Of a stretch of DNA of 64,000 bases, positions 1 through 64,000 are shown piece after piece. Position 1 is the stretch's first letter. Each line of letters opens with the position of its first letter. The notes beneath the pieces are model-generated. The model saw only the letters and a list, made by a program, of their open reading frames with translations. It was not told where the DNA came from and did no database searches. The stretch is from NCBI GenBank assembly GCA_043804695.1, contig JAZDIV010000043.1, positions 1 through 64,000 on the forward strand. The letters are read 5' to 3'. This DNA comes from PVC group bacterium (lineage in GTDB: Bacteria > Auribacterota > Erginobacteria > Erginobacterales > Erginobacteraceae). A program made the translations under genes and the position numbers.

Positions 1-452
1 TCCCGATGATGATATTCCTCACTTTCCCGAATACCGGATCTCCCGGTTTGGGCGTCTCCGGGATCAGGCCCCGGCGGCCGCGCTCCAGGAGCCGCCGAAC
101 CCGGGAGGGAGCCGTCTCACGGAGAGCGTACCTGTCGAGGATGTCAACGCAATTCTCGAAAGTCGTCGGGTCGGGTACGGTGGGGCCGGAGGCGATAACG
201 GACGGATCGTCGCCCGCCACGTCGGAGAGAAGGAGGCCGAGAACCCGGGCCGGGAAGGCGAGGCGGGCCAGGCCGCCCCCTTTCACCCGGGAGAGATGCT
301 TGCGGATGGCGTTTATCTCGCCGATGGCCGCGCCGCACCGCAGAAGCTGTCCGGTGATCGTCCGGATGTCGTCGAGAGCGATGCCCGGGGCCGGGGCGGT
401 GAGAAGAGAGGAACCCCCGCCGGAGAGGACGACGATCAGCAGGTCTTCCACC
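1..452 (-). CDS. Glycerate 2-kinase / TtuD-GckA (DUF4147-MOFRL) family, runs off the window at its 3' end and appears 5'-truncated
   Basis: Manual minus-strand translation gives VEDLLIVVLSGGGSSLL..GEINAIRKHLSRVKGGGLA..LLSDVAGDDPSVIASGPTVPDPTTF..ETPKPGD, the characteristic motifs of class II glycerate kinases. Not in the ORF track because the stop lies outside the window. An in-frame stop lies about 28 codons upstream. Confidence 0.8.
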
Positions 453-578
453 GCCTGAAATGATTTTTTCTCCTCCAAATTTCTAAAGTCCCCCCGTAGC
501 ACATAAACAGGCAGACCTGAAAGATTGTGCTTCAATTAGCCGGCAGGCCATGAGGCGAGATTCTAAATCCACTATCAT

Positions 579-619
579 ATTTATTTTTCACCCGCCCCCC
601 GGGCGGGTGAAAAATAAAT
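579..619. repeat. Perfect 19-bp inverted repeat (hairpin) at the 3' end of the 619..1425 gene
   Basis: ATTTATTTTTCACCCGCCC-ccc-GGGCGGGTGAAAAATAAAT. The T-tract precedes the GC stem on both strands, so it is not a canonical intrinsic terminator. Confidence 0.8.
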
Positions 620-1425
620 CACCACTGCGAGGTGATCTTCCAGCGCCCCTCCTCCTGTTCCAGGAGGAGGATCACCTTCTCCTCCATCGCGCAGCTGAAG
701 ACTCCGGGACCGGCGGTGTCGGCCAGGACACCTTTTATCAGCAGGCGAAATGATACCTCGCCCAGCGGACGTTCCACCCCGCGGTCGACTGATGAGCGCA
801 CCGTCACCGTCAGCGGTTCGCCGGGCATCGCCGTGACACCCGCGGAGATCTCCCTGCCCGCTGACCGGGAGGGAGATCCGGTTCGGGAGGGAGTGTCCTC
901 CCCGGCGGTTGACTCCAGTTCCATCTTGATCGGCCCGGCGGCGGCATTCACGGTGATGAGGAAAGACCGATCCGGCATTCGCTTTCCCTCCGTCCCCCGC
1001 AGCCAGTCGAAATCTTCCTGGCGCAGCCAGTATCCCGAGTCCTTCTGGACGAACTCGATCGATAAGTCCCGCATGCTCACCGACAGTTCAGCGAAGGGGG
1101 CGAAAAACCTCTCCTCCATCCGCTCTTTCAGCCAGTCCAGACCCTGCTCGTAATGGGAATACCCGGCGGAATAACAGGCGAGAAGAGCCGCCATCTCCCG
1201 GGCTTCCAGGGCGGCCCGGTAATTTTCCAGGAGGGAGAGGACACGCAGGGTCTCCACCAGCAGCCGGCGCTCCGGCGGGCTCAGTCGTTCGCTTTCCTGC
1301 TCGAAAAACCCCCTGATCGTCGGCGGCGACGAACAGGCGCCGCCCCCGAAAAGGAGGAGTCCGGCCACAGAAATGAAAACCACCCGGTTCTTCAATGCCT
1401 TCATTCTCTGTTGCTGCCCCTGCAT
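619..1425 (-). CDS. Putative lipoprotein, possibly NTF2/SnoaL-like fold
   Basis: Signal peptide with lipobox-like LLFGGGAC; Y..ALE..E...LL..YS..Y start and LEQEEGRWKITS end resemble NTF2-like proteins. Alternative start at 1404. Confidence 0.55.
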   Translation of the reverse strand: MQGQQQRMKALKNRVVFISVAGLLLFGGGACSSPPTIRGFFEQESERLSPPERRLLVETLRVLSLLENYRAALEAREMAALLACYSAGYSHYEQGLDWLKERMEERFFAPFAELSVSMRDLSIEFVQKDSGYWLRQEDFDWLRGTEGKRMPDRSFLITVNAAAGPIKMELESTAGEDTPSRTGSPSRSAGREISAGVTAMPGEPLTVTVRSSVDRGVERPLGEVSFRLLIKGVLADTAGPGVFSCAMEEKVILLLEQEEGRWKITSQW

Positions 1426-1565
1426 TAAAATTCAAGCCTATAAATTTGCAAGCGCAGCGAGCTAATTTATAAAAAGTTCTTGCCCGCGATACTTGATCTT
1501 ATTATTATATCCTTAATTTGCTACTCATTTGTCAACCGTATGGTTCGCACCATCAAGGAGGCACG

Positions 1566-2432
1566 ATGAAAGGTACCACCGTTACCCCGATCCTGGCCGG
1601 ACTGGTTGTGCTCAGCCTGGCGGTCCTGCCCGCCGTCCGGGGACAAGTGGCGGAGAGAATCCCCATCCTGATCGAGCAGAAGATCGTCCAGATCACTCTT
1701 TCCCCGGAAAACCGGGACGGGATCAACTGGGAACTCTTCAAACTCTATCAGAAAAACCGGGAGACGACCACCGGCTTCTTCCCCCTCTCCGACCGGGCCC
1801 GTCACCGCCTGGATTTCCGGCCGATGCAGAAGAACATCCCGCCGGAACAGGCCGAGAACGCCGACTTCGAACACGTCGAACAGACCAGGGTCAATCAATT
1901 TGATTTCGGCCCGATCTGGGAAGATACCCGGTCCCCCCGCCAGATCGAGGACGATACCCACTTCGGATCCCTGCGGATCTACAACTTCAAAACCATGATG
2001 GACTACCTGCGCACCCTGGGGGAAGCGGATGTCATCTTCAGCCGGAAATGGGTGTCCGAGAACGGTCAGCAGTCCATGATCTCCTCCCAGCCGGAGATCA
2101 CCGGCACCGCGGGGCCGACCGTCGAATACTGGGAAGGTTCCCGGGTCACCTTCCGCCCGGAGATCATCGAGAATCACCGGATCGTCTTTCATCTCAATTC
2201 CGAGGCAGCCACCGCCTTTTACGTCGACCCGGCGTTGAACCCCGGCCTGCCGGTGCTGGAACGGGGAGGAAAAGAGGTGGCCAAGCTCTGGCGTCTCTTC
2301 CGCCTCAATACAATGGGCTTGGTGGAAAGCGGGGAGACCGCTGTCTTCGAAGACCTCCGCGAAGGCAAAGGCATCCTGATTTTCATCACCCCTTCCATTC
2401 TGGAGACTCAGCGCAAGCGGGTCAACTCCTAA
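1566..2432 (+). CDS. Secretin-like (type II/III secretion / type IV pilus secretin C-terminal domain) protein lacking N-domains
   Basis: AAGGAGG RBS before ATG 1566, Sec signal peptide, and secretin-like segments ILIEQKIVQI..GINW, ENGQQSMIS, VTFRPEI, VESGETAV, ILIFITPSIL. Confidence 0.65.
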   Translation: MKGTTVTPILAGLVVLSLAVLPAVRGQVAERIPILIEQKIVQITLSPENRDGINWELFKLYQKNRETTTGFFPLSDRARHRLDFRPMQKNIPPEQAENADFEHVEQTRVNQFDFGPIWEDTRSPRQIEDDTHFGSLRIYNFKTMMDYLRTLGEADVIFSRKWVSENGQQSMISSQPEITGTAGPTVEYWEGSRVTFRPEIIENHRIVFHLNSEAATAFYVDPALNPGLPVLERGGKEVAKLWRLFRLNTMGLVESGETAVFEDLREGKGILIFITPSILETQRKRVNS

Positions 2433-2455
2433 AAATCCCTTCGGGATTTTTAGGA
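2427..2455. terminator. Probable intrinsic terminator
   Basis: TCCTAAAAATCCC-TTC-GGGATTTTTAGGA perfect inverted repeat with a cTTCGg loop and T-tract, overlapping the stop of the secretin-like gene. Confidence 0.65.
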
Positions 2456-2575
2456 ATTCATCCATTCAGGTGGCTTTTCGTCATCTGATCTTCAGCGTAT
2501 CGCTATGAAGTTTCTCCGACGGCCATCGAGATACACCTCTGCCAATAATAATCTTATTTTTCCGGAGGAAAAATA

Positions 2576-3658
2576 ATGACAGTTCGACCGTACAACTTAT
2601 ACGCCGGACCGGCCATTCTTCCCGGCGAGGTGATGTCACAGGTCCAGGATGAGTTGATGGACATCGCCGGCACCGGCCTCTCGATTCTCGAGTCAAGCCA
2701 CCGGGGGACGGCCTATGCCGATATCAATGACAGCGCCCGGCAGGATCTCCGGGATCTTCTGGGGATCCCCGACAGCTATGCCGTTCTTTTCCTCCCGGGC
2801 GGGGCCAGCCTCCAGTTCGGGATGGTCCCGATGAACTTTCTCCGGGGAGGAAAGGCCGATTATGTGAACACCGGGGCCTGGGCCAAGAAAGCGATCAAGG
2901 AAGCCAAGCTTTTCGGAGAGGTCCACATCGCCGGCAGCTCCGAAGACGGAAATTTCTCCTATGTCCCCGCGCTGAGCGACCTGGACCTCTCCCCCGATGC
3001 GCGGTATCTCCACATCTGCAGCAATGAGACGATCGGGGGCATCCGCTGGCCCCGATTCCCCGAGACCGGGGACATCCCCCTGATCGCGGACATGTCTTCT
3101 GAGATCTGCAGCCGGAAGATCGATGTCTCCCGTTTCGGCATGATCTACGCCGGGGCGCAGAAAAACCTCGGTCCGGCGGGGGTCACCGTCGTCATCATCA
3201 GCGAGAAGATGCTAAAAAAATGCCCGGACGGACTGACCACGATGCTGAACTACCGGACCCACGTGGAGAACGACTCCAACTACAACACCCCCCCGGTTTT
3301 TTCCGTTTACATGGTCGGCCTGGTCCTGAAATGGCTGAAAAAACGGGGCGGGATCGAGGCGATGGAAGCGGCCAACAACGAGAAGGCCGCTCTCCTCTAC
3401 GGCATGATCGACGGCACCGATTTCTACCGGGGGACCGCGGCGGCGGAAGACCGCTCGATCATGAACGTCACCTTCCGCCTTCCCACCGAAGAACTGGAAG
3501 CCGCCTTCATCGCCGAGGCCAGGAAAGCCGGCTTTGTCGGGCTGAAAGGACACCGCTCGGTGGGCGGGATCCGGGCCTCCATCTACAACGCCTTCCCGCT
3601 GGAAGGGGTGGAAGCTCTGGTACATTTTATGCAATCTTTTGAGAAAAAATATGCTTAA
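2576..3658 (+). CDS. serC: Phosphoserine aminotransferase
   Basis: N..AGPA, SHR, GGASLQF, NETI.G, DMSS, YAGAQKNLGPAG (PLP Lys), YNTPP, GHRSVGGIRASIYNA; GGAGG RBS. Confidence 0.97.
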   Translation: MTVRPYNLYAGPAILPGEVMSQVQDELMDIAGTGLSILESSHRGTAYADINDSARQDLRDLLGIPDSYAVLFLPGGASLQFGMVPMNFLRGGKADYVNTGAWAKKAIKEAKLFGEVHIAGSSEDGNFSYVPALSDLDLSPDARYLHICSNETIGGIRWPRFPETGDIPLIADMSSEICSRKIDVSRFGMIYAGAQKNLGPAGVTVVIISEKMLKKCPDGLTTMLNYRTHVENDSNYNTPPVFSVYMVGLVLKWLKKRGGIEAMEAANNEKAALLYGMIDGTDFYRGTAAAEDRSIMNVTFRLPTEELEAAFIAEARKAGFVGLKGHRSVGGIRASIYNAFPLEGVEALVHFMQSFEKKYA

Positions 3659-3668
3659 AATGTAATCG

Positions 3669-3696
3669 CACCACGAAGGGCACGAAGTTCACGAAG
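3669..3696 (+). repeat. CACGAAG-family 9-bp-period repeat
   Basis: CACCACGAAGGGCACGAAGTTCACGAAG; related copies at 14119, 14302, 21796, 21838, 30613 and at both IS110 flanks. Confidence 0.8.
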
Positions 3697-3883
3697 TAAA
3701 ATTATTTTTCCTGTTTCATTTTTCAAACCAAGGAGCCGGGGCAGAAGACTTTTTACGCCTTTTGCGCCTTTGTGCGGCTGCATAGAGGACGAGGCGGGAG
3801 AACTTCCCTATTCAATCACATTCAATCGTCTGTTGAAGTAAGGGGGCGAGGGGGGGATATTTAATCCTTGAGGAAAAAATAAC

Positions 3884-4807
3884 ATGAAAAAGGTTTTAAT
3901 CGCCACCGAGAAGCCCTTCGCGGGAAAAGCGAGGGATAAGACCGTCGCCGTGCTCCGGGAAGCGGGATATGACGTCAGGGTGCTTGAATCCTACAAAGAA
4001 ACCTCCCATCTGCTGGAGGCCGTTGGAGATGTTGATGCCCTGATCGTGCGGAGCGATAAAGTAACCGACGAGGTGATGGCGGCGGCGCCGGAACTGAAAC
4101 TGGTGGTTCGGGCGGGGGCGGGCTATGACAACATTGACTGCGGCGCGGCCAAAGCCCGGGGGATCACGGTCATGAACACGCCGGGGCAGAACGCCAACGC
4201 AGTCGCCGAGCTGGCGATCGGGATGATGGTCATGGCCGCCCGGGGAAAGTACGACGGCAGGTCGGGGACGGAATTGAAAGGGAAAACCCTGGGGCTCCAG
4301 GCCTTCGGCAACGTCGCCCGGAGGGTCGCCGTGATTGCCGCCCGGGGATTCGAGATGACGGTGATCGCCTACGACCCGTTCATCCCGGCGGATGAAATGA
4401 CCAGAGCCGGCGTCACCCCGGTCCGCTCCCTGGACGAGCTGTACGCCCGGAGTGATTACCTCTCCCTCCACATCCCGGCCACGCCGGAGACACGGGGTTC
4501 GATCGGGTACGAACTCATGAAGAGGATGAAGCCGAACGCGGTCCTGGTCAACACCGCCCGAGCCGAGGTCATCGATGAAGCCGGCTTGCTCCGGGTGTAC
4601 GAGGAGCGCCCGGACTTCAAATATGTCGCCGACGTGGCCCCCGGGAACAAGGACGAGATCCTGGTCTGCGACGGGAACCGGTGTTTTTTCACCCCGAAGA
4701 AGATGGGGGCGCAGACCGCCGAGGCCAACTTCAACGCCGGCGTGGCGGCCGCCCGCCAGATCGTCAGTTTTTTTGAGAAGGGAGATACGACCTATCAGGT
4801 AAATTAG
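3884..4807 (+). CDS. serA: D-3-phosphoglycerate dehydrogenase (short, type IIIK-like)
   Basis: LIVRS, RAGAGYDNID, NTPGQNANAVAEL, SLHIP, NTARAE, TPKKMGAQTAEAN; directly downstream of serC. Confidence 0.88.
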   Translation: MKKVLIATEKPFAGKARDKTVAVLREAGYDVRVLESYKETSHLLEAVGDVDALIVRSDKVTDEVMAAAPELKLVVRAGAGYDNIDCGAAKARGITVMNTPGQNANAVAELAIGMMVMAARGKYDGRSGTELKGKTLGLQAFGNVARRVAVIAARGFEMTVIAYDPFIPADEMTRAGVTPVRSLDELYARSDYLSLHIPATPETRGSIGYELMKRMKPNAVLVNTARAEVIDEAGLLRVYEERPDFKYVADVAPGNKDEILVCDGNRCFFTPKKMGAQTAEANFNAGVAAARQIVSFFEKGDTTYQVN

Positions 4808-4983
4808 GCGCGAAAAATTGCGGGTGATGTCTCTCTGCAGAATGTCTAAATCCGAATGACGAAAACCGAAAGAATGTCTAAGCCCAAATAACCAGAACCA
4901 CCATCAATCCGCAAGCCTTCTGGCTTGTGGCGGCTCGTTTTTGAAAATTAGATTTTTGAATTTGGGATTTGTTTCGGATTTCG

Positions 4984-5430
4984 TTATTCGGATTTCGGAT
5001 TTTTATGCGCTATTTTCTTCCCCCGCTCGCCCTTATACTTCCGGAGCAGGAGGATGTGCCCCTCTTGATCCAGTTCCAGCTTCAGCCAGGGGAGCGGCGA
5101 ATAGGCGGGGCCGCGGACGACATTCCCGGTCAGGTCAAAACGTGCATGATGGCGGCGGCAGACAAAGGCGTCGTTCTTATCCGTTTTGAAGAGAGGCCCG
5201 CCGCGGTGGGTGCAGACCGATGAGATCGCATAGATCCCTTCGCTGTCGGAGATGAGGAAGGCGTCATAGAAAATGAGGTGCTTCACCGTCCCGGGCGGGT
5301 AATCGCGGGGAAATCCCAGTTCAAACGTGGTGCGGTCCCGAGCCGCTGCTTCAGAGCTCAGTCCCATCGCTCCCAGCATCCAGCCCAGGACAACCTGGAA
5401 CATCCTGAGAATAAACTGACGCCGGTGCAT
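4984..5430 (-). CDS. Rieske [2Fe-2S] protein with Tat signal peptide
   Basis: MHRRQFI twin-arginine leader; ligand boxes CTHRG and CRRH, followed by RFD..G.V..GPA..PL. Confidence 0.85.
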   Translation of the reverse strand: MHRRQFILRMFQVVLGWMLGAMGLSSEAAARDRTTFELGFPRDYPPGTVKHLIFYDAFLISDSEGIYAISSVCTHRGGPLFKTDKNDAFVCRRHHARFDLTGNVVRGPAYSPLPWLKLELDQEGHILLLRKYKGERGKKIAHKNPKSE

Positions 5431-5550
5431 TAAAATTTTTCCTCCGGAAAAATTTTAAATTATATGTGCTGTTTTAAACTGCTTTTGATTAACTATGCTA
5501 TCACCCTCGGGGGGCGAATACAAGATTCGCCCGTACATTAGAAGTTCTAC

Positions 5551-6804
5551 ATGCTATCAATACCGACAAAACAACAGATCGACGCCGAGATCGCGCTCCC
5601 CGGATCCAAGAGCATCACCAACCGGGCGTTGGTCATCGGGGCGCTGGCCCGGGGCGAGACTGAACTTGCCAACTGGCTTCGCTGCGATGACACCGGGGTG
5701 ATGATCGAGGGCTTGCGGAGCCTTGGTTTCACCGTCACCGACGGCGACGGCCGTCTGGTGATCGCGGGGCGGGGCGGACTTATCCCCCGGGACCGGGCGT
5801 CTCTGGACACCGCCAACTCGGGGACGACGATGCGGTTCCTGACCGGCCTGGTCGCCCTGGGGGAAGGAACATACCAGCTCGATGGAAGCCCCCGGATGCG
5901 GGAGCGGCCGATCGAAGATTTACTGGACGGCCTCCGGTCGCTGGGGGTCTCCGCCCTTTCCGACCGGGAGAACGGCTGCCCCCCGGTCACGGTCCGGGCC
6001 GGCGGCTTACCCGGGGGAACTTGCGAGCTCTCCGGCGAAATCAGCAGCCAGTTTCTTTCCGCCCTCCTGCTCAGCGCCCCCTACGCCGCCGGCCGGGTCA
6101 TCATCAGGGTCGCGGGCGAACTGGTCTCCCGGCCCTACGTCGATATGACGCTCCGGATGATGACTGACTTCGGGGTGACCGTGAACGAGGAGAAACCGGG
6201 CACGTTCTTCATCCCTCCCCGGCAGGTGTACCGGGGCCGGCGCTATGCCGTCGAGGGCGACGCGTCGTCGGCGTCCTATTTCTTCGCCGCGGCGGCCATC
6301 ACCGGGGGACGGGTAAAAATCCTCAATGTCGGAAATAATTCCATCCAGGGGGACGCTCGTTTCCCGCGTTTACTGGAGCGGATGGGAGCGACGGTCCGGA
6401 CCGGGCCGGATTGGACCGAGGTCGCAGGTCCCCTGACCCGGGGGATCAAGGAAGACCTCAACGAGATGCCGGACATGGTCCCCACCCTGGCCGTCGTCTC
6501 GCTTTTCGCCCCCGGGCGGACCGTGATCGTCAATGTCGGCAATCTTCGCTACAAGGAATCGGACCGTCTCCGGGCGGTGGCAACCGAACTTCGGAAGATC
6601 GGGGCCCGGGCCGAGGAACTCCCGGACGGCCTGATCATCGAGGGGGGAGATCTGCACGGGGCCGAGATCGAAACCTACAACGACCACCGGATCGCCATGG
6701 CCTTTGCCCTGGCGGGGCTGCGGGTCCCGGGGATCACGATCAAGAACCCGGAGTGCGTCGCCAAAACCTTCCCCGGATTCTTCGAGGCGTTTCTCGGGAT
6801 CTGA
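5551..6804 (+). CDS. aroA: 3-phosphoshikimate 1-carboxyvinyltransferase (EPSP synthase)
   Basis: LPGSKSITNRAL, NSGTTMRFL, RMRERPI, SSQFLSALL, LRYKESDRL, DHRIAM, CVAKTFP. Confidence 0.97.
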   Translation: MLSIPTKQQIDAEIALPGSKSITNRALVIGALARGETELANWLRCDDTGVMIEGLRSLGFTVTDGDGRLVIAGRGGLIPRDRASLDTANSGTTMRFLTGLVALGEGTYQLDGSPRMRERPIEDLLDGLRSLGVSALSDRENGCPPVTVRAGGLPGGTCELSGEISSQFLSALLLSAPYAAGRVIIRVAGELVSRPYVDMTLRMMTDFGVTVNEEKPGTFFIPPRQVYRGRRYAVEGDASSASYFFAAAAITGGRVKILNVGNNSIQGDARFPRLLERMGATVRTGPDWTEVAGPLTRGIKEDLNEMPDMVPTLAVVSLFAPGRTVIVNVGNLRYKESDRLRAVATELRKIGARAEELPDGLIIEGGDLHGAEIETYNDHRIAMAFALAGLRVPGITIKNPECVAKTFPGFFEAFLGI

Positions 6805-6828
6805 AGAGGGAGGGTTCCTTGACGTAGA

Positions 6829-6926
6829 GTAGCACAGACATTCCTGTCTGTGCGGCAGTAAAGTAACACAGACATTCCTGTCTGTGCGGCAGACGCGGGG
6901 GGCACAGACAAGAATGTCTGTGCTAC
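6829..6926. repeat. Three GTAG-type REP-like palindromes between the convergent genes aroA and wecB
   Basis: GTAGCACAGACATTCCTGTCTGTGC (6829-6853), GTAACACAGACATTCCTGTCTGTGC (6863-6887) and an inverted copy at 6902-6926. Confidence 0.85.
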
Positions 6927-6931
6927 CATGC

Positions 6932-8035
6932 CTACCCTGTCAATCCCCGCCCTCGAAGCAGAATCTCCACGATTCTCCCGGCCGCCTTCCCGTCCCAGAG
7001 GGGCGGCGCATCCCCCGGTTTCCGATCTCCGGAAGCGAACTCCCGGTAAGCGGCCAGGATCGTCTCCGTCGTCACCCCCGCCAGATGGTTGGTCCCGATC
7101 TCGCAGGTAACGGGACGTTCGGTGTTCTTGCGGATCGTCAGACAGGGGACTTTCAGGATCGTGGTCTCCTCCTGGATCCCACCGGAATCGGTCAGGACCA
7201 GACGGGCATCCGCCATCAGCTTGAGAAAATCAAGGTAGCCGGCCGGGTCGATCAGCCGCAAACCGGGCAAAGCGAAAAGCCGGGCCGGCGGCAGAACCCG
7301 GTCGATCGTCTTCCGGGTCCGAGGGTGGACGGGGAAGATAACCGGCATATCCTTCTGAATGACCTCCAGAGCATCGATGATCCCCCCGAAGGTCTCCGGA
7401 TCGTCGACATTCGACGGGCGGTGAAGCGTCATCACCGCGTACTCTCCCGGTGTGAGGCCGTATTTTTCCAGGATAGTCGACGTTTCCGCCCGCTCCCGGT
7501 TCCGGAGCAGGGTGTCGATCATGACATTGCCGACCAAAAAAATCTTCTCCCGGGCGACTCCCTCGGCCAAAAGGTTGTCCACCCCGCTCTGCTCGGTGCA
7601 GAAGAGGAGATCGCTGATCGCGTCGGTGAGCACCCGGTTGATCTCCTCCGGCATCGTGCGGTCAAAGCTCCGCAAACCCGCCTCCACGTGGGCGAGGCGC
7701 ACCCCCAGCTTCACCGCCACCAGCCCGCAGGCGATCGTGCTGTTGACGTCGCCGACCACCAGCACCAGGTCCGGCTTCCGCTCGACCAGCAGCGGCTCGA
7801 AGGCTTTCATGATTTCGGCCGTCTGCCGGGCATGGGTGGAGGACCCGATTTCGAGGTTGATGTCCGGCCGGGGGATGCCCAGTTCCCGGAAGAAGAGATC
7901 GCTCATCTCTTCATCGTAATGCTGGCCGGTGTGGACCAGCAGGGGCTCGATCTCCGGGCAGCCGCGGTACGCCTCCATCAGGGGGGCGATCTTCATGAAG
8001 TTGGGCCGGGCGCCGACGATGTTGATGATCTTCAT
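6932..8035 (-). CDS. wecB: UDP-N-acetylglucosamine 2-epimerase (non-hydrolysing)
   Basis: VGARPNFMK, HTGQHYD, VGDVNST, HVEAGLRS, PEEINR, TLHRPSNVD, TDSGGIQEE, TERP. Confidence 0.95.
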   Translation of the reverse strand: MKIINIVGARPNFMKIAPLMEAYRGCPEIEPLLVHTGQHYDEEMSDLFFRELGIPRPDINLEIGSSTHARQTAEIMKAFEPLLVERKPDLVLVVGDVNSTIACGLVAVKLGVRLAHVEAGLRSFDRTMPEEINRVLTDAISDLLFCTEQSGVDNLLAEGVAREKIFLVGNVMIDTLLRNRERAETSTILEKYGLTPGEYAVMTLHRPSNVDDPETFGGIIDALEVIQKDMPVIFPVHPRTRKTIDRVLPPARLFALPGLRLIDPAGYLDFLKLMADARLVLTDSGGIQEETTILKVPCLTIRKNTERPVTCEIGTNHLAGVTTETILAAYREFASGDRKPGDAPPLWDGKAAGRIVEILLRGRGLTG

Positions 8036-8137
8036 TTTATTATTTTTTCTTCGAAAAAATAATATTTATCAAAATGCGGTACCTTCTGATAGTGCCGGGC
8101 AACCAGTTGGTTAGTAAGTATCACCCGATTGTTAATA

Positions 8138-9745
8138 TTATCGATCAACAAAAGACCCGGTAGGCTCCCCTTTCGCCGCTTCCCTGATCTCCTGCTGCTT
8201 TTTAATCACCTTGGAAAAAAGAGAACCGGAGCCGGCCTGTTCGAAGATCTGAGCCAGGCAGGCGGCGATATCCTGGGATTCGCTTATGTCCGGTTCGTGG
8301 GCGAACTGGTATCGGACACTAATACTTATCCCGCTGATCGACTTCAGCCGGAGCCGTTCAATGGGGTTGTCCGGCGCCCGGCCGGGATGAACCTTCGGCG
8401 ACGTCCCGCTGGCACCGATCAGAACATCGCCATTCTCGAACCGGGCATCCAGAAAACTCAGCCGCAGCTCGCGGCGGCATAAGTGGAGGATCTCGAATGG
8501 ACTGATGGTGGCGGACCGGGAGATCAGGCTCTGGATCGCGTAGCGGGAAAACGCGGCCAGCACGGTGTTCCGGCGGCGGCGGTAAAAGATACGCCCGATG
8601 GCAGCCCGGCGGAGGTAGCCGGTCCACCAGGCGACCCCGACCAGGGTGACGACGAGAATAAACCCGGGGAGCCAGAACCACCCCGAACCATCCGGAATGA
8701 TCAGGAACAGGTAGCCCGCGCAAGCCAGCAGAAAGGTAATCGCGTATAGGATCAGGACGACCTGCTTGCCGGTAAATCCTTTCTCCAGAAGACGGTGATG
8801 GGTGTGATGACGGTCACCGGCGAAGATCGGCACCCCCCGGACAAATCGCCTGATCATTGAGAGCAATGTTTCAAAGATGGGGAAGCTCAGTGCCAGCATC
8901 GGAGCCATGATGATCAGGGCGGTCTCGACTTTGTAGGTCCCCATCAGGGTGATGGTCGCCAGCGCGTAACCGATAAACATGCTCCCGGTATCCCCCAGGA
9001 ATATGCTGGCCGGGGGGAAATTGAAGATTAAAAATGCCGCCAGGCTTCCCGCCAGGGGAGCGCAGGTAAAGACGATAAAAATATTCCCGGTCGTCGCCCC
9101 CAGCGCCACCAGGGTCAGGCAGGCGATCAGGGCGACGCCGGTGGCCAGGCCGTCCAGTCCGTCGATAATATTGAAAGCGTTGATCAGGCCGACAATCCAG
9201 AGAATGCTGATGATCACACCGAGGTTGGGGTTGAGTTCAACCTGGCCGACCAGCGGTATATAGAAGGACTCAATCACGCAGCCGGTGGCGCAGATGAAAA
9301 TGGCGATGGCGAACTGGCCCAGAAGCTTGACCCGGGCCCGCATCCCCCTCAGGTCGTCGAGGAGGCCCAGCGCCAGGATGGCGATCCCCCCTGCCGCCAG
9401 GATGATAAAACTGCGGCTGAAGGAAGCCCGGCCGAAGGCAAAACTCATCAGAGGATCAAGCCAGGACGGGTTCAGTCGGTAAATCAGTTCCCAGTTACGG
9501 ACGATCAGCGAGCCGGCCAGGCCGGAGCAGACATAAAAGACAAGCACCGGGACCGAGATCCCCAGGCCGCCCAGGAGAGGTACCTCGGACCACGAGACCC
9601 GGCGGTACCCGCCCCGGTCGATCGCCCCGGTTTTCCGGGCCAGCAGCTTGATCAAAGGGGTCATGGCCGCGGTCAGCGAGCCGAACAATAAAAAGAGTAC
9701 GACCAGGACCAGGGGATTTTCCAGATATTGCGGTAACTCAATCAC
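8138..9745 (-). CDS. wecA: WecA/TagO-type polyprenyl-phosphate GlcNAc-1-phosphate transferase (MraY family) with C-terminal extension
   Basis: PLLGGL, GLLDD, NAFNIIDGLDGLA, FNFPPASIFLGDTGS, DRHHTHHRL. Confidence 0.85.
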   Translation of the reverse strand: MIELPQYLENPLVLVVLFLLFGSLTAAMTPLIKLLARKTGAIDRGGYRRVSWSEVPLLGGLGISVPVLVFYVCSGLAGSLIVRNWELIYRLNPSWLDPLMSFAFGRASFSRSFIILAAGGIAILALGLLDDLRGMRARVKLLGQFAIAIFICATGCVIESFYIPLVGQVELNPNLGVIISILWIVGLINAFNIIDGLDGLATGVALIACLTLVALGATTGNIFIVFTCAPLAGSLAAFLIFNFPPASIFLGDTGSMFIGYALATITLMGTYKVETALIIMAPMLALSFPIFETLLSMIRRFVRGVPIFAGDRHHTHHRLLEKGFTGKQVVLILYAITFLLACAGYLFLIIPDGSGWFWLPGFILVVTLVGVAWWTGYLRRAAIGRIFYRRRRNTVLAAFSRYAIQSLISRSATISPFEILHLCRRELRLSFLDARFENGDVLIGASGTSPKVHPGRAPDNPIERLRLKSISGISISVRYQFAHEPDISESQDIAACLAQIFEQAGSGSLFSKVIKKQQEIREAAKGEPTGSFVDR

Positions 9746-11432
9746 GTTCGGACGCCTCGAAACTCACGCTCCCTCCACAGGGAGCCCGGCCATACGTCAC
9801 GACAATCTGCTTGGCGGAAAACCGGACACCGAAATCAGGCATGTACCACGCATCCTGAATGTCGATTTCGGCCACGGTCTCCATTTTCACCTTCACTGCA
9901 CCGGCCACTATATAGCACACATTATCCCGGAGAAAAACGTCATTATCGGGATGGCAGAGGAACCTTCCCTTCACGATCTGTCCCCGGCCGCCCTCCACCC
10001 GGTCCTCGATTTTCAGCCGGCCTCCCGCGCTTTCTATCCTCCGCCGGTGAACGGGGCGTCCGGCCAGATGCCGGAAGCCATTATGTGAGCCTTCAAAGAC
10101 AAACCGGCCGCCGGCTTGGGAGCAGTGGTGCAGCCGGGGCCGGGCCCGCCGCCCCGCCCGGAACGATTTCCAGAACTCACACTGGTCTCTATCATCCACG
10201 CTGACCGTGTTGTGGGATCGGGTGCTCCGGGAGTATTCCCTCATCTCCCCCCCCCGGTACTCGCACACCCCGGCATCCACGAAGATGCGCCTGCCGCCGA
10301 CATCCCATTCAAACGCCAGCAGGTCGCCGTGCCCGTGAGCGGGAAGATAATCGGGACCGATATCGCCGCAGTCCACCAGAAGGTACTCGTCTCCCTCCCG
10401 GAACCCATAATAACCGGCGGCCTTCAGCTCGATCCGCTGCTCCGGCACCGGGGGGGGACCGATCAGTTCGCGGTAGACATCCAGGCATTCCCGGGGCTGG
10501 TAGGTCATGTGCAATCCGCCGTCGTTGAAGAGGCTGATCAGGCCGTCGGGATGTGTCAGCTGCCCGGTAACCCGGGCCATGCGGCGAAGCACCCCGGCCA
10601 GCTCTCTCTTCTCTCCGGGAGAGCCGTCGATTACCCGGTAGCACTCCAATAGATCCGCGAAGACCTGGAGATGATAAGCCGGGCTGCGCTCGTAGTGCAT
10701 CCCATCGGGAAGAATCTGCTCCTGAAGCTCGCGGTATAAGATCTTCTTTCCCGCCGCCGGCCAGCGTTCACTCTCGGCCCCTCTGAAAAATCGCCCTGCC
10801 CAGATGAGGGTCTTACAATTCTTAAGCAGATGGTTCCCCTTCAGGTCCTTTTCCAGGTTATGACGCAAAAACCTGATCTGACGGCATAGTGACGAGAGAA
10901 GACCCTTCCGGGTTTCTTCATCCAGCCTTTTCCATCTGAGAGCGTACTGCTGCATCCAGACGAGACAGCGAATGGAAATGCTGTAACTGTTCCAGCTGTC
11001 CATCCAGTATCCCTTCCCGTAAAGCCGGTTCTGTCGGATCCAGTCCCGGACGGCGACGACGAACATTTCGTCGTCAAAGGCTTCCAGGTATTCCATGTAG
11101 TGAAGGTTCATCAGCTCCAGCTGGTTTTCCTTCTTCCAGGCCGGCCGGTGCCAGTTCATGGGGACGGTGAAAGGAACACTGAGATTCAAAAAATGGAGAG
11201 TCTTGTCCTTACCGGCAAGGTGGTTCCTCGGAGGAAAGAGAGGCGGCGGCGGTTCCCCCGGAGAAAGAACCGGGCGCCGGCAAGTGGCAGCAACGGCTCC
11301 GGCGGCGGCGGCGACGGCGGAACAGGAAAGAAGTTTTCTTTTTAGCAACAGGCGGAAACGGGCGGCCAACTGGGAGGGGAGGCTATATCGAAGCGAATAC
11401 CAGTACAACCGGATTTTTTTCAGCCTGTTCAT
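9738..11432 (-). CDS. Heparinase II/III-like family protein (polysaccharide-locus associated)
   Basis: NLHYMEYL, LEKDLKGNHLL, EQILPDGMHYERSPAYH, HGHGDLLAFE, HNTVSVD. Confidence 0.85.
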   Translation of the reverse strand: MNRLKKIRLYWYSLRYSLPSQLAARFRLLLKRKLLSCSAVAAAAGAVAATCRRPVLSPGEPPPPLFPPRNHLAGKDKTLHFLNLSVPFTVPMNWHRPAWKKENQLELMNLHYMEYLEAFDDEMFVVAVRDWIRQNRLYGKGYWMDSWNSYSISIRCLVWMQQYALRWKRLDEETRKGLLSSLCRQIRFLRHNLEKDLKGNHLLKNCKTLIWAGRFFRGAESERWPAAGKKILYRELQEQILPDGMHYERSPAYHLQVFADLLECYRVIDGSPGEKRELAGVLRRMARVTGQLTHPDGLISLFNDGGLHMTYQPRECLDVYRELIGPPPVPEQRIELKAAGYYGFREGDEYLLVDCGDIGPDYLPAHGHGDLLAFEWDVGGRRIFVDAGVCEYRGGEMREYSRSTRSHNTVSVDDRDQCEFWKSFRAGRRARPRLHHCSQAGGRFVFEGSHNGFRHLAGRPVHRRRIESAGGRLKIEDRVEGGRGQIVKGRFLCHPDNDVFLRDNVCYIVAGAVKVKMETVAEIDIQDAWYMPDFGVRFSAKQIVVTYGRAPCGGSVSFEASERD

Positions 11433-11487
11433 AAATCATCCGGATTATCAGTTAGTGTTCAACACGTTATAAATAACAACACCGTTT

Positions 11488-11708
11488 AGGAGCCTGCAAT
11501 ACTATGTTTTTTCCTTCCCGCTAGGCCGACACTTTAATTCTACGGGCAATAATGCACATAATACCAGATTAAAATTAACAAGTCCCTGGAGTATAATACG
11601 ATCAATAAATGATTACACCACTATCCACGCCATCTCTGGCATTGTTCAAAAATAACCCGATTTATGCCTGCCTGCCGCAGGCAGGCATAAATCGGGTTAG
11701 AGTCTGAA
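11488..11708 (+). repeat. ~220-bp non-coding dispersed element, copy A (ends in a 47-nt palindrome)
   Basis: Aligns by eye with the reverse complement of 51444-51648; perfect palindrome 11653-11699. Confidence 0.85.
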
Positions 11709-11802
11709 ATATCCCTTGCTGAAGAATATCCGGGTGGATACGATACGTCCGAGCCGGGAGCCTCGGTGAACGGTTTCCGGGCAGGCTTTTGGAGAACGCC
11801 TG

Positions 11803-12570
11803 ATGGGGAATGCCCTGACGACAACCGAGAAGTGGGAGAAGGAATGGAAAGATTTCCCCCTCCCGGCTATTGAGAAGCCTCCGCATGATCTGCGATCCCT
11901 CCTGGAGACCCACCTGCCCGCTGGATCAGATTACCGCCTGATCGAGATCGGCTGCGCGCCGGGGCGGTGGATGGCTTACTTCAGCAGGAGCCACGGGTAT
12001 TCGGTTGCGGGGATTGAATACGGGAAAGAGGCGGCGGACCTTACCCGCCGCAATATGAAGATGCAGGGCATTCCGGCCGAGGTGCTGGCCGAAGATTTTT
12101 TCCGGGCTGACATCGATCCCGGCAGCTACGATGTCGTCTTCTCCGGAGGTTTCATCGAGCATTTCCGGGACCTGCCGGCGGTGGTGGAGAGAATCTGCGC
12201 CCTCTCCCGCCGGTACGTGGTTACCCTGGTCCCGAACCTCTACGGGGTGAACGGGCTGATCAGCAAAGCAGTCAGGCCGGCGGTGTACGCGGAGCACACG
12301 CCCATCGATAGACGACTCCTGGAGCGTTTGCATGCCGGCTGCGGCGTGGAGACGTTGTTCTGTAACTACGTCGGCGGGGCGCGGCTGATTATGCCTGGCG
12401 CCAAGAACGCTTTCTTCGAGAAACACCGCTGGTGCGGACGTGCTCTCAACGCCCCGGTCCGGGTATTCAACCGTCTCTCCGAGGCGGCGAGCCGGGCCCT
12501 GGGCACGATCCCGAGAAGCCGCCTCCTCTCCGACAGTCTGCTCTATATCGGGAAAAAGACCGGCCCGTAA
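11803..12570 (+). CDS. Class I SAM-dependent methyltransferase
   Basis: LIEIGCAPG motif I, YDVVFSGGFIEHF. Confidence 0.88.
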   Translation: MGNALTTTEKWEKEWKDFPLPAIEKPPHDLRSLLETHLPAGSDYRLIEIGCAPGRWMAYFSRSHGYSVAGIEYGKEAADLTRRNMKMQGIPAEVLAEDFFRADIDPGSYDVVFSGGFIEHFRDLPAVVERICALSRRYVVTLVPNLYGVNGLISKAVRPAVYAEHTPIDRRLLERLHAGCGVETLFCNYVGGARLIMPGAKNAFFEKHRWCGRALNAPVRVFNRLSEAASRALGTIPRSRLLSDSLLYIGKKTGP

Positions 12571-12759
12571 ACGTATAATGATATAGTGGCTGCAGCCATG
12601 ATTCACTCTGGCAATCGAATGGAGTGGTGGAGTGATGGAATGTTGGAGTGTTGGAATACCGGGGCGCCGGGGCCGGCGCTCCATCACTCCAGTATTCCCT
12701 GATCTGAAGCAGTACATCACTCGTCATCATACGATACCCGGGAATTAAAACTAAAGACC

Positions 12760-14064
12760 ATGAACAAGGGCATCAAGGACCTCTTCTTCAGTTTCGGGGC
12801 CAAGACCATTACCATCATCTCCGCCCTCGGTGTTCAGGTCTGCCTGGCCTGGTTTCTGGGGACAAGCGGTCGGGGCTCCTACGCCGTCTGCATCCTCTTC
12901 TCCGGACTCCTCGGTATTATCTTTTTCATGGGGTGCGAGCTGGCCGGCGTGTACTTCGTCTCCTCGAGACGATTCAGCCTCTCCGAGGGGGTTATCTATA
13001 CCCTCATCTACGGCGTGGTCGGCTCGGTCCTGGCGGTCGCGGCCGGGCTGATTCTGATGCAGTTCCCCCTCACCATCTTTGAGAAGGCGGACCGGCCCGA
13101 GCTCTACCTGGCACTGGCCTCCATCCCGGGTTTCCTTTTTTTTACCGTCTTCAGCCAGCTCTTTACCGCGATCCGCCAGTTCGGCTGGTTCTCCGCCGTT
13201 ACCCTTCTCCGGGGTCTCTGCCTCCTCGTCTTCACCCCCCTCTTCCTCTGGGTACTGGACGCCGGGACGCCGGGGGCGATCATGGCGATCATCGCCAGCG
13301 ATCTGGTGGTCGTGGTTGTCTGTCTGCTTGTCTTCCGGCGGAAGTTCGGTCTCCTGAACGTCCACCCCCGGCTGAAAAACCTTCTGGCAATGCTTCACTA
13401 CGGCGCCCGCTACTGCGTCGGGGTCATCAGTAACCAGTTCAACTTCCGGATCGGCACCCTGATCCTGGCCTTCTTCGCCACCAAGGAAGAGATCGGGATC
13501 TACGCCTTGGCCGTCGGCCTGACCATCCAGATACAAATCCTCCCCGACGCGGTCAAGACCGCCCTCATCCCCCGGTCAGCCAGTGACGAAGCAGGGAGGA
13601 AGGAATTGGTGGCCCAGTGCGCTCGCCTGACCGCCCTGATCTCTTTCCTCATGCTTCTGGGGTTTATCCTGCTGGCAAAACTCTTTCTCACCATCATCTT
13701 CCCGGAATCGTTCGCGTCGGCCGCTCCCCTGATCCGGATCCTGGCCTTCGGCTTCTTCATCCGCACGCTGGGGAAGTCGCTGGAGCCGTACCTGATCGGG
13801 AGCAACCGGCCGGGGCTGATTTCGATCAGCGTGGCCGGGGGGATGGCCGTCAACATCGCCTGCCTCTTCCTCCTCCTGCCCCGGCTCGGACTCCCCGGAG
13901 CCGCCTGGAGTGTTGTCTGTAATTACCTAGTCAGTTCTGCTATACTGATCTTCAGTTTCAGCCGCCTCTCGGAGATGGACTGGCGGTCGATCTGGCGGCT
14001 GCGGGCAAGCGATTTCGCCTTCCTGGACGGACTGAAAACCCGTTTTTTCCCGGGGAAGACCTGA
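12760..14064 (+). CDS. Wzx-like oligosaccharide flippase
   Basis: About 12 TM helices; LAWFLGTSGRGSY, EIGIYALA, LLLPRLGLPGAAW patterns of the MOP/Wzx family. Confidence 0.85.
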   Translation: MNKGIKDLFFSFGAKTITIISALGVQVCLAWFLGTSGRGSYAVCILFSGLLGIIFFMGCELAGVYFVSSRRFSLSEGVIYTLIYGVVGSVLAVAAGLILMQFPLTIFEKADRPELYLALASIPGFLFFTVFSQLFTAIRQFGWFSAVTLLRGLCLLVFTPLFLWVLDAGTPGAIMAIIASDLVVVVVCLLVFRRKFGLLNVHPRLKNLLAMLHYGARYCVGVISNQFNFRIGTLILAFFATKEEIGIYALAVGLTIQIQILPDAVKTALIPRSASDEAGRKELVAQCARLTALISFLMLLGFILLAKLFLTIIFPESFASAAPLIRILAFGFFIRTLGKSLEPYLIGSNRPGLISISVAGGMAVNIACLFLLLPRLGLPGAAWSVVCNYLVSSAILIFSFSRLSEMDWRSIWRLRASDFAFLDGLKTRFFPGKT

Positions 14065-14393
14065 TATATCATACTATAAGTTCTATTCCGAATCGTTGTG
14101 TGGGTTATAAGAATAATCAACCACGAAGATCACGAAGGAGATGTATATAAAACCAACCTCATTACCTCGGCATAAGCCTATACATTCACCACCAATTTAA
14201 ACATGGGGACTGGTGCTATAATACCGTGCATCAACCTCAACCTCGCAAAGGCATTAAACCGTGATTGATGTGCCTCATCACTTCTAATCTTCTTGGTTTT
14301 TCTTCGTGTTCTTCGTGTCCTGCTGGTGAATAATAGATGTGGGCTTCCATGCCAAATAGGAAGAGAACCAAACAAAGGTAGACTGAAGACAGA

Positions 14394-15539
14394 ATGATCT
14401 CCGTGCTGATAGCGGGAGACCTCTGCCCCATCGGGAGGAACCTCCCTCTGTTCAAGGAAGGCGACGCCCAGGCGCTTTTCAACGATCTCCTCCCCGAATT
14501 CGAGCAGGCGGATCTCTCGATCGTCAACCTGGAGTGCCCTTTGATCGGGGAGGAAAGACCGATCAAGAAGGTGGGTCCGGTCCTCGGCGCTCCCCGGGAG
14601 TCCGTCAACGGCCTCGAGGCGGCGGGGATAGACGTCGTCAACCTCGCCAACAATCACATCCTCGACCACGGAGCGGAGGGCCTTGCCAGCACGCTGGAAG
14701 CGTGCCGGCAGAGCGGAATCGACTGTGTCGGGGCGGGCGCTGATATCCGGGAGGCGCGGAAGATCCTGGTCCGGGAAGCGAAGGGGATCCAGGTCGGCAT
14801 CCTGGCGCTGGCCGAGCATGAGTTCGGCACCGCCGGCACGAACAGCCCCGGCTCCAATCCGCTCGATCTCATCGACTTCGTCCGCAATGTCGACACCCAC
14901 CGCCAGGAGTTCGATTGTCTGATCGTGCTCCTCCACGGCGGGAACGAGCACTACCCCTACCCCCGCCCCCGGTTGATGAATATCTGCCGCTTCTTTGTCG
15001 AGCGCGGCGCCGACGCCGTCATCTGCCAGCAGTCGCACGTTGCCGGGTGCGGAGAGACCTACCGGGGAGGGCACATCGTGTACGGGCAGGGGAACTTCAT
15101 CTTCGACCTTCCTTCACCCCACCCGGCCTGGAACCGGGGGGTGTTGCTCGTCCTCGAGATCGACGGGCCGGGCAGATCACGGATGAGAATGGTTCCCTAC
15201 CGGCAGTCCGACGGCGGTCCGGGCGCCCGCCGGTTGGGAGCGGAGGAGGAAAAACGTTTCCGGGAGGAATTCACCGCCCGGTCAGAGGAGATCCGGGACC
15301 CGGCCGAAGTTGAAAAACGGTGGCGGGAGTTCTGCCGCGGACAGGAGCGAGCTCTCCTCCATCTGCTCCATGGGAGGAATTCCCTTCTCCGGCGACTGGC
15401 GGTAAGAGCAGGCCTTTCCGGCCTGCTCGATTCAAAAAAGCGCTGTCTGACCCGCCTCCATCTGTTCCGCTGCGAGTCCCTTCGGGAAGCCCTGATCGCC
15501 GTCCTGGAGGAGAGATCGAAAATGATTCCCGGGGAATAA
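14394..15539 (+). CDS. CapA/PgsA-family metallophosphoesterase-like protein
   Basis: IAGD, VNLECP, NLANNHILDHG, HGGNE, VYGQGNFIFD. Confidence 0.85.
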   Translation: MISVLIAGDLCPIGRNLPLFKEGDAQALFNDLLPEFEQADLSIVNLECPLIGEERPIKKVGPVLGAPRESVNGLEAAGIDVVNLANNHILDHGAEGLASTLEACRQSGIDCVGAGADIREARKILVREAKGIQVGILALAEHEFGTAGTNSPGSNPLDLIDFVRNVDTHRQEFDCLIVLLHGGNEHYPYPRPRLMNICRFFVERGADAVICQQSHVAGCGETYRGGHIVYGQGNFIFDLPSPHPAWNRGVLLVLEIDGPGRSRMRMVPYRQSDGGPGARRLGAEEEKRFREEFTARSEEIRDPAEVEKRWREFCRGQERALLHLLHGRNSLLRRLAVRAGLSGLLDSKKRCLTRLHLFRCESLREALIAVLEERSKMIPGE

Positions 15540-15546
15540 ACACATT

Positions 15547-15584
15547 AGTAGACAATTTATTTCGATCGAAATAAATTGTCTACT
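15547..15584. repeat. Perfect 38-bp palindrome between convergent genes
   Basis: AGTAGACAATTTATTTCGA|TCGAAATAAATTGTCTACT. Confidence 0.9.
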
Positions 15585-15589
15585 GTAAG

Positions 15590-17647
15590 CTACTCGAAGG
15601 GCAGCGGCTTCTCCGGCTCGAAGGTGAAGACGTGCCAAAGCTTCTTCCCCACCCCGTAATCCTGCCGGACAGAATCATTCACCAGTACCGGGGTAAGAGG
15701 GAGCGTGCTGTCCCAGATTACATAACGGATGTCATTTTCGCGAATCAAGCGAGGTAGATATCCAGGATCATTTTCGGCCTGGAGATGGTCTATAAAAACG
15801 ATCTTCCTTCTTCCCAGTGCCTTTCCCTGGGACAGGTGCCCGAAGATGAGATGGCGCTGGTTCTTCTCCCCGATCGCCACCCCGACCGAGTCATCCCCCG
15901 CCATGATCATTTCCATGATGGTCCCGTTCAGGTCGTCCCAGTAGTAGCCGGACGGATACGGCGAGCGGGCGGCCCGAAGCACCCGGAGGGGGCAGATACC
16001 GCCAACCTCCTTCCCCCGGAACGTGTCGAGGAAAGAGACGTGAAGGCGGAGACTGGCGATCGCTTCCCTCCCCGCCAGGAGGCAAACCGCAGCGAACCAG
16101 GCATACCCGGCAAACCGCTTCCAGCTGTTCTTCCCCGCCGATGCGGCCATCCGTCCCGTCACCACGGCCAGGCACGGTAATCCGAGGCCGGCCAGCCAGA
16201 TGGTGTAGCGGGCCATGTGGTTATGATGGCGGGGCATGGCGAAGAACATCACCAGGCAGAGAAAGAAAAGGTCGGGGAGGTAGGCGATCCCCCGGGTCTC
16301 CGGCCTTTTCCGGTGCACCACGCATATATAGAGAAGCCAGAGGACAGCCGGGATGCTCAACAGCCAGGCAAATCCCAGACCTCCCCATCGGGAGTCGTAG
16401 ACCAGGACCTCGGGATCGTTGAACCGGAAGCAGCCGAGCCAGTTGGAGAGCACCCGTTCCGCCTGGGACCAGCCTTCGGTCCCCTCCCGGTATGGGGGCC
16501 GGAATTGGGTCGCGGCATTGACGCCGGGGAAGAGTTGCCGACCCGCAAACGTTACCTCTACCGGATAGAACGGGTTCCCGGTGCGTATCCAGTTCCGCCC
16601 CGCCCAGCCGCCGCCCAACCCAAGGCCGATCAGAATCACGATAACGATAAAGAGCAGGCCGCGGCGAAGGCCGGGGGGGATACCGGACCGGTTCCCGGTT
16701 TCTTTCCGGGCCTGATGCCGCGCCAGAAAAAACCGGACGAGAAGAACCGCTCCCCCGGCCGGGACCAGAAATAGACCGGGGCCCTTGGAGCCGGCCGCCA
16801 GACCAAGGGCGAGGCCGAGGCCGGCCGCTAATCTCCAGGGGATTTTTCCCCTGTCGATCCGTTTCACCGTCCCCAGGAGCAGCGCGAAGAATGCCAGGTA
16901 ACAGGCCGCGGAACCGGTATCGACCATCGCGGTCAGGGACTGGGCGATATTGATGGGAAGATATAAAAACAAGCACCCGGCTGCCAGGGCGAAACCGGAC
17001 CGGGCGCCCAGGGTCAGGGAGATACCGGTTATCGCCAGAGCGCCCAGGGGGAGGAAGAGCAGGTTGACACCGTTGAGGAGCCGGCTGCACCCGGTCGCCA
17101 GCAGGAAAACAAACTGCACTACCTCCACTCCTTTGGGATAACCGTTCCAGGCGAAGGCGCCGACCGGCCCCCAGTGGGGGGAGCCGCCGGTCTCTATCCA
17201 GTGAACGCCGCCTTTTTGGAGCCAAAAGTGAAGTGTAGGGGTATGGTAGTAATTGCCGTCGTAAGAGAAGTCGGGAAGCGCGTAGGCGAGAACCCAGAGC
17301 AGAAGATAGAGGGCCAGCGTGACATAGAAAAACCCGGTCGCGAAAGGACCCGGCGGATCGGGTTTTACGTTATTCCGGCCGCGGCGGACGCTTCTCCGGT
17401 ACAGCCACCCGGCCAGTGCCGCGAAAATAATGAAGACAAAAGCTAACGGTCGAGAGACGGTGATCGAGAAAAGGCTCGCGGCCAGGAGAAGAGCCGTCAA
17501 CAGGCCGTAGAAGAGGGAAAGACCGGCCAGCAGGTCAAGAGTCCCCCGCTCACTCCCCGCCAGCAGGCGGGGAGGAGAAAAATTGAATTCGGTGTATTCT
17601 ATACCCCTCCGCTTCATCATATTTCTCTTCAGTCTCTTCCCTCCCAT
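15590..17647 (-). CDS. Polytopic membrane protein, putative GT-C-fold glycosyltransferase (family B, paralog of 25376..27388)
   Basis: Many TM helices; PD..YDGNYYHTP, WNGYPKG.E, GSKG, RNW..TGNPFYP, RY motifs shared with its paralog. Confidence 0.65.
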   Translation of the reverse strand: MGGKRLKRNMMKRRGIEYTEFNFSPPRLLAGSERGTLDLLAGLSLFYGLLTALLLAASLFSITVSRPLAFVFIIFAALAGWLYRRSVRRGRNNVKPDPPGPFATGFFYVTLALYLLLWVLAYALPDFSYDGNYYHTPTLHFWLQKGGVHWIETGGSPHWGPVGAFAWNGYPKGVEVVQFVFLLATGCSRLLNGVNLLFLPLGALAITGISLTLGARSGFALAAGCLFLYLPINIAQSLTAMVDTGSAACYLAFFALLLGTVKRIDRGKIPWRLAAGLGLALGLAAGSKGPGLFLVPAGGAVLLVRFFLARHQARKETGNRSGIPPGLRRGLLFIVIVILIGLGLGGGWAGRNWIRTGNPFYPVEVTFAGRQLFPGVNAATQFRPPYREGTEGWSQAERVLSNWLGCFRFNDPEVLVYDSRWGGLGFAWLLSIPAVLWLLYICVVHRKRPETRGIAYLPDLFFLCLVMFFAMPRHHNHMARYTIWLAGLGLPCLAVVTGRMAASAGKNSWKRFAGYAWFAAVCLLAGREAIASLRLHVSFLDTFRGKEVGGICPLRVLRAARSPYPSGYYWDDLNGTIMEMIMAGDDSVGVAIGEKNQRHLIFGHLSQGKALGRRKIVFIDHLQAENDPGYLPRLIRENDIRYVIWDSTLPLTPVLVNDSVRQDYGVGKKLWHVFTFEPEKPLPFE

Positions 17648-18204
17648 GGCTAATATAATCCGGCATGGTACAAAATGACCGAAATCACGAATCCAAAACA
17701 GCGACCGCGAAGCCTTACTATTGAGAACATTTGGAAACTGCCATTCTTGATTTATTGAGGTTTAAGGATTTCTCTCTTGAAAACCTTAAGGCCATGATAT
17801 AGTTCATAACTCTCGCAAATCGGGATAATGAGCATTGAATCGAAGATGCCAATATCTAAGCTCTTCTTGCAAGATGAGATAGATTCCATAATTGAGATTT
17901 CGAAACGGTATCAAGTGCAAGTAGTAATGTCAAGCCGGCACGGGTGGACTGATAGGGTCCTCACCCTTCCTGGTCGGCATCGGAATGTCTGCGTTTTATC
18001 ACGGGAAAGATGCGAAGACGGAATCTCACTGGACAGGATACATCACGAAAAATCGCGGGACTTTAAATCTTCATGCAATATCCCATCATTATCATTACCA
18101 GGGCATGCAGTTGATTCCTTATTGATTACAATTAGTCGGGAAATATCCGTAAACCAACGCGGGTTCATTTTCCAGATCAGTTAACACGATTATACTCCGC
18201 AAAG

Positions 18205-19143
18205 ATGAAAACGCCATCCAGGGGCCTGAACGGTGACGAACGCTGCCCGGTCTGCGATTCTAAAATGGTGCGGCTTCTCTACATGGGCATTGACAAGGTG
18301 GCATCGAGATACGGCTCGGACACCCGGTTTAGAGTTCGCTTGAACAAATGCAAATCGTGCGGAATGCTCTTTCTCGGGAAAGCCGATTATGACCCGGAAC
18401 GGATCCATAAAGCGTACTGGAAAATGCTCACGGAAAATTTATCCGATGATTATTCAGTCCCCACGCAACACCGGAAGTTATTACCGAAGCTGGTAAACGA
18501 CTACCGGAAAACAAATCGGCTTTTCGAGATCGGCTGCGGAGACGCTACTCTTTTACGCACATTCCAGGCATCCGGGTGGGAGGTGGAAGGGATCGATATT
18601 TCGGAGCAGGCAAGCGCTCTCGCCTGGGATAAATATGGACTGAAGGTACTGTGCGGACAGCTTGATGAAAAAACAGCCCGGCAACTGGGAGACCATTCAT
18701 TCGATGTCGTGGTTATGTGGGGCCTGATTGAACATCTCCCTGACCCGCGGAAGATGCTGCAGCTATCGCGGTTGCTATTGAGGAAGGGGGGCGCTCTTAT
18801 TATCTACACCACGAATGCCAAAAGCATATTCTATCGCCTGGCCCGTATCTCTTATTATTTGTCACTGAAACAATTTTCTTTTCTCATGGAGCGGGTTATT
18901 ATCGCGATGCATTATCTGTATTTTTCGAGAGAAACGATGCGCTATTTCCTTCAGAGCGGTGATCTCAAAGTAAGAGAGATCATTATGACGGACATCGATC
19001 TGGATTTCATCTTTAAGGCACACGGTCATCTCTGGTGGTCTAACCGGTTCTTTCTGGTCCTGACCCATATTGTTCAACAAATCGGGACTCTGGGCAACAT
19101 GAGCAGTCATATGATAGCCCTGGCGGAGGCAAGTTCAACCTGA
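18205..19143 (+). CDS. Class I SAM methyltransferase with N-terminal Cys4 zinc-binding motif
   Basis: CPVC..CKSC; LFEIGCGDA; FDVVVMWGLIEHLPDP. Confidence 0.85.
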   Translation: MKTPSRGLNGDERCPVCDSKMVRLLYMGIDKVASRYGSDTRFRVRLNKCKSCGMLFLGKADYDPERIHKAYWKMLTENLSDDYSVPTQHRKLLPKLVNDYRKTNRLFEIGCGDATLLRTFQASGWEVEGIDISEQASALAWDKYGLKVLCGQLDEKTARQLGDHSFDVVVMWGLIEHLPDPRKMLQLSRLLLRKGGALIIYTTNAKSIFYRLARISYYLSLKQFSFLMERVIIAMHYLYFSRETMRYFLQSGDLKVREIIMTDIDLDFIFKAHGHLWWSNRFFLVLTHIVQQIGTLGNMSSHMIALAEASST

Positions 19144-19178
19144 TCGGCAACTGCCTATTCTACAATCATCGCTTCTTT

Positions 19179-20072
19179 ATGACGGCACCAAATGCAATCT
19201 GTCCGATCTGCAGTTCCCAGATCGTCTCTCCCTATTACCGGAGGAACCGGGAATTCCCGGTAAAAAGCTTCACTCCTTCGGTCAGTGACTTCGGGATTTT
19301 TTACAACCTCCACCGTTGTGACGGCTGTCACACGGTTTTCGCCTCTGAGATGCCATCCGCACAGGAACTGGCAAACGTTTACCAATCCTCCCACCCTGAT
19401 GGATATCTTCTGGAAAAAAAGAACCGGCAGCGGAATTTCCAGCGCCTGATCAAGACGTTAGCCAAATACGTAGACCATAATAAGCAGGTAAAGTTGCTGG
19501 ATGTGGGGGCTTCCATCGGGCTGTTTCTGGAGACGGTCCATGTCATATTCCCCCACTGGGAACTCCTCGGAGTCGAGGCAAGCTCAACGGCCACTGAAAT
19601 GGCCGCGCGGCGGTACGGGATCAAACTCATCCAGGGGATGTTCGAAACCATCGACCTCTTGCCGGATAATCAGGACATCATCACCATGCTGGATCTGATC
19701 GAACACGTCCGCTCGCCGCTCGAAGTAATCTGCCAGGCAAACCGGCTCCTAAAATCCGGGGGGATTCTAGTGATCAGCACCCCCAACATCGAAAGTTGGA
19801 CGTCACGTCTCTTCCGGAGCCACTGGTGGGGCTTCCGGTGCATGCACACGCTTTATTTTTCGCCCTTGAGCATGAAACAGATGCTTGCCAAAGGGGGATT
19901 CCGGGTAATTACGATGCGAGGCCTGATCCGTTTATTCACTCTCCGGTACTGTCTCCGCCACCTGGGATGGCCCATCCAGGGGCCGTCCATCAGCATCCCT
20001 TTTCCTCTTTCCCTGGGAGACATGCTGGTGATCGCCCGCAAGGAGAGCTCGGTCTTCCCTCAAACAGTCTGA
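19179..20072 (+). CDS. Class I SAM methyltransferase with N-terminal Cys4 motif
   Basis: CPIC..CDGC; LLDVGASIG; DIITMLDLIEHV; STPN. Confidence 0.85.
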   Translation: MTAPNAICPICSSQIVSPYYRRNREFPVKSFTPSVSDFGIFYNLHRCDGCHTVFASEMPSAQELANVYQSSHPDGYLLEKKNRQRNFQRLIKTLAKYVDHNKQVKLLDVGASIGLFLETVHVIFPHWELLGVEASSTATEMAARRYGIKLIQGMFETIDLLPDNQDIITMLDLIEHVRSPLEVICQANRLLKSGGILVISTPNIESWTSRLFRSHWWGFRCMHTLYFSPLSMKQMLAKGGFRVITMRGLIRLFTLRYCLRHLGWPIQGPSISIPFPLSLGDMLVIARKESSVFPQTV

Positions 20073-20075
20073 TCC

Positions 20076-21575
20076 ATGAATACGATCCGTTTTCAACGAT
20101 TCACCGCCAGGATAGATAATTATTTCTACCAGGTAGTGTTTGCTATCTCCTTCCTCTATGTCCTGACCCTAATCTCAAATTATGATATCAACTGGACCCA
20201 TCCGGAAGTGGCAAAAATCCAGATCCCCGGGGTGGTAAAAAATGGGACAGCAATTGTCCCGGGGGATTTATTGAGGGGGTTTGACGTTTTAAGTTTCGAA
20301 TACGGTGGACGGTCCCGCTTCGTTTCCTATTTCTTCCAGACGTTCAACATCAAGATCCGTCTCCTGCTGCTCCGGTTCATCCCCCCACACCCCAGTTTTT
20401 CACTCACCTGGATATTAACCCTGATTCTCTGCCCGATCCTCTTCTTCAAACTCATCCATGACCTGAGCGGCGACCGCACTACCGCGTGGGCCGGCGCATC
20501 CCTGTTCCTGCTTTCCACGGGAACGTTATCCGGAATAACCATGTTTTTTCACCCGGCGAAACCACTGGCCCTTTTTTTCACTCTTTTATGCTGCTACCTG
20601 GGTTCCAGACTCAGCCAGTATGCGCAACGCGAGGAGTATTTCTCGAAAAGATATATCCTGCTTCTGATCATCCTGCTCGGCACTATGTTCGCAGCCTGTT
20701 TTACAGACGAGGCGGCCTGGTACATCTTCATCTGCGTACCGATCCTGGCTCCCGGGATGTTCCGGAACAAGCGGTGGGGACTGTTGACAATCGGGCTCTG
20801 CTTTTCGATGTTTATCATATTTTTTCTCTTCGTTACCTACCTGGTACCGATCATTACGAAACAGCTTTTCGGACAGAATTCTTTCAACTTCTGGCGGATG
20901 GCTTTGATCAAGGGAGACAGGTCGGTGTGGGATAATTACAGGTTAACAAACACATTTATCAACGCCTGGTATATTATTATAAGCCAGCTGGTGCCGCCCG
21001 GGAAATTTTTCAGCCACAACATACCCATCAGAACTCTCTATTTATTCGTGCTCTCGACATACCTGGTTTGCGCCTTCATTGGATTATCCTCCGATAGAAA
21101 GAAAACAGTGCTGCGAGGGTTGGTCGCCCTGGTGCTCTTTTTCATCTTTCAATCGCTGATCCTGGCGAAAAGGGGGAAAGGGCTCATTGATAGTTCTTTT
21201 TACTACGGGAACTTGACCTCCATCTTCTTAATCCTGCCGCTGGCAATACTGCTTTCGGCGGGAAAAGAGCCTTTAAAAACTCTCAATAAAATTGTCCTCA
21301 TAACCCTCCTCTTAATCTATTCTTATAACTTCACGGGTATCAATTATCGCTGGATGCGGAATCATGAAGGACAACGGGGCTATGGTTATCGAAAATACTT
21401 TCCCGAAGAAGCGAAAAAGATGGGAAGGAATAAATTAACTTATCCCCTGGTAAAAATGGCCTGGGAGAAACGCCATGACCGGGAAGCTCTGGAGGAGATG
21501 AAGCCCCTCTTCCCTCTGAAAGCCCACTGGCTCTTCCTCGAACTGAACTGTGTCTATAATCCCGGAGATGATTAA
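20076..21575 (+). CDS. Polytopic membrane protein, possible GT-C glycosyltransferase
   Basis: Multiple hydrophobic segments, a loop after TM1, TDE motif; co-oriented with two methyltransferases. Confidence 0.5.
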   Translation: MNTIRFQRFTARIDNYFYQVVFAISFLYVLTLISNYDINWTHPEVAKIQIPGVVKNGTAIVPGDLLRGFDVLSFEYGGRSRFVSYFFQTFNIKIRLLLLRFIPPHPSFSLTWILTLILCPILFFKLIHDLSGDRTTAWAGASLFLLSTGTLSGITMFFHPAKPLALFFTLLCCYLGSRLSQYAQREEYFSKRYILLLIILLGTMFAACFTDEAAWYIFICVPILAPGMFRNKRWGLLTIGLCFSMFIIFFLFVTYLVPIITKQLFGQNSFNFWRMALIKGDRSVWDNYRLTNTFINAWYIIISQLVPPGKFFSHNIPIRTLYLFVLSTYLVCAFIGLSSDRKKTVLRGLVALVLFFIFQSLILAKRGKGLIDSSFYYGNLTSIFLILPLAILLSAGKEPLKTLNKIVLITLLLIYSYNFTGINYRWMRNHEGQRGYGYRKYFPEEAKKMGRNKLTYPLVKMAWEKRHDREALEEMKPLFPLKAHWLFLELNCVYNPGDD

Positions 21576-21897
21576 TCAAGGGAGATGCGGAGGGCGAAGG
21601 GAGAACACCAGCCAGGATTCAGTAGCCGGGCCATTACCCTGCCTGCCTGATCGAACGGATCACCGGTTCCCGGAAGAGATAAAAAAATTCTCTTCGCCAG
21701 CAGGTGGGGCATGGGCTCTAAAAAGCAACCGATTGTTTTTACGAATACATGTCTTATTCGCAAAATGTGTCACAACGAAATAACAATACTTACAATCACG
21801 AAGAACACCCCCGTAGGGCAACCGTACGGGGGTGATCTTCGTGGTGAATAATTTCGTTATTTCTAATAAAGTTTTTAAAAAATTTTTAGAGTAAGGT

Positions 21898-23490
21898 CTA
21901 ATTATCCGAACTAAGACTTCCCGCGCGGTCCCAGTATCGAGATGGGATATTCCTTTGCGGAAGAACGGACGGATCCATCTGATTTTTAAGCCGGTAATTA
22001 AGCGTCTCCCCGTCCGCCACCCAGGCGGCATCCCCGATAAAGGGCGTGAAGCTGAATATCTCTTCCCGGGAGAAAATCCACTGGTAGGTTCCCCGGAAGA
22101 ACCGGCCCATATCTTCGTTCCAGCAGAGAGACGGAAGATAGGACGGGATCCCGTCCGGCATCGCCAGCGGTTGCTGCGGGGAAATCTCTCCCCGCTTGAT
22201 CCCCCCCTGGATCCGCCCCAGGAGCGTCTTCAGGGGGGTCATCTCAGTATCAATCAGGTTCACTGCCCCCCGGACCGCGATGACATTGAAGACAACGGCC
22301 AGGATCAGCAATAAACTGATCCCCCTTCTCACCGGACCGGACCGGACCAGTCGATCGACGGCCAACGCGCCCATCAGGACCAGGAAGGCGTTGGCGATAT
22401 ACTGGTAACGGAACTGGAGGAAGAGATCAGTGAAGTTTTCGGTGGTGGAACGGCCGAGCGCGAGGACGAAGAAACCGGCCGCGTACAGGAAGAAAAGCAA
22501 TCCCAGGCCGGCGGGGATCTTCCGGCGCGGTCTCCGGAAGGAAGCAATCAGGACGAATAGGACAAGCGAGACCGACCCGGTCGCGGTGACGACCGTCCGC
22601 AGGAGGCCCGGGCTCCAGGCGGCGGCCGGGCCGCCCATCTCGATGTTATGGGTCACCCGCAGAGGCAAGGCCAAGAAAGGAAGCAGGTTGATCAAAATCC
22701 CGTTATAGAGGAGGTTGAAGAAGACCGAGCAGAGGCTGAGGAAGACGTCCCCGGCGCCGGGAGCGGAGAGGGAGCCTGATGTGTGGGGAGCGGTCCGGGT
22801 GACGAGAAAGACCAGCAGATACATCCAGTAAACCGCTGCGGTCATCAGCACCGCCGGGCGGCGGCGACCGGCAATCCGTCTCATTGAAATCAGGAGGAGA
22901 CCGAGCGGCCAGAGAAGAAAGAGTTCCAGACAGAGGAGAGAGAAGAGAAACAGGAAGCCGATGGGAACGAGGAGCAGCTTGTTTCCGCCGTCACTGTACC
23001 GGAGATAAATGATGATCCCGAAAAGAAAGGCAGAGAAACTGAGCGGCATCGTGACATGAAAGGTCCAGGTGACAATATCGGCATGAGTGAAGAGAACGGC
23101 GAAGAGGGAGAGAAAGAGAGCCAGGGTACCCGTTCCGATGCCAAGCCGCTTTCCCAGCAGATAAAGAAGAACAATGCTCAGGAAATAACCGGCGAAGTTC
23201 ACCAGGTGATAGGGGAGAAAATCCGCTCCGAAAAGGCGGTGTTCCAGGTAGAGGACCGGGTGGGCGACGGGGCGGAAGGTGCCGTCCCGCCAGGGATCGT
23301 GGTTAACGACAAATGAGAAACCAGGGGGACCGGGAGAGGCGTCAACCAGGTGGAAGGCAAAGAGCGCCGACCACCAGTCGCTCCGGGGAGGGTTCGTAAA
23401 GGAGGGGGCGAAGATGATGATGAGAACGGCCAGAAGAAGCGCGAAGTACCCCGCGATCTTCTCTCGGGCCATATATTCATCAGCTCTCAT
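21898..23490 (-). CDS. Polytopic membrane protein, putative GT-C (family A)
   Basis: NPPRSDWW..NHDPW..GTFRP, QFRYQY, LCWN..GTYQWIFS shared with 23862..25388 and 54173..55861. Confidence 0.6.
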   Translation of the reverse strand: MRADEYMAREKIAGYFALLLAVLIIIFAPSFTNPPRSDWWSALFAFHLVDASPGPPGFSFVVNHDPWRDGTFRPVAHPVLYLEHRLFGADFLPYHLVNFAGYFLSIVLLYLLGKRLGIGTGTLALFLSLFAVLFTHADIVTWTFHVTMPLSFSAFLFGIIIYLRYSDGGNKLLLVPIGFLFLFSLLCLELFLLWPLGLLLISMRRIAGRRRPAVLMTAAVYWMYLLVFLVTRTAPHTSGSLSAPGAGDVFLSLCSVFFNLLYNGILINLLPFLALPLRVTHNIEMGGPAAAWSPGLLRTVVTATGSVSLVLFVLIASFRRPRRKIPAGLGLLFFLYAAGFFVLALGRSTTENFTDLFLQFRYQYIANAFLVLMGALAVDRLVRSGPVRRGISLLLILAVVFNVIAVRGAVNLIDTEMTPLKTLLGRIQGGIKRGEISPQQPLAMPDGIPSYLPSLCWNEDMGRFFRGTYQWIFSREEIFSFTPFIGDAAWVADGETLNYRLKNQMDPSVLPQRNIPSRYWDRAGSLSSDN

Positions 23491-23861
23491 ATCCTGCTCC
23501 CATCCTTTTTCATAAACATATGCTCCTCGCTTAAGTGAGAAATTAGCGTTTCGCGCTGTCTTCCGTGGGAGGGGTTTTCAACCCCGATTCTGCCCACCCC
23601 AGGAATCGGGCTTAAAAAGCCCTCCCACAGAAACTCATTGTCCCGATTCCTTATTCAAAATGTTCATTACCGTGCTCCCGATATATAAAGAGGAAATCCC
23701 CCAGCAGTGAGATATTCATTAAAACAGGTTTTTCCCAGCACTCCATCATTCCAATACCCCAGTTCCGCCGTCGTAGTCATGGGCTACTATGGCGAAGGCG
23801 GCTAGTCCATATTACATCAGCCCATAATTATGCATACCCCTGATTCTACTGATCCACCCCC

Positions 23862-25388
23862 TCATCGTTTTACATACACACCCTCATTCAGGTCCATTGT
23901 CCAGTAAGCATCTCCCTGGCGCCGGCTGAAACAGGCCAGTTCCGCCGGCGAGAAGAGCCACTGGTAGGTGCCCCAGATCCTACTCCCCATCCCCCGGTTC
24001 CAGCAAAGACGGGGGAACGAGGTGGCAAATCCGTCAGGGAGATAGAGACGACGTTCGGGGGTGATCTCGCCGCGGTCCATCCCGGTCCGGATGTTCTGTA
24101 AAAGCTCCTTCAGCGGGGCGAGACATTTGGTGACATTCTCGACGTGGCGGTGGGTATAGTAGCCGTTGACGAAAAAAACGGCCAGCAGGATGGCGAACAG
24201 GACCGCCCTCCCCTTCCGGGCGGGCCGGAGGAGAGCGGAGACGACAATCGCCGCCAGGAGTACGAGGAGGGCGTTGGGGATGAGCTGGTAGCGGAACTGG
24301 CGGAGGATGTGGCTGAAGTCACTGGTGATCGAACGGGCGGCCACCAGCAGTGAGAAGTTGCTGAGATAGAGAAAACCGAGAAAGGCGGCGGCCGCCAGGG
24401 CCCTCCATTCTTTCCTCCGGACGAGGAGGAAGACCAGCAGTCCGGCCAGGAGCAGGACAACGGCAGCGGCAGCGTACGCCAGCGGAACCAGCCAGGGCGG
24501 CTTTCCGAGGGGGATCACTCCCAACATTTCACTGTATCCCCGGTAGCGGCCGGGATAAGCGAGAGCGGGAATGGCATTGACCCCGATACCCGTATAGAGA
24601 AGGTTGAAGAGGGAGAAGACCGCCCCGGTCAGGAAGGATATCATTGAGGGTGATGACAGCTCGCCGGGGAGGTGAGAGGCGGACCGCGTGAGCAGGAAAA
24701 CCGTTCCGTAAAGAAGATACAGGACTCCGAGCAGGAAAACGGTGGAACGGATGGGCCGCCGGGGCCGGCCAGCCGGCCGGCGGGTAAAGAGCAGGATCAG
24801 GACCGCCAGGGGCCAGCAGCAGAACGTCTCGTAGCAGAGCAGGGAAAGAAAAAAAAGCAGGCCAGCGGGGAAGAGAAGGAGCGTCTTCCCTCCCTCCAGG
24901 TAACGGATGTAGAGCAGGAAGGCCCCGATGAAACCGGCGAAGCCGGCCACGAGGAAAATGTGAAAGGTCAACGACAGGACGTCGCAGTGGGAGTAGAGCA
25001 CGGCCCAGACGGCCAGGAATCCCCCCAGTTCCAGCCCCCGGGCGCCCAGCCGCCGTCCCAGGCGGAAGAGGAGGATCAGGAGGAGACAGTAACAGGCAAA
25101 ATCGGCGAGATGATTGAAGATGAACCGGCCCCCGAAGGCCAGGTGCTCGAGATAGAGGAGGGTGTAGGAGAGAGGCCGGAACGTGCCGTGCTGCCAGGGG
25201 TCGTGGTTGACGACGTAGGGCCAGACCGGGAGGTCCGGGTCGGCCCGGACCTGGTGAAAGGTGAAGAACGCCTCCCAGTAGTCCACGTGAGGCGGGTTGG
25301 AGAACGTGGGCAGGATGAGGATCCCGAGGAAGAGAAAAAGGAGAGCGAAGCCGGTTACTGACGCGAGGCGCTTTCTCATGGCGACCAC
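23862..25388 (-). CDS. Polytopic membrane protein, putative GT-C (family A)
   Basis: NPPHVDYW..NHDPWQHGTFRP, QFRYQ, LCWN..GTYQWLFS. Confidence 0.6.
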   Translation of the reverse strand: MVAMRKRLASVTGFALLFLFLGILILPTFSNPPHVDYWEAFFTFHQVRADPDLPVWPYVVNHDPWQHGTFRPLSYTLLYLEHLAFGGRFIFNHLADFACYCLLLILLFRLGRRLGARGLELGGFLAVWAVLYSHCDVLSLTFHIFLVAGFAGFIGAFLLYIRYLEGGKTLLLFPAGLLFFLSLLCYETFCCWPLAVLILLFTRRPAGRPRRPIRSTVFLLGVLYLLYGTVFLLTRSASHLPGELSSPSMISFLTGAVFSLFNLLYTGIGVNAIPALAYPGRYRGYSEMLGVIPLGKPPWLVPLAYAAAAVVLLLAGLLVFLLVRRKEWRALAAAAFLGFLYLSNFSLLVAARSITSDFSHILRQFRYQLIPNALLVLLAAIVVSALLRPARKGRAVLFAILLAVFFVNGYYTHRHVENVTKCLAPLKELLQNIRTGMDRGEITPERRLYLPDGFATSFPRLCWNRGMGSRIWGTYQWLFSPAELACFSRRQGDAYWTMDLNEGVYVKR

Positions 25389-27388
25389 CCTCCTCCCCCC
25401 CTGTCCGGAGGAGCGGCATCAGGAGAGACTGCCAGCAGATAATACCAGTAAGGCATCCGGTCCCAAAGATGGGCGAGTCGCCCCAGCGCCGGGGGAACCG
25501 GGATATCCGGGTTCCAGACCACGTACCTGATCCCGCGCTCGCGGATAAACCGGGAGAGTTTCCCGGGATCGGCCGCCGTCGCCCGGCTCAGAAAATAGAT
25601 CGGCCGGACGCCGAAGGCGGCCCCCTGGGTGAGGTGGCCCACAATCTGCTTCTGCTCCGGGAAGCTGTCCAGTTCCCCCAGGGCGACCGGCTCCCGGTTG
25701 TCAAAAACCACCCGGAAGAGGCTTCCCTTCAGCTCCGGGAGATAGTACCCCGGGGGATAGGGCTCACGGGCCGCCCGGAGGAGATGAGACGCGTGAAAAG
25801 AACCCTCCCTGGCCCCCTGGCGGGCGAGGGATATCCTCTTCACGTTGTATGAGAAACTGTACAGCCCCTCGGCCAGGAAGACGATGAGCACAGCCAGAAC
25901 CCATAATCGTCCCAGCCGCCGACGCGCGGTCGAGGGTGCCCGCCAGACCTTTTCCGCGGCCAGGGCAAAAGCGGGGAGGCCGATCCCGTAAAGCCAGATG
26001 ACATACCGCGCCTTGTGATTGTGCCGGGGGGGCATGGCGAAAAAAATAATCACCCCCATGACCAGGATGCCGACCCAGGCGGCGCCGGTCCCCGGTGAGA
26101 GTCCGGCCGGCCGACGGCGGATGATTACCGCCAGGAGCCAGACCAGGGCAGGGACGCAGCCGAAGAGCCAGAGGAGGCCGAGTCCGCCCGAGTTATGCGA
26201 GACCTCCGTCATCGCCAGGTGCCACTCTCCCGGGCAATCCAACCAGCTGTAGAACAACCGGAAAAGCTGGGGCCAGTGCTTGGTGAGGGGGGTGTCGGGC
26301 GGAGGGAACTGGGAGGGGATCGCCACCCCCGGGAAGACCTCTTTGTCCGCCAGCCGCAGGCCGATCGGGTAGAGGGGGCTGCCGGTGTGGATATAGTTCC
26401 GCAGGTACCAGTACCCTCCCACCAGGAGCGCGATCAACACCATCAGGACGATAAAGACCACTCCCCGTCGGGCACCCGCCCGGAAGGATCGCACTGCCCG
26501 GTACCAGTACACCACGAGAAGAACCGGCAGCAGCGGAAGAAGAACGACCGCGGTCCCCTTGGCGCTGAGGGAAAGACCGATAGCGCAGCCCAGGGCCGGC
26601 AAGAATTTCAGCGGATCGTGCCCGGTTTCGAGGGAGCGGATGGTGAAGGCCGCGGCCGCGAAGAGGGCGATGTAGAAAGAGGCCACCGAGGCGTCGATGT
26701 AGAGGTTGAACGCGTGCCCGATGACGGTGGGGATGAAGAGAAAGAGGATGCCGCCCAGGATGGCGGAGAGCCGGCCGGCGCCGAGAAAGCGGGTCAGGGC
26801 ACTGATCCCCAGGCACCCGAGGGGAACAATCGTGAGATTGAGGCCGTTGAGAAGGCGGCTGACCGGGACCGCCCGGAGGAAGAGAAAACCGATGCACTCA
26901 ACCCCTTTCATGTACCCGTTCCATGAGTACCTGATGAGATCGTTCCAGAACGGCTCCGAGTCGGCGGTGATCCAGTGGATCCGGCCTTTCAGCGCCCAGA
27001 AATGGAGTGTGGGATTATGATACCAGAGCCCGTCGTTCTCGGCGTCCGGGAGGATATAGGCGACCGCCCAGAGAAGAAGATAAAAAAAAAGCCCCGCCCC
27101 CAGCAACCAGCCCTCCCCGGTGGTTAACCTGACTCCGGATTGGCGACCGCCCGGCGGCTGCAGCCGCCGGCGGTAAAAAATACCGGCCACGGCCGAGGCG
27201 GCGATAATGGTCCAGGCGATTGGTACGGACACGGGTATCCCCACCTGGCTGAAAGCGAGGGTGAGAATCGCGGCGCTCCCATAGGCAAGCAGGGCCCCCG
27301 AGAGGATGGAGAATACCTCTCCCCCGGCTTCCGGCGTGAGCCGAAAGCCGGGAGCGGGCCAAGCGTGTACTTGCCGATCGGTTGCCAT
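25376..27388 (-). CDS. Polytopic membrane protein, putative GT-C (family B)
   Basis: PDAENDGLWYHNP, WNGYMKGVE, SAKG, RNY..TGSPLYP, HNHKARY. Confidence 0.65.
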   Translation of the reverse strand: MATDRQVHAWPAPGFRLTPEAGGEVFSILSGALLAYGSAAILTLAFSQVGIPVSVPIAWTIIAASAVAGIFYRRRLQPPGGRQSGVRLTTGEGWLLGAGLFFYLLLWAVAYILPDAENDGLWYHNPTLHFWALKGRIHWITADSEPFWNDLIRYSWNGYMKGVECIGFLFLRAVPVSRLLNGLNLTIVPLGCLGISALTRFLGAGRLSAILGGILFLFIPTVIGHAFNLYIDASVASFYIALFAAAAFTIRSLETGHDPLKFLPALGCAIGLSLSAKGTAVVLLPLLPVLLVVYWYRAVRSFRAGARRGVVFIVLMVLIALLVGGYWYLRNYIHTGSPLYPIGLRLADKEVFPGVAIPSQFPPPDTPLTKHWPQLFRLFYSWLDCPGEWHLAMTEVSHNSGGLGLLWLFGCVPALVWLLAVIIRRRPAGLSPGTGAAWVGILVMGVIIFFAMPPRHNHKARYVIWLYGIGLPAFALAAEKVWRAPSTARRRLGRLWVLAVLIVFLAEGLYSFSYNVKRISLARQGAREGSFHASHLLRAAREPYPPGYYLPELKGSLFRVVFDNREPVALGELDSFPEQKQIVGHLTQGAAFGVRPIYFLSRATAADPGKLSRFIRERGIRYVVWNPDIPVPPALGRLAHLWDRMPYWYYLLAVSPDAAPPDRGGGGWSP

Positions 27389-27393
27389 CGGAC

Positions 27394-28581
27394 CTATGGC
27401 CGCGACGGGGCGGACGCCAACACCCCGACTTCGAACAGGGGCCCGGCCTTTTTCCCCTCCCGGTCATAAAAGAGAGCGGAAAAGGTATAGGGGACCGGCG
27501 CCACGAATAAATCCCGGGTAACCATAACGAACTCCCCCGCTGCCCAGTTCGAGGTCTCGGGATAAATGGGGAAAAACCACTCCTCGCTCCTTTTCCCGGC
27601 TTTTCTCCTGGCCTCGGACAGGTGGCCGATATCCTCCGGGGAAACCTTCCCGTAGAGGTTCATCCAATAATCGCGCTCAAGCGGCCGGTCGGTTCGGAAA
27701 AGAAGCCGGAGACGGCCGGTCTTCGGTCCGGTCCGCTCCAGTTTCGCTCCGAAGTATTCGATCCCGTCTTCGACGACGGCTTCCGGCAAAAGCGCGCCGA
27801 CAACCTCCCGGTACCGGTACTGGACTAAGTCCGCCGTGGAGCCGGAACGGGCGTGGCAAAACGAGAGCCATTCAGCCAGCCGGAAGGGATCGTCTTCAGC
27901 CCGGATCTCATCCGCCCTGACCGGTATCTCTTCGATCTTCCGCAGTGTCCCCAGCAGGATCTGGTTTCCGTGTCGGCCCTGGGAACTGTCCATATTTATC
28001 CGTAGCTCGTAGGGGAGATCGGGGGCGGTGATATCCTCCCGGACGACGATAAATCCCCCCTCTTTCCAGAATGTCGTCGGCGGAAGGGGGTTGAAGTGCC
28101 ACCACCGGTATCCTTTCTCCCGGTACGGTTCGGAGAGCAGGGATGGATCGGCAAGACGCCCTTCGATGGTAATACCGTAATCATCTTCCAGTTTTTCCAT
28201 AACGCGGAAAAGGAGATAGATGCGGTACCGCTCCTTTCCTATCTTCTCGAAGTCAAACGCCCACAGATCCAGCTCGTTGGATAACTTGCCGATCCTGCTC
28301 CCCTTTCCCTCGATCTTCCCGGCCAGAAGTTCCCACTTCCGGTTGAGCGCCTCTTCCACCACCGCTGATTTTTTCAGGGCGACGGCATAGTTGGCCCGGG
28401 TTTCGTTGAGTGTAATCAAATCATCGGCCGCCTCGATCTCCCGCAGATACGCCTGTTCATCGTAAATCATGGGAGGGAAGGAATATTCATCCCGCTCCGG
28501 CGAACACCCCCCGGCCGATAGAAGAAGCATGATCGTGCCGGATATATAAGCAAATTTCCTGAAAATTTTTACCTCTGTCAC
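27394..28581 (-). CDS. Lipoprotein with two tandem beta-sandwich-like repeats (paralog of 43066..44301)
   Basis: AAGGAG RBS, lipobox LSAGGC; repeat W.F.P.P.T..W..G.F.....I.....PY occurs twice. Confidence 0.6.
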   Translation of the reverse strand: MTEVKIFRKFAYISGTIMLLLSAGGCSPERDEYSFPPMIYDEQAYLREIEAADDLITLNETRANYAVALKKSAVVEEALNRKWELLAGKIEGKGSRIGKLSNELDLWAFDFEKIGKERYRIYLLFRVMEKLEDDYGITIEGRLADPSLLSEPYREKGYRWWHFNPLPPTTFWKEGGFIVVREDITAPDLPYELRINMDSSQGRHGNQILLGTLRKIEEIPVRADEIRAEDDPFRLAEWLSFCHARSGSTADLVQYRYREVVGALLPEAVVEDGIEYFGAKLERTGPKTGRLRLLFRTDRPLERDYWMNLYGKVSPEDIGHLSEARRKAGKRSEEWFFPIYPETSNWAAGEFVMVTRDLFVAPVPYTFSALFYDREGKKAGPLFEVGVLASAPSRP

Positions 28582-28665
28582 AGCCTTCTCCTTGATGGAT
28601 TTTCTATTTTCTCACTGTAATGATAATAGTCTTTGTTCAAAACATAAATTAGCGACCGAAGGGAG

Positions 28666-29523
28666 CTAACTTATATCCGGATTCTCAGTCAGAAGCGCCT
28701 CCGCCAGCTTTTCCATCGTCTGAAAAAGCTGCGTCCGGCAGAGCCAAGCGAGCTTCCCGGAGGTAGTCTTTAGGTTGCAGTAACTCTTAAAACGGCGGAA
28801 CCTGCTCAGCGGGAGACGGGGCTGATCCACGTCGATGTCCCGCGGGTGGACGTATACGATCAGCGGACGCCCCTGTTGATACAGGCGCTCCACCCCCCAG
28901 CGGAGAAGCCATCCCGGCGCCAGGCGGAGATAACCGCCGCCGAAAAGATGTATCCGCTTACCGATGACTGTTATGATGGATTGAGGGAACTCAACGAGCG
29001 GACCGAAGGTTGTCTCGATCAGATGTGGAGCGAGTTCCGCCCCGCCGATCCCCCCATGACTGCGATGGCAGGGAAAGATACTCGAATCATAGACGAAGCC
29101 CGCTTCCCGGATCTCCTCGAACGCCCACTGGGTCTCTTTCTTGATGCCGAACCCGGCCGCCCGGAACCCTGTGATCTCCTGTCCCGTGATGTCCTCCAGC
29201 ACCGCCTTGCTCTTGCGGATGTCGCGGCGGAACGCCTCTCTCCCCGCCGAATACGCCAGGAGATGGGCATAGCCGTGACAGGCGATCTCGTGGCCGGCGT
29301 CCCGGCAGCGCCGGACTAGCCCCGGATGCTGCTCCGCCGCCCAGCCCAGCCAGAAGATGGTGGCGGGGGTCCGGTGCCTGCCCAGAATCCCCAGCAGCTG
29401 CTCGAGATTATCCTCTAACCGGATCTCCAGCTGCGACCACTCGGAGAACACAGGGGTGGCGGGGGTGTCCAGGATGTGGAACCAGTCCTCGGCGTCAATG
29501 GTAAAAACGGCGCTTCTTTTCAC
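28666..29523 (-). CDS. Polysaccharide deacetylase (DUF3473-containing type)
   Basis: FTIDAEDWFH, HEIACHGYAH, GFRA, YDSSIFP, GGGYLRL, YVHPRDID. Confidence 0.88.
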   Translation of the reverse strand: MKRSAVFTIDAEDWFHILDTPATPVFSEWSQLEIRLEDNLEQLLGILGRHRTPATIFWLGWAAEQHPGLVRRCRDAGHEIACHGYAHLLAYSAGREAFRRDIRKSKAVLEDITGQEITGFRAAGFGIKKETQWAFEEIREAGFVYDSSIFPCHRSHGGIGGAELAPHLIETTFGPLVEFPQSIITVIGKRIHLFGGGYLRLAPGWLLRWGVERLYQQGRPLIVYVHPRDIDVDQPRLPLSRFRRFKSYCNLKTTSGKLAWLCRTQLFQTMEKLAEALLTENPDIS

Positions 29524-29526
29524 CGG

Positions 29527-30309
29527 TTAAAAGAACCTCCGGCCGGCCTTTCTGAAAATTTTCCGGTCCTTCGCGGTCGGGAAAGAGAAGTAGGTGGAAT
29601 CCTCCTCCCGGTTCGGCCTCCGTTCCGCTTTCCCCTCCTTGATGAGACGGATGGCGTCCACCAGAACCTCTGCTCCGGCGGCTTTTGTCTTCCGGACGAG
29701 TGAATCCCAGGTGTCTTCCGGGGAGATCTCGACCTCCCGCTGCAAGATAATGTCCCCGTCGTCCAGTTTGGCCGCCAGGTCATGAACGGTGACGGCGGTC
29801 CTGCTCTCGCCGTTCCGGAGAACCCAGAAAGCCGGCATCAGGCCCCGGTAGCGGGGGAGCGGAGCCCCGTGCACGTTGATGCAGCCCCGGGGGAGCCGTT
29901 CCCGGATGGCTTTCCCGATGATCTGCGGGCAGCTGATGGAGATCAGGAGCTCGGGCCGGTACCGGGTCAAAAGATTCTGGAATTCCCGGCTCTTTACCCG
30001 GTCGATTTCGTAATAGGGCATCCGGAAGACCCGGGCTACCTGCCGGATGGAATGAAAGGAACCACCGATCCCGGGCCGGGTCAGCCGGGACAAAACCGCG
30101 GCTTTGATCACCCTCCCCCCCATGATGGCCGTCCCCCGCCATCCGAAGAGGCGGAGGTGCCTGACCAGCCCTTTAACGGCCCCCCCGTGGGTGCTCATGG
30201 CCGGCGCGGAGACGATACAAACGATCTCTCCCGGGAATTCGCGGCAGATCCGGGCAAATGACTTTGGCAGGTAGAGCCCTTCATTCTGGGTCAGGATAAT
30301 AATTTTCAT
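29527..30309 (-). CDS. Formyltransferase (probable sugar N-formyltransferase)
   Basis: INVHGAPLPRYRGLMP, TVH....LDDGDII. Confidence 0.85.
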   Translation of the reverse strand: MKIIILTQNEGLYLPKSFARICREFPGEIVCIVSAPAMSTHGGAVKGLVRHLRLFGWRGTAIMGGRVIKAAVLSRLTRPGIGGSFHSIRQVARVFRMPYYEIDRVKSREFQNLLTRYRPELLISISCPQIIGKAIRERLPRGCINVHGAPLPRYRGLMPAFWVLRNGESRTAVTVHDLAAKLDDGDIILQREVEISPEDTWDSLVRKTKAAGAEVLVDAIRLIKEGKAERRPNREEDSTYFSFPTAKDRKIFRKAGRRFF

Positions 30310-30612
30310 GTAAATTAGCTCGCTGCGCTCGCTAATTTATGCTGGATCGTTCTTCACTCCGTTCAGGACTATCAGTAGATGTAGTAAATGTAGTATCGCC
30401 TTGCCGGAGGCCCGGCTTGCTGAATTGCAAGCGAAGCGATCCTACAATTACGGCAAAGAATGCCGAAGGTATTCTGATCCTACAAGTCCTGTCGTAGATC
30501 CTGAGCGTGCCGAAGGAAGCGAAGCGAAAAGACGATACTACACTACCGGATTTCTTTTTAAAAATTCCGAAGCAATAAATTACCTCACTCCCTTACTCTA
30601 TATCTTTTTATC

Positions 30613-30640
30613 CTTCGTGTCCTTCGTGACCTTCGTGGTT
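30613..30640 (-). repeat. CACGAAG-family repeat (3 units) containing an unoccupied IS110 target
   Basis: CTTCGTGTCCTTCGTGACCTTCGTGGTT on the + strand. Confidence 0.85.
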
Positions 30641-30656
30641 TATTGATCTCTATTCC

Positions 30657-31895
30657 TCAAGGAATGGTTTTATTCCCGACTTCTTCGATCAGACGGAGAT
30701 ACTTTCCGGCCAGCTCGTCCGGGTCATGATGACGGGCGACATAGTCACGGCCGGAGTGGCCGAAGTGTACCGCTTCTTCCGGATGATCGGCAAGGTATAT
30801 CAGGCTCCGGGCCAGTTCATGATGGTTTTCCGGCTCGATGCAGATGCCGGCGCCGGCCCGTTCGGTCAACGCGGCTGCCTGGCCGGCTACTCCCATGATG
30901 ACCGGTTTCCCCATCGCCGCCGCCTCGAAAAATTTCGAGGGCAACACCGTTGTGAAGAGTTCGCTGTTTTTCAGATGCGCGAGACAGGCGTCCGAGGCGG
31001 CGAAAAAGCCGGGGATCTCCTCTTTCGGCCGCCGCCCCGCGAAGATGACGTTGTCCAGACCCTCCTGCCGGCAGATCTCTTCCAGCTTCTCCCGGATCGC
31101 CCCGTCCCCGACCAGCATGATGACGATGTCTTCCCTCCCCATCTCCTTGAGGAGACGGGCCGCCCGGGGCACCACCTCCAGGCCGGAACAGAGACCCAGC
31201 GTCCCGATGTAGGAGCAGACATATTTCCCTTCCACTCTGTACTGCTGCCGGATCGTCCGATCGGGGGGCCGCGGGGAAAAAAATGCCAGGTCGGCCCCGG
31301 TGTGGATGACATTAACCTTACCCGGGGGGACCCCCAGCCGGATCAGGTTCTCCCGGTACCCCTCGCCGACGGCCACGATCCGGTCCGCCCCGGCATACAT
31401 CCGCCGGGCCAGCCAATCGAGAAACCGGAGAATTCGCTGATTCCTCATCGCCCCGATCGCGACGATGGTCTCCGGCCAGAGATCGCGGATTTCGAGGATG
31501 AAAGGCGCCCGCCGCAGCCGGGCGGCGATCAGGCCGGCCCAGCCGCAGAAAAACTGGGGGGAGGTAGCGATAATGACCCGCGGCTTTTTCAGAGGCAGGC
31601 TGAAGCAGATGGCCGAGATCATGTACGATAGAAAGTTGAGGATCCTCTTCCCGGTCCCCCGGTTCGGCGCCAGGTAGGTCCAGACCCGGATCACCTCGAT
31701 CCCGTCCACGATCTCCCGGCTCCGCGGCCGGTTGCGGTACCCGGGATAGACCTTCCCGTCGGGGACATTGGGAGCGCAGGTGATCACGGTGACCCGGTGC
31801 CCAGACCGGACCCAGCGGCGGCAGTTTTCATACGTCCGGGAGGCGGGAGCGTTTCCTTCGGGGGGAAAATAATGGCTGAAGAAGAGTATCTGCAT
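30657..31895 (-). CDS. GT4 glycosyltransferase (WbuB-like)
   Basis: HYFPPEGNAPA, ATSPQFF, EIRDLWPE, PSKFFEAAAMGKPV. Confidence 0.9.
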   Translation of the reverse strand: MQILFFSHYFPPEGNAPASRTYENCRRWVRSGHRVTVITCAPNVPDGKVYPGYRNRPRSREIVDGIEVIRVWTYLAPNRGTGKRILNFLSYMISAICFSLPLKKPRVIIATSPQFFCGWAGLIAARLRRAPFILEIRDLWPETIVAIGAMRNQRILRFLDWLARRMYAGADRIVAVGEGYRENLIRLGVPPGKVNVIHTGADLAFFSPRPPDRTIRQQYRVEGKYVCSYIGTLGLCSGLEVVPRAARLLKEMGREDIVIMLVGDGAIREKLEEICRQEGLDNVIFAGRRPKEEIPGFFAASDACLAHLKNSELFTTVLPSKFFEAAAMGKPVIMGVAGQAAALTERAGAGICIEPENHHELARSLIYLADHPEEAVHFGHSGRDYVARHHDPDELAGKYLRLIEEVGNKTIP

Positions 31896-31897
31896 GG

Positions 31898-34036
31898 TCA
31901 GGATAGCTCGATAAGCCGGCCGGTGGATGCCGCCTCGACCGCGGCCAGGGTGGCACGGGTCACGTTGACCAGATCGGCAAAAGGTATCAGAGGCAGCCCC
32001 CCTTCCCTGATCCGATTGATGAACAGTTTGATTTCGGCCTGATGCCCCTTGTCCTGACGCCGGGTCTTGAAAAGGCGAAATCCCTTGAAACCATAACCGC
32101 GGGTCACCCGGAAATTCTCCATCCGGATTACCCGTCCGCCTGAAAAAACTTCAAGCGTCTCCTTGGGATACCTTTTCGGACCGTTGGCGAAGTAGTTGAT
32201 GGTTCCGATCGAGCCGTCTTCAAGCCCGATGATAACGGCCATCTTGTCCTCCCGGACCGCCGGGCCGGGGCCCACCATCAAGGCGGCAACAGTTCTGACG
32301 GGGCTCTGAGCGAGGCAGGAGAAAAGATCGATAAAGTGGCAACCCTCCCCGATTATCCTCCCCCCCCCACGTTCGGGATCCTGGGTCCAGTGATCGGGCG
32401 GGATCTCACCGGCGTTCACGGTCATGTTCATGCAAAGAGGGCCGGTTCTCCCCCGGAGGAGTTCGATGATTTTCTTGGTGTGCGGACTGAAACGACGGTT
32501 GAAGCCAACCATTAGGGATTGGGGATTAGGGAGTAGGGATTGGTATATGGAGATACTCTCGTCCAATTCCGATTCGTTGATGGCGAGGGGTTTTTCAACG
32601 AAGGTGTGCTTTCCCGCCTGGAGGGACTCGCAGACGAAGCGGGCGTGGAGATGATGTCCGACGGCGATAAATACGGTGTTGACCTCCGGATCGTCGAGAA
32701 TTACCCGGTAATCGGTTGCCGCCTGCTCACCGCCATATTTCCGGGCCGCCTCGCGGGCAGCCGCACCATCCAGATCGGCTATATACTTTATCCGGGCGTC
32801 TGTCTTTGCCAGTGCCGGAAGGAGGATCGCTCTGGAAAAATTCCCGGCGCCGATCAGACCCACCGTTACCGGGCCGGCGGGACCTGATGGAACCGTTTTC
32901 ACCGTTATAATCCCGGATCGCTCAACCTGAACCGGATACTGGAGTATGATTCCCAGGGAAGCGGTGCTATCCCCGACCTTCTGATAGGCCTTACCGGCGT
33001 CACTGATCGAAAAACGATCCGTAATAAGATCTTTGACCCGAAGCCGGTTTTCCTTGATCGCCGCCAGGACAGCTTCAAAATTCCGCTGCTCGGTCCAGCG
33101 GACAAAACCATAGGGGTAATCCCGTCCTTCCTGTTCGTAGTTCTCGTCATAACGCCCCGGGCCGTAGGAACAGGAGACCTGGAAAGTGAGTTCTTTCTCG
33201 TAAAAATCGCTCCGGCGCAGGTTAAGTCCAACCACTCCCACCAGCACAATCCGGCCCCGCTTCCGGCAGGCCCGGGCCGACTGGTGGACGATCTCGTCGG
33301 TCTTGGCCGAAGCGGTGATCAAAACCCCGTCTACGCCCCTTCCCCCGGTCTCGGATAGCGCCGCCGCTATCGGATCACCTCCGGTCGACAGATCAACGGT
33401 CCGGGCGCTGAATCCTTCGGCCAGGTTTAAACGTCCCGAATCCAGATCCACCGCCAGAACTTCGCAGCCGCTGGACCGGAGAAGCTGAACCGTTATCAAA
33501 CCGATCAACCCCATCCCGAAGATCATGAATTTCTCGCCCAGCTCAGGTTTAACCAATCGAATCCCCTGGAGAGCGATACTGCCCAGCACGGCGAAAGCCG
33601 CTTCTTCATCGGTGACCCCCTCGGGAATCCGGGCGCAGAGGTTGCGGGGCACCGAAACAATCTCGGCGTGGGGGCCGTTGCTTGCCACCCGGTCGCCGGG
33701 CTGAAGATCACGGACCCGCGCGCCGACCTCCAGGACCACCCCGCTGTTGCAGTAGCCCAGCGGCAGCGGCTGGTCGAGCTTGCGGAAGACCGCCTCCAGA
33801 GTCGGGATCAGGCCGTCGGTTTTTATCTTGTCCAGAACCTGCCTTACCTTTTCCGGCTGCTGCCGCGCCTTCCGGACCAGGTTGGCCCGGCTGAACTCGA
33901 CCAGCATCCGCTCGGTTCCCGGGGAAATCAGGGAAGCCCTGGTCGAAATCAATACCTCCCCCGGACCGGGACGGGGAGCCGGGACCTCCGCCACCTCGAT
34001 CTGGCCTGTGCGAAGGAGTTGGAGAATCTGTTTCAT
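31898..34036 (-). CDS. Bi-domain oxidoreductase (MDR/ADH-like plus Gfo/Idh/MocA)
   Basis: ISPGTER, PLGY, GMGLIG, SCSYGPGRYD; second domain IGAGNF, FVEKP, VGFNRRF, GEGCHFID, DKGH. Confidence 0.9.
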   Translation of the reverse strand: MKQILQLLRTGQIEVAEVPAPRPGPGEVLISTRASLISPGTERMLVEFSRANLVRKARQQPEKVRQVLDKIKTDGLIPTLEAVFRKLDQPLPLGYCNSGVVLEVGARVRDLQPGDRVASNGPHAEIVSVPRNLCARIPEGVTDEEAAFAVLGSIALQGIRLVKPELGEKFMIFGMGLIGLITVQLLRSSGCEVLAVDLDSGRLNLAEGFSARTVDLSTGGDPIAAALSETGGRGVDGVLITASAKTDEIVHQSARACRKRGRIVLVGVVGLNLRRSDFYEKELTFQVSCSYGPGRYDENYEQEGRDYPYGFVRWTEQRNFEAVLAAIKENRLRVKDLITDRFSISDAGKAYQKVGDSTASLGIILQYPVQVERSGIITVKTVPSGPAGPVTVGLIGAGNFSRAILLPALAKTDARIKYIADLDGAAAREAARKYGGEQAATDYRVILDDPEVNTVFIAVGHHLHARFVCESLQAGKHTFVEKPLAINESELDESISIYQSLLPNPQSLMVGFNRRFSPHTKKIIELLRGRTGPLCMNMTVNAGEIPPDHWTQDPERGGGRIIGEGCHFIDLFSCLAQSPVRTVAALMVGPGPAVREDKMAVIIGLEDGSIGTINYFANGPKRYPKETLEVFSGGRVIRMENFRVTRGYGFKGFRLFKTRRQDKGHQAEIKLFINRIREGGLPLIPFADLVNVTRATLAAVEAASTGRLIELS

Positions 34037-34782
34037 TACAAATCGTCTTTCCCCAAATTGATTAACTCTTTGCGCCGAAAAACGCCGATAATATTGATCC
34101 GAAAATCTTCAAGAAAAGCAAAGAATGAAACCATCCGCTCATAAGCGATCCCGGCCAAAAAGCTGGGGGTCGAGAACATCAGATAATTCGGGTTGCACTC
34201 AAGCAGATAGAGTTTCTCCTCTAAAAAACCGGCCTGGGAAAACAGGCTGCGGATTGTTCTGCGGGTGTTCATCCGATAAACCGTCGGGAAGGTGTCTTCC
34301 CCTAATCGGCCTCGTAGACGATTATAGAACGCATGAAAGCGATGTGGGGTCAGGCGTGAAAATAGAGACATATAATGCCATTTATTGGGTGTCAAAAAAA
34401 CAAACTGCCCGTCAGGACGCAGCACGCGACGAAGTTCGGTCAGAAAGATCTTGGGGTGCTGAATGTGTTCGAGTACGTACCGCGAGAAGACTAAATCAAA
34501 GTACCCGTCGGGGAAAGGCAGCTGGCTCAAATCGGTCACCACGCCAAAATCGAGGCAGGGGTTGTCGACCACTTTAGGGTCGAGATCTGCTCCGACCATC
34601 TTGGCTACACAACCTTTCAGGTTGTATGAAAACTTTTCTCCCCTTCCTGCCCCAGCGTCTAAGATGCGGGTCTGCGTCGTACTACGCTTTTTAATCTCAG
34701 CAAGAAATGGGGCATCATTATTGAACCGTTCGGGGGAATAAAACCGTCCCCTTAGTTCCTTAGCGCTCCAGAAACGTTTCAT
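34036..34782 (-). CDS. Class I SAM-dependent methyltransferase
   Basis: ILDAGAGRG, LPFPDGYFDLV, VLEH, LRPDG..TPN. Start placed at 34782 because the upstream ORF extension runs into a repeat. Confidence 0.82.
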   Translation of the reverse strand: MKRFWSAKELRGRFYSPERFNNDAPFLAEIKKRSTTQTRILDAGAGRGEKFSYNLKGCVAKMVGADLDPKVVDNPCLDFGVVTDLSQLPFPDGYFDLVFSRYVLEHIQHPKIFLTELRRVLRPDGQFVFLTPNKWHYMSLFSRLTPHRFHAFYNRLRGRLGEDTFPTVYRMNTRRTIRSLFSQAGFLEEKLYLLECNPNYLMFSTPSFLAGIAYERMVSFFAFLEDFRINIIGVFRRKELINLGKDDL

Positions 34783-34836
34783 AAAGAATACCTGAAATAG
34801 GGTATTTTGACAAATGCCCATTTCCCAAATTTTTGC

Positions 34837-34941
34837 GTCATTGCGAGAAACGGAGCGACGAAGCAATCTTAACCAATTGGGATATAGCTTATTCCGATCA
34901 CCTTTCAGATCGCTTCTCCGCCTGAGGCGGATCGCGATGAC
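34837..34941. repeat. Palindromic dispersed repeat of GTCATTGCGAG..GAAGCAATC..GATCGCTTC..TCGCGATGAC type
   Basis: Nested inverted repeats with these termini in the intergenic space. Confidence 0.65.
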
Positions 34942-35043
34942 ATTTTAGGGAGTTGTCGGACAGTCTCCTAAGGATATCAGCAGCGTGAAGACATGTCAAC
35001 ACGGTCACGGTCATATTGAATCGCGCAGGTGGAATTGCCGATT

Positions 35044-36615
35044 TTATGATCGTAGCTGCCGTTGAAGTTCCTCCTCCAGGTCGAGCATCAGGGTATTGGT
35101 GGTTTCGATGGACTCTAGGGAGTCTCCCTTTTCCCCGGCGATTATTTTCCGGGAGATCTCCCGGTACATCCGGCGGTAAACTTCAATCTTGTTGATGCCT
35201 GTCTTCCGGATGATCCGGAAACGGTCCTCGGCTCGGTAGGAAGAACTGTTGACGATCGTCACCGTGCGGTCTTCCCTCCGCATCGCCATGTATTCCTGGA
35301 CCCCGATCCTCTGGCTCCCCAGGTGGGTGAGATGGAGGACCAGGCAGGCCCCGTTGTCAAGCTCGACCGTCGCCACCGTGTCCCCGTTCGAGATCCGGCT
35401 TACCGCCTGGCGGACCGGCCGGGCGAAATCGTTCATAAACAGGAAGTGGTCAAGCCAGTGGCACCCGTTGCTGACCAGGTGGCTCCCGGAGTTTGGCCAA
35501 CAGTACCAGTGGTGCGGAGGCAGGGGGATTTCATAGACGTCGGCGGTGATATGGATAGGGTCGCCGGGGCCCTGCCGCAGGTCGAGGCGGGCCAAGGCGA
35601 AGAGGGGGTTATAGCGCATCTGGAAGCAGCTGTAGAGCCGACCGCCGGTCCGGGTCAGGGACGCGGTGAGCCCGGCCAGCTGCTCCCGAGTGGTGACGAC
35701 CGGTTTTTCCACCACGGCCGCCGCCCCCCGGTCCAGGGCCCGGACCGCCAATCCGGCGTGGGTATGGTGGTAACCGGCGATCAGGTGAACGTCGTACTCC
35801 ACCTCGTCTTCCCCGGCCGGGTCGGTGGAAACGGCAAAATCATTCCGGAAATTCCGGGTGATCTGGGTGGGGTCCACTTCGTGGACGGAGGCGATCCGGA
35901 TCGCCGGGTGCAGCCCGGGGATAATCTGGGTCTTGGCGTAGTTGCCCAGGCCGTAAAGAACGGCGGTGAAACGGGGGCGGGTGGCGTCCCGGGGGAACAT
36001 GGGCGACGACGTCTCCACCCCGGAAGGAACGGGAAGGGGGAGAAGCCGGAAGGCGCCGACCGGCCGCGACCAATAGTCCGCCGCCGCCGCTAGGATGTCG
36101 TTTTGGAGGCCAAACGGGATCGGGCGCCCCGATTCCGGCTGCCACCCGATGATCTCCGCCAGGCGGGGGATAACGGGGCCAGCCGCGTAAAAACGAATCC
36201 ATTCCCGGGTGCGGTGAAGTTCGGCGACCTCCGGGGAGATCGGACGAACCAGGTCGGGAGGTAGGACAATCCTCTCCACGCAGCTGGGGTGGGCCGGGGC
36301 GATGAAGACCACCGGGTTTCCCTCCTCCCTGCCGCCTCTGTCATCCGATGAGATTATCTTGCCCAGTCCGGTGGAGAAATATTTCTCGTTCCTTCTCCTC
36401 TCGGCGAGGCGGGAACGGACCTTGCGGATAACGGCCCGGAGTCCGAACTCTCCCAGGTACTCCCGGAGCATACCCCACTTCCGGGGGCGGGCCAGGTACA
36501 TCCCCGTGATCGGCCGGACAACCGCCCAGGCGGTGACCGCAATGCGCAGATGACCCTCCGGCCGGTGGTAATCCAGAACCCGGTCTTCCCAGCTATCGCC
36601 GCTCAGAAGGTACAT
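35044..36615 (-). CDS. Gfo/Idh/MocA oxidoreductase with degenerate N-terminal MDR-like segment
   Basis: YGLGNY, VVEKP, FQMRY, SNGCHWLD; N-terminus echoes the 31898..34036 N-terminus. Confidence 0.75.
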   Translation of the reverse strand: MYLLSGDSWEDRVLDYHRPEGHLRIAVTAWAVVRPITGMYLARPRKWGMLREYLGEFGLRAVIRKVRSRLAERRRNEKYFSTGLGKIISSDDRGGREEGNPVVFIAPAHPSCVERIVLPPDLVRPISPEVAELHRTREWIRFYAAGPVIPRLAEIIGWQPESGRPIPFGLQNDILAAAADYWSRPVGAFRLLPLPVPSGVETSSPMFPRDATRPRFTAVLYGLGNYAKTQIIPGLHPAIRIASVHEVDPTQITRNFRNDFAVSTDPAGEDEVEYDVHLIAGYHHTHAGLAVRALDRGAAAVVEKPVVTTREQLAGLTASLTRTGGRLYSCFQMRYNPLFALARLDLRQGPGDPIHITADVYEIPLPPHHWYCWPNSGSHLVSNGCHWLDHFLFMNDFARPVRQAVSRISNGDTVATVELDNGACLVLHLTHLGSQRIGVQEYMAMRREDRTVTIVNSSSYRAEDRFRIIRKTGINKIEVYRRMYREISRKIIAGEKGDSLESIETTNTLMLDLEEELQRQLRS

Positions 36616-36619
36616 GAGC

Positions 36620-37780
36620 TCAATCCGCCTCCTTCTTTCCCAGCTCCCGCAAAGCCGTCAGGAAGGTTTGGGAGACTTCATCCCAGTTGATGAATCGTCC
36701 CTCGGACTGTTTCTTCCCGGCCCTGATCAGGGACCCGGCCGTATCGGGACCGTTCCGGAGATGCGCGATCGCATCCTGGATCGAGGAGGGATTCCAGGGA
36801 TCGAAGTACAGGGCCGCGTCCCCGCAGACTTCGTGAGCGAAGTCCAGATCGCTGGTGAGGATCGGCACCCCGTAGTGCATCGCTTCCAGATAACTTCCGC
36901 TGAATATCTCCATGAGAGAAGGCATCAGCAGGGCGTCCACATGACTGTAATAGTTAGCCAGTTCCGGTTGAAGCCACCGGGAGCCGATATTGATGATCTT
37001 CTTTTCCAGGTGTTTCTTCCTGATGTCGTCGAGAAGGCGCTTCACCGCCGATTGCTGATCCGGAGCCACGGTTATAAATAGAACGGTATCCTCCAATTGC
37101 TCCCGGTAGCGATCAAAGAGATCAACCAGAACTTCAATATTTTTATGAGGATAATATCTCGCGATATAAAAGAGCTTAAAGTGATCCGGGAATGGTTGGA
37201 ACTCCGGAGGGGGAGGTGTACCCGGGGAGACGGCGCGGGTAAATTCCGAGATAGCATTGGGGAGAATGATGGACCTACCCCGGTAATTATATCGGCTGCG
37301 GATGCGGCTATCCGTCACCCGGGTAGGAGTAAAGACAAGGCCGGTCCGGCGGAGATCCCGGGAGAAGACAAGTCGCTTGAGATAAATTTCGAATAACTCT
37401 TTTATACTGATCGAACGGCCGAAGTGACGGCGGGAATAGAGCAGATACGGATTAAGACAGATGATGGCCTGCGGGTAAAGCTTTTTCCCCTGGTATCCCA
37501 GGCTGGACATTCCCACGACAATATCCGGCCGGAACCGGTCCAGCCGTTTCGGAAGCAGCCGGTGATCGAAACGCCACCGCCGCGACCAGGAATGGTCGCG
37601 GAGAGGAATTATTTCCCGGTCCGGCAGGCTCTCGCAGATCGCCTCATAGCCGAGTCCTCCGGGTATGCTGACCAGATACCTCTCGCCGGGCGCGAGCCTC
37701 CCCAGGGCGGCAATGATGTTATGCCCCACCGATATCCCCCCTCCTCCCCGGAGGGCGTGGCAGAGTAATGCGATTCTCAT
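36620..37780 (-). CDS. GT4 glycosyltransferase
   Basis: HKNIE, MPSLMEIFSGSYLEAMHYGVPILTSD, EVCGDAALYFDP. Confidence 0.9.
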   Translation of the reverse strand: MRIALLCHALRGGGGISVGHNIIAALGRLAPGERYLVSIPGGLGYEAICESLPDREIIPLRDHSWSRRWRFDHRLLPKRLDRFRPDIVVGMSSLGYQGKKLYPQAIICLNPYLLYSRRHFGRSISIKELFEIYLKRLVFSRDLRRTGLVFTPTRVTDSRIRSRYNYRGRSIILPNAISEFTRAVSPGTPPPPEFQPFPDHFKLFYIARYYPHKNIEVLVDLFDRYREQLEDTVLFITVAPDQQSAVKRLLDDIRKKHLEKKIINIGSRWLQPELANYYSHVDALLMPSLMEIFSGSYLEAMHYGVPILTSDLDFAHEVCGDAALYFDPWNPSSIQDAIAHLRNGPDTAGSLIRAGKKQSEGRFINWDEVSQTFLTALRELGKKEAD

Positions 37781-37930
37781 TCAATTACCTTTAAAAACAA
37801 TTCTAACCACGAAGTTACCATGTAGACTGCAAAATAAAAAGCCAGTCACTCGCAATGGGTTTTAATGGGGATAAAGATCAAGTATTATAGACGAACGTTT
37901 ATAAACCCCCAAACCCAAAGAGGACTGGCT

Positions 37931-39037
37931 ATGAGTAACTATATCATGGTCGGAGCTGATGTCCATGACAAAGACATTTTGATAAAGGCGGCTCACAACC
38001 GCGGCAATCCGGTTCAGCAAACGTTCAATAACACTCCCGGCGGCAGAGAAAGAATGATAGCAGCGTTGCAGGAACAGGCAGAGGAAGCCGGTAATGCTAC
38101 TGTTGTTTTCGCGTATGAAGCATCGTTTCTCGGATTCGGCCTGTACGATCAGATGACCGATGCCAGGTTTGAGTGCCATGTGCTGACACCGACCAGAATT
38201 GCCCGATCGTCCACACACCGTAAGAGGAAAACCGATGCCAGGGATGCCGAAAGGCTCTTGGAGGTGATCCGAGGACATATCTTGGCCGGGAACGATCTGC
38301 CGTCGATCTGGATCCCCGATCTCCAGACCCGGGATGACCGGGAATTGGTTCGGATGCGTCTGGATGTCGGGAAAAAGATCACCTCGATTAAAAGTCAAAT
38401 ACTTGTCCTGCTGAAACGAAACAATTTCCGCAAGCCCGCAAAAACAGGAAGTAACTGGACCAAAAAACATCGTGTCTGGCTGGCTGAGAGCGCAAAACCG
38501 GAATCGGCTTTGCCAGGTGGTGCCCGGTGCGCGATGAACAGCCTGATGCGACAGCTGGAAGCATTGGAGCAAGAAATCGTCTATCTGGACAAGCACATCC
38601 AGGATCTCTCGGGTGCACCGCGCTATGCGGAACCGGTTCAGGAACTGAAAAAACTCAAGGGGGTGGGCACTCTGACCGCCATGGCGTACCTGACCGAGAT
38701 GGGTGACCTGAGCCGATTCAACAATCGGCGCCAGATCGGCGCGTTCCTGGGGCTGGTACCGTCGAGCTCGGAGAGCGGCCAGAAAGATGATCGCAAGGGA
38801 CATATTACCCATCAGGGCTCCGGTCGGGTCCGGAAGGTGCTCTGTCAGGCCTGCAGGTCGAGAATACGCAACGATCCTCATGAGAAGGATGTGTATGGCC
38901 GAATTGTTGAACATAACCCAAAGCATAAGAATATTGCGGTTGTTGCTTCAATGCGCCGCCTGGCAATAAAAATGTGGCACCAAGGACTCAAAGCCCAGAG
39001 CCGGGCCGGCTCTTTTGAGGCCGCTGTCAATGGTTAA
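37931..39037 (+). CDS. IS110-family DEDD recombinase/transposase
   Basis: GAGGA RBS; VGADVH (D), YEA (E), KTDARDA (DD), GVG..TA, GLVPSSSESG (catalytic Ser region), VA.MRRL. Confidence 0.95.
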   Translation: MSNYIMVGADVHDKDILIKAAHNRGNPVQQTFNNTPGGRERMIAALQEQAEEAGNATVVFAYEASFLGFGLYDQMTDARFECHVLTPTRIARSSTHRKRKTDARDAERLLEVIRGHILAGNDLPSIWIPDLQTRDDRELVRMRLDVGKKITSIKSQILVLLKRNNFRKPAKTGSNWTKKHRVWLAESAKPESALPGGARCAMNSLMRQLEALEQEIVYLDKHIQDLSGAPRYAEPVQELKKLKGVGTLTAMAYLTEMGDLSRFNNRRQIGAFLGLVPSSSESGQKDDRKGHITHQGSGRVRKVLCQACRSRIRNDPHEKDVYGRIVEHNPKHKNIAVVASMRRLAIKMWHQGLKAQSRAGSFEAAVNG

Positions 39038-39137
39038 CGCCGCATAACCCCGTAATCGGAAAGGAAGAATTCCTTAAATACAAAGTATTCATTGTAGCAG
39101 GAGGTAGCTCGTTCGTCTGGATCGCCGATATCAAAAT

Positions 39138-39256
39138 GAGGGGGTGAAAGACCGTTTGTGTCCTGGGCCGATACCGGCCCGTCACGAAGTTTAGTCCGCC
39201 CCCGGCGTTCAGATAAACTGATCTCTCCACAGGAGACGATCGAATAGCAGGATGCG
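39138..39256 (+). ncRNA. Predicted bridge RNA/seekRNA core: target-binding loop (39138-39203) and donor-binding loop (39205-39256)
   Basis: TTGTGTCCT-hairpin-GTCACGAAG matches both target halves; AACT-hairpin-ATAGCAG matches the circle junction. Exact RNA ends are unknown. Confidence 0.82.
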
Positions 39257-39297
39257 CGACTTCGGCGAACCCAGCTAAAACCTGTTGCGATTTTTTC

Positions 39298-39303
39298 TTG
39301 ACT
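39298..39303 (+). promoter_or_regulatory. -35 half (TTGACT) of the IS circle-junction promoter; -10 half TACCAT at 37816-37821
   Basis: Joined ends read TTGACT-ggtatctacatagcagt(17)-TACCAT. Confidence 0.78.
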
Positions 39304-39350
39304 GGTATCTACATAGCAGGACACGAAGTTTTTATAAAATAAGCTACGTT

Positions 39351-40475
39351 CTATGGTTCTCTTATTTTCATAGAAATAAGCTCCCGGTACATCTGATCAT
39401 ACTTCCTCGCCGTCTCCCCGATCGACCAGGACCGGGTCCTCTTTTCAGCAGCGGCCGCGCGGGAACGGGCAGACTCCGGATCAGCAAGGAGATCTCTTAA
39501 TGCCTTTGCCTGCGCGGCCGTGTCTCGCGGGTCGGCCAGAATGGCGGTGTTCCCGTCGAGAATCTCCCGGTGAGCGGGGATGTCCGAGACCAGGAGAGGG
39601 CAACCGCAGGCCATGGCTTCCATCACGGTATTTGGCATTCCTTCGTAATCACTCAGGTTGATAAGGAGATCTGCGCTCTTCATCATTCCCCAGATTGTTT
39701 CCGTCTTTAAAAACCCGCAGAACTTCACCCGGCCTTCAACCCCCCGTCTTCGGGCCAGGGCCTGCAGTTCATTCAGATCTTCTCCTTCACCACAGATAAA
39801 GGCGATCGTGCGTGACTCGGGGTCGAGAGCCGCGATCGCGTTGACGATACGTTCCACACGTTTCTGCCGGGTGAGTCTTCCGGCGTAAAGAACGAAACCT
39901 TGATCTTCTTCTAACCCCAGCTCCTGCCTGCCGATCGGCCGGACCCGGTCAATCTCCTCAAAAGGGAGACTGTTAGAAATGACGCTTCTCAGCTTGTCCG
40001 GATAGAGAGAGCGCCAGTAATCGTCGCCCCCGGCCGAGTTGGAGACGACGGCATTAGCCTTCGTCCCTATCAGAGCGCGGAGCTTTGCCTTCCAGCCGTA
40101 CCGGTATGAATCGCCAGCGTTAGACTCGCGGATGATCCACCGCCCGGCATTGAGAACAGCCGCAATTCCTCCCATAATGTCAGTCTGGGGATTCCAGGTC
40201 TGGATAATATCCGGCCGTACCCGGCGGATCAGCCGGTAGAGTTGAAAGATGAGGCGGGGATCGTAGTTGCTCCTCCCCTTCAGCCGGTGGAGGCTAACAT
40301 GCCGGCTCCAGCCCGGGGGCGGATCTCCTTTATCCCCGAGCGTGACAACGAGGACTTCATAATTGAGTTCCGCCAGACCGTGCGAGAGATACCCCAGCTG
40401 CCGCTCGGCGCCCCCGGATTGAAGCCGGGGGATGACCATCAGAATTCGGAGGGGCCTGTGTATATCCCTATTCAT
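39351..40475 (-). CDS. GT4 glycosyltransferase
   Basis: GGAERQ, AGRLTRQK, SDYEGMPNTVMEAMACG. Confidence 0.9.
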   Translation of the reverse strand: MNRDIHRPLRILMVIPRLQSGGAERQLGYLSHGLAELNYEVLVVTLGDKGDPPPGWSRHVSLHRLKGRSNYDPRLIFQLYRLIRRVRPDIIQTWNPQTDIMGGIAAVLNAGRWIIRESNAGDSYRYGWKAKLRALIGTKANAVVSNSAGGDDYWRSLYPDKLRSVISNSLPFEEIDRVRPIGRQELGLEEDQGFVLYAGRLTRQKRVERIVNAIAALDPESRTIAFICGEGEDLNELQALARRRGVEGRVKFCGFLKTETIWGMMKSADLLINLSDYEGMPNTVMEAMACGCPLLVSDIPAHREILDGNTAILADPRDTAAQAKALRDLLADPESARSRAAAAEKRTRSWSIGETARKYDQMYRELISMKIREP

Positions 40476-41832
40476 GTGCGAAGGTCATTGGAATTTGTTT
40501 GTTATTTGTTACTTGAGATTTGTGATTTTCCGCAAGGTATGTCTGGGTAAAGGCGATGATACCTAGGGCCAGAAAAACCGTCCGTTCCCCGAGTATGCTG
40601 CCGGTTACCCCATAGACGGCCAGGGCCGCCAGCAGGCCGAGCATGACCGCGTTCTCCATCCCCGGCGCCCGCGGCGAGGCCAGGCTGATTCCCCGCCCGA
40701 TGAAAGCCCAGAGGGCCGCCAGGAAAAGAAGCAAGCCCACGATCCCGAACTCGACCAGGAGCTGGAGATATGTCTGATGCGGAATGACCGGACCTTCCGA
40801 ATCGGAGGTATATGTTTCCCGGACTGCCTCGATCGATCGATCGAGTCCGAGCCCGAGGAAAAAATATCGTTTCCCCTCCCGCAGATAATCGGACCAGATA
40901 TCCCGCCGCATCGACCAGTTGCTCTCCTGGATGTTTTCCACGGAGAGGCGACCGGGCATGGTCTGGATGATCGAGCCGGGCAGCAAGCCGATGGCGGCCA
41001 GTAACAGACAGCAAAGACCAACCGCCCAGCGCAGTTTTTTCAGGAGGGGGAGATAATAGGTAATTACCAACCCCCCGCAGGCGAAAGCAAACAGGGTATT
41101 CCGGGAGACCGAAGCCAGCATCCCATAGATTCCCGCCAGGACGAAAAAAAGGCCGGCAGCCTTGCCCCTCCATCCGACCCCTCTTCCCAGGAAAACGGAA
41201 AGATTAAGGAAACAACAGACCAGGCCGGTTATCCCAAGAGCATTCGGGCTCAAAAAACCGCCGGTCGCCCGGGCGAACCCCTGGATAGCGTCGACCGTTT
41301 CATGGCCTCCCAGAAAAATCGAGAAGACAAACCCGAGCCCGTAAGCCAGGGAAAAAAGACAGAGTTCCCAGCGGTTCTTTAATAGCGAACTGACGGCGTA
41401 GGCCAGGAGCGAGAAGAGAAAGAAACGCACGACCATGATCCCGTGGGAGGGGGCATAAAGGTAATACTCGGCCTGGTTGTACATCACCCCCGTGTAGCCG
41501 AAAGTAAAATCTCCCGGAAAGAGAAAAAGGTAACCGACAACGGTATGTATCAGCACAAAAATAAGGAAGAGGTTATACGGCAGGGGGAACGCCCGGAAGC
41601 GCTGGCGCCCCAGGATTAGCCAGTAGATGACCAATGCCAGGGCAAAGACAGGGAAGATGCGTGAGAGGTTGAGACTGGTGGTGACCTTCTGAAGGCCCGG
41701 TCCCCAGGAAATAAAAAAAGCAACCCCGAGCAGAAGCACCAGCCTGATCGGTTCTGGCGATCGGGTTGTGATCCGGGAGCGAGGTCGTGATGTGCCTTGT
41801 TCCTGCCGTTTGCCGGTATCTGTAGATATCAT
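40468..41832 (-). CDS. O-antigen ligase / Wzy polymerase family membrane protein
   Basis: RATGGFLSPN, SVSR, R..IW, GLG, PHQTYLQLLVEFGIVG. Confidence 0.82.
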   Translation of the reverse strand: MISTDTGKRQEQGTSRPRSRITTRSPEPIRLVLLLGVAFFISWGPGLQKVTTSLNLSRIFPVFALALVIYWLILGRQRFRAFPLPYNLFLIFVLIHTVVGYLFLFPGDFTFGYTGVMYNQAEYYLYAPSHGIMVVRFFLFSLLAYAVSSLLKNRWELCLFSLAYGLGFVFSIFLGGHETVDAIQGFARATGGFLSPNALGITGLVCCFLNLSVFLGRGVGWRGKAAGLFFVLAGIYGMLASVSRNTLFAFACGGLVITYYLPLLKKLRWAVGLCCLLLAAIGLLPGSIIQTMPGRLSVENIQESNWSMRRDIWSDYLREGKRYFFLGLGLDRSIEAVRETYTSDSEGPVIPHQTYLQLLVEFGIVGLLLFLAALWAFIGRGISLASPRAPGMENAVMLGLLAALAVYGVTGSILGERTVFLALGIIAFTQTYLAENHKSQVTNNKQIPMTFAHE

Positions 41833-41935
41833 TTTAAAATGGTAAAAGGAGATCTACCATTTTGTCGAGACCTTTTAAAGGTAATACCCGATATCTGTAC
41901 GATTACCCACCCACCGTCGTATAACGAGCAGCTAA

Positions 41936-41992
41936 TATTAATCCGGACTCCAGGTGAAAATAGTAGATTTTCACCTGGAGTCCGGATTAATA
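41936..41992. repeat. Perfect 26-bp-stem hairpin at the ATP-grasp stop codon
   Basis: TATTAATCCGGACTCCAGGTGAAAAT-agtag-ATTTTCACCTGGAGTCCGGATTAATA. Confidence 0.85.
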
Positions 41993-43063
41993 GTCCAGTT
42001 CCGGCTGTTCCAGATCGGGCAACTTCAATGCATCGACGAGGTGAAGATACTCCGGCCAGAAATGTCCTTCATTCAGATGAAGGAACCGGTCGAAGTACCC
42101 CGGGCAGTCGAAGATGGCCCGCGGTTGGAACGTGTAGCTGATCTCACAGAAGACAGGCTCATTATCCGGGGTGAAGAGAAAATCGTAGGCCATCGACTGG
42201 AACTTCATTTCCCGGGAGATCCTGAAGGCGATCTCAACACAGCGAAGATCGACCCTGCCCAGGTCGTAATCGATCATCCCGCTCCCGGAGGCGCGGAAGT
42301 CGTTGGGCCGGGTGAAGCGGCGGAAGATAAATGCCCTCTCCCCGATGACGGTGACCCGCGTATCGAACCGGTTGCCGGGGATAAAGTCCTGGAAGAGGAT
42401 GTAATTTTTGTGAAGACGCCAGAAGGGAGAGACGTCGAGACTTTTCCAGCGCCGGCAGAGGTTCCCGGCCCGGTGGTGGAGTTCACGGTAGAGGCTGAAG
42501 TGACGGAACCGGACACTCCCGGCATGGATGAACTTTTCCGGGAGGATCCCGCGCCCGAACATCCGTTTGATCAGCTTCCGGGCTTGCCGCCGGTCTTCCA
42601 CCATGATCACGTTCTGTGAGCCGGCTCCGCCCCGGAGCTTGAAGACGACCGGAAAATCCGCCCGGCCGGCCCAGTTGAGGGCGGCGCCCCTCTCCCGGAA
42701 AATATGGCTCTCCACCATCGGGAAACCGAAGGGCTTGAGAAGGAAGTACTGTCTCACCTTGTCATCGGAATGCCAGCAGGTATTCAGGTCGGGGAAACAT
42801 TTTATTTTCAGGTTTTCCTCAATAACGGGCAGGAGATCGAGGGCAATCTGGCGGTCGGAGTCCCACTGGCTCCAGCGCAGGATGAAAAGGTCGAAATCCC
42901 GGATCGCATCCCAAAAATCGGGCTGGGAGTCTTCCAGCCGGACAAACGCAATCCCGTTGTGGGCGAGAATCTTTTCGTACGCCGTGTTGACGGCACAATA
43001 TTTCCCGTTGGGATCACTCGTCCGGTAGATGCCGACCTTTAAATTTTCCCGCCGTGCTCTCAC
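41987..43063 (-). CDS. ATP-grasp (RimK-like) protein
   Basis: DDK..Q, FPVVFKLRGGAGSQNV, FQDFIP..FDTRV, DFRASGSG, AYDFL..CEISY. Confidence 0.82.
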   Translation of the reverse strand: MRARRENLKVGIYRTSDPNGKYCAVNTAYEKILAHNGIAFVRLEDSQPDFWDAIRDFDLFILRWSQWDSDRQIALDLLPVIEENLKIKCFPDLNTCWHSDDKVRQYFLLKPFGFPMVESHIFRERGAALNWAGRADFPVVFKLRGGAGSQNVIMVEDRRQARKLIKRMFGRGILPEKFIHAGSVRFRHFSLYRELHHRAGNLCRRWKSLDVSPFWRLHKNYILFQDFIPGNRFDTRVTVIGERAFIFRRFTRPNDFRASGSGMIDYDLGRVDLRCVEIAFRISREMKFQSMAYDFLFTPDNEPVFCEISYTFQPRAIFDCPGYFDRFLHLNEGHFWPEYLHLVDALKLPDLEQPELDY

Positions 43064-43065
43064 AT

Positions 43066-44301
43066 TTAATTTTCTTCCGGGGCCGGCCGGCCCGGATCCG
43101 CCCGCCAGCCCAGGGCTACCTGGTCGCCGTGCTGCCGCTGGTTTTCCCGGTCATAAAGAATTGTATGCATGTTGTACGGGATCGGTTGGGCCTCAATCTC
43201 GTCCGAGACAAGAACACACTCTCCTTCCGGCCATGCCCGGGTGGGGGGATAGGGCCGGAACGTCCATTCCTCACTCCTCTTCCCCAGTTTCTTCCGCTCC
43301 TCCGAGAGAAGATCCCGGTGATTCTCATCCACCACCCCGTAGAGAGCGATCAGGCAGTCGTGTTCGAGGGGACGATTGACATGAAAAAGGTAATCGACCC
43401 GGTATTGATTCTCGCCGATTTGCCGATAATCAAAGGCCACCAGGTCGGCTTCCTCGCAGATTATTCCCAAAGGCGCGGTCTTCTCAAGCAATTCGGAGGC
43501 CTTCCTCTTGAAGGCCTCCTGCGCGGCCGGCAGGTTCTCGCAGTCGCCTTTCAGCCGATAGAGATCGATCAGGCTGTTGGTCCGGCGGATGCTGTCGAGA
43601 AGGACGCTCTCGGTAATCCCCCGTCGCCAGCCCAGCTGAACCGTGTCCCCGTACTGCCCGGGTTTCCGGGTCGGGGCATAGAAGTTCATCGACATGTTAT
43701 ACGGTATGGCTGGCGAGATAAACGTCTGCGAAAGAAGGAGGTACTCCCCCGGCTGCCAGGCCGTGGTGGGCGGCGCGGGGTGAAGGGTCCAGACCTCGCT
43801 TTTTTTATCGGCCGCTCTCCTCTTTTTCGAGAGGCGGTCAAGATGCTCGGGAGCGACCGCTCCGTTAAGAGCAATTCTGAGATCGGTCCGGAACGGCTGG
43901 TTGACCTTGAAGAGGTAATCAGCTCGGTACCGGTCGGGGCCGATCTTCCGGTAATCGAAGGCGAGCAGGTCGGCCTCGGGACAGGGACTGCCCACGGGGG
44001 TTTGATCGGCCAGGAGCTGCTGGAGGTGCTTCTCCATGGCGTTTTGTACCCTGGTCGAACCCCCGCCACTCCGGCTATATTCTTCCTGCATCCGGCAGAT
44101 GGTGATAAGGTCACTCACGGAATTGATCCGGGCAATCAGAGCGTCATCGCTCAGCGCTTCTCCCGTATCCGTGGCTTGAAACCAGCCCGGATCTTCGGGA
44201 GATCTGGAACATCCGGTGATGCAGAGGAACGCGGCGGCGGCGATCAGCAAAAGCAGTGCTCCGCTTATGCTCCCGTTAAACAATGAAGGTCTTCTCACCA
44301 T
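43066..44301 (-). CDS. Lipoprotein with two tandem repeats (paralog of 27394..28581)
   Basis: Lipobox CITGC; EADL.AFDYR.IG...YR.DYLF.VN.P...PPT.AW..GE...IPYNM...GD.V.LGWR occurs twice. Confidence 0.65.
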   Translation of the reverse strand: MVRRPSLFNGSISGALLLLIAAAAFLCITGCSRSPEDPGWFQATDTGEALSDDALIARINSVSDLITICRMQEEYSRSGGGSTRVQNAMEKHLQQLLADQTPVGSPCPEADLLAFDYRKIGPDRYRADYLFKVNQPFRTDLRIALNGAVAPEHLDRLSKKRRAADKKSEVWTLHPAPPTTAWQPGEYLLLSQTFISPAIPYNMSMNFYAPTRKPGQYGDTVQLGWRRGITESVLLDSIRRTNSLIDLYRLKGDCENLPAAQEAFKRKASELLEKTAPLGIICEEADLVAFDYRQIGENQYRVDYLFHVNRPLEHDCLIALYGVVDENHRDLLSEERKKLGKRSEEWTFRPYPPTRAWPEGECVLVSDEIEAQPIPYNMHTILYDRENQRQHGDQVALGWRADPGRPAPEEN

Positions 44302-44399
44302 AACACCTCTTATCCCATGTTATTCGTATTCGTGATCCCACGGTAAATTATCTTTATATTTCAGCCCGTGTCAATCTCCCTGTTCTTGACAAATACGTT

Positions 44400-46568
44400 T
44401 CATGACGGCGAAGGATCCGGGTCCCGAGGGGCCGACCTCGTCCGGAAAACCCAGATATCGCCGTTCACCTCTCCGTACCGGCCCAACGCCCGCACCCGCC
44501 AGAGATAGGTGGTCCCCGGGGAGAGCCTCTTTACCGGCCGGGCGCGACTTTTCTCCAGCCCGGCCAGTGTCGGATAGTCGGGCTCTTCTTCCCCGACTTT
44601 CCAGAGGAAGAAATCATACGAGGTGGCGGCGTTGCAGTCAGCCCAGTCGAAAAGATGGTCATCCGGGGGGACTCCGGATTCCCGGTTCCCCGGTGATGGT
44701 GAAGACGGCTTCGTCACCAGGTTCCGGTTCATCCCTTCCCAGATCACATTGCCTTCCGGTCCCCGGCCTTCATACTGGTAGAGGCGGATCAGTGTCTGAC
44801 AGAAGTAGGGGGCATGGGGATTGTAGCCGAATGTTTTTACGCCCCGTTCCAGGAGGGCCCGGGCCCGGTCCAGGTCCTGCCGATGGAGGGCGATCTCGGC
44901 CAGGTAGGTCAGGCTGGTCCGGTCGCCGGGATGAAGATCCAGTGCCCGGCGGGCAAATTTCTCCGCGATGTCGTAATCTTTCAAGCTCATGGCCAGCTCC
45001 GCGAACTGGTAACAGGAGATGTGCCTCATGTTGGCGTCGAAGAGCATCGTCGGGAGCACCCGGTCGGCCAACCAGTTAAACCGGTTCTGGACCCGGAGCC
45101 GGTCGTACAGTCCCTCTTTCCGGACGTATTCCCGGGTCGGGGCGGCGTAGCGATCCGGGTTATCGAGTACTTCCTGATACGCGAGAACTTTCATTATCTC
45201 TTCGCGTTCCTTCCGCAGCTCCCGGTCCCCCCGGATCGTATATCCGACCGCCGCCGCGAAGAGAAAAAGCCACAGGGCGGCCAGGTAATTGAGCCCCCGC
45301 GCCGCCGGAGCCGGGAACCGGATCCGCAGTACCGGCCTCGCCGTCGGAAGACTGTTGAGGAGGGCAGCCACGCCGGCCAGCCAGATCTGGGTACTGACCT
45401 TTTCCGATGTGAACGTGGTGAACTGCATGACGGTAATACCGACCACGGACGCCCCGGCCGCCAGGATCACCCCCCTCCCCCTTCCTTTCCAGGCCAGCCG
45501 GAGAAGGAGGAAGAAGGTCAGCGCAAAGAGCAGTGCTCCCGGAATCCCGAGGTCGACATACGCCTGCAGATAATCATTGTGAACCTCCCAGTTCAGAGTA
45601 TTGACTTTATCCTGGAGGAGACGGGGGGTGGAGACGATGGGGAAGTTGCCGAAACCGGCGCCGAGTAGGGGATCGGTAATCCCGAGACAGGGGCGCCAGT
45701 AAAAGAACCGCTGCTGGGGGTTGAGAAGAGTCCCGGCCGCCTGGGCAAAGCTGAGTTTGCCCTTGAAGGTACTCTCCCCTCCGATCGGAAGACCGACCGA
45801 ATAAGCGATCAGGAGGGAGGCGAAAACCGGCACGACCAGGACGGCCAGCTTTTTTTTATGGACAAGCATCATGCGGTATCCGCCGGCGGCAAGATAGATC
45901 AGCCCGGCCAGCAGACCGACCCAGGCTCCCCGGGTCTTGGCCAGAAGGAGAAAAGTAACGCTGAAGATAATGGCGAGGAAAGGGATGGCGGCGCCCGGTC
46001 CCTTCCGCCGGAGAAAATACCCGAGAAGAAAGGGAAACGTCACCATCAGGTACATGCAGGCGTAATTCCGCGACCCCAGCGTGGCCCGGGGAACCGCCGT
46101 TCCGGGCAGTCCGTTGATAACGGGGAAAGCGGGGAAAAAATACTGCAGGATCCCGATCGCCGACACCAGGCCGGCCAGAATGCAGAAAGCCGTCCAGAAT
46201 ATTTCAGAATTCCAGAAGCGCGTCCTGCGTGCCAGCAGGTACGCCAGGGTGGGTAGCAGGAGCGCCAGCCAGCGTTCAAACCCGACCCGGGGAGAGGGGG
46301 CCCAAATGAGTGAGAGAAGCGCCCATCCCAGATACGCCAGCCAGACCGCCCCCAGGAGGGTGAGGTTGAAGATGTTAGGCATCCGCGGCGGCAGCAGGGC
46401 CAGGCCGATTCCGACCGTCACCGCCGCCCAGAAAGCTTTGGGCAGGTAATTCCCCGACATCATGTCCGGAAGACAGGCCAGAACGACGAGCGAAACCAAC
46501 AGCCAGATTACCGCGCCCGGGAGAGATGAGGAAGATGCCGATGATGGCTTTCTATCCAGCATTGACAT
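44400..46568 (-). CDS. O-antigen ligase-like protein fused to TPR and C-terminal FN3-like domain
   Basis: ATLGSRN, KTRGAW, GAGFGNF, VHNDYLQ..DLGIPG; TPR-like helices; LSPGTTYLWRVRA...GDIWVFRT. Confidence 0.78.
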   Translation of the reverse strand: MSMLDRKPSSASSSSLPGAVIWLLVSLVVLACLPDMMSGNYLPKAFWAAVTVGIGLALLPPRMPNIFNLTLLGAVWLAYLGWALLSLIWAPSPRVGFERWLALLLPTLAYLLARRTRFWNSEIFWTAFCILAGLVSAIGILQYFFPAFPVINGLPGTAVPRATLGSRNYACMYLMVTFPFLLGYFLRRKGPGAAIPFLAIIFSVTFLLLAKTRGAWVGLLAGLIYLAAGGYRMMLVHKKKLAVLVVPVFASLLIAYSVGLPIGGESTFKGKLSFAQAAGTLLNPQQRFFYWRPCLGITDPLLGAGFGNFPIVSTPRLLQDKVNTLNWEVHNDYLQAYVDLGIPGALLFALTFFLLLRLAWKGRGRGVILAAGASVVGITVMQFTTFTSEKVSTQIWLAGVAALLNSLPTARPVLRIRFPAPAARGLNYLAALWLFLFAAAVGYTIRGDRELRKEREEIMKVLAYQEVLDNPDRYAAPTREYVRKEGLYDRLRVQNRFNWLADRVLPTMLFDANMRHISCYQFAELAMSLKDYDIAEKFARRALDLHPGDRTSLTYLAEIALHRQDLDRARALLERGVKTFGYNPHAPYFCQTLIRLYQYEGRGPEGNVIWEGMNRNLVTKPSSPSPGNRESGVPPDDHLFDWADCNAATSYDFFLWKVGEEEPDYPTLAGLEKSRARPVKRLSPGTTYLWRVRALGRYGEVNGDIWVFRTRSAPRDPDPSPS

Positions 46569-46594
46569 TTAGAGAGCTTTGTGCTCCACGCCAT

Positions 46595-46688
46595 CTTTAG
46601 GCACTTTAGGCACTTTAGGCACTTTAGGCACTTTAGGCACTTTAGGCACTTTAGGCACTTTAGGCACTTTAGGCACTTTAGGCACTTT
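46595..46688. repeat. Perfect tandem repeat (CTTTAGGCA)x10 plus CTTT
   Basis: Ten identical 9-mers at 46595-46684, between the Wzz-like gene and the ligase gene. Confidence 0.97.
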
Positions 46689-46692
46689 CCAC

Positions 46693-48435
46693 CTATTCTT
46701 CCCTCACGAGTACGTTGAGAACCACCAACAGGCAGGCCAGGACAAAAGCCATCAACATGGCGATCAGGATTATCCGTGTCCGGGGCGGGCCAACCTTGAC
46801 CGGATCGGTCTGCGCAGTATAGAGAAGAACCGTTCCGCTCCGGGAGACGTTCTCCATCGATACCCGGAGGAGCGCCACTTCTTCCGCTTTGGCGGCCAGG
46901 GAGGAATGGACCTGGGTCAGGTTCTCGATGTCACGCTTCTGCCGGGCCAGCTGGCTTTCGCTGGTGAAGACGATCTTCTCCAGCCCGGCGATTTCCCGCC
47001 CCACCTCGTCGAGCTTGGCTTTTTTCGCCGCCAGCTTGACCTCCATCCTGGCCAGTTCTTTTTCACTGGCTTCAAGCTCCTGACGATCCGTGTTGTAGGA
47101 TTGTTCGTAATATGCCTGCAATGCCTGGTCCTTATTGACGGCGTTCTGGAGGTTTTTCCTTTGCGACTCCAGGGGGGCGATCTCCCGGGTCAGCTTGCTG
47201 ACCTCGACCCGCAGGGTCTCCAGTTCCTGCTCCCCTTTGGAGATCTTGTTCTTCAGCCCGGTTATCTCGCCCGAGAGCCGGATCATTTCTTTCTGTGTCT
47301 CTTCATAAATCGGGTTGCTGCTCTCAGTCTTCATCAGCGGCAGCTGGCCGGTGTCCTTCAAGCCTCCCTGCAGGTAGGTTTCCCAGAGCTTGTCGTCCCC
47401 GATCGCCTTGCTGAGGACGATCTTATCACTGATCTTTGACAGCTCCTCCTGGAGCTTGGCGTAGGTCGGCTCCAGGCTGAAAAGGCTGGTCCGGGCCTGG
47501 AGGGTCTCCCCGGAAATGTCCTCGATCTGTTTCTTCTTGATCTTGACCATTATGTACTTGTGATTGAGCTGGCTTGTCTCGTCAAATTCAGCCAGCGTTT
47601 GTTCGTTGCTCCTCAAGCTCCGGATGGTCCGGGCTATCCGTCCGGCCAGGGCGGCTGAGTCCGGCAAGGTGTACCCGGGGTCCTCCGCGAGCTTCCGGGC
47701 GAACACCTCGCCGGACCAGGACCCCTCGATCTCCTGCCCGGTCACGTTTTCCCTCAGTTGCTTCAGAAGCGCCTTCCTGGTGACAACCTGTTCCTCCAGG
47801 GAAAGAACCTCCAGGGACAGTTCGGAATACAGCTCCTCATTCTGTTCCAGCAACAGTTGTTTTACGGTCAGATCTGCTTTCAGCCTGGCCTCGGTGTACT
47901 GATCCTCGTTCTCGATCAGTGACTTGCTGACCTTCTCGAAGATGTTGGTGGTGAAAGTACCCAGATCATCGACACCGGCCTGATAAATGCCTTTCGTCTT
48001 CTGCAGCACAACTTGCGCCCAGCGGTTGGCCACGGCCATGGAGAGTTCCGGGTCGGAGGTAGTAGCATTCAACGTGACTATCGGCAGGAGCAGTCGGTCC
48101 CGGCTCTGGTCGTGCTTCACCGAGGTCGAGAGCATCTCCTGGAAACGGCGGAAGTCCATATCTTCCCTGATGATGCCATCCTTGACCAGGTCCTGGTATA
48201 GATCCCACTTCACCCGGGTGGACTCGACCAGGGAGCGGAGGGTCTCGACGGTGAGCGGGGGGATCTCTCCCGTCAGCGTAACTTCAGGCCGCTGAACGCT
48301 GATCGCCGCGCTGGCGCTGTACTTGTTCGAAATCAGCAGCGTAATCGCCGCCGTCAACGCCCCGACCGCCAGGGTGATGATCAGAAGGCGTATCCTGTAT
48401 TTGTGGAGTATCTTGATAATCCCGATCTCATTCAT
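46693..48435 (-). CDS. Wzz/GumC-type polysaccharide co-polymerase (chain-length determinant) with long coiled coil
   Basis: N-terminal TM, YSASA, DPE.....AN, long coiled coil, P..VGPPR followed by C-terminal TM; GGAGG RBS. Confidence 0.82.
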   Translation of the reverse strand: MNEIGIIKILHKYRIRLLIITLAVGALTAAITLLISNKYSASAAISVQRPEVTLTGEIPPLTVETLRSLVESTRVKWDLYQDLVKDGIIREDMDFRRFQEMLSTSVKHDQSRDRLLLPIVTLNATTSDPELSMAVANRWAQVVLQKTKGIYQAGVDDLGTFTTNIFEKVSKSLIENEDQYTEARLKADLTVKQLLLEQNEELYSELSLEVLSLEEQVVTRKALLKQLRENVTGQEIEGSWSGEVFARKLAEDPGYTLPDSAALAGRIARTIRSLRSNEQTLAEFDETSQLNHKYIMVKIKKKQIEDISGETLQARTSLFSLEPTYAKLQEELSKISDKIVLSKAIGDDKLWETYLQGGLKDTGQLPLMKTESSNPIYEETQKEMIRLSGEITGLKNKISKGEQELETLRVEVSKLTREIAPLESQRKNLQNAVNKDQALQAYYEQSYNTDRQELEASEKELARMEVKLAAKKAKLDEVGREIAGLEKIVFTSESQLARQKRDIENLTQVHSSLAAKAEEVALLRVSMENVSRSGTVLLYTAQTDPVKVGPPRTRIILIAMLMAFVLACLLVVLNVLVREE

Positions 48436-49412
48436 TTTAACCTCCGGTGTCGCGTCTTGACATTGGACATAATTTTAATTAAATCACTGACCTCTTGATC
48501 GAGCTTCTTGTCAGATTCTCTTTCTTCTTCGAAACGTTTAATCGCTTTTCCACAGGCGGTATATGTTATACCTCCCAAAACCTGCCCTAATTCATGTAAA
48601 TTGCAGTCGGAATAGGTATACCCTAAATAGAGAGCGACCTTTTTAGGGATGTTATTTCTTGTTCTTTGCAGGATCGTTTCTCTATCGATCCCGAAATAGT
48701 CCGCAACGGCTTCAATAATATCATCCAGCGTCGGCACCTTCAACAACTGACGATATGAGGGAATTTCAGAACTGATCTTCTTTCCATCCAAACCAGCGAG
48801 GGCTTCTTCGACAAATTCTTCACTACCTAAAATAGTTCCGGCTTTTATTCCCTCAAATGGATTGTTGACAGAATTATCCCCCTCCACAAAATTCTTGTAT
48901 AGTACAATAGCCACATTTCTGTCCCGGGAAAATGTATTTAGAATATCATCTCTCGAAATCCAGGTATCTCTATGAGTCAGGAAATCCCGGTAACTGCTCC
49001 AGGGGAACAACTGTGGTTTGCTGACCATCCCCGCTCGAACGGGATTGAGATGGATATAGCGACTGACCACGAGAAGATATTGTTCCTTTTCGATCAGAAT
49101 TCCTTTATACCGTCCCTGCAAAACATGACCGATCCGTTTATGCCGGATATTGAAGTAATTCGTATAAGCCACATTGATAAAGTGCATGGACCTGGATAAA
49201 TTTCCTAACGGGGTCTCCAGGAGCAGGTGGTAATGATTGGTCATAAAGATATAGCCATGGATCCGAATTCGGAATTTTAAAATTGCATTTTGTAAAATGG
49301 TTATAAGTCGACGTCGATCAGCATCTGCAAGGAAAATCGGTTGCGCCCCGTTTCCACGGGCCGTCACATGATAAAACGCTCCCGGAAATTCTATTCTTAG
49401 AGCTCTTCCCAT
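48432..49412 (-). CDS. Y1/HUH (IS200-like, RAYT-type) transposase with C-terminal DnaA-C-like HTH
   Basis: YHVTARGN, MTNHYHLL (HUH), GHVLQGRY, YIHLNPVRA, WSSY; C-terminal IIEAVADYFGI...R....PKKVALYL...L.ELG..LGG. Visibly AT-rich. Confidence 0.88.
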   Translation of the reverse strand: MGRALRIEFPGAFYHVTARGNGAQPIFLADADRRRLITILQNAILKFRIRIHGYIFMTNHYHLLLETPLGNLSRSMHFINVAYTNYFNIRHKRIGHVLQGRYKGILIEKEQYLLVVSRYIHLNPVRAGMVSKPQLFPWSSYRDFLTHRDTWISRDDILNTFSRDRNVAIVLYKNFVEGDNSVNNPFEGIKAGTILGSEEFVEEALAGLDGKKISSEIPSYRQLLKVPTLDDIIEAVADYFGIDRETILQRTRNNIPKKVALYLGYTYSDCNLHELGQVLGGITYTACGKAIKRFEEERESDKKLDQEVSDLIKIMSNVKTRHRRLK

Positions 49413-49490
49413 GGCCTGTTTCATTCTTTGATTAATTATTTATTAAGGCCATGGTATTAAATATTATGTCCAATGTCAAGACGCGACACC
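48446..49490 (-). mobile_element. RAYT-like element bounded by perfect 28-bp inverted repeats
   Basis: GGTGTCGCGTCTTGACATTGGACATAAT at 48446-48473 and its reverse complement at 49463-49490. Confidence 0.78.
49451..49479 (-). promoter_or_regulatory. Sigma70-type promoter for the transposase, -35 lying inside the inverted repeat
   Basis: Minus strand TTGACA-N17-TACCAT. Confidence 0.7.
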
Positions 49491-49499
49491 TATTTTAAA

Positions 49500-49527
49500 T
49501 TGACAAGGGAAGCGCCGGGGTTATAGT
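49500..49527 (+). promoter_or_regulatory. Sigma70-type promoter for the GT2/DegT pair
   Basis: TTGACA-N16-TATAGT ending 11 nt before ATG 49539, so probably a near-leaderless mRNA. Confidence 0.6.
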
Positions 49528-49538
49528 CTTCCGGCATT

Positions 49539-50255
49539 ATGCCGAAGCCGATTTCCATAGTGCTCCCTACCTATAACGAGAAGGATACTATCGAACTGCT
49601 GGTCAGGGAAATCGCCGCCAGAATCTCCGACGAATCGGAGATCATTGTGGTGGATGACAACTCGCCCGACGGGACCGGCGATATCGTCGCCGCACTCGGC
49701 CGGGACGATCCCCGGATCACGCTTCTCCGGAGAAAAGAACGGGGTCTGACTTCCGCCCTCCGGGCCGGGATCGAGAAGGCCCGGCACCAAACCGTCATCT
49801 GGCTGGACGCCGACTTCGCCCATCCCCCCGAGACCATCCCCGACCTGATCGCCGCCGACGAAAGCTATGACATCGTGGTCGCCTCCCGTTATGTTCCGGG
49901 CGGGCACGACGGGAGAAAAGCCCCCCTCCGGCGCTGGGCCAGTCTGGCTCTGAACCGGGTCGGAGGCTTCTGGGTCGGCTCCAAGGTCCGAGACTTAAGC
50001 AGCGGCTTTGTCCGGGCCCGCAAAACCGTCCTCGCCGCCCTCCCCTTCCAGGGGACCTACGGCGACTACTGCATCACTTTTTTGGTTCGGGCGGAGCGGA
50101 AGGGTTGCCGGATCGCCGAGATCCCCTATATCAACTCGGAACGGGAGCGGGGCTACTCGAAGACCGGCTCAAACCCCTTGATCTTCCTCCGTTATGTACT
50201 ATTATATCTGAAGACCATCTTCAAACTAAGGAATGACCGCGGTGAAAAGATTTGA
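49539..50255 (+). CDS. GT2 glycosyltransferase (polyprenol-phosphate sugar synthase-like)
   Basis: VLPTYNE, VVDDNSPDGT, LDADFAHPP, VVASRY, DLSSGF. Confidence 0.88.
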   Translation: MPKPISIVLPTYNEKDTIELLVREIAARISDESEIIVVDDNSPDGTGDIVAALGRDDPRITLLRRKERGLTSALRAGIEKARHQTVIWLDADFAHPPETIPDLIAADESYDIVVASRYVPGGHDGRKAPLRRWASLALNRVGGFWVGSKVRDLSSGFVRARKTVLAALPFQGTYGDYCITFLVRAERKGCRIAEIPYINSERERGYSKTGSNPLIFLRYVLLYLKTIFKLRNDRGEKI

Positions 50256-51432
50256 CGAAGCGCAAAGCCGGGAAGCCCTCCGCCGGGCGTCCCAGATGGC
50301 CGGCCCCGAGCCGGTCACCCCGGACGGGGTGGAGATCATCCCCGTCTGCCAGCCGACCCTGGAGGGGAATGAAAGAAAGTACGTCATCCAGTGCATGGAC
50401 ACGAACTGGATTTCCTCCCGGGGCCGGTTCGTCGACGAGTTCGAGGAAAAATTCGCCCGCTACTGCGGAGTCCGATTCGGGATCACCACCAACAGCGGCA
50501 CCACCGCATTGCACCTCGCCCTGGCGACGATGGGGATCAAGGAGGGGGACGAGGTGATCATCCCCTCCTTCACGATGATCTCGACCGCCAACGCCATCGC
50601 CTACCTCGACGCCGAGCCGGTGGTGGTCGATGTCGAGCCGCGGACCTGGAACATCGACCCCGACCAAATCGAAGAGAAGATCACCGAAAAGACCCGGGCC
50701 ATCATCCCCATACATACCTACGGACATCCGGCCGATATGGACCGCCTCCAGGAAATCGCCGACAAGCACGGGCTGGCTATTGTCGAGGACGCCGCCGAGG
50801 CTCATGGCGCCGAGTACAAGGGGCGCCGAGTCGGGAGCTTCGGCCAGATGGCGTCCTTCAGCTTTTACGCCAACAAGATCATCACCACCGGCGAGGGGGG
50901 GATGATCGTCACCGACGATCCAGAACGGGCGGCCCTTCTTCAGACCATGCGCAACTACGGGTTCACCCAGGAGAGGCATTTCTGGCACAAGGTGATGGGT
51001 TTCAGCTACCGGATGACCAACCTCCAGGCGGCGATCGGGCTCGGCCAGTTCGAGCGGATCGACCAGCTCCTGGGAGCGCGCCGGGAGAACGCCCGGCTCT
51101 ATAACGAGCTGCTGAAAAACGTCCCCGGGATAACCACCCCCCCGGAGTCCGAAGACGTCAAGTCAGTTTACTGGATGTACGGGGTGCTGGTGGAAGACAA
51201 TTTCGGCATCTCCAAGGATCAGCTCCGTCAGAAGCTGGCCGACCACGGCATCGAGACCCGTTCCTTCTTCATCCCCATCCACCTCCAGCCGATCTACTCC
51301 TACCTCATCAGCGATGACTACCCGGTCTCGGAAGAACTGGGGCGGAAAGGATTCTACCTCCCTTCCGCCAGCAGCCTTCAGCCCCACCAGATCGAGTTTA
51401 TCGTCAACATCATCCGCAACGCGCGGCCGTAA
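50233..51432 (+). CDS. DegT/DnrJ/EryC1/StrS sugar aminotransferase (perosamine synthase-like)
   Basis: WISSRG, NSGTTALHLAL, EDAAEAHG, FSFYANKIITTGEGG, YRMTNLQAA. Confidence 0.92.
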   Translation: MTAVKRFDEAQSREALRRASQMAGPEPVTPDGVEIIPVCQPTLEGNERKYVIQCMDTNWISSRGRFVDEFEEKFARYCGVRFGITTNSGTTALHLALATMGIKEGDEVIIPSFTMISTANAIAYLDAEPVVVDVEPRTWNIDPDQIEEKITEKTRAIIPIHTYGHPADMDRLQEIADKHGLAIVEDAAEAHGAEYKGRRVGSFGQMASFSFYANKIITTGEGGMIVTDDPERAALLQTMRNYGFTQERHFWHKVMGFSYRMTNLQAAIGLGQFERIDQLLGARRENARLYNELLKNVPGITTPPESEDVKSVYWMYGVLVEDNFGISKDQLRQKLADHGIETRSFFIPIHLQPIYSYLISDDYPVSEELGRKGFYLPSASSLQPHQIEFIVNIIRNARP

Positions 51433-51443
51433 CCCCCTCCGGA

Positions 51444-51648
51444 TTCAGACAGGATTAACCCGATTTATTCATAAATCGGGTTAGTTTTGAACAATGCCAG
51501 AGATAGCGTGGATAGTAATTATTTATTGATCGTATTATACTCTGGTCCAGGCACTTGTTAATTTCAATCTGATATTATTTGCATCATTGCCCGTAGAATT
51601 AAAGCGTCGGCTGATCGGGGAGGGAAAAACAGAGTGCTGCAGGCTCCT
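51444..51648 (-). repeat. ~205-bp non-coding dispersed element, copy B
   Basis: Inverted homolog of 11488-11708; hairpin TAACCCGATTTAT-tc-ATAAATCGGGTTA at 51456-51483. Confidence 0.85.
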
Positions 51649-51733
51649 GAATTCTGGCTCCTGAGTAATTACTATTATTGTAGTTGTGTAGTTGTAGTTG
51701 TAAAATCCTGCAAATCCTGTAATCCTGTCTGAT

Positions 51734-53149
51734 ATGAACGTCCTGTTGATCAATCCTCCCTTCGATCCGGAGGAATCGGTCGGGGAGAGCAGATCGGTCC
51801 GTTTTGTCCTCAACATCACGCCCCCTTTAGGGCTGGCTTACCTGGGAGCGGTTTTGGAGCGGGCGGGACACCAGGTCCGGATCGTCGATTACACCGCCCG
51901 CTCCCCCTATCCTCCCCTCCCCAAGATTATTCAGGAGTTCGAGCCGAACTTAATCGGCCTGACCGCTACCACCCCCTCATTTGAGAGCGCCTGCCGTCTG
52001 ACCCGGGAACTCCGTAAACTCCGCCCCGGCACCCCTCTTATGCTGGGGGGCGCCCACGTCACCTGCGCCCCAGAATCGGCAATGAAGAGCGGACTTTTCC
52101 AGGCTGGTGTGCTCGGCGAGGGGGAGGAGACGGTGGTCGAGCTGGCGAAGCATCTGGAAGATGGACGTTTCGTCAATCTTCATCGCGTGTCGGGCATCAT
52201 TTTCTCCGAGGACGGGGATTGGCGCCGGACTCCCCCCCGTCCTTTTATCCTGGACCTCGACTCCCTCCCCTTCCCCGCCTATCACCTCCTCCCACCTTTG
52301 AGATACTACCACCCGACACCGGCATCCTACCGGCAGCTCCCGGTCGGGATCCTGATGACCAGCCGGGGCTGTCCTTTCAAGTGTACTTTCTGCGACCGGG
52401 CTATCTTCGGCAACACCACTCGCTTTCACAACACGCAAAGAGTGCTGGACGAGGTTGAGTGGATGCTCAATGAAGTGGGGGCGAGAGAGATTCGCTTCTT
52501 CGACGACACTTTTACACTAAAACGGGAACGGGCGGCCGGGATCTGCGACGGAATCCTGGAACGGGGACTGAAGTTCCCCTGGACCTGCCTGACCGCCGTC
52601 AGGGCGGTCACCCCGGAACTGCTCCGTAAAATGAAAGCGGCCGGCTGCTGGCAGGTCCTCTATGGGTTGGAGTCCGGCGACGACCGGATGCTTAAGCTAT
52701 TGGGAAAGGGGAACACCGTCGAAGAGAACCTCAACGCCATCCGGTGGGCCAGGGAAGCAGGGCTGGAGGTGCGGGGGGACTTCATCGTGGGAACACCGGG
52801 GGAGACGATGGAGAGCCTGGAGCGAACGCTCCGCTTTACCTTGGAGACGGGCCTTGATTACGCCCATTTCAACAAGTTCACGCCCTTCCCCGGGACCGAA
52901 CTCTACCACCGGCTGGTGGCGGATGGGTACTCCTTCGACTTCACTCGGGGATGCAGCATCCTCGATCACGGGGCGCTCCTCTTTGTTCCGAAGTCACTCG
53001 ACCGGGAGGAGTACCGCCGCTGGCTCGACCGGGCCTTCAAGAAATTCTACCTGCGCCCTTCCCACATCCTAAAGCGGCTGATGGCGATCCGGACCTGGAC
53101 CCAGCTTCGGGGGCAGGCCCGGGGCGCCTTCGCCATCGCCAGTCTATAG
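51734..53149 (+). CDS. Cobalamin-binding radical SAM enzyme
   Basis: PPLGLAYL, GGAH, GEGE B12-binding domain; TSRGCPFKCTFC (CxxxCxxC); GLESG; FTPFPGT. Confidence 0.92.
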   Translation: MNVLLINPPFDPEESVGESRSVRFVLNITPPLGLAYLGAVLERAGHQVRIVDYTARSPYPPLPKIIQEFEPNLIGLTATTPSFESACRLTRELRKLRPGTPLMLGGAHVTCAPESAMKSGLFQAGVLGEGEETVVELAKHLEDGRFVNLHRVSGIIFSEDGDWRRTPPRPFILDLDSLPFPAYHLLPPLRYYHPTPASYRQLPVGILMTSRGCPFKCTFCDRAIFGNTTRFHNTQRVLDEVEWMLNEVGAREIRFFDDTFTLKRERAAGICDGILERGLKFPWTCLTAVRAVTPELLRKMKAAGCWQVLYGLESGDDRMLKLLGKGNTVEENLNAIRWAREAGLEVRGDFIVGTPGETMESLERTLRFTLETGLDYAHFNKFTPFPGTELYHRLVADGYSFDFTRGCSILDHGALLFVPKSLDREEYRRWLDRAFKKFYLRPSHILKRLMAIRTWTQLRGQARGAFAIASL

Positions 53150-53263
53150 GTGTCGCGTCTTGACATTGGACATTACTTTCCACCTTCAATTTTATCCGAT
53201 AGAATATGAATCAAAACCTGGAAAATATCTTGTAATGTCCAATGTCAAGACGCGACACCTATA
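53145..53263. mobile_element. Non-autonomous doublet (REPIN/MITE-like) of the RAYT inverted repeat
   Basis: 32-bp perfect IR TATAGGTGTCGCGTCTTGACATTGGACATTAC (53145-76 and 53232-63) with a 55-bp spacer. Confidence 0.82.
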
Positions 53264-54166
53264 TTATCGCCAGATTATTAACTCCAATTCCAGATCAATT
53301 CCGGATCTGTCTTTGACCTTTCTCCGGGCCAGTTGAATCAATTCTTCTACTTCAGCGAACCGGGCGGAACCCCGGTTGACGATAATGTTGGCGTGCTTAT
53401 CCGATATCTGGGCGTCCCCGATCCTTTTCCCTTTCAATCCCGCCGCCTCAATCAACCGTCCGGCGTAATCACCGGCAGGATTCTTGAAGACCGACCCGGC
53501 GCTGGGGTACTCGAGCGGGAGGAACTTTTTTCTTTGGCTGAGAACGTCCTTCATCTCTGATTGAATCGCGACCGGATCCCCGGGACAAAGGCTGAACTCC
53601 ACCTCCAGGATCACTCCCCCCTCCTTTTGAAAACGGCTGGAACGGTAACCAAACCGGCATTGATCGGCTTTCATCTCTCTCTCCCCGACGCAGGGCTGAT
53701 GGACCCGGACCCTGCGGACAACCCCGGAGACCTCCTCCCCTCTCCAGCCGGCGTTCATCACCGCCGCCCCCCCGACCGTCCCCGGAATGCCGGCCGCGAA
53801 CTCCAGCCCCGATAACCCCCTCTCCGCCGCCGCCTGGGCGAGCCGGGTTAACGCCATCCCGGCCGGTGCCGTCACCCGGGTCCCCTGAAAGGCCAGATCT
53901 TCGGGCCGCCATTTCGGTTTAATGACAACGCCTTCCACTCCCCGATCGTCCGCCAGCAGGTTGGTTCCTCCTCCCAGGATCCGGAAAGAGAGGTTTCTTT
54001 CGCTCAGCAGATCGAGGCACCTGATGAGATTGTCTCTGTCGGCGGGGATGATGAAGATCTCCACCGGCCCGCCGATGGCGAGGGATGTATGCTTCCGCAT
54101 CTCCTCGCCCGGTGTCGCGTCTTGACATTGGACATTACTTAAGATGCTTTGTATATCTTTGCTCAT
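53264..54166 (-). CDS. murB: UDP-N-acetylenolpyruvoylglucosamine reductase
   Basis: HTSLAIGG, LGGGTNLL, GLEFAAGIPGTVGGA..MNAG, FGYRSS, PSAGSVFKNP, SDKHAN..VN. Confidence 0.95.
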   Translation of the reverse strand: MSKDIQSILSNVQCQDATPGEEMRKHTSLAIGGPVEIFIIPADRDNLIRCLDLLSERNLSFRILGGGTNLLADDRGVEGVVIKPKWRPEDLAFQGTRVTAPAGMALTRLAQAAAERGLSGLEFAAGIPGTVGGAAVMNAGWRGEEVSGVVRRVRVHQPCVGEREMKADQCRFGYRSSRFQKEGGVILEVEFSLCPGDPVAIQSEMKDVLSQRKKFLPLEYPSAGSVFKNPAGDYAGRLIEAAGLKGKRIGDAQISDKHANIIVNRGSARFAEVEELIQLARRKVKDRSGIDLELELIIWR

Positions 54167-54212
54167 GAGTACCTATTTGAAGCGGTAATGTCCAATGTCA
54201 AGACGCGACACC
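54111..54212. mobile_element. Second doublet of the RAYT inverted repeat, overlapping the murB start and the upstream gene's 3' end
   Basis: 28-bp IR at 54111-54138 and 54185-54212 with a 46-bp spacer containing a stop and a start codon. Confidence 0.82.
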
Positions 54213-55861
54213 GTTTCCAGGTCGATTATCCATTCCGCTTGATCAGGATCAAAAGAGAAGGCCCTCAGCTCGGATGGTGAAAATACCCACTGATACGTTC
54301 CCTTCATGAACCGGGCCATGTCATGGTTCCAGCAGAGAGGAGGAAGGCTCCGGGCGATGGCGTCATCAATATAGATCGGCCGCTCCGGGCTGATCCGGCC
54401 GTCCCCGATCCCGGCTTTGATATTCGAAAGCATCCGGTCCAGAGGAGCCAGCTGTTGATTGACCACCGAGAGATGGGCGGTCAGGAAAAGAAGGTTGAGC
54501 GCCGCTACCAGAGCTAACAAGAGATAGAGGAGATTCCGCATCCGGGGAAGGGCTCTTACCAGCCGGTCGGCGGCCAGGAGCGCGATCAGGATCACCAGGG
54601 CATTGGAAATATATTGATATCTGAACTGCCGGAGAACGTAGATCGGCAGGTTGGTGGCCATCCGCCCATGATACAAGGCGAAGGTCGAGCTCAACAGCAG
54701 ATAGAGCGAGAACACGAAAGGGCCGGGGTTGCGCGGGCGACGCTTTTTCCAGAGGAGAAAGAGCCCTCCGATGGCAAAGAGGATGATCAGACCGCCGGCG
54801 ACCGCCAGAAACCGGTTGATCTCCGGGACGGCGTCCCGCCAGAGGCTGTCCAGATCGACCGCCTTGGAGATGATCAGCGGCGGCGCGACCAGGAGATTGA
54901 CCGGCCCGTCCGAGCGGCTGGCGAGCAGGTCCCGCAGGACCGGGCTGGCTTTCAAAAAAACCCCTCCCTTTCCGATATTGTCCTGAATGAGCGCCGGGCA
55001 GGTGAGAAAGGGAGCGATGTTGGCAATAACCCCGTTGAAGACGAGGCTGACCGCCGTCACGGCGAGGCTGAACCCGATCGCAGAAAGGGAGAAGAAGGCC
55101 GCCGGTTCGGCGGCCGGAACGGTCACCGCGCTTCGGGAGCGGGCAAAGGCCATGATCAAACCGTAAAAAAGATAGAGTCCGCCGACCGCCATCATAGAAG
55201 CCCGGAGCATCGCCCGGAACCGTTCTGGTCCCCCCTCCGGTCTCCGGCGGGCAAAGAAAAGAATAAAGACCGCCGCCGGCCAGGGGATGAATACCTCGTA
55301 GCAGAGGAGGCCCGGGAGAAACAGAAGAACGGCGATCAGCAGGTCTTCCAACCGTCCGGAGCGAAGGTATCTCCGGTAAGCGAGAAACCCCAGCAAGAAA
55401 AGGCAGAAACCGACGATCACGGCAAGGTGGAACGTCCAGGCAACAATATCGAAGTGAGAGAAGAGAAAGGCGAAAACAGCCAGGAAGGACATGGTTATCG
55501 CTCTCCCGCATCCGAAACGGCGGGCGACACAATACATCAGGACTATGCTGAAACAGTAAAAACCGAAGGTCACGGCATGGAACCAGAAATAGCGGGCCCC
55601 GAAGAAGAGGTGGAGGGAGTACAGAACCAGATGAAAGAGAGGCCGATAGGTCCCGTGCCCCCAGACATCATAGTTCGCGATGTTAACAATCCGTTCGAGA
55701 GCGGTTAGATTCTGATAGCCGTGAAAATGGTAGAAAAGACACCAGTAATCGCTTCGGGGGGGGTTGGAGAATGTCGGAAGGAAAATGATCAGCAAGGCCC
55801 CGAAGAGGAAGAGAAAATAGACCGCAACAACCAACTGATTCCGGGATGCTGTTTTCTTCAC
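54173..55861 (-). CDS. Polytopic membrane protein, putative GT-C (family A)
   Basis: GTG start with GAGG RBS; NPPRSDYW..NYDVWGHGTYRP, QFRYQY, LCWN..GTYQWVFS. Confidence 0.6.
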   Translation of the reverse strand: MKKTASRNQLVVAVYFLFLFGALLIIFLPTFSNPPRSDYWCLFYHFHGYQNLTALERIVNIANYDVWGHGTYRPLFHLVLYSLHLFFGARYFWFHAVTFGFYCFSIVLMYCVARRFGCGRAITMSFLAVFAFLFSHFDIVAWTFHLAVIVGFCLFLLGFLAYRRYLRSGRLEDLLIAVLLFLPGLLCYEVFIPWPAAVFILFFARRRPEGGPERFRAMLRASMMAVGGLYLFYGLIMAFARSRSAVTVPAAEPAAFFSLSAIGFSLAVTAVSLVFNGVIANIAPFLTCPALIQDNIGKGGVFLKASPVLRDLLASRSDGPVNLLVAPPLIISKAVDLDSLWRDAVPEINRFLAVAGGLIILFAIGGLFLLWKKRRPRNPGPFVFSLYLLLSSTFALYHGRMATNLPIYVLRQFRYQYISNALVILIALLAADRLVRALPRMRNLLYLLLALVAALNLLFLTAHLSVVNQQLAPLDRMLSNIKAGIGDGRISPERPIYIDDAIARSLPPLCWNHDMARFMKGTYQWVFSPSELRAFSFDPDQAEWIIDLETVSRLDIGHYRFK

Positions 55862-55929
55862 CCTGTAACCTCTTTTGTCTTTCGCGCTTCCGATGACGGA
55901 CACGGTGGGGCACAACAGCACCGGGGACG

Positions 55930-57336
55930 CTACAGGTACCCGAGCGCCTTCAGCTGCTTCTTCAATTCTTCACTGGGCGGGGGAGGCTCGACAACTTTCT
56001 CAAGCCCCCGGGTAAATTTGTATTTTTCCGCCTTCGCTTCCTCCGCGGCCTTTCGCATCTTCTTTAACACTTCCGGTTTTTCGCCGGCCAGGTTTTTCTG
56101 TTCATGGGGGTCCTTTTCCGGATCAAAGAGCCATTCCGGTACACCTTGATATTTTTTGTCAGCATAAACATACCCGTCCTTATAGAACCTGAGTTCGTAC
56201 CCCTTCCCCGCATGGTTGCTGACGATCAGAGGATGATAGAAACCTTCGCCGGCAAGAAGCGGCAAAAAGGAAATTCCCTGTTTTCCGGGGGGGAGTGGGC
56301 TATCTGCCATCTGGCAGATCAGGGGCATCAGGTCCACCAGACGAACATATGAGTCTATCCTCTTCCCGGCATATTTGCCTCCGGGAAACTTTATCACCAA
56401 CGGTACGTGGAGGTGCTCGATAAAAAGGGTCCCATGCCCCTTCGAGCCATGCTCGTAAAACTCCTCCCCGTGGTCCGATGTCAGGATAATCATCGAGTCC
56501 TTGTATATTCCTTTCTGTTTAAGCAACTCCACGGTCTTACGGAAGAGATGATCCGCTATTAATATCCCCCCGTCGTAGAGCGCGACCAAGTGGGCCCGCT
56601 GCCGGGGATCCGATATGTCCACCATTTTCCAGAACTCGGAATTATCTTTCAGCTGCTCTCTGGTGAGGTCCCCGGGTCCGGTCGGTAGCCCCTCAACCGG
56701 TTCCTTGAGGACTGCGCACCGTAGTGCTCGCGGACCGTGGAGGTACGGGACATGGCAGAAATAATGGTGGAGAAAGAGAAAGAGCGGCTTACCGGCCTCC
56801 CGACTTCGGTCTATCCAGTAGTTGATCTCGGGAGGGATTTCACCCGGCCGAGTTGAGTCCAGATTGAAGTCCTTTTCGTAGTAATCGAATCCTGTATCGA
56901 AGCCGTGACCGGCATCAACATTCCCGCCCCCATGAATACCGACGGTCATATAGCCGTGATCGCGGAGAACCTCCGCCAAGGTGGGGTTTAAAGGCGCTAA
57001 CCGTTGATTTTTTCCTCCCGTGTAATTGCTTACTCCGTGCACGTCAGGCAACAGGGCGGTGAAGATAGACATATGGGAGGGGGCGGTATGCGCGGACTGG
57101 CTGATCACATGCTCAAATAAAACCCCGTCATTCACGAAACTGTCAATGAACGGTGAAGTTTCTCTTTCATATCCGTAACAGCCCAGGTGATCGGCCCGCA
57201 GCGTGTCGATGGAGAACAAAATAATATCAGGTGGAGGCGGGGGGTGGTCTTCCGAATAGGAAGACAATGGGGACAGGGACAGGAGGCAGGATGCCAGTGA
57301 CAACACGATGACCTTACCATTTCGCCAAGTGAACAT
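55930..57336 (-). CDS. Exported sulfatase-like (alkaline phosphatase superfamily) protein with TAPSH instead of (C/S)xPxR
   Basis: SIDTLRADHL, HTAPSH, HVPY, YDG.I, TSDHGEEF.EHG, VPL, DP.E..NL, LKALGYL. Confidence 0.85.
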   Translation of the reverse strand: MFTWRNGKVIVLSLASCLLSLSPLSSYSEDHPPPPPDIILFSIDTLRADHLGCYGYERETSPFIDSFVNDGVLFEHVISQSAHTAPSHMSIFTALLPDVHGVSNYTGGKNQRLAPLNPTLAEVLRDHGYMTVGIHGGGNVDAGHGFDTGFDYYEKDFNLDSTRPGEIPPEINYWIDRSREAGKPLFLFLHHYFCHVPYLHGPRALRCAVLKEPVEGLPTGPGDLTREQLKDNSEFWKMVDISDPRQRAHLVALYDGGILIADHLFRKTVELLKQKGIYKDSMIILTSDHGEEFYEHGSKGHGTLFIEHLHVPLVIKFPGGKYAGKRIDSYVRLVDLMPLICQMADSPLPPGKQGISFLPLLAGEGFYHPLIVSNHAGKGYELRFYKDGYVYADKKYQGVPEWLFDPEKDPHEQKNLAGEKPEVLKKMRKAAEEAKAEKYKFTRGLEKVVEPPPPSEELKKQLKALGYL

Positions 57337-57721
57337 GGTTAATACATGAGCGCCTGAGGCTCAACCTCGTAGCGCAGCCCTTCATGGCTGCCCATATCAG
57401 GCAGGGCTCCCTTCAGCAAGCTCAGGGTTTTCGGAATGCCCTCCACTGTGTCAATTATTGAAATCCCGAAGCGGCACATTATCGCAGACGGCATAATGAA
57501 TTATAGCATACGAGGGGCAGCCATTTTTATGCCGGCCCCGTTTAATATCGGCAATCCACTGAACATCCCTGATCACGGCTGATGGCCTCATGAACAGAAG
57601 TTTTGCTTTACCTCCCACCGGGAATGATGGTATAAAAATAATACTTTTTAAAAGCATTGATTTCAATCATTCGTCCACCGGACCTGGTAGAAGAACATAC
57701 CAGATATCGGTATGACGTGAA

Positions 57722-58969
57722 ATGCTAAAGATCATAAAGGATAGCACTATGCCGTCAGCATTTACATTCGTCACGACCGCCGGAATGATCCTCCTCTTCT
57801 GGACGGGGGCGAACACGCCGATCAACGCGAAGTCCGGTCCGGCTCCCGCGTCGAATACGAGCCAGGAGATCATACGGACTCAGATCGGCACGCTCCCTTA
57901 TCTGCACGGCTACAAGCCTTCTCCCCTCAAGACCGGAGTAATACTGTACGACCGGAGCCGGGCATACCAGGGACTGAACCTTTACGTATCCGGGGGCAAA
58001 CCCCCGGTCATCTTGACGGACATGGAGGGGAACGTACTCCATCATTGGGAGAATCGGCTGCCGGCGCCGGATTTAAAAGACGCCATTTTCAGGCATGGCC
58101 GCCTCTTCGCCAACGGGGATCTGCTGGTGATATTGGAGGACAGGGGCTTGCTGAAGATGGATAAGGATTCTAACACCGTCTGGTTCCTGCCCGGCCGATA
58201 CCATCATGATTTTTCCATCGCCGAAGATGGGGACATCTATGTACTGAAGCGGCGGGAGGCCGAGATCGACCTGGGATGGATGGATCTGAAGGGTCCTTTT
58301 ACAGAGGATTATGTCGTCATCATCAGCCCGGAAGGGGTGGAGAAAAAGAGTATTTCGCTTTTGGAATGCTTCCTGCACTCGGATTACAGCCCGGTGCTCC
58401 TTAACATTCGATTAGAGGAACACCAGGGGGATAACTTTCACACCAACACCCTGGAGCTTATCCCCGGGTCGGCTGGTGAACGCTTTCTCCCATTCCAAAA
58501 AGGGCATGCTCTGATTTCATTGCGTAACCTTCACACCATTGCCGTGGTCGATCTTCCCGGGGAAAAAGTCACCTGGGCGCTCTCCGGGATGTGGGCCCAC
58601 CAGCATCACCCGACACTGCTCCCCAACGGGAATATATTGCTTTTCGACAATCTGGGGTTGAAAGGGACATCGCAGGTCCTCGAGTTTGATCCTTCCACGC
58701 AGAAGGTTGCCTGGGCGTATCGGGGAAACACGGACAACGGGTTCCGGACCGAGGACATGGGCTTTCAGCAGCGTCTGCCGAACGGGAACACGTTGATCAC
58801 GGAGTCCCGCGACGGTCGGGTTTTCGAGGTCACGCCCGATAATGTGATCGTCTGGGAGTTCATCAACCCCCAGCGGGCCGCAGCCGACGACAGCCTGATT
58901 GCAGCTGTTTACGAGATGGAGCGCCTCCATCCCGATGAACTTGCCTTCCTTGGTGAAAACAACCGTTAA
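57722..58969 (+). CDS. Arylsulfotransferase (ASST)-family beta-propeller
   Basis: LPYL.GY, HHDF, FHTNT, QHHP..LPNGNILLFDN, QRLPNGNTLITES. Confidence 0.8.
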   Translation: MLKIIKDSTMPSAFTFVTTAGMILLFWTGANTPINAKSGPAPASNTSQEIIRTQIGTLPYLHGYKPSPLKTGVILYDRSRAYQGLNLYVSGGKPPVILTDMEGNVLHHWENRLPAPDLKDAIFRHGRLFANGDLLVILEDRGLLKMDKDSNTVWFLPGRYHHDFSIAEDGDIYVLKRREAEIDLGWMDLKGPFTEDYVVIISPEGVEKKSISLLECFLHSDYSPVLLNIRLEEHQGDNFHTNTLELIPGSAGERFLPFQKGHALISLRNLHTIAVVDLPGEKVTWALSGMWAHQHHPTLLPNGNILLFDNLGLKGTSQVLEFDPSTQKVAWAYRGNTDNGFRTEDMGFQQRLPNGNTLITESRDGRVFEVTPDNVIVWEFINPQRAAADDSLIAAVYEMERLHPDELAFLGENNR

Positions 58970-60824
58970 GCAAAAAGCAGCCTTATTACTTTTTGGACTG
59001 CTGTTGGGGCTCATACTCCTGGAAATAGGTCTGCGGGGCGCCGGATTTGTTCTCCTTTACCTCCAGGAACGAGATAACCGACAATCCCTGCAAGATAAGA
59101 GCGAATATGTCATCCTCTGTCTAGGGGAATCAACAACGGCAGTTGGAGGAAAAGACTCTTACCCGAAACAGCTCGATAACATCCTGAATGATAGAGGCGT
59201 GGGGAAAAAGGTTACCGTAGTAAATAAAGGGGTTATCGGTACCAATACCACTGCAATCGTTTCCCGATTGGCGGATTGTCTTAATACATACCAACCCGAC
59301 ATGGTGATTACCATGATGGGTATCAATGAAGGGTTGGGAACAACCAACATTGAAAATCGCGCAGATGCGGACACTGGCTTCTTTCTCAGGAATTTTCGCG
59401 TGTATAAGCTGCTTCGACTCCTCTGGGACCGTGTTTTTTTCAACATTAAGCTGGCAGAAACGGCCCGGCAAAGAAAAAAGGAAGTGGAAGAAATCCTTAC
59501 GCTCGCTGAAACGGCGATCATCGGAAATGAATTGAGCCAGACTCGAACAAACTTTGACATTTTTTCAGAAGAAGTCGCGGCGATTATTGAAAAAGGGGAC
59601 CGGTATTTTGACCAGGATAAATGGGAGGAAGCAGTCCCCTTCTACCGGAAAGCGCTCGAGTCAAACCCGGAAAATACTGCAATCCTCAGCAGGCTGGCAG
59701 CCTGCCTTCGAGAGCTGCAGCGGTTTAGAGAAGACAGGGAAATACTCCGGCAAGTGCTGTTGGTCGATCCTCAAAATCCGGACGTTTATATAGAACTGGG
59801 AAACTCATTTCGGAACCAGCAAGGATGGGAAGCAGCCGAGGTGTTTTATCGGAAAGCCCTCGCATTATCCCCGGACTTTGCCCAGGCTTATCTGGAATGG
59901 GGTCGATCATACAAGATGCAGGGAGATAGGAATAGAGCGGTGGAAATGTTCACAGAAGCAATGGAGCGCGACCCGGAAGATCTTTCCATCTATATGCAGT
60001 TAGCACACTATCATGATACGCTTGGCAACTATGACGAAGCCGAAAAAACGTTTAAAAAGGCCCTGGAACGCGATCCAAATTTTGCTGGTTGCTACGCTCA
60101 ATTGGGACGTTTTTACGCTTGGCGGGGAAGAAATAAAGAAGCCGAAATAATGTGCAAAAAAGCGATCGAGCTCCACCCGGAGAATGAACTGGCCTATGCT
60201 GAATTAGGAGATATATACACAGCCCGAGGATGGCTTGAGAAGGCCGAAGAAATGTATCAAAAAGCGCTGGACATTAATCCTCTGAACAACATTGCCTTCC
60301 GTATTCTGGTCTTATGGTGCATCCGGGACGGGAGGTTTGAAAAGGCGGGAAAGTTGTGCAAAAAAATCCTTGAGATTAATCCTCAAGATGATAGGGCTCT
60401 CGGTATGCTGGCTATCTGTTATCAGTCACAGGGGAAAACAGAGCTGGCTGAACAATATTTCAAGAAAGCACATGGCTTGAGAGCACAATGTGTTAATTCA
60501 ACCATCGCCGGAAATTATCAAAAAGCAAGAAAGCTGGTCACGGAAAGAGGAGTACAACTGGTCTGCGTGCAGTATCCGATGCGCAATGTGGAGAATCTAA
60601 AACGGATCTTCCCGGAACCGGAAGGGATCATTTTCGTTGACAATGAAGATGTTTTCAAAAGTGCGCTGCAGGAGGGGAGTTACGGAGATTATTTTACCGA
60701 TTGCTTCGCCGGCGATTTCGGGCACTGTACACCCGCCGGCAACCATCTTTTAGCCGAAAATATTGCCGATACCATCCTTCCCGCCATTGAACAAAAGAAG
60801 GAGCCGGGCCCCGGGAGAAATTAA
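58953..60824 (+). CDS. Membrane-anchored SGNH-hydrolase-like protein with an inserted TPR array
   Basis: LEIGLR anchor, CLGESTT, NKGVIG, MMGINE, about 10 TPR-like repeats, C-terminal DFGHCTPAGN. Start uncertain (58935 or 58953). Confidence 0.78.
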   Translation: MKTTVKQKAALLLFGLLLGLILLEIGLRGAGFVLLYLQERDNRQSLQDKSEYVILCLGESTTAVGGKDSYPKQLDNILNDRGVGKKVTVVNKGVIGTNTTAIVSRLADCLNTYQPDMVITMMGINEGLGTTNIENRADADTGFFLRNFRVYKLLRLLWDRVFFNIKLAETARQRKKEVEEILTLAETAIIGNELSQTRTNFDIFSEEVAAIIEKGDRYFDQDKWEEAVPFYRKALESNPENTAILSRLAACLRELQRFREDREILRQVLLVDPQNPDVYIELGNSFRNQQGWEAAEVFYRKALALSPDFAQAYLEWGRSYKMQGDRNRAVEMFTEAMERDPEDLSIYMQLAHYHDTLGNYDEAEKTFKKALERDPNFAGCYAQLGRFYAWRGRNKEAEIMCKKAIELHPENELAYAELGDIYTARGWLEKAEEMYQKALDINPLNNIAFRILVLWCIRDGRFEKAGKLCKKILEINPQDDRALGMLAICYQSQGKTELAEQYFKKAHGLRAQCVNSTIAGNYQKARKLVTERGVQLVCVQYPMRNVENLKRIFPEPEGIIFVDNEDVFKSALQEGSYGDYFTDCFAGDFGHCTPAGNHLLAENIADTILPAIEQKKEPGPGRN

Positions 60825-60846
60825 TTGCAGACCGTCCGGTGTGTAT

Positions 60847-63414
60847 CTACGGGCGTTGCTTTCCGATACCCCGCTGCCTGTCCCGGAAACCCTTCCTGGC
60901 CCCCCACCCCAGTAAACCCAGGATTACCATGCCCCAGGAGATCGCGGAGATTACCGCTCCGATCTTCCAGGAAGGTGGACTGAAAACCAGATTAATATGG
61001 TGCGTTCCTTCTTCAAGCCAGACCCCTCTCTGGAGATAGTTTACCCGATAGAGGGGGACCGGCTCTCCATCTACCCGCGCTTCCCACCCGGGATACCAGA
61101 CTTCGGTTAGGACCAGCATGGCCGGCCGGGTTATCTCCACATCGATTTCCATCCGGTTCGGGTTGCTGAAATTCAGGCGGGTGATGGGGTTCGCGGCCTG
61201 GAGTTCGTTGAAGTGCTTGATGGATGCGGGATCCCGATTAAAAGAAGGGTAATCAGTAATCAGTGACTGGTAATCAGTTTGCCCCCCCCGATCACTGATT
61301 ACTGATAACCGATTACTGCCCTCTGATAACTGATTACTCTCATCAATAAATACTCCCTTCCTCAAGTCCCCCTTCACCAGTTCCTCCATCGCCTCATCTT
61401 CCGAACATCTGACAACCCGGTCCAGGGTAAAGGCCCGGGGAAGAACTCCGGGATTGCGATGGAGATAAAAATCCGGTCTTGTTTCGATCTTTTCGGTCCT
61501 GCCGCCCGGAAAGGGGGTAGCGGGCCGGGAATCGAGAAGGCAGCCCACGGACATATTGCTTAAGAAATCCGGATGGATCGGGCGGGGAAACTCCCAGTAA
61601 AGCGGCCAGTCAACCGGGCGCCCATACGTTTCTTCGAACGCCTTCCTGAACCGCCTTTCCAGCGGCTTCATATCGTAGCCCATAAAAGCGAAGCTGCCTT
61701 CCAGGTAGGCAAAGTTATCGTGGAAAGGCTGGTCGGTCGCCCAGCGGAGCGAAGAGTCGTCTCGGAGCGCGGCCAGCGTCCCCAGCACTCTTTGCACCAT
61801 CGGGTGAGACCGGGGGCCAAGACTCCGGCGGTGCTCGGGCCGGGGATCATGAAAGCGAAAGGTGCAGAAGTAAAATGCCGCGAACGTGAAGATCGATGCC
61901 TCCAAAATAACCAGCGCGGCCACCACAATTGCCCGGGGCATTCCCCGCAAACCCCGCCAAGTTAAAACAAGAATACAACCGGCCGCGACAAAGTAGAGGA
62001 CCGGGCCTTTGATAAACCATTCCAGGTTGTCCCGGCGGATGATTTCATTCAAGCCGGGCAAAGAAAAACTCCCGCTCAACCAGCCCCGGACCCCGTCGTA
62101 ACCGAAGAGCGCCAGAAGGCTGGAGATAAAAGCCAGAGCGAGGTACCCGCAAATAAGTTTTCGGGGCCAGCCCGTTGAAGCCCATTTGCCCGAGATCAGG
62201 TATTCCATCCCCAGACCAGCCAGCCAAGAGGTGGCGATCACCTGCAACAGCCGGTAGCGGATGGGGAAGGGAAACAGCGAGAGGATCGGAACCCCTTTAT
62301 AGAAAAGATAATAAAACGGGGCATGCCTTCCCAGCATCAACAGCACGGAAAATATCCAGAGCAAACATGCAAATATTGCCCAGAATCGCAGTCTCCGGTG
62401 TCGGGCGCGTTTTACGACCAGGAGAACGCCGGCCAGGGCGAGAAAGGTGAGCAGCAGCCCCCCACCCAGGTTGGCGTCCCAGAACCGGACCCCCTGGGTA
62501 ATCGAGTCCACCCAGTTGCGGTTATTGAGACCGCTTACGGTCCCGAAGAGATCGGGGATGAAGATGGTCGCCAAGTAGATCGGGGGCATCGAGCCGTCTC
62601 CGCCGGTCATCGCCTCATAGGTCTCCTCCAGATGCAGCTCGGTATGAGCCGACCCGTCGAGGGCCGAAACCCAGAAGACAGCGGAGAGGGCCAACCCGAG
62701 CAATACCGCTCCTCCCAGCTGGAGTGGAGCCCGGAAGAAACGAAGTTTTTTCTTCCCCCTGAGCCAGCGAAGCCCCAGCCCCAGGGCAAGCAACCCGCCC
62801 AGGAGGAGACCGTAGCCGACGTGGGGCGGCTGGGCAGCCAGCAGCATCAGGGCGAAGATACAGCCGCCGGCGGCGACCCTGCCGAAGCCGGCCCCTCGGT
62901 CCATCAGGACCACCGCCAGCAGGAACCAGGGGAGCCAGGCCTGGACGTTCACCACCGGGGGCCAGACATAAGAGTAGGAGAAGGCGGGGCTGAAAAGATA
63001 CACCCAGGCGGCGATGAAAGCGGGGAAAGGACGCAGCCGAATCCCGAGGCGGGCCAGGGCATACATCCCGATGGCGGCCAGGGCGTAATGAAGAAGCAGC
63101 GGGATCAGACTGATTACGAGATAGGCCTGGTCGAGATCATCAAGGCGGCTGAGGAGGAGAAAGGGCCAGAGCGGCAGGTAGTAAGTATCGGCATAGAAGC
63201 GGGCATAAAATGGCTTGGCCCCGCACCAGGTTTCACTATCCCAGAGCGGGATCACACCGCTCTTCATATGGCGGGCCAGGTAATACTGCCAGGGGAAGAC
63301 GTCCATCGCCACGTCATCGTGAAATATCCCCCGCCAGCCGATCAGGGCGGGCAGAAAGAGCGCCCATACGGCCAGGAAGAGGAAAATTACGGCTATGAGA
63401 TCAGCTTTCTTCAT
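60847..63414 (-). CDS. YfhO-family membrane protein (GT-C-like)
   Basis: DD motif after TM1, G.IPLW....CG.PF, PRAF, C-terminal YPGWEARVDG...RVNYLQRGV...G.H.I...F.P. Confidence 0.8.
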   Translation of the reverse strand: MKKADLIAVIFLFLAVWALFLPALIGWRGIFHDDVAMDVFPWQYYLARHMKSGVIPLWDSETWCGAKPFYARFYADTYYLPLWPFLLLSRLDDLDQAYLVISLIPLLLHYALAAIGMYALARLGIRLRPFPAFIAAWVYLFSPAFSYSYVWPPVVNVQAWLPWFLLAVVLMDRGAGFGRVAAGGCIFALMLLAAQPPHVGYGLLLGGLLALGLGLRWLRGKKKLRFFRAPLQLGGAVLLGLALSAVFWVSALDGSAHTELHLEETYEAMTGGDGSMPPIYLATIFIPDLFGTVSGLNNRNWVDSITQGVRFWDANLGGGLLLTFLALAGVLLVVKRARHRRLRFWAIFACLLWIFSVLLMLGRHAPFYYLFYKGVPILSLFPFPIRYRLLQVIATSWLAGLGMEYLISGKWASTGWPRKLICGYLALAFISSLLALFGYDGVRGWLSGSFSLPGLNEIIRRDNLEWFIKGPVLYFVAAGCILVLTWRGLRGMPRAIVVAALVILEASIFTFAAFYFCTFRFHDPRPEHRRSLGPRSHPMVQRVLGTLAALRDDSSLRWATDQPFHDNFAYLEGSFAFMGYDMKPLERRFRKAFEETYGRPVDWPLYWEFPRPIHPDFLSNMSVGCLLDSRPATPFPGGRTEKIETRPDFYLHRNPGVLPRAFTLDRVVRCSEDEAMEELVKGDLRKGVFIDESNQLSEGSNRLSVISDRGGQTDYQSLITDYPSFNRDPASIKHFNELQAANPITRLNFSNPNRMEIDVEITRPAMLVLTEVWYPGWEARVDGEPVPLYRVNYLQRGVWLEEGTHHINLVFSPPSWKIGAVISAISWGMVILGLLGWGARKGFRDRQRGIGKQRP

Positions 63415-63520
63415 TATAAATTAGCGAGCTTCGCTCGCTAATTTAGGTTAAATTTTTTCGTTTTGTTCACTATTGGTGATATCTATATCAATCACCGCAT
63501 CGCTTGGTTTTCAGCTCGGA

Positions 63521-64000
63521 TCATTGCCGGCGGCGAGAACGGAACGACAGCCGGATCAGCCCGAGCAGGGCCAGGAGTCCCGCGCCGGTCATCGCCAGCC
63601 CCGGTCCGATTGAAGACGGCCGGAACGCCATCTCGATCCGGCACTCCCCGGGCGGGCACCAGATCCCCCTCTGGAGGTAATTTACCCGGTGAACAGGGAC
63701 CGGTTCCCCGTTCAAGGTCGCCCGCCAATCCGGATGGTAAACATCGGTCATCACCAGCATAGCCGGAGTCGAACTTTCCGCGTCGATCACTACCCGGTTG
63801 GGGTTGGAGAGATCGAGAGCGGTCACCCTGTTCTTTTCCTGCAGGCGTAAAAAATTCTCTTCCCCATCTGCTTCGTTCCCATCCCTTGGCACCGGATAGC
63901 TATCCGGCGAGGGGCGGGCGGCCCAGGTTTCCGGGTCGCACCAACCGATACTCCGAAGATCGGAATTGAGGAGGGCTTCTCTCTGTTCCTCTTCGGCGGC
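63521..64000 (-). CDS. YfhO-family membrane protein, C-terminal part (5' end outside window)
   Basis: Frame open to the window edge; SNPNR, PAMLV.TDVYHPDW.A..NGEPVPVHRVNYLQRG, paralogous to 60847..63414. Confidence 0.8.
   Translation of the reverse strand, partial: AAEEEQREALLNSDLRSIGWCDPETWAARPSPDSYPVPRDGNEADGEENFLRLQEKNRVTALDLSNPNRVVIDAESSTPAMLVMTDVYHPDWRATLNGEPVPVHRVNYLQRGIWCPPGECRIEMAFRPSSIGPGLAMTGAGLLALLGLIRLSFRSRRRQ

Follow-up and report, generated by a model that had tools for sequence, protein, structure and literature searches.

The stretch of DNA analysed here (the window) comprises 64,000 nt of contig JAZDIV010000043.1, which is contig C43 of a draft genome of 155 contigs, 2.97 Mb and 57.8% G+C that is 88% complete (G000, the source genome). 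It holds an insertion sequence inserted in a short tandem array and a second, unoccupied array of the same word, together with the following neighbouring features:

30613-30639, minus strand: three-unit array with a 9-bp period, reading ACCACGAAG GTCACGAAG GACACGAAG on the minus strand
30617-30628: unoccupied 12-nt target, an exact guide match, with the core AG (CT on the plus strand) at 30622-30623
30657-31895, minus strand: open reading frame (ORF) whose stop lies 17-21 nt before the array at 30613-30639
37806-37814, plus strand: left half of the occupied target, array unit 1 (ACCACGAAG), whose last two bases are the core AG at 37813-37814
37815-39319, plus strand: IS1111-type insertion sequence of 1505 bp, from TTACC... 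to ...CATAGC-AG, with one copy of the AG core counted
37820-37826, plus strand: left subterminal inverted repeat ATGTAGA, whose partner TCTACAT stands at 39308-39314
37931-39037, plus strand: transposase gene, 368 aa, with a DEDD N-terminal domain and a Transposase_20 C-terminal domain
39298-39303, plus strand: TTGACT near the right end, a possible circle-junction promoter
39320-39328, plus strand: right half of the occupied target, the second array unit GACACGAAG

The transposase matches PF01548 (47.2 bits, cut-off 29), PF02371 (74.9 bits, cut-off 21.3) and the NCBIfam model NF033542, "IS110 family RNA-guided transposase" (202.8 bits, cut-off 140), and its C-terminal part matches the recombinase structures of ISCro4 and IS621 (E 6.5e-7 for IS621). 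In IS1111 elements the non-coding DNA after the transposase gene is longer than that before it (PMC11187229 and PMC11208160, in the parts available), and in the window element 282 nt follow the gene (39038-39319) against 116 nt before it (37815-37930). The stretch GLVPSSSESG in the translation corresponds to the motif GL-P----S(T)G of the IS1111 C-terminal domain (available part of PMC11187229). For the group, the subterminal inverted repeats are given as 7-17 bp long and bordered by short terminal extensions (available part of PMC11208160); those of the window element, each 5 nt from the end with the core counted and conserved in relatives, are 7 bp long, at the low end of this range. Its domains, 3' non-coding length, subterminal repeats and motif are marks of the IS1111 group, and by sequence the element at 37815-39319 is an intact IS110-family member of the IS1111 type.

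The boundaries of the element are common to six full relatives and 10 contig-end fragments: relatives start with TTACC(or T)ATGT directly after AG and finish with ...ACATAGC-AG. The AG is present at both junctions in all six full elements and is repeated at 37813-37814 and 39318-39319 in the window element. At 368 aa, the transposase exceeds the 330-350 aa that the available part of PMC11187229 gives for those of the IS1111 group, and it is distant from plasmid-annotated elements (at most about 35% identity), the best named match being ISEc45 at 33%. Mapping the copies of the element, which an earlier sequence-only reading of the window had suggested, led by blastn of this 88%-complete draft to a single assembled copy. 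The two element ends are also complementary beyond the 7-bp repeat (37842-37864 with 39276-39305): TCGCAATGGGTTTTA pairs with TAAAACCTGTTGCGA over 15 nt at 87%, and CCAGTCA pairs with TGACTGG, again between the two ends. In a circle junction, TTGACT (39298-39303) would stand 17 nt upstream of TACCAT (37816-37821) in a promoter-like arrangement, and CTTGAC is kept in seven of eight aligned sequences.

The non-coding region downstream of the transposase gene contains the predicted guide RNA, with these parts:

39122-39268, plus strand: predicted guide RNA of about 147 nt, of the long seekRNA / bridge RNA type, with a closing helix of 39122-39128 with 39262-39268
39140-39203, plus strand: target-binding arm of the predicted guide RNA
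39158-39164, plus strand: 5' target guide GTGTCCT, complement of the top strand AG-GACAC (core and right flank)
39181-39182, plus strand: GT preceding the 3' guide, scaffold
39183-39189, plus strand: 3' target guide CACGAAG, in the same sense as the left flank and core and complementary to the bottom strand
39205-39255, plus strand: donor-binding arm of the predicted guide RNA
39244-39250, plus strand: donor-side guide ATAGCAG, the same sequence as right end and core at 39313-39319, invariant in all eight aligned sequences

Eight 3' non-coding regions were aligned, six from full relatives and two from fragments, and RNAalifold predicts from this alignment two arms, in each of which an internal loop separates the outer helix from an inner hairpin. 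The three-way structure, closed by the helix 39122-39128/39262-39268, is also obtained from all six full sequences folded singly. Pairing is seen in 97.2% of alignment cells, compared with 33-54% when the partners are slid, and five pairs show double changes. The segments GTGTCCT and CACGAAG lie on the 5' and 3' sides of the first internal loop, ATAGCAG lies in the second loop, and the two target guides overlap in the target on the AG core. In IS1111-family seekRNAs, too, the top-strand match stands 5' of the bottom-strand match, with overlap in the target (PMC11187229, available part). A repeat finder alone recovers both matches, the 3' one as CACGAAGTT at 37808, 39183 and 39322 and the 5' one as 39155-39165 against 39317-39327.

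Scanning 37000-40000 with Rfam 15, in which a fitting model may be absent, matched no family; its only hit, to an unrelated lncRNA, is at chance level (E 0.22). A promoter and terminator scan of 37700-39450 returned no plus-strand promoter-like site and no terminator; its two promoter-like sites are both on the minus strand and no more numerous than in shuffles. A search of the donor loop for a complement to the left end (TTACC...) gave no segment that holds consistently among the relatives. The segment GGTAGCT (39104-39110) fits the left end with one wobble, but was rejected as it is not conserved in three relatives (L021, L023 and L042). We also observed that position 39251, the base after the donor-loop core (G or A), equals the first right-flank base of the target in six of seven elements. 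This agreement resembles a product-junction ("handshake") contact; it may also be drift among related sequences, and the base takes part in a U.G or U-A pair of the outer helix.

Our proposed explanation, which we hold to be very probable, is that an IS1111-type element with a two-loop guide RNA at its 3' end specifies the 12-nt unit junction of a 9-bp repeat that forms hairpin arms. In the target loop, GTGTCCT would pair with the top strand AG-GACAC and CACGAAG with the bottom strand of CACGA-AG. Between them the two guides would define a 12-nt site, CACGA-AG-GACAC, within which strands would be exchanged at AG, and the ATAGCAG of the donor loop matches the element's own right end. This site is the junction of two 9-bp units (CACGAAG with the commonest spacer, GA), and the element occupies one such junction, behind the first unit of a two-unit array. 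We infer that the RNA is produced, that the element is still active and that it inserts via a circle.

The array at 30613-30639 bears directly on the length of the 3' guide. On the plus strand, 30617-30630 does read GTGTCCTTCGTGAC, as the sequence-only reading stated. That reading extended the 3' guide by GT, counted a match at all 14 positions and placed this site two positions above the occupied one, and here it does not hold up. A 9-nt 3' guide (GTCACGAAG), with 30617-30630 as the best site of the genome, would draw on the 14-mer being a single copy in the 2.97-Mb genome and on GT directly adjoining the 3' guide in the RNA. However, the G is the same base in all seven elements compared, where it is predicted to pair with U and close the inner hairpin (7/7); the base after it varies among T, G and A independently of the target, and at all seven occupied sites both bases mismatch the target. 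Moreover, GT is merely one of nine spacer dinucleotides found in the arrays (4/43). We therefore regard a 9-nt guide as improbable. Because GT is not guide, the target is a 12-mer, and the occupied site and 30617-30628 match equally, at 12 of 12 guide positions.

Under the 12-nt guide reading, the draft genome has 13 unoccupied exact copies of CACGA-AG-GACAC, a sequence that is itself non-palindromic, where base composition would predict 0.42; with wobble allowed, the number rises to 26. Of the 13, only that at 30617-30628 falls inside the window. The claim of an unoccupied matching site at this position stands as to the exact match but is overstated, and by sequence the site is a genuine candidate landing site, one of 13 genome-wide. 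The genome-wide count proposed with it varies with the word used: one copy for the 14-mer, 13 for the unoccupied 12-mer and, on both strands together, 43 for CACGAAGNNCACGAAG. In the intergenic DNA beside this array (30440-30560), there are also three GATCCTACA-like words, each followed by a GCCGAAGG-type motif.

The relatives of the element, with their amino-acid or nucleotide identities and their targets, are as follows:

L020 and L022 (metagenome loci): 79% aa, target CGCAAAG arrays
L021 and L023 (metagenome loci): 59% and 57% aa, target CACCAAG-type arrays
G057 (locus L042): 62% aa, target a palindromic TCCCCGAAGGGGA-like site
G005 and G007 (contig-end fragments): about 80% nt at the ends, target a REP-like palindrome, GCCCCCGC-AG-GGGGCG

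We compared the guides of seven elements (the window element, G007, L020, L021, L022, L023 and G057) with their own and each other's targets at 7 positions. The 3' guide matches its own target at 7/7 positions in six of the seven elements; that of L022 shows six Watson-Crick pairs and one G.T wobble. The 5' guides match their own targets at 7, 7, 7, 6, 6, 6 and 6 of 7 positions, and off-diagonal scores are lower, bar those of close relatives that share a target. The proposal that the element is RNA-guided and that its guides specify the unit junction is borne out by these relatives, which carry other guides and sit in sequences matching them. Its further suggestion that U.G wobble widens the range over repeat variants has one natural example, that of L022.

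The 5' guides fall into two registers: in the window element and G007 they cover the core and five right-flank bases, and in L020, L022, L021, L023 and G057 one left-flank base, the core and four right-flank bases. As a result, an invariant C, which precedes the inner hairpin by three bases, faces different target positions in the two registers. Junctions in the multi-copy relatives are uniform, with all five left junctions in G005/G007 reading CCCCCGCAG joined to TTAC and all five right junctions CATAGCAG joined to GGGGCG, and the three right junctions of G057 all begin with GGG. Five of the seven elements lie in short-period word arrays, all of them directly after the first (outermost) unit and in one orientation. 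Natural retargeting of close relatives by changed guide segments is on record for ISEc11 and ISXne4 (PMC11187229, available part).

These comparisons also bear on whether the transposase protein could read the repeat word directly, with the RNA matches coincidental or secondary. Three of the seven 3'-guide positions (C, A and G) are constant in all elements and targets, so that part of the match is uninformative and compatible with recognition by protein. The variable guide positions, in contrast, covary with the targets across the seven elements, whose transposases are 57-79% identical, and RNA-guided targeting has been shown experimentally for the family (PMC11187229 and PMC11208160, available parts). 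Direct recognition by the protein is thus highly unlikely, and we retain targeting by the two guides. Searching the class (14 genomes) and the phylum (79 genomes) for relatives added one full relative, that in G057; the search of genome contigs for more gave only transposases of 29-31% identity, and the RNA model search found the guide RNA in four of 79 genomes, none of them new.

Beyond the array at 30613-30639, the sequence-only reading had listed other arrays in the window. All were found, and are intergenic by crude ORF calls:

3672-3696, plus strand: CACGAAG array of three units, whose first junction is a wobble-level guide match
14122-14137 (plus strand) and 14302-14317 (minus strand): inverted pair of two-unit CACGAAG arrays
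21797-21803 and 21838-21844: single inverted CACGAAG / CTTCGTG units, flanking a GC-rich hairpin

The CACGAAG arrays are a real repeat family, far beyond chance. The plain word CACGAAG is not enriched in the genome (397 copies, where the average 7-mer has 363), and the spacing of its tandem units is strictly 9, with 43 matches for a two-base spacer and none for a spacer of one or three bases. Nine spacer dinucleotides are seen, GA being the commonest (12/43). The source genome has 36 arrays of two or three units, 29 of them outside crude ORFs; 13 of the 36 lie within 61 nt after a same-strand ORF stop, and 14 form seven inverted pairs. CACGAAG is one of at least four families of tandem words in this genome, and the only one that the guides of the insertion sequence match:

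CACCAAG, period 8: 56
CACTCCAT-type, period 8: about 36
AAGTGCCTA-type, period 9: about 45
CACGAAG, period 9: 43

We also searched the phylum with a degenerate array pattern, for which reversed-pattern controls gave at most four matches per strand. The source genome has 53 matches, G001 of the same genus 519, G003 361 and G048 214, and about a dozen other genomes have 20-60. A typical repeat reads AAC-(CACGAAGNN)x3, followed by 27-55 AT-rich nt, an inverted triplet and GTT. The arrays are thus the inverted arms of hairpin-type intergenic repeats that are common across the phylum. The earlier contrast between a non-palindromic tandem repeat and REP sequences is therefore right only for the 12-nt site, as the arrays themselves are usually inverted pairs and make REP/REPIN-like hairpin repeats. 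For annotation, these repeats explain contig breaks in sister genomes.

Two further observations concern the build of the repeats. Two loci, 21797-21850 and G000:C110:13339, hold a GC-rich hairpin of the CACCCCCG...CGGGGGTG type with single CACGAAG units around or beside it. Hairpins of this type resemble the palindrome targeted in G005/G007, and a single composite repeat may include both kinds of target. At four loci of G003 (L048, L050, L051 and L054), array doublets lie within a larger inverted repeat (CTAGACCTTACTCGAAAAG... paired with ...CTTTTCGAGTACGGCCTAG), which suggests a longer composite element.

The spread of the arrays also helps to decide whether they were there before the element. 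They could instead be its by-products, for example tandem duplications from IS110-type recombination, and a preprint does describe tandem expansions at IS110 loci (10.64898/2026.08.14.744561, available part). However, G001 and G003, with their 519 and 361 matches, are without the element by DNA, by protein (E<=1e-50) and by RNA model, and at 18 of 31 GxxExxY loci the gene stands between arrays of like build, with no insertion sequence nearby. Our literature search for IS110 with tandem repeats and insertion sites, which did not extend to bioRxiv supplements, returned one relevant preprint, on a different phenomenon. An origin of the arrays as by-products is thus scarcely probable, and we take them as the pre-existing target.

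The link of such arrays to GxxExxY nuclease genes, of the PD-(D/E)XK type, was examined at 31 loci, namely 30 fetched ones (L082-L111) and the one in the source genome. The same 6-nt word, in tandem at 8-10 nt on one side and inverted on the other, was found at 18 of these 31 loci and at none of 59 shifted controls; several of the 13 misses have degenerate arrays by eye. The arms at GxxExxY genes consist of three tandem 7-nt words with an 8-10-nt period, and gene-less hairpin copies are the abundant form. Arm words vary between copies (CGCAAAG, CGCAGAG, CACAGAG, CATGAAG, GCGGATT and ACAGGAT). In G021 (locus L060, ORF 99-470, minus strand), the arms tightly bracket a 123-aa GxxExxY / PDDEXK_3 ORF, and the single GxxExxY gene of the source genome (C127:42541-42885) is bracketed by CACCAAG-word arrays.

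GxxExxY genes are present in 47 of 79 phylum genomes. G048, with 214 array matches and no GxxExxY match, speaks against a simple link between arrays and these genes, as does the source genome, in which no GxxExxY gene has CACGAAG arms. The window and the surroundings of the insertion-sequence copies in L020-L023 and L042 contain no GxxExxY gene. We also considered a RAYT partner; Y1 transposase genes are present in 66 of 79 genomes, which does not discriminate, and arrays occur at none of the six best Y1 loci, and this idea was rejected. Literature searches found no description of an array / GxxExxY repeat system, with GxxExxY mentioned incidentally only; one paper on PF13366 lists its function as unknown, and the array word searched with "extragenic" gave primer-type matches only. 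The system is apparently undescribed.

Compared with known systems, the window element is closest to the IS1111 elements with seekRNA (ISEc11, ISKpn4, ISPa11 and ISPst6; Siddiquee et al. 2024, PMC11187229). In the available part of that paper, they share with it the DEDD transposase, the motif GL-P----SG, the downstream non-coding region, the subterminal inverted repeats, the guide order, the overlap in the target and natural retargeting. It differs from them in a target that is a junction inside a tandem word array. The bridge RNA of IS621 and the IS110 group (Durrant et al. 2024, PMC11208160, available part) likewise has two loops, which serve the target and the ends of the element respectively, reads both strands and has a 2-nt core common to target and donor. 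In contrast to IS621, the RNA of the window element is at the right end, after the gene, and its guide order is reversed; a donor-loop match was found for one end only, and the protein is similar only in its C-terminal part.

Homing to repeated DNA is also known among IS110/IS1111 members. For the REP-targeting ISPpu9 (PMC12288879), as for the window element, many scattered and largely intergenic copies of a repeat serve as landing sites, and homing to other repeated or mobile DNA is known for IS4321/IS5075 and for a group that targets attC. The sister elements in G005/G007 target a REP-like palindrome, as in ISPpu9-type homing, whereas the site of the window element is a unit junction in a direct-repeat array that forms one hairpin arm. 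For the array family, as distinct from the insertion sequence, the closest analogue is REP/REPIN-RAYT. Both are intergenic repeats in tens to hundreds of copies, with inverted doublets (about 27-55 nt apart in the arrays) and a small nuclease-type gene flanked by inverted copies. In the arrays, however, the arm is made of three direct repeats of a 7-nt word with an 8-10-nt period rather than a small palindrome, and the flanked gene is GxxExxY / PDDEXK_3 rather than the Y1 transposase of RAYT.

In the orthologous intergenic regions of G001 and G006, whose flanking genes are adjacent and 67-74% identical, there is neither array nor element. As these regions lack the array, the pre-insertion allele cannot be read there. 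Two runs of public reads (9% of sampled words) yielded four element-internal pieces of 151-270 nt that are 95-99% alike, and no flanks, joints or loose ends. Since only one copy of the element is assembled, its use of the CACGAAG family as a continuing landing pad in the source genome is something that we infer.

In summary, the targeting mechanism is the known one of seekRNA and bridge RNA; what is new is the target in tandem-word arrays and the retargeted series. RNA-guided insertion sequences are thereby tied to tandem-word arrays of the kind that flank GxxExxY nuclease genes. The series comprises seven related elements from an uncultured phylum, with seven guide pairs and four kinds of target on a conserved RNA scaffold, and it shows which positions are truly programmable and which only appear to be. 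More tentatively, and on balance slightly less probably than otherwise, this IS1111-type clade may be a specialised parasite of a selfish system of word-array hairpins and GxxExxY cassettes, tracking CACGAAG, CGCAAAG and CACCAAG by rewriting two 7-nt guides and inserting every time at the junction that follows the outermost unit. Were this the case, the existing array variants and their functional boundaries could be read from where these elements have inserted, and the guide RNA could drive recombination between arrays.

Follow-up and report, generated by a model that had tools for sequence, protein, structure and literature searches.

An IS1111-type insertion sequence of an uncultured PVC-group bacterium with a candidate downstream bridge RNA whose target guides co-vary with the insertion site

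Introduction

The region around positions 37805 to 39328 of the window, by which we mean the whole stretch of 64,000 nucleotides analysed here, raises the question of whether a mobile element carries a guide RNA that can be decoded against the DNA on either side of it. A sequence-only reading had proposed an intact bridge recombinase of the IS110 family, IS1111 type, followed by an RNA with two internal loops matching the element's own flanks. The mechanism of such systems has been published (Durrant 2024, PMC11208160; Hiraizumi 2024, PMC11208158; Siddiquee 2024, PMC11187229), and a right-end bridge RNA is predicted in 93% of ISfinder IS1111 elements in the part of Durrant 2024 (PMC11208160) cited here. 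We asked what the element consists of, where it ends, and whether its putative guides follow their DNA partners among its relatives.

Results

The element and its surroundings have the following parts, all on the + strand.

37815..39319, +, whole element, 1505 bp, right-hand AG core copy included
37808..37814, +, left target half CACGA and core AG, unit 1 of a tandem CACGAAG repeat
37815..37930, +, left end, 116 nt, with TTACC, sub-terminal inverted repeat, leader and ribosome-binding site
37820..37826, +, left sub-terminal inverted repeat ATGTAGA, after the terminal TTACC
37917..37924, +, ribosome-binding site AAAGAGGA, within the left end
37931..39037, +, recombinase gene, 368 aa, DEDD RuvC-like domain and Transposase_20 domain
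39038..39319, +, right non-coding end, 282 nt, with the candidate bridge/seek RNA (fold z = -3.98; model R1)
39298..39303, +, TTGACT, resembling a -35 hexamer, 16 nt from the right end, a putative promoter part
39308..39314, +, right sub-terminal inverted repeat TCTACAT, conserved in relatives
39320..39328, +, right target half GACACGA(AG), unit 2 of the tandem repeat

The recombinase matches Pfam families PF01548 (2.7e-12) and PF02371 (6.6e-21) and is full-length in comparison with 2409 homologues. Across 40 homologues, residues D10, E63, D102, D105, E281 and G283 do not vary, and conservation of S282 reaches at least 90%. The ESG at 281-283 aligns with the ESG of ISCro4 (9t56), and IS621 (8wt6) also matches; the KTDxxDA motif was aligned to ISCro4 as well, within an N-terminal alignment that is weak. 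A catalytic role is described for S241 of IS621 (Hiraizumi 2024, PMC11208158). The protein combines a DEDD RuvC-like domain with four acidic residues and a Transposase_20 domain with the SG serine, as expected of the IS110 family. The translation also contains GLVPSSSESG, a form of the motif GL-P----S(T)G that Siddiquee 2024 (PMC11187229) gives as an IS1111 trait in the cited text. Taking this motif together with sub-terminal repeats inside the 7-17 bp range of the IS1111 group and a long non-coding region downstream of the gene (282 nt, vs 116 nt upstream), the element would probably belong to that group. Among named plasmid-borne relatives, the nearest is ISEc45, at just about 33% identity. 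A scan of the contigs of the species genomes gave six loci in Rhodobacteraceae at about 30% identity, to none of which the RNA model R1 gave a match. A second Transposase_20 match in the genome (C110:18831-19031) was dismissed as unrelated to the recombinase by tblastn.

To place the ends, we compared the window with 80 metagenomic relatives, the best 80 of at least 566 confirmed stretches; related copies among these 80 loci are not independent of one another. The left junction reads AACCACGA (37805-12), AG (37813-14), TTACC (37815-19) and ATGTAGA (37820-26), and the right junction TCTACATAGC (39308-17), AG (39318-19) and GACACGAAG (39320-28). The termini are alike among the relatives: columns 1-10 of the left end (TTACCATGTA) are 94-100% conserved and column 11 (G) 86% (n=67), and the right end CTACATAGCAG is conserved too (n=60). 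AG stands directly before the left end in 64/65 relatives and forms the last bases of the right end in 60/60. The sub-terminal inverted repeats, 7 bp long and perfect, lie 5 nt inside each end and are likewise conserved. In one relative (L045), a right end-AG-left end joint is present, in which ATAGCAG runs directly into TTACC and 72/72 nt agree with its own left end.

The element occurs once in its own genome. The joined 14-nt target, that is, the reconstructed empty site, is found there unbroken 12 times vs 0.02 expected, and together with the conserved termini this confirms the boundaries and the AG (CT) core that had been proposed. Insertion is site-specific: a 2-nt core is shared and the target is not duplicated, as is typical of the IS110 family. 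In nature, the element targets the junction of unit 1 with unit 2 in tandem arrays of an 8-9-nt repeat, which are dispersed and mostly arranged head-to-head; since this target is repeated in tandem, the 9-mer CACGAAGTT is present both at 37808-16 and in the right flank at 39321-29. A CACGGAG unit is the target of 14 relatives. A search for an empty site at the syntenic loci of three genomes (G001, G006 and G008) yielded none: these loci are just 65-73% identical and the spacer was unalignable.

The right non-coding end folds stably. The stretch 39038-39320 reaches -100 kcal/mol (z = -3.98), with 0/200 shuffles as good, and the model R1 scores 107 bits on the window (E 1.1e-26, 39132-39257). 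Rfam offered no family for this end, only two chance matches below thresholds, and R1 detected no orphan guide RNA in the same genome (second match E 0.32). The fold has these elements.

39122..39268, +, outer stem P0, enclosing both loops, TCGCCGA 39122-28 / TCGGCGA 39262-68
39140..39203, +, target-binding arm, with P1 39140-46/39197-203, P2 39150-52/39194-96 and hairpin 39165-70/39175-80
39205..39255, +, donor-binding arm, with closing GCG/TGC 39205-07/39253-55 and hairpin 39220-28/39232-41

Loop 1 is closed by P1 (GGGGGTG/CGCCCCC) and P2 (GAC/GTC) and carries a GGGCCG/CGGCCC hairpin. Counted from anchors, P1 has 7/7 pairs in 49/67 loci and 6/7 in 16, with many compensatory variants and a mean of 6.66 pairs vs 5.74 permuted; a figure of 55% paired on the MAFFT alignment was discarded as a register shift. 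P2 is paired in 100% of cases, the donor-arm hairpin in 95.8% with both-side changes in 8/9 pairs, and the donor-arm closing helix in 96.7%. P0 shows both-side changes in 4/7 pairs, with just 63.7% of cells paired on the MAFFT alignment. RNAalifold found compensatory changes at 15/24 pairs, and none of the five structure measures was reached by any of 500 shuffles. The downstream region thus holds a conserved structured RNA with two internal loops, and the two-loop fold with its closing helices, as first read from the letters, is supported by the compensatory changes. In the minimum-free-energy fold, the two target guides pair with each other over 6/7 bases of the right one, which means that the free RNA may have a closed loop 1. 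The notion that such closure is confined to array-targeting members was dropped: the guide bases paired in loop 1 differ little (4.2 in these members vs 3.0 in others).

Within the loops, every motif named beforehand was found in its place.

39156..39164, +, left target guide TTGTGTCCT, pairing with AG+GACACGA (39318-26)
39183..39191, +, right target guide CACGAAG and handshake TT, identical to the left junction 37808-16
39216..39219, +, left donor guide, remnant AACT, 4 nt; best 9-mer match at most 7/9 across 56 loci
39244..39252, +, right donor guide ATAGCAG and handshake GA, identical to the right junction 39313-21

The right target guide at 39183-89 is identical to 37808-14, and the left target guide forms 8 Watson-Crick pairs and 1 U.G with 39318-26, as had been noted. 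The junction 9-mers CACGAAGTT and ATAGCAGGA both lie within a 263-nt non-coding stretch; among 50000 mononucleotide shuffles of this stretch, either 9-mer appeared in 120 and both in 0. Across 57 elements with 25 distinct right-target-guide pentamers, the five variable bases equal the left flank in 46 (mean 4.70/5 vs 2.55 +/- 0.12 permuted, maximum 3.05 in 5000), the match being imperfect in the other 11. The left target guide follows the right flank as well (mean 6.63/9 vs 5.48 +/- 0.11 permuted, maximum 5.82 in 1000, n=56; 7.59 vs 6.75 with wobble pairs counted). The target guides are thus complementary to both target strands and co-vary with the target, a clearly positive answer to the question of whether guides and insertion sites change together. 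From this natural diversity, the guides appear potentially reprogrammable.

On the donor side, the right donor guide agrees fully with the right end of the element in 59/60 relatives, including 4 with a change on both sides. The window's handshakes, TT in the target loop and GA in the donor loop, match the recombinant junctions and fit the rule of Hiraizumi 2024 (PMC11208158). Among the relatives, the target handshake is TT/TT in 44/57 elements, and the donor handshake equals the first 2 flank bases in 18/60 vs 7.5 +/- 2.4 expected. The bispecific reading of the RNA, handshakes included, accordingly holds for the target guides and the right donor guide, all of which track the DNA they pair with. 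The left donor guide differs. It had been called weak in this copy, and it is, at 4 nt; the weakness turned out to be clade-wide and not a peculiarity of the window. The best 9-mer agrees with expectation at no more than 7/9 positions in 56 loci (7 in 3 loci, mostly 5-6), and a good guide stands at the expected place in three loci (L026, with GGTAACT, L089 and L021). A search across the non-coding end revealed no conserved alternative site: the 48 loci gave 6 matches, and the window with its three nearest relatives (L017-L019) accounted for 4. As these sequences suggest, left-donor recognition by RNA is most likely weak or lost throughout the clade.

Discussion

Considering its anatomy and boundaries, the identity of its target, and the co-variation of guides with flanks and within stems, we regard 37815-39319 as very probably an IS110-family insertion sequence of the IS1111 type, structurally intact, with a DEDD/serine bridge recombinase and a downstream bispecific bridge (seek) RNA. 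The intact orthologue proposed at the outset is thus well supported by domains, invariant residues, conserved termini and guide covariation.

We propose the following transposition cycle, in which RNA expression, circle formation, promoter function and chemistry are modelled on characterised elements. As in IS621 and ISEc11, the element would be excised in circular form, and the resulting right end-AG-left end joint would serve as the donor site. This joint would set the -35 (TTGACT) 17 nt from a -10 box, for which left-end bases 2-7 (TACCAT) are the candidate; TTGAC plus any base is found at a fixed distance in 48/60 relatives. With the two boxes joined in the circle, the recombinase and the RNA would be made. 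The RNA-protein complex would then pair donor and target and swap strands at the core, leaving no target duplication. Seen from the strand opposite the gene, the core is CT, and the RNA then obeys the IS621 rules: the 5′ side of the first internal loop pairs with the core and right flank and its 3′ side with the left flank and core, the 3′ side of the second loop pairs with the element's right end and core, and the two bases after each 3′ guide are handshakes matching the recombinant junctions.

Two other accounts of the flank matches bear on this reading. The 9-bp direct repeat CACGAAGTT, found at both ends (37808-16, 39321-29), could be taken for a target-site duplication or a shifted crossover, the boundaries then being misplaced, AGGACACGA part of the element, and the "left target guide" a reader of donor DNA. 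We consider this highly improbable: conservation ends exactly at ...ATAGCAG and begins at TTACC with flanks that vary among relatives, the 12 unbroken targets of the host already have the two halves joined, ATAGCAG is joined straight to TTACC in L045, and the tandem-array target accounts for the repeat. We give equally little credence to the 3′ non-coding end being a mere structured 3′ UTR or terminator that matches its flanks by chance. Such a view would suit the lack of any Rfam match; however, no shuffle contained both junction 9-mers, 25 distinct guide pentamers track the flanks, no terminator-like site was found, and the loops sit between covarying helices.

Given an RNA-guided element with these boundaries, two further possibilities concern how it works and whether it moves. 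The bridge RNA may carry only three guides, with recognition of the left donor half falling to the protein, via the sub-terminal inverted repeats, or to DNA structure. The low left-donor matches, the missing alternative site and the almost invariant donor ends all speak for this, as does the description of many IS1111 RNAs as having donor-binding bases in a multi-loop (Durrant 2024, PMC11208160, in the passages cited). We nevertheless consider it rather doubtful, since L026, L089 and L021 retain a good guide at the expected position, 4 nt with the core included are still present in the window, and our match counts cover unbulged Watson-Crick pairing only. The copy itself, single despite 12 free targets, may be inactive or a recent arrival. 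That it is a silent resident, structurally whole and not transposing in its present host, strikes us as conceivable but rather doubtful. On the + strand of the integrated copy, a simple sigma-70 scan revealed nothing promoter-like, and the adjacent genes lie on the opposite strand; in the IS110 family, however, expression is expected from the circle joint only, so that silence while integrated would be normal. The reading frame is moreover full-length with every family-invariant residue retained, all guides match their flanks without decay, and the genome, in 155 contigs, has a completeness of 88%, repeats frequently being lost in assembly. Two DNA sequencing runs compared with the stretch gave four short contig pieces inside the element and no joints.

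The system type was first described in 2024, and the element is a well-supported new example of it. Like the seekRNA IS1111 elements ISEc11, ISPa11, ISKpn4 and ISPst6, as portrayed in the cited parts of Siddiquee 2024 (PMC11187229), it has the guide RNA downstream of the recombinase, sub-terminal inverted repeats and GL-P----S(T)G, and its top-strand-complementary segment lies 5′ of the bottom-strand-complementary one, in the order given there for IS1111 elements. Unlike them, its recombinase has 368 aa vs the 330-350 aa quoted, its target is a tandem short-unit array, and its host is an uncultured PVC-group bacterium. With IS621, as described in the sections cited (PMC11208160, PMC11208158), it shares two internal loops, four guide positions each including the core, a CT core, handshake guides of 2 nt on the 3′ side of the right guides, an active site of DEDD + Ser and, as target, an extragenic element that is repeated. 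In contrast to IS621, its RNA is in the right end, relative to the gene its whole guide geometry lies on the other strand, its inverted repeats are longer, its left donor guide is nearly missing and a long outer stem encloses both loops; similarity to the IS621 protein is detectable in the C-terminal domain only (E 6.5e-7).

IS4321/IS5075, reportedly treated by Partridge and Hall in 2003, are said to be of the IS1111 type, to have sub-terminal inverted repeats and to home to a sequence that is repeated; that target is reportedly the terminal repeats of Tn21-family transposons, unlike the target here.

The closest parallel to the target arrays comes from Geobacter metallireducens, where ISGme8/ISGme9 lie next to "class 1" tandem octanucleotide sites and "class 2" sites have three repeats with the consensus TCTCCGTS[Y] (Aklujkar 2009, PMC2700814). 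There as here, the arrays are paired and facing, with 3-4 short tandem units between genes and insertion sequences at a fixed distance, and the class 2 unit, read as its reverse complement, is CACGGAG, the unit targeted by 14 relatives here. In the cited portion of that paper, the arrays are taken as regulator-binding sites, without an RNA-guided explanation. ISGme8 is among the IS110-family recombinases in the supplement of Durrant 2024 (PMC11208160). It is grouped with IS492 and not with the clade described here.

The element adds an uncharacterised compact bridge-recombinase lineage (368 aa and an RNA of about 120-200 nt) from an uncultured PVC-group bacterium. Its clade is a natural reprogramming series, with 25 right target guides on a near-constant donor; it can help in selecting orthologues, in engineering them and in addressing how elements of the IS1111 type read the left donor half. 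Through it, dispersed head-to-head short-unit arrays, so far functionless, gain a concrete biological partner. As a speculation that we think unlikely to hold, this widespread clade could use a three-guide bridge RNA, the protein reading the left donor half via the sub-terminal repeats, with target loops that diversified alongside the unit sequences of arrays occurring in several phyla. If so, head-to-head short-unit arrays of the Geobacter "class 2" type would be dedicated landing pads of RNA-guided insertion sequences, which would account for the mutual complementarity of the two target guides.

Results

The junction and loop motifs claimed in the sequence-only reading are all present at their coordinates, as our re-reading of the sequence showed:

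Features of the element (all on the + strand; each right guide is followed by its two handshake bases)
37805-37826: left junction, AACCACGA-AG-TTACC-ATGTAGA
39156-39164: left target guide (loop 1), TTGTGTCCT
39183-39191: right target guide and handshake (loop 1), CACGAAG+TT; the hairpin 39165-39180 lies between the loop 1 guides
39216-39219: 5' side of loop 2, AACT; the hairpin 39220-39241 lies between the loop 2 sides
39244-39252: right donor guide and handshake (loop 2), ATAGCAG+GA
39308-39328: right junction, TCTACATAGC-AG-GACACGAAG

The element is single-copy in its own genome (88% complete, 155 contigs) and is flanked on both sides by GT4 glycosyltransferase genes on the opposite strand, being inserted 34 nt upstream of the start of one of them (36620-37780). 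Its recombinase frame (37931-39037) encodes 368 aa with PF01548 and PF02371 and leaves non-coding ends of 116 nt on the left and 282 nt on the right; a 7-bp inverted repeat has one copy 5 nt inward of either end. Homologues span the full frame (2409 proteins at E <= 1e-30, top identity 83%), and in 40 aligned homologues D10, E63, D102, D105, E281 and G283 are invariant, with S282 conserved in at least 90%. The ESG motif aligns to that of ISCro4 (9t56); the second PDB match is IS621 (8wt6). A locus elsewhere in the genome (contig C110, 18831-19031) has a 175-aa open frame whose match to Transposase_20 is weak and partial (27.8 bits) and which shows no relationship to the element by tblastn; it is probably the remnant of a different IS110-family element.

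For comparison, an alignment of 40 sequences was used to scan metagenomes; of the 566 confirmed stretches, we took the best 80. Together with the window these gave 81 elements, in which regular expressions located the right target guide in 67, the left end with its flank in 67 and the right end with its flank in 60. Conservation starts on the left at TTACCATGTAG (n = 67; columns 1-10 94-100%, column 11, a G, 86%) and stops on the right at CTACATAGCAG (n = 60), with variable flanks beyond; AG directly precedes the left end in 64/65 elements. In the relative L045 (1566-1758), the right end is followed by one AG and then by 72/72 nt of its own left end, which is either a circle-type joint or that of a tandem copy; the left flank of L045 matches its guide at only 2/5 positions. 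The joined 14-nt target (37808-37814 plus 39320-39326) occurs uninterrupted 12 times in the host genome, where 0.02 occurrences would be expected, and a further 22 copies differ by a single mismatch. Repetition of CACGAAGTT at the two ends might suggest a duplication, but this reading is contradicted by the conserved termini, the L045 joint and the 12 uninterrupted joined targets, and is thereby disposed of; the same three observations settle the element boundaries.

Both 9-nt junction words lie within the 263-nt non-coding stretch, and none of 50000 shuffles contained both. The covariation of guides with insertion sites among homologues, proposed earlier as a check, was found for the right target guide: its 5 variable bases equal the 5 flank bases preceding the core in 46/57 elements, across 25 distinct pentamers. 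The mean match was 4.70, against 2.55 +/- 0.12 with pairings permuted (maximum 3.05 in 5000), although this and the permutation figures that follow overstate independence because the 80 stretches are the most similar ones and share phylogeny. The other 11 elements miss by 1-4 mismatches each, and in one of them, L059, the left-end anchor is probably misplaced. The left target guide, scored alignment-free as the top 9-mer match within the 40 nt preceding the hairpin, gave a mean of 6.63 Watson-Crick matches in 56 elements, permuted pairings giving 5.48 +/- 0.11; with wobble pairs counted the values were 7.59 and 6.75. This guide is U-rich, tolerant and at times one base out of register. The right donor guide equals the element's last seven bases in 59/60, with identical changes on both sides in 4 of the 59. 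The donor handshake matches both first flank bases in 18/60 (7.5 +/- 2.4 expected), and the target handshake pairs TT with TT in 44/57. The left donor guide, described earlier as weak, is missing in its expected form; this is not peculiar to the window copy, since the top 9-mer match is at most 7/9 in 56 loci, and no other site for it was found in the non-coding end.

The region 39038-39320 has a folding energy of -100 kcal/mol (z = -3.98), and compensatory changes support the two-loop structure: RNAalifold on 61 aligned sequences gave 24 pairs, 15 of them compensatory, with both guide pairs unpaired. The 35-pair structure derived from the window is paired in 79.9% of cells against 71.4% when shuffled; 0/500 shuffles attain any of five measures, and slid controls reach 34-48%. 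In the donor hairpin 95.8% of cells are paired and 8/9 pairs show both-sided changes; P1, the helix 39140-39146/39197-39203, is fully paired in 49/67 (anchor-based recount). R1, the covariance model whose building had been proposed, matches only the element copy in its own genome; across 79 genomes of the phylum it finds matches in 4, one of which is the own genome. Of the five foreign matches, four (L097-L100; genomes G005, G007 and G057) lie at contig ends, as is to be expected if several copies of the element are present there and disrupt the assemblies.

The host genome contains 280 arrays of at least 2 C[AG][CT]N[AG]AG units; after shuffling of the genome, the number is 85. Of the 155 with at least 3 units, 90 form 45 facing pairs (median gap 43 bp) and none the opposite order. 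The first-unit pentamers (CACCA 71, CACTA 29, CACGA 15, CACGG 14) coincide with guide pentamers of relatives, of which 45/48 have one unit left of the element and 36/48 one to three further units on its right. The flank repeat is thus no accident, and the insertion point is after unit 1 of the arrays. The guides of 12/48 (L025, L031, L054, L058, L060, L070 and others) are aimed at sites other than tandem arrays, so the clade is not confined to arrays; the target of L031 is a G+C-rich palindrome. The window element's own site has two units. The direct-repeat nature of the target makes the two target guides mutually complementary, and loop 1 is closed in the free-RNA fold. Three-unit CACGAAG arrays also lie within the window at 3672-3696 (+) and 30613-30637 (-), the latter containing the exact empty 14-nt target (30615-30628).

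Discussion

We infer that the element is expressed, forms a circle and is catalytically active. A TTGAC hexamer is conserved 16 nt before the right end in 48/60 relatives; on circularisation, 17 nt would separate it from the left-end TACCAT, and the two could form a junction promoter. This putative promoter is of the same kind as that reportedly present in ISEc11. In the integrated copy, a scan of the + strand found no promoter-like site. On the - strand, a promoter-like site inside the recombinase gene start (37938-37965; TGGACA, 16 nt, TATAGT; 10/12, with TG) points toward the downstream glycosyltransferase gene, although the count of such sites in the region does not exceed chance. Of additional note, GCCAGTC (37841-37847, left end) is complementary to GACTGGC (37923-37929, between ribosome-binding site and ATG), and this pairing, on which a chance minus-strand Y_RNA match rests, could mask recombinase translation on read-through transcripts.

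On the strand that is antisense to the gene, the element's core reads CT, and all four guide positions and both handshakes obey the rules described for IS621 in Durrant 2024 (PMC11208160) and Hiraizumi 2024 (PMC11208158). This strand reversal is the difference between IS1111 and IS110 seekRNAs described in Siddiquee 2024 (PMC11187229), where the seekRNA principle was proved for four IS1111 elements; right-end bridge RNAs were predicted for 93% of ISfinder IS1111 elements (PMC11208160). The array link recalls Geobacter metallireducens, whose "class 2" sites are described in Aklujkar 2009 (PMC2700814) as three TCTCCGTS[Y] repeats, the unit being the reverse complement of the CACGGAG unit. The same account places ISGme8 and ISGme9 at a constant distance to class 1 sites, and ISGme8 appears in the IS110 table of Durrant 2024 (PMC11208160). 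The closest named plasmid element, ISEc45, has about 33% identity to ours. Taking this together, the element adds a new and distant member to the known IS1111 guide-RNA class. Judged from a limited literature search, only two points go beyond the published picture, namely that the left donor guide is lost throughout the clade and that there is a link to short-unit arrays.

Follow-up and report, generated by a model that had tools for sequence, protein, structure and literature searches.

The 25-bp repeat GGTGTCGCGTCTTGACATTGGACAT that brackets murB in an uncultured lineage of the PVC group is, according to its sequence and surroundings, the terminal inverted repeat (TIR) of a Y1/HUH gene, present in one copy, of the TIRYT/TIRtron kind. 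Repeats of this kind are already known in bacteria; the present one is a new example, and its host lineage is new for TIRYT. The explanation that best accounts for the data as a whole, and that we consider likely, is that these repeats are TIRtron TIRs whose gene-less copies are tolerated at gene borders, murB being bracketed by two pairs of them.

The resident TIRYT gene and its element

In the window (the whole 64-kb stretch of DNA that was analysed), the 25-mer has six exact matches, starting at 48446 (+), 49466 (-), 53149 (+), 53235 (-), 54111 (+) and 54188 (-). No match was obtained in 100 shuffles of the window (0 expected). The two inward-facing pairs around murB that had been announced in the preliminary description, 53149/53259 (pair 1) and 54111/54212 (pair 2), are thereby confirmed, and their arms are identical over 28 bp, i.e., the 25-mer plus TAC/GTA.

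The two other matches are the ends, at 48446 and 49490, of a full element (TIRtron). Its left TIR (48446..48470, +) and its right TIR (49466..49490, -) are inverted copies matching at 25 of 25 positions; the right one is followed by TATTTTAAATTGACA upstream of a GT2 gene and is represented by relics in relatives. The TIRYT gene (48432..49424, -) encodes a protein of 330 aa that matches the Pfam profiles Y1_Tnp (PF01797; 33.8 bits, cut-off 23) and Bac_DnaA_C (PF08299; 36.4 bits, cut-off 31.5), the latter over a C-terminal HTH (residues 234-296). It carries an HYH motif at residue 64 and a tyrosine in RYIHLNPV at residue 123. The NCBIfam profile REP_Tyr_transpos (NF047646) aligns from position 4 to position 146 of its 146 positions, with a score of 72.9 bits that is 7 bits under the cut-off of 80. 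The left TIR of the element provides the codons for the last residues of the protein, MSNVKTRH, and the TGA of the gene overlaps the ATG of wzz. Both the gene and the full element are present once in the genome (G000), and the nearest named homologues come from Candidatus Auribacterota MAGs. The repeat had previously been described as a RAYT repeat with REPIN-like spread. A RAYT-like Y1 gene does own it and gene-less pairs do exist, but the system is a TIRYT/TIRtron one and its TIRs are not palindromic.

Copies of the repeat in the genome

The genome-wide count of the 25-mer that had been proposed as a check gives 14 copies, 12 exact and two with two mismatches, in a MAG of 155 contigs that is 88% complete. 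Twelve of these 14 copies are located within an ORF or at most 5 nt from an ORF end. Their inner flanks are TAC (five copies), TAT (three), AAT (four) or AAG (two), from which no conserved target tetranucleotide can be defined, and no 2-nt duplication was found around the single copies of G000. A single arm is not self-complementary (-4.7 kcal/mol, z -0.25, with 74 of 200 shuffles folding as well), whereas the pairs fold with -57 to -67.5 kcal/mol (z -10 to -16). The tag GTAG is absent from either arm end.

The TIR appears well suited to coding regions. In the outward direction, no stop interrupts any of its three frames and two of them contain an ATG; in the inward direction, it provides a TGA in one frame and, if a TATA extension is present, a TAG in a second one. 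Its location at gene borders would be tolerated because of these open outward frames with their ATGs and of these inward stops. The copies share 25 nt (28 within subfamilies), yet preservation of the reading frame requires counting 24 or 27 nt as inserted.

The radical SAM/murB border

Pair 1 occupies the entire gap between the convergent stops of murB and of a gene encoding a B12-binding radical SAM protein (51734..53149, +). The radical SAM gene borrows the initial G of the repeat for its TAG stop, and its product ends with ...GAFAIASL, as in relatives. The left arm (53149..53176, +; 25-mer plus TAC) is an exact match, like the right one (53232..53259, -), whose end is 4 nt from the murB stop codon. 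The 55 bp between these arms (53177..53231) are unique in the genome, and the GC content of the 61 bp between the 25-mers is 30%.

As previously noticed, TATA is found on each side of pair 1. Since TATA is its own reverse complement and ATA precedes repeat ends elsewhere (11 of 18 in the relative G003, 4 of 14 in G000), the better reading seems to be that it prolongs the inverted repeat. A target duplication was rejected, the palindromic nature of TATA making this reading undecidable. At the site of pair 1, the relatives G001, G003 and G004 carry a native palindrome (p ≤0.001 for G004 against G001 and G003). The pair 1 spacer may derive from it: both ends look alike by eye, with a similarity that is not significant (p 0.23-0.61).

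The membrane gene/murB junction

Pair 2 overlaps two adjacent genes. The upstream one (54173..55921, -; "family A" of the preliminary description) is an ORF for a multi-pass membrane protein that has paralogues elsewhere in the genome and matches no Pfam or NCBIfam family. One arm (54185..54212, -) lies in its last codons (VSRLDIGH, plus Y from TAC) and the other (54111..54138, +) in murB codons 10/11-19, (S)NVQCQDATP. The 46 bp between the 28-bp arms (54139..54184, -) successively contain the (Y)RFK tail, the TAG stop (54175-54173), 6 nt, the murB ATG (54166-54164) and codons 2-10. Thus, the membrane protein ends with ...IDLET-VSRLDIGH-YRFK*, the arm encoding VSRLDIGH and the spacer YRFK*. 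None of 10 database homologues shares the VSRLDIGH tail, in agreement with the initial claim of a repeat-coded terminus.

The 52 bp between the 25-mers of pair 2 probably are the native stop/start junction. If the 8 arm-coded residues are omitted, the tail becomes W-IIDLET-YRFK*, with Y-R at W+7/W+8, where homologues have Y, F or L (8/8) and R or K (4/8). As the spacer resembles a native junction, pair 2 probably did not arrive as one unit. Nor does its sequence look like that of a simple insertion, because excision of 54111-54212 (102 bp) would fuse the membrane gene and murB in frame and because about 105 bp of the G001 junction have no counterpart outside pair 2.

Identity, start and location of murB

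The longest murB frame (53264..54166, -; 300 aa) is identified by profiles as a UDP-N-acetylmuramate dehydrogenase. It contains the domains FAD_binding_4 (PF01565) and MurB_C (PF02873) of Pfam and scores 311 bits with NF010480 (cut-off 259) and 217 bits with TIGR00179 (cut-off 144.5). In this longest frame, the ATG is located in the spacer and codons 11-19 in the arm, which is likely translated into the nine residues NVQCQDATP. These arm-coded residues stand in place of a conserved N-terminal motif of MurB orthologues (F-R/Q-G-E-I-R). The spacing between the spacer-coded MSKDIQSILS and the HTS motif is canonical (H26, as in G001 and L020), and this peptide resembles the N-termini of these two proteins. 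The comparison with orthologues that had been suggested indicates that the terminal peptides are not common to them, except for the database protein P0002. This closest homologue (63% identical) has SDIQCPD at the same place, and its N-terminal resemblance is the highest among 119 homologues (score 34 versus a median of 14). A search for a decayed repeat in the murB 5' regions of relatives gave 15/25 matches in G002 only (p 0.07), the five others being at chance level, and a metagenome scan with MurB for closer relatives yielded 53 loci, the best one being just 47% identical.

Another reading, which we regard as rather unlikely, is that MurB starts at M23 (54098..54100, -), 10 nt past the arm; the arm and the spacer ATG would then be an untranslated leader and the tail of the membrane protein would be the sole repeat-coded terminus. 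M23 is immediately preceded by the purine-rich GGGCGAGGAG, the TIGR00179 alignment begins at residue 23, and six of the seven matches from family genomes show homology to close relatives only from residues 20-27 onward. Furthermore, among the 75 first listed homologues, three (P0006, P0022 and P0043) are called with short starts, 3 residues ahead of the motif, and Di Nocera et al. (PMC3733652) warn that many N-terminal "intragenic" REPs are due to misannotated starts. However, GAGGAG abuts the ATG of M23 with zero spacing, whereas M1 lies 6 nt past the upstream stop, which fits translational coupling, and the frame is open for 22 codons from M1, through the arm. NF010480 pairs residue 6 of the query with position 6 of the profile, the N-terminal length is the same as in G001 and L020, and P0002 retains a similar peptide in frame. 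The claim of repeat-encoded murB residues is thus upheld for the location of the codons, with the ATG in the spacer and NVQCQDATP in the arm; their translation is likely rather than proven, M23 being the alternative.

The position of murB outside its usual dcw context was correctly noticed: the dcw row on contig C141 includes murC, three ORFs and an ftsZ-like gene, without murB. A repeat-mediated relocation, which had been put forward, was rejected. The gene order wzz-GT2-degT-rSAM-murB is found in seven of the eight loci examined in relatives, each relative has one murB match, and this murB is the sole match in the 88%-complete assembly, with none in the dcw row. The location of murB outside this cluster would be ancestral to the family and independent of the repeat.

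The repeat and the element in relatives

Among nine family genomes, the cognate TIRYT gene is present only in G000 and G003, with 59% identity between the two proteins; the best match does not exceed 45% in the six other genomes that have one, and G008 has none. In the same way, at least 14 repeat copies are found only in G000 and G003, compared with one in G001, two in G004 and none in the five others. The TIRYT orthologue of G003 also adjoins a wzz homologue. Relics of the repeat were seen at the home site of the element in all five relatives inspected. In addition, for one embedded copy other than that of murB, the orthologous codons in another genus match base for base and with the same length. 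Because of these relics and of this matched copy, arm identity cannot be read as a sign of recency, and the "recent spread" of the preliminary description is unsupported.

Other gene borders are affected. For example, the repeat provides both the pgk stop and the tpiA start at the pgk/tpiA site, where pgk ends with ALTD|GVAS* and tpiA begins with MSRRDT|KPLIAGNWK. In seven relatives, pgk has 1-3 (mostly 2-3) other residues past the aligned AL[ST][DE], and tpiA begins with MRKPL... in six relatives and with MSTRKPL in G007. In G003, two pairs are plain insertions in two apical loops of the RNase P RNA, relative to G000, G001 and G004. For the copy inside the membrane paralogue of contig C27, the G001 orthologue is frameshifted at this place, which spoils the comparison of filled and empty sites.

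Spacers, arms and the origin of the pairs

The spacers between the 25-mers are 61 bp (pair 1) and 52 bp (pair 2) long, i.e., 55 and 46 bp without TAC/GTA. As initially stated, they are unrelated (local alignment, p 0.45-0.72). None of the three comparisons between the spacers of the three pairs of G000 reveals any similarity (p 0.45-0.85), although the arms are identical, whereas one of the six comparisons in G003 is clearly positive: the two RNase P RNA pairs, 340 bp apart, have 28 nt of their spacers in common (score 56, 0/300 shuffles). Searches for a source of the spacers elsewhere in the genome gave chance matches only (≤20 nt), and searches for kinship with the inner ends of the full element gave none (p 0.3-0.99). 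Identical arms with unrelated spacers are not what a simple unit that copies itself predicts.

The possibility that a REPIN-like unit jumped recently and in one piece, with its own spacer, to form pair 2, and by luck or selection now supplies a stop and a start, should be weighed against this, and we consider it unlikely. The pairs of G003 do behave as units in the RNase P RNA, with their shared spacer and their plain insertions. All three spacers of G000 are poor in GC (30-35% versus 58% for the genome), and five of seven pairs have a total length divisible by three. Moreover, the arm length of 25 or 28 nt is not divisible by three, so that arms inserted one by one would disrupt the frame each time. 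Nevertheless, excision of the pair fuses the two genes in frame, with neither a native stop nor a gap, an ATG or the first 19 codons remaining, so that a second event deleting about 105 bp would be needed. The position of Y-R in the shortened tail and that of MSKDIQSILS, both as in homologues, argue for native DNA between the arms. The similar N-terminus of P0002, with its SDIQCPD, argues against a recent event, and the unrelated spacers of pairs 1 and 2, despite 28 bp of arm identity, do not fit a common unit.

Two other explanations appear extremely improbable. The pairs could be assembly artefacts, either palindromic chimeras or collapsed repeats, in a genome that is a fragmented and incomplete MAG. 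But three contigs display this architecture, each time with unique flanks and spacers, five housekeeping or conserved genes have frames that run correctly over repeat borders, and the independently assembled G003 has the same arms, pairs and singles. Besides, repeats of 25-28 bp are shorter than the usual assembly k-mers. The inverted repeats could also be the recombination sites of an inverton controlling polysaccharide genes, as the segments that these perfect inverted repeats surround are short and AT-rich, the locus is a surface-polysaccharide one, TTGACA is present in the arm and one promoter-like match begins in the pair 1 spacer. Yet, such matches number two versus 0.6 expected and pair 2 has none, the gene that the repeats delimit is of the Y1/HUH type and not a tyrosine or serine invertase gene, and flipping the pair 2 spacer would ruin both the murB start and the upstream stop. 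Further copies are also found at pgk/tpiA, inside ORFs and in the RNase P RNA of G003.

The TIRtron explanation, which we prefer, can be outlined as follows. The TIRtron would have resided for a long time in a conserved polysaccharide gene cluster, between wzz and the GT2 gene, and its gene-less TIR copies, single or in head-to-head pairs, are scattered over the genome at or inside gene borders. By analogy with its family, TIRYT may act in trans on single-stranded DNA, where two arms would pair into a stem of 28-32 bp. Only copies leaving both neighbouring genes functional would survive. At the RNA level, the stem of pair 1 could provide the convergent genes with a hairpin at their 3' ends and that of pair 2 could form a structured, translationally coupled stop/start junction.

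A more speculative proposal, which we advance tentatively and hold to be rather improbable, is that the unit maintained by TIRYT is the single TIR arm and not the whole doublet, through a length-neutral, arm-wise cassette exchange or conversion on single-stranded DNA. If so, all arms of a TIRYT-bearing genome would be kept letter-perfect while the DNA between and around them evolves like host sequence, and the equivalent places of relatives devoid of TIRYT would drift as plain coding DNA. Housekeeping genes (murB, tpiA, pgk, membrane proteins) would then carry embedded arms as protein-coding passengers over long times, and this transposase-driven concerted evolution would be of a kind new for REP/TIR repeats. 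A literature search combining REP with concerted evolution or gene conversion yielded no article that mentions REP, and among the Auribacterota/Aureabacteria articles found, none is on repeats, judging by title or abstract.

Significance

This case illustrates the extent to which bacterial genomes tolerate transposase-linked repeats. The pgk stop, the tpiA start, a membrane-protein tail and, probably, nine residues of the single MurB all come from one repeat family. Caution is needed in annotation, as repeats of this sort may themselves carry the starts and stops located beside them. To the REPIN/RAYT field, this case adds a TIRYT system from an uncultured PVC-group lineage, with perfect arms and unrelated spacers. 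Given these arms and spacers and the copy matched in another genus, the choice between recent spread and maintenance in place becomes a directly testable question.

Comparison with known systems

Members of the IS200/IS605 family have a Y1 HUH transposase and undergo a single-strand "peel and paste" transposition. The present system shares their catalytic family and shows no evident target duplication at single copies, and the insertions in hairpin loops in G003 fit a single-stranded target. Unlike IS200/IS605 elements, it has no subterminal hairpins and no multicopy autonomous element, and its ends are true inverted repeats.

Like in REPIN/RAYT systems, as outlined by Bertels and Rainey (2011, PMC3116915), a single-copy Y1 gene, apparently vertically kept, is flanked by the repeat, inverted doublets devoid of the gene are able to form long hairpins, and the repeat family occurs only where its cognate gene does (here, two of nine family genomes). 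However, the repeat unit is not a palindrome and lacks the GTAG tag, its copy number is low (14), the spacers are not conserved, the singles are as perfect as the doublet arms, and the protein falls below the NCBIfam RAYT cut-off.

Intragenic REPs and Rickettsia palindromic elements, as presented in PMC3733652, include in-frame repeats in known genes, even essential ones. In the same way as intragenic or stop-providing REPs, the repeat ends described here give stops to ORFs and repeat-coded residues are found at N- or C-termini. Compared with these accounts of intragenic REPs and Rickettsia elements, the differences are that one pair spans two adjacent genes, with a tail and probably nine N-terminal residues, and that the embedded copies are length-neutral relative to orthologues.

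The closest relationship is with TIRtrons and their TIRYT, the TIR-associated tyrosine transposases of Di Nocera, De Gregorio and Rocco (2013, PMC3733652), which correspond to subclass 2.1 of the TnpA_REP-like Y1 proteins, with a DnaA_C-like HTH, of Quentin et al. (2018, PMC6006769). In these two articles, the C-terminal HTH extension of TIRYT is of the Bac_DnaA_C, HTH_23 or HTH_28 type, TIR families comprise singles, dimers and groups, and the motif GGGGWSAS is reported for most TIRs, not all; Quentin et al. report having found no REP-like repeats in the vicinity of subclass 2.1 genes. The system reported here agrees with these descriptions in its long RAYT-like Y1 protein with HUH, Tyr and a C-terminal Bac_DnaA_C-like HTH, in the location of the gene between non-palindromic terminal inverted repeats, one of which overlaps its 3' end, and in the dispersion of TIRs as a moderate-size family of singles, dimers and groups. 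It departs from the TIRtrons presented there in the start of its TIR, GGTGTCGC, which fits GGGGWSAS at six of eight positions, in its lineage, which is new, and in its arms, which lie in frame within housekeeping genes and are identical while their spacers are unrelated.

Repeat Pairs and Their Cognate Gene

The 25-bp sequence GGTGTCGCGTCTTGACATTGGACAT occurs as six exact copies in the window, versus none in 100 shuffles. Two of these terminal inverted repeats (TIRs), at 48446 (plus strand) and 49466 (minus strand), enclose a 330-codon minus-strand ORF (48432-49424), and the others form inward-facing pairs at 53149/53259 (pair 1) and 54111/54212 (pair 2), as reported in the preliminary description. 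All four arms of these pairs share one 28-bp sequence (the 25-mer plus TAC). The spacers, of 61 and 52 bp (55 and 46 bp as first counted), are unrelated to each other, each being unique in the genome. Pair 1 occupies the entire gap between murB and a convergent radical-SAM gene: the TAG stop of the latter ends on the first G of the repeat, and 4 nt separate the other arm from the stop of murB. A single arm does not form a hairpin (-4.7 kcal/mol, z -0.25). Pair 2 folds at -57.1 kcal/mol and the two strands of pair 1 at -63 and -67.5 kcal/mol, with z from -10 to -16. The total length of five of the seven TIR pairs counted (window 54111-54212 and 53149-53259, loci L035, L052 and L065, and G000:C141) is divisible by three (102, 111, 99, 93 and 108 nt, not 130 and 98), about 2.3 being expected.

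The ORF between the outer copies encodes a Y1_Tnp domain and a Bac_DnaA_C helix-turn-helix. It aligns along the full NCBIfam model of REP-associated tyrosine transposases, with a score (72.9 bits) under the cut-off of 80, and harbours the HYH motif at residue 64 and the tyrosine motif RYIHLNPV at residue 123. Its C-terminus, …IMSNVKTRHRRLK*, is encoded by its own left TIR, the final 13 residues (48432-48470) coming from this TIR and its flank. Its TGA overlaps the ATG of a wzz-like gene (ATGA), which suggests co-translation with the polysaccharide genes. The repeat had initially been attributed to a RAYT; a Y1 gene of RAYT-like kind does own it, but a single arm is not a palindrome and the element is instead of the TIRYT/TIRtron kind (a TIRYT gene with its TIRs).

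Distribution of the Repeat Family

The assembly of the source genome (G000; 155 contigs, 88% complete) contains 12 exact copies and two with two mismatches. Searching more loosely, with the outer 17 bases as core, gave four extra matches against three for a reversed control, which is chance level. Among the nine genomes of the family, only G000 (14 copies) and G003 (15 copies) possess a multi-copy TIR family; G001 carries one exact copy, G004 two copies with two mismatches, and five genomes none. Likewise, the cognate TIRYT gene is found in G000 and G003 only (59% protein identity, all other matches being at 45% or less), and in G003 it also adjoins a wzz homologue. The arms of both genomes have their outer 19 bases in common and differ in the inner 6, and no dispersed copy common in position to G000 and G003 was found. 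In a public collection holding one genome per species, the 17-mer is multi-copy in the record of G003 only and single elsewhere, the number of single matches being, by our estimate, near that expected by chance for a 17-mer.

The TIRYT home site of G004 retains a TIR copy that agrees at 23 of 25 bases. Furthermore, a relic of the right TIR (…TGTCAAGA…; window counterpart 49466-49510) lies upstream of the glycosyltransferase gene GT2 in all five relatives inspected by eye (wzz/GT2 gaps L021-L025), which have no TIRYT gene at that place. Next to the relic, four of these relatives have TTTTAA(A)TTGACA (clear in G002, G005 and G006, looser as ATATTGACA in G001), which is absent from G004. Judging from these relics and from the position of the G003 orthologue, the home site between wzz and GT2 is old.

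Genomic Position of murB

The gene murB (53264-54166, minus strand) encodes FAD_binding_4 and MurB_C domains and matches NF010480 with 311 bits (cut-off 259). Upstream of it, an ORF (54173-55921, minus strand) encodes a multi-pass membrane protein without Pfam or NCBIfam family; the closest named homologues of both proteins belong to Candidatus Auribacterota MAGs. MurB used as query matches one place in G000 and one place each in 38 of 40 relatives. In seven of the eight relatives' loci examined, murB has these radical-SAM, degT and GT2 genes as neighbours, five of the seven also having wzz and four the membrane gene upstream. The usual dcw cluster is found on another contig as a row of murC (TIGR01082, 415 bits), three ORFs and an ftsZ-like gene (137.5 bits, under the cut-off), from which murB is absent and where there is no space for it. 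The location of murB outside dcw is thus ancestral to the family: the repeat-mediated relocation that had been considered possible is refuted, and the search for a second murB in the dcw cluster gave none.

Relatives have hot spots at two places here: where the membrane gene meets murB, and in the gap that separates murB from the radical-SAM gene. In G006 (L025 9011-10177), a remnant of the membrane gene is left, whose C-terminal piece reads in frame into murB without a stop. The junctions of G004 and G005 hold 1.2-1.9 kb of extra ORFs (L024 7391-8449; L022 6900-8500 and 11185-11363), and G005 has a duplicated fragment of the 3' end of murB. Another palindromic element (…TTTCTGNCGATNNTCAGAAA…; L021 ~8570-8605, L024 ~9350-9400, L026 ~3600-3760; mutual similarity p 0.001 or less) lies immediately downstream of murB in G001, G003 and G004; G000 has a single degenerate copy of it, elsewhere. 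G000 encodes the membrane protein itself (motif PSFSNPPRSDYW) at least five times in full length, three of these copies being in the window (copies at window 22012-25376 and 54173-55921 and G000:C27:21205-24448), all in or near polysaccharide genes.

Protein Termini Encoded, or Probably Encoded, by the Repeat

The membrane protein ends in ...AEWIIDLET-VSRLDIGH-YRFK*, where VSRLDIGH is encoded by an arm of pair 2, and YRFK and the TAG stop by the spacer. The murB ATG (M1) lies 6 bases past this stop, and murB codons 11-19 (NVQCQDATP) lie within the second arm. The VSRLDIGH tail is found in none of 10 database homologues and is absent from the relatives' orthologues and from two paralogues. In six of seven family matches, the homology of MurB to close relatives begins at residues 20-27, arm-coded residues taking the place of the conserved F-R/Q-G-E-I-R…E-E-L motif. 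Orthologues thus do not share these termini, and the repeat-encoded tail noticed in the preliminary description is real.

For MurB, translation from M1, and hence through the arm, is fairly probable: the frame is open, M1 comes 6 nt after the upstream stop, NF010480 pairs residue 6 with profile position 6, and the N-terminal length (H26) is the same as in G001 and in a phylum-level relative (L020). The ATG M23, which comes after the arm, is a less probable start that would leave the arm untranslated; the TIGR00179 match begins at this residue and equally short calls exist in three of the first 75 listed homologues. The repeat-encoded MurB residues described earlier are confirmed as codons in an open frame, while their translation depends on the start used. 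Also in favour of M1, the closest database MurB (P0002, 63% identical), whose N-terminus is the best of 119 homologues (score 34 versus a median of 14), reads MINNLFKLIS-DIQCPD- versus MSKDIQSILS-NVQCQD- in the window; it has SDIQCPD at the place of the arm-coded SNVQCQD, behind a similar 10-residue N-terminus.

Of the 14 copies in G000, 12 are located within an ORF or no more than 5 nt from the end of one. For example, a TIR pair and a third copy take up the entire pgk-tpiA gap (G000:C141:29485-29649): pgk ends in ALTD|GVAS*, GVAS* being arm-coded, and tpiA starts with MSRRDT|KPLIAGNWK, where the arm-coded MSRRDT precedes the conserved KPLIAGNWK. In seven relatives, AL[ST][DE] (ALND in G006) at the end of pgk is followed by 1-3 other residues, in most cases 2-3, and tpiA starts with MRKPL… in six and MSTRKPL in G007. 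On contig C65, two ORFs terminate in the repeat (GVAS* and CRVLT*). One membrane paralogue has a mid-gene copy (YVQCQDATP) and another may start within the repeat (MSNVKTRH). Read outward, the TIR is open in all three frames with an ATG in two, and read inward it has a TGA in one frame, so that copies at such gene positions are survivable. In G004, which lacks the cognate TIRYT, a MiaB-like ORF directly 3' of a dnaJ-like ORF takes its start, MSSVKTPH, from a copy with two mismatches (L141 1438-1462).

Probable Origin and Possible Maintenance of the Pairs

Excision of 54111-54212 (102 bp) fuses the membrane gene and murB in frame, and the stop, 24-nt gap, ATG and first 19 codons of G001 have no counterpart outside pair 2, which is therefore no simple insertion. 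We favour, with a slight leaning, the explanation that the 52-bp stretch enclosed by the arms is native junction DNA and that the arms became embedded on either side of it. Removing the 8 arm-coded residues gives W-IIDLET-YRFK*, whose Y aligns with Y/F/L in all eight comparable homologues and R with R/K in four; in the same way, the spacer-coded MSKDIQSILS is similar, in register, to MurB N-termini, and MurBs with a short N-terminus exist in the family (G006, P0009). However, the arm length common to all copies (25 nt; 28 nt in subfamilies) is not a multiple of three, and the pairs of G003 are plainly units. The RNase P RNA gene of this genome (RF00010, 198 bits) contains two of them (L052 781-878 and 1201-1293), one in the P3 apex and one in a hairpin that lies between the 3' strands of P2 and P4. 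Against the genes of G000 (L143), G001 (L144) and G004 (L142), both are clean insertions in apical loops, with 28 nt of spacer in common. Such cases speak for insertion of pair 2 as a unit followed by a deletion of native sequence of some 105 bp, which seems rather unlikely here.

Embedding of arms can also be considered at the mid-gene copy G000:C27:23523-23547, which is identical (25/25) to the other eleven exact G000 copies and does not make the gene longer than its orthologues or paralogues. Seven orthologues from other genera (L147-L152, L155) were compared at the same codons. Five of them have 14-19 of 25 bases identical to the TIR, against a gene-wide mean of 16.4-17.9 for 25-nt windows, and their peptides are YLKWRDAAP, NLQLQDVTP and RLRLKDATP; the remaining two have 7-8 identical bases. 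This copy thus behaves as orthologous coding DNA. Joined to the identity of arms around unrelated spacers and to the presence of perfect families only with TIRYT, it suggests that arms could be maintained in place, by conversion or exchange, rather than stem from a recent burst. The recent REPIN-like spread proposed earlier is thus retained for its dispersed pairs, which are real, but not for its recency. A sober alternative to maintenance in place is turnover with selection for intact arms, and no precedent for such maintenance was found in a literature search that combined REPs with gene conversion or concerted evolution. What merits follow-up is the identity confined to the arms and their length-neutral embedding.

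Putative Mechanism and Relation to Known Elements

The biochemistry of IS200/IS605 and RAYT is established and serves as a basis for the mechanism of TIRYT. By analogy, TIRYT would work on single-stranded DNA with the two arms paired. Insertion would prefer exposed single-stranded loops, as suggested by the two RNase P cases, and persistence would be limited to copies leaving neighbour genes functional. At the RNA level, pair 1 could provide a stable 3' hairpin for both convergent transcripts, no U-tract terminator being found. Pair 2 would form a 29-bp stem whose loop contains the upstream stop together with the start of murB, which fits translational coupling.

Long Y1 proteins that resemble RAYTs and end in a Bac_DnaA_C-like domain (subclass 2.1, “TIRYT”) have already been published (Quentin et al. 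2018, PMC6006769; Di Nocera et al. 2013, PMC3733652). According to these papers, the TIRYT genes are bordered by terminal inverted repeats in place of REP palindromes (“TIRtrons”), and some TIRs make up dispersed families whose members occur singly, as dimers or in groups. REPs supplying stop codons and REPs within ORFs are also known (Di Nocera et al. 2013, PMC3733652). With these published elements, the present one shares the Y1 and Bac_DnaA_C protein, the non-hairpin TIRs at the gene ends and the dispersed TIR copies. Its TIR start GGTGTCGC agrees with the published GGGGWSAS at six of eight positions. The element is a further TIRYT/TIRtron, from an uncultured PVC-group lineage, with an unusually intimate overlap with housekeeping genes.
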